DNA of 15,919 nt from Planctomycetota bacterium (GCA_045863855.1 BTVV01000136.1:1-15919); one strand, 5' to 3'. Shown: positions 1 to 15,919, counted from the first letter of the stretch. Numbers and translations: made by a program. The notes: generated by a model from the letters alone, not told the origin.

Positions 1-29
1 CGCTGCCCGTGCCTATTTAAAGGAAGCCG

Positions 30-1325
30 ATGTCCGAATCCGATTCCAATCCTGCCGGCGTAGCCGTGATCGGCGCCGGCGGCGCGGGCCTCCTGGCCGG
101 TATCGCAGCCGCCGGAGCCGGCGCGCGCACGCTGTTGTACGAACGCATGCCCAAGCCCGCGAAAAAGGTCGCCATCAGCGGCGGCGGGCGCTGCAATTTT
201 TCCAATACGCTGGAACCGCGCGCGTTCGTGCGCGAGTTCGGCGATCCGCACGTCAAGCACTTGGGCCACGCGCTCAAGGTCTTCGACAACAAGGCATTGA
301 TCGAATTGCTGAAGAAGTACGGCGTCGAAGGCGAGTTGGAGCGCCACTACCGGCTCTACACCAGCAGCGGCCGCGGGCAAGATGTCGTCGACGCGCTGGT
401 GAAGGAGTTTCTCGCGCGCGGCGGCGAATTGTTTACGAACGCCCACGTGGGTCAGATCGAAGCCGATCCGGCCGGCGGCTTCCTGCTGCGGGGCACGTTC
501 GCGCAGCGCGACGAGACACGGCACGCGCGGACCGTGGTCGTCTGCACCGGCGGGCTCAGTTATCCGCAAACGGGCAGCACCGGCGACGGCTATCAATGGG
601 CGCGCGGTACGGGGCACGCCGTGACGCCCCTGCGCGCGGCGCTGGTCGGATTGCGGCTGGAGGAGGAGTGGCCGCGCAAGCTGAGCGGCACCGCGTGGCC
701 CGATGCCGCGTGCCGGCTATGGCGCATCGAAGATCTCCCCGCGCGTAAGCCCGTCGCCACCGAGCGCAAGGAGATGCTTTTCACGCACTTCGGCATCTCG
801 GGACCGGCGATCCTCGATCTCTCCAACGCCTACGTCCTCGCCGGCCTGGACCGCGCTCGGCTGACGATCGACTTTTTTCCGGATCGTTCGCGCGAAGACC
901 TGGAGCGCGAAATGCTGGAGCGCCTGCAGAGCAGCGCGCATCGGCCGCCGCGCCTGGCGCTGTTGGGTATGCTGCCTGCACGGCTGCTCGACGCGCTGGA
1001 AGTTCAAGTCTGCGGGACGCACGCCCCGCCCTCGCAGCGCGTGACGCGCGAACAGCGCCGCGCGCTCCTGGATCGTTTTAAGCAGCTTGAGCTGACCGTG
1101 CTCGGCACGCGCGGGATGGAATGGGGCGAGGTGACGGCCGGCGGGCTCGACTGGAAGGATATCGATCCGCGCACCATGGAATCGAAGCGCGTGCCGGGAC
1201 TGTACTTTGCCGGCGAGATTCTCGACCTCGCCGGACGCTGCGGCGGCTTCAACCTCCAGGCCGCCTTCAGCACCGGGTATTTGGCGGGACAATCCGCGGC
1301 ACGAACGGCAGCGGCGACCTCTTGA
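30..1325 (+). CDS. HI0933/YhiN/BaiN-family NAD(P)/FAD-dependent flavoprotein
   Basis: FAD motif VIGAGGAG plus family motifs SGGGRCNFSN, TGGLSYPQTGSTGDGY, LFTHFGISGPAIL, TMESK..PGLYFAGEILD and GGFNLQAAFSTG. AAAGGA lies upstream of the ATG. Confidence 0.93.
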   Translation: MSESDSNPAGVAVIGAGGAGLLAGIAAAGAGARTLLYERMPKPAKKVAISGGGRCNFSNTLEPRAFVREFGDPHVKHLGHALKVFDNKALIELLKKYGVEGELERHYRLYTSSGRGQDVVDALVKEFLARGGELFTNAHVGQIEADPAGGFLLRGTFAQRDETRHARTVVVCTGGLSYPQTGSTGDGYQWARGTGHAVTPLRAALVGLRLEEEWPRKLSGTAWPDAACRLWRIEDLPARKPVATERKEMLFTHFGISGPAILDLSNAYVLAGLDRARLTIDFFPDRSREDLEREMLERLQSSAHRPPRLALLGMLPARLLDALEVQVCGTHAPPSQRVTREQRRALLDRFKQLELTVLGTRGMEWGEVTAGGLDWKDIDPRTMESKRVPGLYFAGEILDLAGRCGGFNLQAAFSTGYLAGQSAARTAAATS

Positions 1326-1405
1326 TAGTACGCGTGCGAATACATCCACACGCAGCATAATGGTTCGCTCCGGACTCGTTAGTCCGAACCGCATGGAGGT
1401 TGCGC

Positions 1406-2230
1406 ATGCCGCGCCGACCGCCTCGAAATTTTAAGTCTTCACGCGCCGCGCCTGTCGAATCCGAAGGGCCGAAGGTCGGCAAGCACGAGAAGGAATTCGG
1501 CGTGCCGATCCCGGGCGCGATATTGCCGCAAGAATACTGGACGCAGACGGCCATAAAGGAGTGGCCCGCCGATGGCTTCCTGAACTGGGAGGAGCTCTTC
1601 GGGCGCAAGGCACCGGTCGTCGCCGACTTGGGTTGCGGAAACGGGCGCTATCTGCTGGGCAGTTCGTTGTACCGCCCGCAATTCGATCATCTTGGCGTAG
1701 ACATCCTGCCGGTGGTGATCCGCTACGCGCGGCGGCGCGGCAATCAGCGCGGCTTCAAGAACCTGCGCTTCGCGGTGGGCGAAGAACGCGTGGTGCTCGA
1801 AAAGTACATACCGCCGGGCTCGCTGCACGAGCTTCACGTTTACCACCCGCAGCCGTATTACGATCCGGGTGAAATCCATAAGCGCCAGATCACGCCGCGC
1901 TTTTTATGGCTCGCGCACCGAGCGTTGGAGCCGGGCGGGCTGCTGGTGCTCCAGACCGATCATCCGGCGTACTGGAAATACATGCTGCAGGTGGCGCCGA
2001 TCTTCTTCGAGTTCGAGGCGCATCCTGAGCCGTGGGAAGACGCGCCGAGGGGGCGCACGCGGCGCGAGATTCTTGCACGCAAGCGGGGGCTGCAGATTTT
2101 CCGAGGCGTGGGCCGCGCGCGCACCGACCTGGACCCGGCCGAAGCGCAGCGACGCGCCGAAGCGCTGCCGCCGCCGGTCTTCAACGCCGACCGACGCCTG
2201 ATCGAACTGGATCGCATGGAACGCGTGTAG
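1406..2230 (+). CDS. trmB: tRNA (guanine-N7)-methyltransferase TrmB-like
   Basis: SAM motif I DLGCGNG, LGVD, NLRF, HPQPY...HKRQI (TrmB FPDPW..HKRRL equivalent) and QTDHPAY. Start moved to ATG 1406, which follows GGAGG at 1395-1399. Confidence 0.85.
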   Translation: MPRRPPRNFKSSRAAPVESEGPKVGKHEKEFGVPIPGAILPQEYWTQTAIKEWPADGFLNWEELFGRKAPVVADLGCGNGRYLLGSSLYRPQFDHLGVDILPVVIRYARRRGNQRGFKNLRFAVGEERVVLEKYIPPGSLHELHVYHPQPYYDPGEIHKRQITPRFLWLAHRALEPGGLLVLQTDHPAYWKYMLQVAPIFFEFEAHPEPWEDAPRGRTRREILARKRGLQIFRGVGRARTDLDPAEAQRRAEALPPPVFNADRRLIELDRMERV

Positions 2231-2236
2231 CCGGCG

Positions 2237-3274
2237 TTACGCGTCCACGTCCAGCACGATCTTCCCGAACTGCGCGCCGGCTTCCATGCGCTGCACGGCC
2301 TCGGCGTACTGTTCCAACTTGTACACGCGGTCCACGACCGGACGCAGGTGCGCCATGCCGACAGCCGAGAGCAGACACTGGAAATCTTCCAGGCTGCCCA
2401 TCGTCGAACCGATCAGGCTGATGTGATTCCAATACAAGAGCTGCAGGTTGACGGTGGCCTCGCGGCCGCCGGTGACGCCGCAGGTGACGATGCGCCCGCC
2501 TCGGCGGACGGCTTCGAAGCTGATCGGAAACGTCGGTGCGCCGACGGTATCGAACGCGATATCCGCGCCGCGCCCGCCGGTCAGTTCGCGAACCTTCTCG
2601 GCCACCTTCGCCTCGGTCTTGTAGTTGATCCCGTGAGCCGCGCCGAGTCCCTTCGCGCGCGCGAGCTTCTCGTCGCTCCCACTGGTGACGATCGCCTTCC
2701 CGCCGGTCATCTTGACGATCTGGAGCGCCGCGAGCGCCACGCCGCCGCCGATGCCGTGAATCAGCACCGTTTCTCCGACGCGGAAGCGCGCACGCGGAAA
2801 CAGCATGTGCCACGCCGTCAGGTGCGCCAACGGCAAGGCCGCGGCTTCGGGCCAGCTTAGATGCAGGGGTTTGTGCGCCACGTTTACGGCGGGCACGACG
2901 ATGTATTCCGCATGCGTACCGGGAAGCTGGAAGCCCAGCAGCCTGAACTTCGGGCACTCGCTGTGATCGCCGCGCTTGCACCAGCCGCATTGCATGCAGC
3001 TCACGCCGGCGTTGATCACGACCTCGTCGCCCGGCGCCAGGCCTTCCACGCCTTCGCCCAACTGCTCCACGAGGCCCGCGGCATCGCTGCCCAGCACATG
3101 CGCCTGCTTGATTTCCGCTCCGGGGCGGCCTTTGCGCACCCAGACGTCGAGGTGATTCAGCGCCGAAGCCTTGATTCGCACCAGCACTTCGCCGTGCTTG
3201 GGCACGGGCTTGTCGATTTGGCCGATCTGGACCGCTTCCGGTCCCCCGAAATTCCGGATAAAGGCGGCGCGCAT
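2237..3274 (-). CDS. Zinc-binding MDR-family alcohol dehydrogenase/quinone oxidoreductase-like protein
   Basis: ALNHLD and GSDAAG replace the catalytic-Zn Cys and GHE motifs. The structural-Zn lobe CMQCGWC...C is retained. Also HGIGGGVA and C-terminal FGKIVL. GGGGGA upstream. Confidence 0.9.
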   Translation of the reverse strand: MRAAFIRNFGGPEAVQIGQIDKPVPKHGEVLVRIKASALNHLDVWVRKGRPGAEIKQAHVLGSDAAGLVEQLGEGVEGLAPGDEVVINAGVSCMQCGWCKRGDHSECPKFRLLGFQLPGTHAEYIVVPAVNVAHKPLHLSWPEAAALPLAHLTAWHMLFPRARFRVGETVLIHGIGGGVALAALQIVKMTGGKAIVTSGSDEKLARAKGLGAAHGINYKTEAKVAEKVRELTGGRGADIAFDTVGAPTFPISFEAVRRGGRIVTCGVTGGREATVNLQLLYWNHISLIGSTMGSLEDFQCLLSAVGMAHLRPVVDRVYKLEQYAEAVQRMEAGAQFGKIVLDVDA

Positions 3275-3306
3275 GTTTGAGTTCCCCCGGTGTGTCGGCA
3301 GGCGCG

Positions 3307-3335
3307 AGATTAGATCGAACGCCGCACAAATTCAA
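3307..3335 (-). promoter_or_regulatory. Putative sigma70-type promoter for the MDR oxidoreductase
   Basis: Minus strand reads TTGAAT-17 nt-TAATCT in the intergenic gap. Confidence 0.4.
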
Positions 3336-3357
3336 CCCAAGGGAGCCGCTCGGAGCT

Positions 3358-3720
3358 TCAGGTCTTCGACCAAAGCCCCAGACGGTTGCCGTTGGGATCC
3401 TTGAAGAGCGCGTAGAATCCGTAGCCGCCGCCGATCTCGGTTTTTCCTTTCACGACGGCGCCGCCGGCCTTGGCGATCTCTTCGAGCTTGGCGGGGATGT
3501 CCTCCACACCCAGCACGACGTTCATGCCGTCGTCGCGCGGAGCCATATCGGCGGAGAATCCGCCGCCGAGGTCGCCGGCGTGCCAGATGCAATAGTTCGG
3601 CCCAAGCTGCTCGCCGATCTCCCAACCGAAGACCTCCCCGTAAAAGCGCATGGCCTTGGCCAGATCGGGCGCGGGTACTTCGATGTGACAAACTGCACAG
3701 ACCGGCTTCGAAGCAGACAT
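3358..3720 (-). CDS. VOC/glyoxalase/bleomycin-resistance family protein
   Basis: HIEVPAPDLAKAMRFYGEVFGW, VEDI...GGAV and ALFKDPNGNRLGLW. AAGGAG lies 8 nt before the ATG. Confidence 0.92.
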   Translation of the reverse strand: MSASKPVCAVCHIEVPAPDLAKAMRFYGEVFGWEIGEQLGPNYCIWHAGDLGGGFSADMAPRDDGMNVVLGVEDIPAKLEEIAKAGGAVVKGKTEIGGGYGFYALFKDPNGNRLGLWSKT

Positions 3721-3767
3721 GATTCATGCTCCTTATTATTCAAAGCGTACCGAGCCGCACGGTACGA

Positions 3768-4886
3768 TCAGGCTTCCAGACTCGCAACCGAGCCGCCCCA
3801 TTCCGAGGCGAGCGCCTCCGCTTCACCGCGCTCTGGCGTCAGCGCAAACCAGTCCGCGGCGCGCAACGCCGAAAGGTCCAGGTCGCCCGGCAGGCGCCAT
3901 TCGGCCTCGACGGACCAGTCCGCGTCGAGTGGCGCGCAGAGCTGCGCGAAACGGCGCTCCGCGTCGGGCAATTCGGTCAGTGCTTCGTGCGGCAGATACC
4001 GAACGGGCCTGGCGCCCAGCTCCTCTAGTGCCGCTTTGCGTATCGCCACGCCGTAGGGCCGGAAGGTCCAGCGCCGCAAACCCTTGCGCCAGCGGATCAG
4101 CTCGGGGAGTTCCTGCGGCGGGCGGGCGGTAAAGCTGACCATCGCTTCACGTGCGGGCATCAGGCGTCCGGAGCCCATAATGCGCTGCTGCGCCAGGATG
4201 CGGCGCAGCGCCGCCGCCGCGTCGCGCGAACGGCCGGGTGTGCCGTGCAGCAACCATCTCAAGTACTCGGCGTAGGTCTCGCCCGGCCATACGCCATCGG
4301 GCTCGCGCGTATAGTGAGTCAGGCAATCCCACGCTTCGAAAGTCCGCAAGTTCGAAGGGGACCAAAGCGCCGGCTTGGGGGCGCCGCGCGCTTCGGCCTC
4401 TCCGACCTCAAAACTTCGATCCAGCGCCACGCCCCGAGTCCCAAGTTCGGCCTCCACCGCCGCCATATTCCCGCCCTTGCGCACCGCGAGGACAGACGCG
4501 CGATCGGCCAAATCGGCGATGCGGCGGTCGCGCAACGCTCGCGCTTCACGTTTGGGCGATGCGCCAAGCGGCGCCACGATCAAGCGGCGCGCGGGCAGCC
4601 AAGCCTCCGCATCCTTTAAGTGTTTGTCTGCGCCGAGCGGCGCTTCGAGCACCACGATCGCCGCGCCGCCGGCTTCACGGCAAGCCTCAAGCGCCAAGTC
4701 GTACGGCTCGCGGCCCAGCCCCGTAACAAGCGCTTCCCCTGCGGCGGCGCTGGCGCGCACGCATTCCGCCACCGCGCGCACCCACGGCGTGCCGGGTTCG
4801 GCCCCGCGCGGCGTGCGGCTGATAAGCAGCATCCGCCGCGGGGCGTCGAGCAGCGCGAGGTCGCCGGATGGCTGGACCTGATCCAT
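3768..4886 (-). CDS. Hypothetical two-domain protein: DprA/SLOG-like N-terminus plus AbiGi/DarT-like ADP-ribosyltransferase-fold C-terminus
   Basis: 372 aa from ATG 4886 (the track's 4982 start runs through the pyrF promoter region). N-terminus: GDLALL..MLLISR..LVTGLG..AIVVL..RDRRIADLA..VLAVRKGG. C-terminus: LTHYT..LRRIL..VSFT..YGVAI..PVRY..EAEWR. Confidence 0.65.
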   Translation of the reverse strand: MDQVQPSGDLALLDAPRRMLLISRTPRGAEPGTPWVRAVAECVRASAAAGEALVTGLGREPYDLALEACREAGGAAIVVLEAPLGADKHLKDAEAWLPARRLIVAPLGASPKREARALRDRRIADLADRASVLAVRKGGNMAAVEAELGTRGVALDRSFEVGEAEARGAPKPALWSPSNLRTFEAWDCLTHYTREPDGVWPGETYAEYLRWLLHGTPGRSRDAAAALRRILAQQRIMGSGRLMPAREAMVSFTARPPQELPELIRWRKGLRRWTFRPYGVAIRKAALEELGARPVRYLPHEALTELPDAERRFAQLCAPLDADWSVEAEWRLPGDLDLSALRAADWFALTPERGEAEALASEWGGSVASLEA

Positions 4887-4894
4887 ACAACGCG

Positions 4895-4923
4895 ACGTTA
4901 ATCGCTGCTCGGCGATCCGTAAA
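4895..4923 (-). promoter_or_regulatory. Putative sigma70-type promoter, near-leaderless, for the SLOG-ART gene
   Basis: Minus strand reads TTTACG-17 nt-TAACGT, 8 nt before ATG 4886. No Shine-Dalgarno sequence. Confidence 0.4.
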
Positions 4924-4938
4924 CGGCGCGGCCGCAGT

Positions 4939-4973
4939 CTACCGTTTACCGTTCGCCGCTCACCGTTTACCAT
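4939..4973 (+). repeat. Imperfect 7-bp tandem repeat, 5 copies
   Basis: ctaccgt ttaccgt tcgccgc tcaccgt ttaccat. Confidence 0.8.
4945..4973 (+). promoter_or_regulatory. Putative sigma70-type promoter for a leaderless pyrF mRNA
   Basis: TTTACC (4945-4950)-17 nt-TACCAT (4968-4973), 7 nt before ATG 4981. No Shine-Dalgarno sequence. Confidence 0.5.
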
Positions 4974-4980
4974 ACCGCGC

Positions 4981-5928
4981 ATGAATCACTTCGCCGACCG
5001 ACTCATTGCCGCCGTCCGAGCCAAGGGCAATCCCGTCTGCGCGGGCCTCGATCCGCGCTTCGACCAATTGCCGGCCGCCATTCGCGATTCCGCCATTCGC
5101 ACGCACGGCAAGACGGCCAAAGCCGTCGCCGAGGCGTTCATCGAATTCAACCGCGAACTCCTCGACGCGCTGGCCGATCTCGTCCCCGTCTGCAAGCCGC
5201 AGGTGGCGTTTTACGAAGAGTTCGGCCACGAAGGGATGCGCGCGTACGCCGAGACGATGCGGCACGCCAAAGCCCGCGGTTTCGTCACGATCGGGGACGC
5301 CAAGCGCGGCGATATCGGAAGCACCGCGGTGGCGTATGCGCGCGCGCACTTGGGCGGGATGAGCATTACCGGCGGAGAAAGCGTGGGGTTCGAATCGGAC
5401 GCGCTGACCGTGAACCCGTATCTCGGCCACGATACGCTGATGCCATACCTCGAGATCGGCGCGCAGAATGGCAACGGACTCTTCGTGCTGGTCAAGACCA
5501 GCAACCCCGGCAGCGGGGATTTGCAAGACCTCAAGGCCGAAGGCAAGCCCGTCTACGAACACGTGGCCGAGATGGTCAACAAGCTGGGCGAGAAGCATCG
5601 CGGCGCGAGCGGCTTCCACATCGTTGGAGCGGTGGTCGGCGCGACGTACCCGCAGCAACTCACCGAACTGCGCGAGAAAATGCCGGAAGCGCTGCTTTTG
5701 ATCCCCGGTTACGGCGCGCAAGGCGGCACCGCGGAGGATGCGGCGCGCGGGTTTCACCGGGACGGGCTGGGCGCGGTGGTAAATAACTCGCGCGCGCTGA
5801 TCTTCGCCTACAAGGAAAGTGCGTACGCCAAGGAGTTCGGGGAAACGCGCTTCGCGGATGCCGCGCGCGCCGCGGCCCAACGCATGGCCGAAGAACTCAA
5901 CGCCGCGCTCGCGAAGTGCCGCGCCTGA
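4981..5928 (+). CDS. pyrF: Orotidine-5'-phosphate decarboxylase (type 2 subfamily)
   Basis: CAGLDP, KPQVAFY, catalytic DAKRGDIGST, TVNPYLG, VKTSN, GAVVGAT, PGYGAQGG and NNSR. Confidence 0.96.
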   Translation: MNHFADRLIAAVRAKGNPVCAGLDPRFDQLPAAIRDSAIRTHGKTAKAVAEAFIEFNRELLDALADLVPVCKPQVAFYEEFGHEGMRAYAETMRHAKARGFVTIGDAKRGDIGSTAVAYARAHLGGMSITGGESVGFESDALTVNPYLGHDTLMPYLEIGAQNGNGLFVLVKTSNPGSGDLQDLKAEGKPVYEHVAEMVNKLGEKHRGASGFHIVGAVVGATYPQQLTELREKMPEALLLIPGYGAQGGTAEDAARGFHRDGLGAVVNNSRALIFAYKESAYAKEFGETRFADAARAAAQRMAEELNAALAKCRA

Positions 5929-5931
5929 GCT

Positions 5932-7113
5932 TCAAAATCCTTCGAAACCGAAGCGGTGACCCTTGCGCTTGCGCGCGGCCTCGGCCTGCGTCGGCGTGGG
6001 CGACGTTTCATCCGGTTTCTTCGGCCGCTTCGGCGGCGGCGGAGCTTTGACCAGCATCGGAGCCTCCCCGTTCAGCAGGCGCTGCAACTCTTCGGCCAGC
6101 GCCTGCCCCGTCGGGTACCGCTCGTTGGGATTCTTCTTCAGCAGCTTCAGGATCACCTGCGCCAGCGCATCGGAAAGCGTCGGATTAAGCGTGCGCGGAT
6201 CGGGCGGAGGATCGTTCACGTGCTTCAGCATCACGTCGCTGAAGTGCTCAGCCTCGAAAGGAAGCTGTCCCGTCACGCACTGGAAGAGCACCACGCCGAG
6301 GCTGTAGAGATCCGTGCCCGGCGTGAGGTCGCGTTCGCCTTGGGCCTGTTCGGGCGAGATGTAATGCGGCGTACCGACCGCCAGGCCGTCTTTGGTCAGC
6401 GGCTGGAACTGCGGCCCCAGCGCGCGCGCCAATCCCAGGTCCATCAGCTTCGCCACGCCGTCGAACGTCATCATGATGTTTTCGGGCTTCACGTCGCGGT
6501 GCACGTAATTGCGTTCGTGCGCGTGATGCAGGGCTTCCGCGATCTGGCGGCAGATGTCCATCGCATCGTGCTCGGAGACCGTCCCGCCGTTGCGCGCCAG
6601 GCGCTTATCGAGCGACTCGCCTTCCACGAACTCCATGGCCAGGAAATGCCGGCCTTGGTTCACGCCGACGTCGATGCCCACGACGATGTTGGGATGATTC
6701 AGCTTCGCCACCGCGCGCGCTTCGCGCTGGAAGCGCAGGAGCAATTCCTGATTTTGCGCCAGCTCCCCGTGCAAAATCTTCAACGCAATGATGCGGTCCA
6801 GGTGAACTTGCCGCGCCTTGTAGACCGTGCCCATCCCGCCGGTGCCGATCACGCCCATCAACTCGTAATCGCCGAACAGGTTCCCCTTCGGCTTGGGCGG
6901 CGCCTCGCGCGTCAGTTGCGTGAGCTGTTCCTTGGTTAAGTAGCCGCGTTCGACCAGTACTTCTTCCAAGGACTTCTTCGTACCGCTGAGCTTGAGCGAC
7001 TGCTGAATCTTGATCGCTTCCTGAATCTGGTGTTTGGTGATCTGTTTGCGCTGAAACGCGAGCACCAGGTGCGGGTAACGCTCTTTGAGGGTTTGGGCGA
7101 TGGAACCTTCCAT
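5932..7113 (-). CDS. Soluble Hanks-type Ser/Thr protein kinase with an N-terminal MshEN-like helical module
   Basis: GTGGMGTV, ALKIL, HRDVKPEN, DLGLA and GTPHYISPE. No TM segment; Pro/Lys-rich tail. ATG 7113 follows GGAGG. Confidence 0.92.
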   Translation of the reverse strand: MEGSIAQTLKERYPHLVLAFQRKQITKHQIQEAIKIQQSLKLSGTKKSLEEVLVERGYLTKEQLTQLTREAPPKPKGNLFGDYELMGVIGTGGMGTVYKARQVHLDRIIALKILHGELAQNQELLLRFQREARAVAKLNHPNIVVGIDVGVNQGRHFLAMEFVEGESLDKRLARNGGTVSEHDAMDICRQIAEALHHAHERNYVHRDVKPENIMMTFDGVAKLMDLGLARALGPQFQPLTKDGLAVGTPHYISPEQAQGERDLTPGTDLYSLGVVLFQCVTGQLPFEAEHFSDVMLKHVNDPPPDPRTLNPTLSDALAQVILKLLKKNPNERYPTGQALAEELQRLLNGEAPMLVKAPPPPKRPKKPDETSPTPTQAEAARKRKGHRFGFEGF

Positions 7114-7210
7114 CGGAGGAACCTCCACCCGAATGCGGGCGCCGCGGGCAGTACCACGGACTACTTTAGCGCGCGTGCGAAGCGCCGCCAGCCTCTTCGT
7201 TACAATTCAC

Positions 7211-7347
7211 AGACCGCCCGGTCGTGAAGTACCTCACGTGTGCAGTGTGCCGTCGAAACGAATGCGTAACTCACGACTTGCGTTAGGCTTCACGCGTGCA
7301 TGAGCCGCCTCGCAGTTACCTAGACGGCAGCTCGAAACACGCGGTCT
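7211..7347. ncRNA. Candidate structured RNA, family and strand unknown
   Basis: Nested complementary segments: 7211-7217/7341-7347, 7248-7254/7323-7329, 7266-7271/7314-7319, 7280-7282/7311-7313 and 7285-7288/7307-7310, plus side hairpin 7223-7238. Confidence 0.3.
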
Positions 7348-7474
7348 CGCGCCGCCCGGAACAGCATATATCGCATTGCGTAAGACGCCAGCGCGGGTGC
7401 GCGGCGAGTGGCCCGCGCGGCGGCGCTCGGGTAGACTCCCCGCCTTCGATCCAACCGGAGCGCCTTGCACGCAC

Positions 7475-8599
7475 GTGAACGCTACGCCGCTTCCGTTCCT
7501 GACCTCGCGTTCCGCCCAGGCCCCCTTATGCGTGGGCGTCAAAACGCAGCCCGAAGATTTCGTCGTCGAGGAGCTTCCGCTGTACGCGCCCTCGGGTTCG
7601 GGCACTCACCTTTGGCTCTGGATCGAAAAACGGAACCTTTCGACGTTCGACGCGCTGCGCAAGCTCGCGCAAGCCCTCAAGAAGCGCCCCGCCGACGGCG
7701 GCTCGGCGGGACTTAAGGACACCAAGGGCCTCACCCGCCAGTGGCTCACCTTCGAACACGTCGCACCGGATCTGGAGCGTGCGGCGTCCGACGGCAAACT
7801 CGAACTGGGCGATCAACTCCGCGTGCTGCGCGTCACGCGCCACGCGAACAAGCTCAAGCGCGGGCATGCCGGCGGGAATCGCTTCGAGATCGTGCTGCGC
7901 GCCGAAGCTCCGGAAGCCTCGGCGAACCTGCGCGCCGAAGCGGAGCGCGTGCTGCAAGAGCTGCACCGGCGCGGGGTGCCGAACTATTTCGGACCGCAGC
8001 GCTTCGGCCGCGACGGGCAGAACGCGCACTTGGGCCGCCTGCTGGTGCGCGGGGAAACGGATGCGTATGCGGAAGCCGCACAAGCCGGCGGCTTGCGCGG
8101 TCCCCGCGCGCGCGACAAGAAGCTGACGAACCTCTTCGTGAACGCGTTCCAGGCCGAACTCTTCAACGCGGCCCTCGCGCGGCGCATGCCGGAGATCGAC
8201 GCGCTCTGGGACGGCGATCTGGCCTTCTTGCATCGCAACGGCGCGGTCTTCGCCGTGACGGAGGCCGCGGCCGAGCAGCCGCGCTGTACGGCGCTGGAAA
8301 TCAGCCCCAGCGGGCCGCTCTTCGGCCCGAAGCTGCTCTTTCCGGCAGGCAAGCAGGAAGCGATCGAACGCGCCGTGCTGGCCGATAGCGGCGTGACGCT
8401 GGACGACTTCGGGCGGCCGGAGGCTGGACGTCAGCCCGGCGCGCGCCGCCCGCTGCGCGTACCGCTGCTGGATGCGCCGCACCTCGAGTCGGCGCCGGAA
8501 GGTGTGCGCCTGGCTTTCGCCCTCCCGGCCGGGAGTTACGCCACCGTGGTGCTGCGCGAAATCGTTGGCGACGCGGCCGTCTCGGGTGCCCCGGAATGA
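7475..8599 (+). CDS. truD: tRNA pseudouridine(13) synthase
   Basis: PEDFVVEE, LWIEKRN, catalytic AGLKD..TRQW, GNRFEIVLR, GVPNYFGPQRFG and LPAGSYATVVLRE. The start (GTG 7475) is uncertain. Confidence 0.93.
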   Translation: MNATPLPFLTSRSAQAPLCVGVKTQPEDFVVEELPLYAPSGSGTHLWLWIEKRNLSTFDALRKLAQALKKRPADGGSAGLKDTKGLTRQWLTFEHVAPDLERAASDGKLELGDQLRVLRVTRHANKLKRGHAGGNRFEIVLRAEAPEASANLRAEAERVLQELHRRGVPNYFGPQRFGRDGQNAHLGRLLVRGETDAYAEAAQAGGLRGPRARDKKLTNLFVNAFQAELFNAALARRMPEIDALWDGDLAFLHRNGAVFAVTEAAAEQPRCTALEISPSGPLFGPKLLFPAGKQEAIERAVLADSGVTLDDFGRPEAGRQPGARRPLRVPLLDAPHLESAPEGVRLAFALPAGSYATVVLREIVGDAAVSGAPE

Positions 8600-9036
8600 G
8601 CGGGCAGCCGGCGCTGGTGCTGATTCCGCTGGGCTTGTGGATCGCGGCGGTAATCATGCGCTTCAGCGGGCAATTCAATCTTTTCAAACGCAGCGGCTGG
8701 CCGCGCGAACGGATCGAAGCTCACGACGCCGACTGCCGCGCGCGCACGCGCGGCGCCACCTGGGCGGCGACAGTCTGCCTGGCCGCCGCCGCGGCATTGG
8801 GCGGAATCGTACTGCTGGATCCTTCGCTTCCGGCCGGCCAGCGCGACGATACCGCGCTGGCGGCCTTCGTCGCCGCGCTGCTCGCCGCGGCTGCCGGGTC
8901 GCTGGCTTGCCTCGACCAGTTCCGCCTCGGCGTGGCCGCCTATCCGGCCGATTGCCGCCCCCTGCTCCGGCGGATTCTGTGGGGTGAACTCTGTTTTTAC
9001 GCGCTTTTCCCGGCGGCGGCGGGGGTGATGTTGTAA
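8596..9036 (+). CDS. Hypothetical membrane protein (about 4 hydrophobic segments)
   Basis: ATGA overlap with the truD stop codon, hydrophobic stretches, and host-like GC-rich codons. Confidence 0.65.
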   Translation: MSGQPALVLIPLGLWIAAVIMRFSGQFNLFKRSGWPRERIEAHDADCRARTRGATWAATVCLAAAAALGGIVLLDPSLPAGQRDDTALAAFVAALLAAAAGSLACLDQFRLGVAAYPADCRPLLRRILWGELCFYALFPAAAGVML

Positions 9037-9105
9037 GCGCTACGGAGGCAGGGGCTACCCATGGACCCCTGAAAGCGGTAGAATGCCTCGGAAGAGGATC
9101 GGGCG

Positions 9106-9411
9106 ATGAGTATCCGCGAACTGCTGCATTCGAAGCGCGAGGCCATCCTTGCGCTGGCTGCCAAGCACGGCGCCCGCAACGTCCGCGTTTTTGGCTCCGC
9201 CGTTCGAGGCGAAGAGCGCGAGGACAGCGATATCGATTTCCTGGTCGCTTTCGAGCCCACGGCCAGCTTGATGGATCATGCCGCGCTGCTTGCGGACTTG
9301 GAAACCCTCTTGGGACGCAAGGTGGATGTCGCTCCCGACGACCGATTGCGTCCACGCATCAAGGATCGAGTCCTGCGGGAAGCCGTACTTGTAGAATTGT
9401 TCACCTGTTAA
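9106..9411 (+). CDS. Minimal nucleotidyltransferase (MNT/MntA-type antitoxin family)
   Basis: Exact GSX10DXD motif (GSAVRGEEREDSDID), LETLLGRKVDV and VLREAV. GAGGA upstream. Confidence 0.92.
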   Translation: MSIRELLHSKREAILALAAKHGARNVRVFGSAVRGEEREDSDIDFLVAFEPTASLMDHAALLADLETLLGRKVDVAPDDRLRPRIKDRVLREAVLVELFTC

Positions 9412-9479
9412 CTTGGTGGCACGATTAGCAGTAGACAAATGCCGCCTAAAGTCATGAATAGGTCTTGGGTAGCTTACGC

Positions 9480-9977
9480 GTGACTGATCAACCACTAGCC
9501 TCCTACGACGAAATTAGGTTTGATGGGAAGCGTACCTTTACGCTTTACGCGGACTCGATCCTAATTAAAGGCGTTCACTCGCTCCAGTCCGAGTTCGAAA
9601 CTCGGATTATTCTTGATACCATCGATCCCAATCTTGAAATTCTGCGAATCCGGAACCCAAACTTTATCGCAGGTATCCGACTTTTTTTGGCTGCGGGAGC
9701 CATTTGGGCTGTACTGGTTTTTGGATTTAGATTTTCAGGGTATTCATTTCTTCCTGGATTGGCGGGAATGATTACCCTTGTTGGTTTTTTGCTGTCATTT
9801 TATACAAGAAAAAAAGTTGAATACGCCCGCTTTAAGAACCGCTCGGGAATGATTGTTTTGGATATCGCAAAGGCTGGGCGTGAAGTCCACAACTTTGAAG
9901 GCTTTGTCCAACAACTCACCCAACAAATTAAATCAGCTCGGGCGCACGCTAGCCCTAACCCCATTGGAACAAATTGA
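9480..9977 (+). CDS. Low-GC hypothetical membrane protein (2 central TM helices)
   Basis: Frame open from 9465; GTG 9480 chosen as start (uncertain). TM-like LFLAAGAIWAVLVFGF and LPGLAGMITLVGFLLSF. Hand-counted GC is 26/60 at 9601-9660 and 24/60 at 9721-9780. Confidence 0.7.
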   Translation: MTDQPLASYDEIRFDGKRTFTLYADSILIKGVHSLQSEFETRIILDTIDPNLEILRIRNPNFIAGIRLFLAAGAIWAVLVFGFRFSGYSFLPGLAGMITLVGFLLSFYTRKKVEYARFKNRSGMIVLDIAKAGREVHNFEGFVQQLTQQIKSARAHASPNPIGTN

Positions 9978-11117
9978 AGCATCGAAACCTTCGCTGCTTC
10001 CAGGATGCACAACCGCCCGCTCGATCCATCCGCCGCCCAGCACTTCCTCGCCCGAGTACAGCACCACCGCCTGACCCGGCGATACCGCGCGCAGCGGTTC
10101 ATCGAAGTGCACGCGAATCCCCTCGGCGCCTTGGGGCTCCACGCGGCAGCCGTGCGTGCGCGGCGAGTGCCGGATCTTCGCTTCGGCGCGGATCGCCTCC
10201 GCCGGCGGAGCGCCGGCGATCCAGTGCATCGCGCGCGCCTCCAGTCCGGGACTCCACAGCGCCTCGTCGGGCCCCAGGACCACGGCGTTGCGTTCGAGAT
10301 CCAGCTTCACCACGTACAACGGTTCGGTCCAGGCCACGCCCAAGCCCCGGCGCTGCCCGATCGTGTACCCGATCAGCCCGTCGTGCTTCCCGATCTCGCG
10401 CCCGTCGGCATGCAGGATCGGGCCGGGCGTGAATTGAGCGGGCGCTTTTTCGCGCAAAAAGCGGCGGTGATCCTTGTCTTTGACGAAGCAGATCTCCTGG
10501 CTGTCGGGCTTCTCGGCGACACGCAGGCCCAGTTCGCTCGCGATGCGCCGCACCTCCGGTTTCGGCAGATCGCCCACCGGGAAGTGCAGGTAGGCCAGTT
10601 CGCTTTGCGTCAGCGGAAAGAGGAAGTAGCTCTGATCGCGCGCCGGATCGACGCCGCGCAGCAGTTTATACGAACCGTCCGTGCCGCGGGCGATGCGCGC
10701 GTAATGGCCCGTGGCCAGCCGCTCGCAGCCCAGTTCGCGCGCCTTCAGCACCAAGCCCTTCGACTTGACGCGCTCGTTGCAGCGCACGCACGGGCTGGGC
10801 GTGCGCCCTTGCACGTAATCGTCTACGAACGAATCGATCACCAAGCGCGAGAAATCTTCGGCCATTTCGAGCGTGTAATGCGGGATGCCGAGGATCGCGC
10901 AGACGTCCTTCGCGTCGAGCACATCCTGCGGGCTGCAGCAAACGTCGCCGCGCGTCTTCTGCGCCAGCGCCGCTTCGTACGCCGCGCGTTCGGGGTTGGC
11001 CTGGCTGCAGACCCAAAGCTTCATCGTCAAACCGACGACGTCGTGCCCCTGAGCCTTGAGCACCGCCGCCGCGACGGACGAATCGACCCCTCCGGACATG
11101 GCTACGGCAACGCGCAT
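9933..11117 (-). CDS. mnmA: tRNA-specific 2-thiouridylase
   Basis: PP-loop SGGVDS, TPSPCVRCN, ATGHYA, DQSYFL, KPDSQEICF, YTIGQRRGLG and PGQAVVLY..LGGGWI. ATG 11117 follows GGGGAG. Confidence 0.97.
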   Translation of the reverse strand: MRVAVAMSGGVDSSVAAAVLKAQGHDVVGLTMKLWVCSQANPERAAYEAALAQKTRGDVCCSPQDVLDAKDVCAILGIPHYTLEMAEDFSRLVIDSFVDDYVQGRTPSPCVRCNERVKSKGLVLKARELGCERLATGHYARIARGTDGSYKLLRGVDPARDQSYFLFPLTQSELAYLHFPVGDLPKPEVRRIASELGLRVAEKPDSQEICFVKDKDHRRFLREKAPAQFTPGPILHADGREIGKHDGLIGYTIGQRRGLGVAWTEPLYVVKLDLERNAVVLGPDEALWSPGLEARAMHWIAGAPPAEAIRAEAKIRHSPRTHGCRVEPQGAEGIRVHFDEPLRAVSPGQAVVLYSGEEVLGGGWIERAVVHPGSSEGFDASICSNGVRASVRPS

Positions 11118-11209
11118 GGCGACTCTCCCCACGACATCTTCCAGAAATGGAAGTAGGTAGCAAGTCCTAAGCAGCGCGGGAATGCTGCGATTGGTTCAAA
11201 ACACCCGAC

Positions 11210-11971
11210 TTAATCGCATCGATTGCCAGCATGAATACAATAGCAGCTCGGGCAAATGTGGAATACGACTTGTACAAATGGGTTGTTCTTCTCGGGATGC
11301 TCCCGTGGCGCTAACATCGGCAGTCCATTCTTGGGGTTGCTGTAAACCGTGGCCAAAACTCGCATTCTTGGAGCACAAGCATTAGGACAGACAATGGTCT
11401 CAGCGCCTTGAATCAAATAGGGTAATCCGCCTAGTTGGTCACTTCGCATATCCAATGGGCTTTCTACTTCTCTCCCATAGTACGCCGAAAGCTCGCGCCG
11501 ATCGGAAGCAGTCATCCACGGCTTAATCATGCCCAAGGAGTCCTCAAATCCCTCCCCCATTACACCAAGCACGAGCAGCGCGCATTTTTCAACTTCATAG
11601 GGTATCCGTTGGATGCCTATGGGAATTCTATCAAAGACTTTGGGATAATTGGTATACGGAAAGTCATTGCTCGGCGCTCGCTTACTCGCATAGCCTTTAA
11701 ACTTAAAACCCTTTCGATCACCGATCTCGTAATAGAAATCGTTCCCGCAAGTCCAGCAAAAGTATAAAGATAGACGGGAAAAATCGGGCTGATGTAGCGC
11801 GGGGATCTTGGGATCACAGCAGTCGATACACCATAGCTGACCATACGGACGCTTGCAGACATCGCACTTCGCGTTGGCGTGGAAAGGCTCGCCGCCCATC
11901 CAATGTGTGGATTTCAAGGACTTGGATGGAGTCACCCGAAAGCCAGGCAACATAAAATAATAAGGTTCCAT
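11210..11971 (-). CDS. Low-GC Cys-rich protein, YwqG/DUF1963/PDCD2 (TYPP)-like duplicated domain
   Basis: Two repeats of GGxP..C-x2/3-C..hydrophobic strands..CxxC: MGGEP/CDVC/CWTC and LGGLP/CPNAC/CPSC. Starts 3 nt after the HAD stop codon. Confidence 0.6.
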   Translation of the reverse strand: MEPYYFMLPGFRVTPSKSLKSTHWMGGEPFHANAKCDVCKRPYGQLWCIDCCDPKIPALHQPDFSRLSLYFCWTCGNDFYYEIGDRKGFKFKGYASKRAPSNDFPYTNYPKVFDRIPIGIQRIPYEVEKCALLVLGVMGEGFEDSLGMIKPWMTASDRRELSAYYGREVESPLDMRSDQLGGLPYLIQGAETIVCPNACAPRMRVLATVYSNPKNGLPMLAPREHPEKNNPFVQVVFHICPSCYCIHAGNRCD

Positions 11972-11974
11972 TAC

Positions 11975-12628
11975 CTACCCCTTCAAATAACGCTGAACTT
12001 CCTCCATCTTGACTTCATCCCAATGCCCGTACATCCGCGTAGCCAGCGGCTTCAAGAGCGCCGGGTCGCACGACGGCACCACCAGGCTCGGCATACCCGC
12101 CGCAATAGCCGCCTTCACTCCAACCACCGTATCTTCGAAGACCACACAGTGCTTGGGCGTCGCGCCCACCAGTTCGGCGGCCTTCAAGAAAACGTCCGGA
12201 TGCGGCTTCCCGCGCGCCACCGATTCGCTCGAAAGGAGCCGCGTAAAGCAGCCCTGGATCCCAAGGTGTTCGGTGGCGATCTCGATGCCTTCCAGCGGGC
12301 TGCCGCTGGCGACGACCATCGGAGCGATGCCGTGCAGGCGCTTGACCAAATCCACCGCGCCCGGCATGGCGCTCACCGTGCCCTTGCGGTAGCTGCGCAC
12401 CAACGCATCGCGCCCATACCGCTGCGCTTCGGCCAGCGGCACCGTCGCGCCGGTCAGTTCGATGGCTTTGGCCGTCAGGTCGAACATGTTGAGTCCGCTG
12501 AAGTGCGCCGCGATCTCGTAGGATAAATCGCGCTTCAGAAACCCGAACAGGTCGATGACGGCTTCGCGCCAGACGTCGGCGCTGTGGACGAGGGTCTGGT
12601 CCATGTCGAAGAGCAGGGCGCTGGGCAT
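11975..12628 (-). CDS. HAD-superfamily phosphatase (subfamily IA, beta-PGM/CbbY-like)
   Basis: Motif I FDMDQTL, motif II VASGS, motif III KPHPDVF and motif IV FEDTVVG. Confidence 0.92.
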   Translation of the reverse strand: MPSALLFDMDQTLVHSADVWREAVIDLFGFLKRDLSYEIAAHFSGLNMFDLTAKAIELTGATVPLAEAQRYGRDALVRSYRKGTVSAMPGAVDLVKRLHGIAPMVVASGSPLEGIEIATEHLGIQGCFTRLLSSESVARGKPHPDVFLKAAELVGATPKHCVVFEDTVVGVKAAIAAGMPSLVVPSCDPALLKPLATRMYGHWDEVKMEEVQRYLKG

Positions 12629-12634
12629 CGCTCG

Positions 12635-12663
12635 ATTAAAAGGAGCCGCACGCGGGTACGCAA
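12635..12663 (-). promoter_or_regulatory. Putative sigma70-type promoter for a leaderless HAD transcript
   Basis: Minus strand reads TTGCGT-17 nt-TTTAAT, 6 nt before ATG 12628. No Shine-Dalgarno sequence. Confidence 0.45.
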
Positions 12664-12831
12664 GTGCTTCGCGCGAGTTTTCGGGCTTCGGGAGACTCGC
12701 CGAGTTGGGTATAAAGCCACCCGCGAAAGGCCTTTACCTATAAAGGTAGCGGCGCGCCTGGACGATTCCCAAGAGGTGCAAGACTGTCGCATCCGCGGCG
12801 CAGGCCGCCGCGTTCACGAGGGAGCCGTGGC

Positions 12832-15204
12832 ATGGCACGCGTCGTTTGTCCCAGTTGCAAAGCCGCCTTCGAAGCCGGCATCAGCCGCGAAGATTACGTA
12901 CTCAACTGCAGCGCCTGCGGGGTCGCCTTTAACGCCGCGCAGTACCTGCCCGATTCCGAATTCCGGGCCATCTGCGACCGCCGGCCGGGCGCGGGGACCA
13001 AGCTGAGCTACGACCGTGGCACCCGCGCGGCCGGAAACGTGATCCGCACGGTCAACACCGACTCCGGCACCCGTTCCGCCATTAACCCCGATACGCGCAC
13101 CGGCGGGCTGCCTTTCGACGACCATTCCGAGTCTTTTCGCGATCCGAAGCCCGTACCGGCGCCGCCCGCAGCGCCGGCCGATCCGTTCGGCGCGCGCGCG
13201 GCCGCCCGCTTCGTGCGCTACCGCGCTCAACAGGCCGAGCCGACGAAGTACGAGACGGTGGAAACGGTGGCCCTCGACGCCGCGCCGCCCGAACCCGCGG
13301 CGGCGCCCGACAAGCGCAACGGAAGCGACGCGCCGCACGCGCGGCCCAAGTCGTTCCTCGAAGCTTCCGTCACCACCGCGCGCTTCCGGGCGCTCAAATC
13401 GGAAGCCATCGAACCCAGCAAGCCCAGCACGCGCATGGCGCTGACCACCGGAACGCACCCGGCCGTCGAAGCGCCGCCGCCGAAGCCCGCTCCGGCGCCC
13501 GTACCGGTCATCGCCGATCCCGAAGTCCAAGCACCCCCGCCCTCCAGCGCTCAGATGAATCCGCTGGCGGCTTTCGAGGCCGTTGCGGCGGGCTTGTCCG
13601 CCCCGGCTCCGGCGTCTGCGGCCGTTCCCGCGAAAGAAAGCCAGCGCGGCAAGCGCCCCCCGCTCCTCGAAGGACGCTTCGGGCCGTACGAGATCGAAGG
13701 CGAGATCGCCCGTGGCGGCGTCGGCGCGGTCTTTAAGGCCAACGAACCCAAAGCCGGACGGCAAGTTGCGCTCAAGGTTCTTTTGGACGGCGAAGACGCC
13801 GACGAAGTCGAGTGCGAGCGCTTCCGGCGCGAGTGCGAGACGGCCAAAGCGCTCGCACTGCCCGGCATGATCGAGATTTACGACGTCGGCGAGATCGACG
13901 GCAAACCGTTCATGGCCATGGAGTTAGTCGAAGGTAAATCGCTCGACCGGCTGATCCGAGACGGCGGACTGGCGGTCCACGAGGGGCTGCTCCTGATGCA
14001 GTCCGTCGCCGATACGGTCGGTCGGCTGCATGAAGCCGGCTACGTCCACCGCGATCTGAAGCCGGGCAACATCTTGCTCGACCGCTACGGCACGCCAAAG
14101 GTGGCCGACTTCGGGCTGGTCAAATCGCTGGACGAAGTCACGCGCCTCACCGCCTCGGGGTTGGTCTGCGGAACGCCGGCCTACATGGCTCCCGAACAAG
14201 CCAAAGGCGACAGCAAAGCCATCGATCCGTGCACCGACGTGTGGGCTTTGGGCGCAGTGATGTACGAACTCTTCACCGGCCAGGCGCCGTTTCACGCCGA
14301 TAACGCGCTGCGCCTGATGCTCAAGATCACGAAAGAAGCGCCCAAACGGCCGGGGCTCCTGAATCCCAAAGTACCGCGCGATGTCGAAGCGATCGTGATG
14401 AAGTGCCTCGAGAAAAACCGCGAGCGGCGCTATCCCAACGGGCGCGCGCTCGCCGAAGACCTCAACCGCTTCCTGGCCGGTCAGCCGGTGGAAGCCGCGC
14501 GCGGCCAGAATGTAACCCAATTCTTCCGGGTCGTGCGCGAACATCGCAAAGTAGCCGCCATCGCCGGCGTGGGTTTAGCGGCGCTTCTGCTCGTAGGCGT
14601 GCTGGTGCGCGTGGCGCTCGCGCCGCAAGAAGCCGGATCGCTCACCGAAGACGGCTGGAAGGCCCTGCGCGAACAGCGCATCGCCGAGGCCGAAGCCGCC
14701 TTCCGGCGCGCTCTGGACCTCGACGCCAGCCAAGCGCAGGCCAGCTTGGGGCTGGCGCATATCCTGGGCTCCCGCAGCGTCGACCGCAATCAGCGCAAGA
14801 TTAAGGACGGCCCGGGCTTCAATGAAGCCTTGGGCCTGGCCGTTCGCGCCGCCGAACTCGCGCCCGAACTGCGCGCCGAAGCCGCGACTCAGCGCGGGCA
14901 GCTTTACATGTTCGCCGGACGCTACGCCGACGAAGTGCGCGAACGCGAAGTCGCCGTGGCCCTGCGCAGCGACAGCCCGCACTACTACCAAGCCTTGGGC
15001 TTGGCCTATTGGAACGTAGGCTTTCAGACGGGCAATCGTGAATACTACATGAAGGCCCAGCAAGCTTTCCGCACGGTCCTATCTCTCCAGCAAGACTACC
15101 CTCAAACCCGTGCCTACATGAAGCGGCTCCAAGAACAGTTCCTGGTGCAGCCGACTCTACCTTTAAGGATGCCTGCGGCCCGCGTTTCCGCGGCACCGCA
15201 GTAA
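12832..15204 (+). CDS. Membrane-anchored Ser/Thr kinase: Zn-ribbon, Pro/Ala linker, kinase, TM, TPR-like repeats
   Basis: CPSC..CSAC; IARGGVGAV, ALKVL, HRDLKPGN, DFGL and GTPAYMAPE; TM VAAIAGVGLAALLLVGVLV; TPR-like AEAAFRRALDLD and YYQALGLAYW. GAGGGAG upstream. Confidence 0.92.
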   Translation: MARVVCPSCKAAFEAGISREDYVLNCSACGVAFNAAQYLPDSEFRAICDRRPGAGTKLSYDRGTRAAGNVIRTVNTDSGTRSAINPDTRTGGLPFDDHSESFRDPKPVPAPPAAPADPFGARAAARFVRYRAQQAEPTKYETVETVALDAAPPEPAAAPDKRNGSDAPHARPKSFLEASVTTARFRALKSEAIEPSKPSTRMALTTGTHPAVEAPPPKPAPAPVPVIADPEVQAPPPSSAQMNPLAAFEAVAAGLSAPAPASAAVPAKESQRGKRPPLLEGRFGPYEIEGEIARGGVGAVFKANEPKAGRQVALKVLLDGEDADEVECERFRRECETAKALALPGMIEIYDVGEIDGKPFMAMELVEGKSLDRLIRDGGLAVHEGLLLMQSVADTVGRLHEAGYVHRDLKPGNILLDRYGTPKVADFGLVKSLDEVTRLTASGLVCGTPAYMAPEQAKGDSKAIDPCTDVWALGAVMYELFTGQAPFHADNALRLMLKITKEAPKRPGLLNPKVPRDVEAIVMKCLEKNRERRYPNGRALAEDLNRFLAGQPVEAARGQNVTQFFRVVREHRKVAAIAGVGLAALLLVGVLVRVALAPQEAGSLTEDGWKALREQRIAEAEAAFRRALDLDASQAQASLGLAHILGSRSVDRNQRKIKDGPGFNEALGLAVRAAELAPELRAEAATQRGQLYMFAGRYADEVREREVAVALRSDSPHYYQALGLAYWNVGFQTGNREYYMKAQQAFRTVLSLQQDYPQTRAYMKRLQEQFLVQPTLPLRMPAARVSAAPQ

Positions 15205-15366
15205 TGACGCACCCGTGCATAAAGATGGTTTGAAGGTCCAAAAGCTAAAAAATAGCGTTTCGGGATCGGGAGTCCCTTTCGATTGACCATCCAAATGACA
15301 CGTAACTCATTTACTCAAAAGCTTTTATACGAATATCCGAGGTGTTGGAAAAGAGGCAGATCACGC

Positions 15367-15394
15367 TTGACGGTTCAGGTAAGAGGGCTAGAAT
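15367..15394 (+). promoter_or_regulatory. Putative sigma70-type promoter for the downstream porin-like gene
   Basis: TTGACG-16 nt-TAGAAT, with AT-rich sequence upstream. Confidence 0.6.
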
Positions 15395-15516
15395 CCTCAA
15401 TCGCTCATAGGAACATGTGCTGTGTGGCCTAAACAGTTCTTCACCGGTTGGTGAGGTGTAGGCAAAGGCTTTCTCGACGTCCGCTAAAGGCGGGCGAAGT
15501 CCGTGGAGGGGACCCG

Positions 15517-15919
15517 ATGTCGCGCGTTCGCGGTGGCTTAGTCGTGTTGGCAACCGTCGTGCTTGCTTTGGCTTCGGCCGGCTTGAAGGCGGGAGCCAGC
15601 GGCGAAGAAGTCACGAAGGCCGAATACGAGCAGATGAAGAAGGAGCTGGACGATCTGAAGCGCCAGCTTGAGTCCACGACGCCGATCGGGCCGTCGAGCC
15701 CGGTGGTAGACGAGGCGCTGGACAACAAGTACGGTCCCAACGCTCGCGTGAGCACCCGGGCCGGACGGTTGACCATCGGCGGCTTGCTCCAGGTCTGGTT
15801 CTACAGCATCCAGAACGACAACCGCGGTTGGGTCGATGCGGACGCGCTGAATGGCGGTCCGGGCGCGGGCTGGGGCAGCAACGAGACGAACGATAACGAT
15901 TCGTTCCGCGTGCGCCGCA
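15517..15919 (+). CDS. Secreted, probable outer-membrane porin (OprO/OprP-like); N-terminal part only, truncated by the window edge
   Basis: Absent from the ORF track because it has no stop. GGAGGGG precedes ATG 15517 and 134 codons are open. Signal peptide MSRVRGGLVVLATVVLALASA, coiled coil EYEQMKKELDDLKRQLE, then LTIGGLLQVW...DSFRVRR. Confidence 0.7.
   Translation, partial: MSRVRGGLVVLATVVLALASAGLKAGASGEEVTKAEYEQMKKELDDLKRQLESTTPIGPSSPVVDEALDNKYGPNARVSTRAGRLTIGGLLQVWFYSIQNDNRGWVDADALNGGPGAGWGSNETNDNDSFRVRR

Follow-up and report, generated by a model that had tools for sequence, protein, structure and literature searches.

Genes at the locus

The gene described here lies on the minus strand of a 15,919-nucleotide stretch of planctomycete DNA, referred to below as the window. 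It encodes a protein of 372 amino acids in which a DprA-like domain is joined to a predicted ADP-ribosyltransferase (ART) domain. The genes and domains of the locus are:

3768..4886, minus strand: DprA-ART fusion gene (P0001), DprA-like SLOG domain plus ART-fold domain, 372 aa
4419..4886, minus strand: DprA-like Rossmannoid (SLOG) domain, residues ~1-156, from Foldseek, hhalign and Atlas
4332..4418, minus strand: variable linker, residues ~157-185, gappy in alignment A1 and holding the lowest pLDDT blocks (80)
3771..4331, minus strand: predicted ART-fold domain, residues ~186-372, with DarT-like structure and AbiGi/DUF2971/DUF4427-like sequence features
4981..5928, plus strand: pyrF (OMP decarboxylase), divergent neighbour, which stays beside the fusion gene in its own family
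3358..3720, minus strand: glyoxalase/VOC gene, downstream, 47 bp past the fusion stop, not conserved outside the fusion gene's own family
2237-3274: zinc-dependent dehydrogenase, after the glyoxalase/VOC gene and likewise not conserved outside that family

An alternative ATG start at 4982 would lengthen the protein to 404 amino acids, but would overlap the start of pyrF. The open reading frame is a real gene and not a chance one, since the changes relative to a copy in the same genus (L001) are mostly synonymous (59 codons changed synonymously and 26 non-synonymously; third positions account for 61 of the 89 altered bases), phmmer homologues form 1,588 clusters when grouped at 50% identity, 224 of them with E<=1e-30, and the AlphaFold model of the whole protein, made from alignment A2, is confident (pLDDT 95.3, pTM 0.91). 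The high pTM of this model suggests that the two domains are held in a fixed arrangement. The nearest homologue, P0002, is 93% identical and also 372 amino acids long, and the nearest named homologues are Planctomycetota hypothetical proteins. Short fragments of a relative about 94% identical, covering parts of the gene, occur on contigs of four metatranscriptome assemblies, for which an origin in DNA is possible. The 372-residue protein itself has no match in Pfam, PADLOC or NCBIfam, so both domain assignments are drawn from homologues, profiles and structure. No other protein of its genome matches either domain profile.

A large family of fusion proteins

Alignment A2 contains 150 homologues, of which 75 are under 440 amino acids and 75 are longer; the long forms have an N-terminal extension and score on DprA models. 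A motif scan of GTDB yielded an estimated ~520 stretches, and 120 of these were fetched, 80 with flanks. The carriers include Pirellulaceae, Planctomycetaceae, Desulfomonilaceae, Syntrophobacteraceae, Zixiibacteriota and Latescibacterota, among others, and cultured hosts are found in Stieleria, Rubripirellula, Aporhodopirellula and Desulforhabdus. Both domain profiles match one ORF in 72 of the 80 loci. Of the remaining eight loci, two have the gene divided between neighbouring ORFs, one runs off its contig, and five carry a long N-terminal part that the profile does not recognise. The fusion is therefore found in other genomes, as had been expected when it was first noticed, and constitutes a large family, with a DprA-like and a predicted ADP-ribosyltransferase domain, that has no name yet. 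Two-ORF splits appear in a few assemblies (L049:5651-7067, L089:5283-6624, L094:5473-7004) and may reflect either a frameshift error or a real division of the gene.

SLOG domains are described in NAD+/ADP-ribose systems and as fusions to Macro, NADAR and nucleic-acid domains, and the passages on SLOG fusions in these two sources do not list a DprA-ART fusion among them (PMC7824862, PMC9503650). The accessible full-text literature gave no description of a DprA-like/SLOG-ART fusion; a brief prior mention is possible. The SLOG survey of Burroughs (2015) may mention the DprA-ART architecture.

The N-terminal domain resembles DprA

The DprA/SMF motif order that led to the original prediction is present in the translation: GDLALL at residues 8-13, LLISR at 20-24, LVTGLG at 53-58, AIVVL at 76-80 and RDRRIADLA..VLAVRKGG at 119-139. 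Structural comparison bears out the DprA/SLOG assignment. Foldseek ranks 1-10 for this domain are all DprA or ShosA (E 2e-6 to 2e-4, with ShosA at rank 6), followed by Moco carrier proteins, LOG and YpsA, so that the E-values of DprA are roughly a thousandfold better than those of the other SLOG clades. In hhalign the domain aligns with a DprA alignment at 96% (E 1.5e-9). The likeness to DprA/Smf (PF02481, TIGR00732; PDB 3UQZ, 4LJR, 3MAJ) thus extends through the Rossmannoid fold over residues 1-156. Against a viral fold library only single-domain SLOG-like matches were obtained.

The family nevertheless differs from DprA in several respects. Although 27 of 67 homologue rows score on PF02481, only 6 of the 67 exceed its cut-off, and the long homologues reach at most 36.6 bits on TIGR00732, far under the equivalog cut-off of 191. 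The whole-protein profile finds DprA among PDB sequences at E 0.15, and a wide N-domain profile gave chance matches only in the same set. The fusion carries an ART domain where DprA has a winged helix, and it coexists with a canonical dprA. The 372-residue short form has neither a SAM domain nor the DprA C-terminal segment, and the hhalign profile alignment ends at query residue 150, which corresponds to residue 255 of the genome's own DprA. The segment of DprA past the last core strand, absent from the short form, is the part that we take to provide dimer and RecA contacts in S. pneumoniae DprA.

Three features of the domain bear on what it might bind:

4815..4817, minus strand: R24, aligning with ssDNA-binding R52 of H. 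pylori DprA; R in 143/150 (A2) and 55/65 (wider set)
4527..4532, minus strand: R119-D120; R119 aligns with H. pylori DprA R143, and D120 stands where the RNR motif of DprA has Asn
4470..4481, minus strand: family-conserved R136-x-x-G139 loop, replacing the DprA E-A-x-x-x-S-G loop

Residues were mapped from the query to the genome's own DprA and from there to the 4LJR chain, taken to start at residue 5, a numbering that reproduces R52, K137, F140, R143 and R170. In H. pylori DprA, R52, R143 and R170 are described as ssDNA-binding residues common to ShosA (PMC12961424). Two of these three arginines map to conserved arginines in the fusion, which speaks for the predicted role in ssDNA binding. 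Against this, R170 has no counterpart in the fusion N-domain, and R119, kept in 149/150 sequences of A2, is kept in only 38/65 of the wider set. The most invariant residues of the domain are S23, D120 (150/150 and 64/65), R136 (141/150 and 60/65) and G139 (150/150 and 62/65), and these could equally form a small-nucleotide pocket.

Short DprA-like SLOG proteins that stand alone, 160-195 aa long and bearing a GGN loop, were also seen (L009:1486-2070, L010, L011, L025, L026); all come from one family, and two adjoin an IS200-like transposase gene. These proteins outscore canonical DprA on the fusion's N-domain profile and, judged by that score, may be a nearer source of the domain.

The C-terminal domain resembles DarT in fold and AbiGi in sequence

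Two motifs define the putative active site:

4305..4316, minus strand: H191-x-T193-R194 on the first core strand (188-192), a predicted NAD+-binding motif, like DarT H13-x-T15 by motif order
3894..3917, minus strand: W324-x-x-E327-x-E329-W-R331, with E329 as the predicted catalytic glutamate

The other motifs first noticed here are likewise present (LTHYT 189-193, LRRIL 227-231, VSFT 250-253, YGVAIRK 278-284, PVRY 294-297, EAEWR 327-331); the last of them had been called terminal, but 41 residues follow it.

When modelled separately, the C-domain gives a pLDDT of 93.8 and takes the ART fold that had been proposed, closest to DarT1/DarT2 (PF14487; PDB 7OMV, 7OMU, 7YK3, 8BAQ) among solved structures. 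Foldseek ranks 1-7 are DarT or DarTG (E 0.007-0.16, TM 0.39-0.45), none of them at E<=0.001. In a VIA comparison with 48,161 chains the first four ranks are DarTG (Z 7.3), DarT1 (7.2), M. tuberculosis DarT (7.1) and Thermus DarT (7.0), with 131-141 residues aligned at an rmsd of 3.6-4.6. Next come Tpt1 (rank 5, Z 6.5) and then 6b and scabin (Z 5.2 each), and PARPs score Z 2.6-3.4. All of the best 50 VIA rows read as ART-fold proteins from their titles, and most of the top matches act on nucleic acids. A Z below 8 is weak alone, and it is the uniformity of the VIA list that argues for a split beta-sheet ART core in the model.

The likeness to DarT does not extend to sequence. An hhalign comparison of the C-domain with 15 DarT sequences gave a probability of 0.3%, the fusion protein has no PF14487 match, and no DarT match was found in its own genome; the C-domain profile also has no match among PDB sequences. 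Because there is no profile-level similarity to DarT, residue equivalences between the two were inferred from motif order. By sequence features (Atlas 0.95) the C-domain is nearest to the AbiGi, DUF2971 and DUF4427 clusters, and AbiGi is placed among known ART-like families (PMC12522546). The best homologue score on PF10899 (AbiGi) is 21.2 bits, below the cut-off of 22.4, and weak PADLOC matches were obtained to AbiGi in 12/75 and to PDC-S31 in 3/75 C-domains. A PF10899 search of 201 genomes was blank in the controls too and is without evidential value. The fusion family shares with this group (AbiGi/DUF2971/DUF4427/PDC-S31) the series H..., S/C-F, Y-G and ExEWR, as seen in L008, L012 and L028, but has its own H-x-T-R-x3-G-P-W-P insertion after strand 1, and no AbiGii partner was seen beside the fusion gene.

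Conservation was counted in A2. The DNA search pattern had demanded H191, T193, R194, G198, W200 and P201, so their invariance in alignment A3 is circular. In A2, H191 is kept in 150/150, T193 in 147/150 and R194 in 148/150, and in the second motif W324 is kept in 145, E327 in 149, E329 in 150, W330 in 148 and R331 in 150 of the 150. Position 251 is S or C in 145/150 (S 110, C 35), and Y297 and Q315 are kept in 149/150 and 148/150. Those conserved residues that the search pattern did not specify hold up in the genome set as well, where E327 is found in 74/75, E329 in 75/75 and R331 in 75/75. The expectation that H, S and ExE would be conserved is thus correct for H and ExE, which are near-invariant, and needs correction for S, which alternates with C. 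The C-domain is better conserved than the N-domain, with a mean column identity of 41% (A3) against 12% (A4), though part of the former stems from the search pattern.

In DarT, H13 and T15 serve NAD+ binding and Y71, R51 and E160 are further key positions, Y71 being replaced by Ser in DarT1 (PMC9967889, PMC11543638). In our model H191, S/C251 and E329 lie on strands, as do the ART residues H/R on strand 1, S/Y on strand 2 and E on strand 5, and the fusion would share with DarT the H-x-T of strand 1, the Glu of the last core strand and, with DarT1 in particular, a small S/C residue on strand 2. The ARTT motif x-x-aromatic-x-x-E/Q-x-E is matched by residues 322-329. Arginine-modifying ARTs commonly carry E-x-E (PMC8120803); DarT instead has Q/A-A-E. 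Candidates for the essential R51 of DarT are variable: position 241 is R in 99/150 (A2) and 25/75 (genome set), and at position 244, where the query has P, R occurs in 100/150 and 54/75. Set beside the Met (M78) and the base-holding H119/N104 of DarT, Q315 is conserved.

Relatives of the C-domain that stand alone or are fused otherwise, with the same H...ExEWR series, were seen at L008:1417-2046, L012:1321-2196 and L028:748-2238; the last carries DUF4427 and directly follows a GmrSD gene.

Distribution and genomic neighbourhood

Prevalence was estimated with a C-domain profile search, in which many of the genomes were draft or metagenome assemblies. The fusion gene was found in 56/61 genomes from the order of a Desulfomonile genome, in 57/61 from the order of a Desulforhabdus genome, and in 93/121 (91 of them strong matches) from the family of a Pirellulaceae genome. 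It is also present in 7/7 genomes of its own family, and is single-copy in most genomes. DarT, used as a control defence toxin, was found in 16/151 genomes of the phylum (11%), a contrast that is only indicative because the DarT sample is broader than a family or order. A phylum-wide search gave strong matches only in the gene's own family, with 0/9 in the other family of the class, but is no measure of absence because 5 candidates were scored per genome. A C-domain tree made by a quick method from 75 rows groups by host, with 8 label changes where shuffled labels need 19.4 on average; none of 200 shuffles was as low as 8, and 28 unlabelled rows were left out of the count. The clade of the query stands apart from other planctomycetes, which suggests a few old inter-phylum transfers. 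The fusion motif had 0 matches in IMG/VR, and a long homologue found nothing among 50,697 phage records and a single partial C-domain match among 72,556 plasmids; fusion hosts are thinly represented in all three collections.

Neighbouring genes were scanned with Pfam as 150 ORFs, from crude gene calls cut at 330 amino acids, most of them from 184 non-redundant calls. Among them were no macrodomain, NADAR, ADP-ribosylglycohydrolase or AbiGii genes, and no DarG macrodomain or NADAR antitoxin was found in the query window, so the initial observation that such partners are missing nearby holds for the neighbours scanned. The 150 ORFs include two Nudix genes, one canonical dprA, one RadC and a few helicases. 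Neighbours vary by lineage, with pyrF at the query locus, BamA-like genes in some Pirellulaceae and, in the Desulforhabdus order, ychF (12/20) and obgE-rpmA-rplU (6/20), named from their sequences; there is no conserved partner gene across lineages. The fusion gene behaves as a lineage core gene in housekeeping surroundings.

A macrodomain is encoded in 4/5 host genomes checked and a separate canonical dprA in 6/6, but both say little because bacteria often have them; among 14 control genomes, 8 encode a macrodomain and 11 a dprA.

In 20 Desulfomonile-order loci, chosen for long contigs and representing one lineage, the arrangement is fixed: comEC (divergent), a rodZ-like gene, a small ORF and the fusion gene. 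The comEC gene, three genes upstream, and the rodZ-like gene are present in 20/20 and the small ORF in 18/20, and a prepilin peptidase gene is next in 14/20, often abutting. This setting agrees with the suggestion in the original prediction that the protein acts on incoming DNA, but other lineages do not share it. A general link to competence was rejected, as 0/20 Desulforhabdus-order loci and no planctomycete loci have the comEC arrangement. The small ORF just upstream (L170-L189) encodes a protein of 113-120 amino acids with no Pfam or NCBIfam family, which is a candidate partner in the Desulfomonile order only. In the planctomycete loci L068, L080 and L100, nadA (quinolinate synthase, NAD+ synthesis) lies directly 3' of the fusion gene on the same strand, and Nudix genes precede the fusion gene in 2 loci.

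Proposed role of the fusion protein

The explanation that we favour, with a probability of roughly 0.45, is that the fusion protein is a housekeeping, ssDNA-guided ADP-ribosyltransferase. The folds, conservation and distribution are observed, and the activity and ssDNA binding are predicted. In such an enzyme the N-domain would grip ssDNA through a binding patch formed by R24, R119 and R136, and the DarT-like domain would move ADP-ribose from NAD+ onto the ssDNA or onto a protein bound to it. H191 and T193 would hold NAD+, E329 would be catalytic, and W324, E327 and Q315 may select the acceptor. Activity would be low unless ssDNA is bound, and we propose that no antitoxin gene is needed because the enzyme would stay quiet without ssDNA. 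A possible role for the mark could be to control the fate of ssDNA intermediates such as taken-up DNA and recombination or repair gaps, and it would presumably be removed by a macrodomain encoded elsewhere. The acceptor is left between two candidates because the fold suggests nucleic acid and the motif suggests arginine; within this explanation a DNA base, as the DarT-like fold would have it, is slightly favoured over a protein arginine, as the E-x-E would have it.

The best-supported reading of the two domains together is a DprA paralogue with ADP-ribosylation as its output, which is predicted to work like a DarT joined to a DprA while being a member of neither family. It differs from DarT in its fused DprA-like domain, in having no DarG or NADAR neighbour that we could see, and in a core-like instead of a patchy distribution. 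In ShosTA and PsyrTA, too, a DprA-like ssDNA-binding domain is coupled to a toxic enzyme (PMC12961424, PMC11961720), but those systems keep the DprA-like part as an antitoxin protein of its own, and their toxin ShosT is a PRTase, whereas the fusion is one polypeptide with an ART fold, lies outside defence islands and has no separate toxin seen beside it. A PARP of H. aurantiacus is like the proposed mechanism in combining a DNA-binding domain with an ART that needs DNA for activation (PMC8120803). Bacterial PARPs differ in their WGR and regulatory domains and PARP-type fold, and are not homologous to the fusion at the family level.

The bacterial DNA-base ADP-ribosyltransferases described in the papers considered here are toxins, with DarT held by an antitoxin and scabin and pierisin being toxins as well. 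A bolder and more doubtful form of the favoured explanation is that fusion to an ssDNA reader derived from DprA tamed a toxin domain of the DarT type, and that the product is now a core gene in several lineages, a self-gated, antitoxin-free writer of ADP-ribosylation on ssDNA or its coat that would license, delay or reject transforming and recombining DNA. If true, bacteria would have a functional counterpart of DNA-activated PARP signalling, assembled from unrelated components. A DarT-like domain retained by the majority of genomes in entire families and orders, free of an antitoxin and equipped with its own ssDNA-binding module, would suggest that ADP-ribosylation routinely controls how bacteria handle ssDNA. 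The fusion also gives a tractable way into the large and poorly studied AbiGi/DUF2971-like branch of ART folds, and its short 372-residue form offers a confident model, clear residues to mutate and cultured hosts.

Among the other explanations, the one that survives best, though unlikely, is a nucleotide-gated enzyme of ordinary metabolism, in which the ligand of the SLOG domain would be AMP, a derivative of ADP-ribose or the end of a nucleic acid, and the ART domain would work as an NADase, generate a signal or process RNA/DNA ends in the manner of Tpt1. It would account for the invariance of S23, D120, R136 and G139 where the full DprA arginine set is not kept, and is in keeping with SLOG domains acting as nucleotide sensors and enzymes (PMC9503650), with LOG, Moco carrier proteins and YpsA following DprA in the fold search, with Tpt1 scoring within 1 Z unit of DarT, and with the nadA gene that follows the fusion gene in three related loci and the Nudix genes that precede it in two. 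The lead of DprA over other SLOG clades and the N-terminal extension and DprA scores of the long forms speak against it, and E-x-E is not the H-H-h motif of Tpt1 (PMC9967889).

The original prediction was of a single-gene anti-phage sensor-effector, and we now regard a single-gene anti-phage or anti-plasmid system, in which phage ssDNA would bind the DprA-like domain and unleash a DarT-like or NAD+-depleting toxin, as less likely still. Each domain does have relatives in defence: the DprA-like antitoxin ShosA binds ssDNA and RecA (PMC12961424, PMC11961720), PADLOC PsyrA scores on 5/39 members, the AbiGi and PDC-S31 scores among C-domains, all of them weak, point the same way, and the stand-alone C-domain relative L028 adjoins a GmrSD gene. 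A standard anti-phage toxin is nonetheless unlikely because the gene is mostly single-copy, lineage-wide at 77-93% prevalence in three large lineages against 11% for DarT, and set among housekeeping neighbours, with no antitoxin seen. The tree follows the hosts and the spread is not patchy, the Pfam scan gave no defence-island context, and the viral, phage and plasmid collections, thin in fusion hosts as they are, held only the single partial plasmid match.

It is improbable that the fusion is an ssDNA chaperone, a DprA paralogue whose ART domain binds NAD+ or nucleic acid without catalysis. An antitoxin would then be superfluous, and AbiGi, the nearest sequence family, has no demonstrated activity and, according to a 2026 review, no significant PDB match (PMC13064643). 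Against this, no residues of the protein are better kept than H191, E327, E329 and R331, and the C-domain is the more conserved of the two.

Other features of the window

The 94-bp gap between the fusion gene and pyrF holds a 10-base word twice (window 4941-4972). Genome-wide this word has 55 occurrences against ~25 expected, with 6 close pairs, and it is possibly a small dispersed repeat or a divergent-promoter site. A cysteine-rich ORF of 253 amino acids (11210-11971, minus strand) has no Pfam or NCBIfam match and lies in a low-GC stretch (0.48-0.54). A minimal nucleotidyltransferase of the MNT antitoxin type (NTP_transf_2/Polbeta; 9106-9411, plus strand), with no HEPN/DUF86 partner evident adjoining it, borders a stretch of lower GC (0.45-0.59 over 9001-10000).
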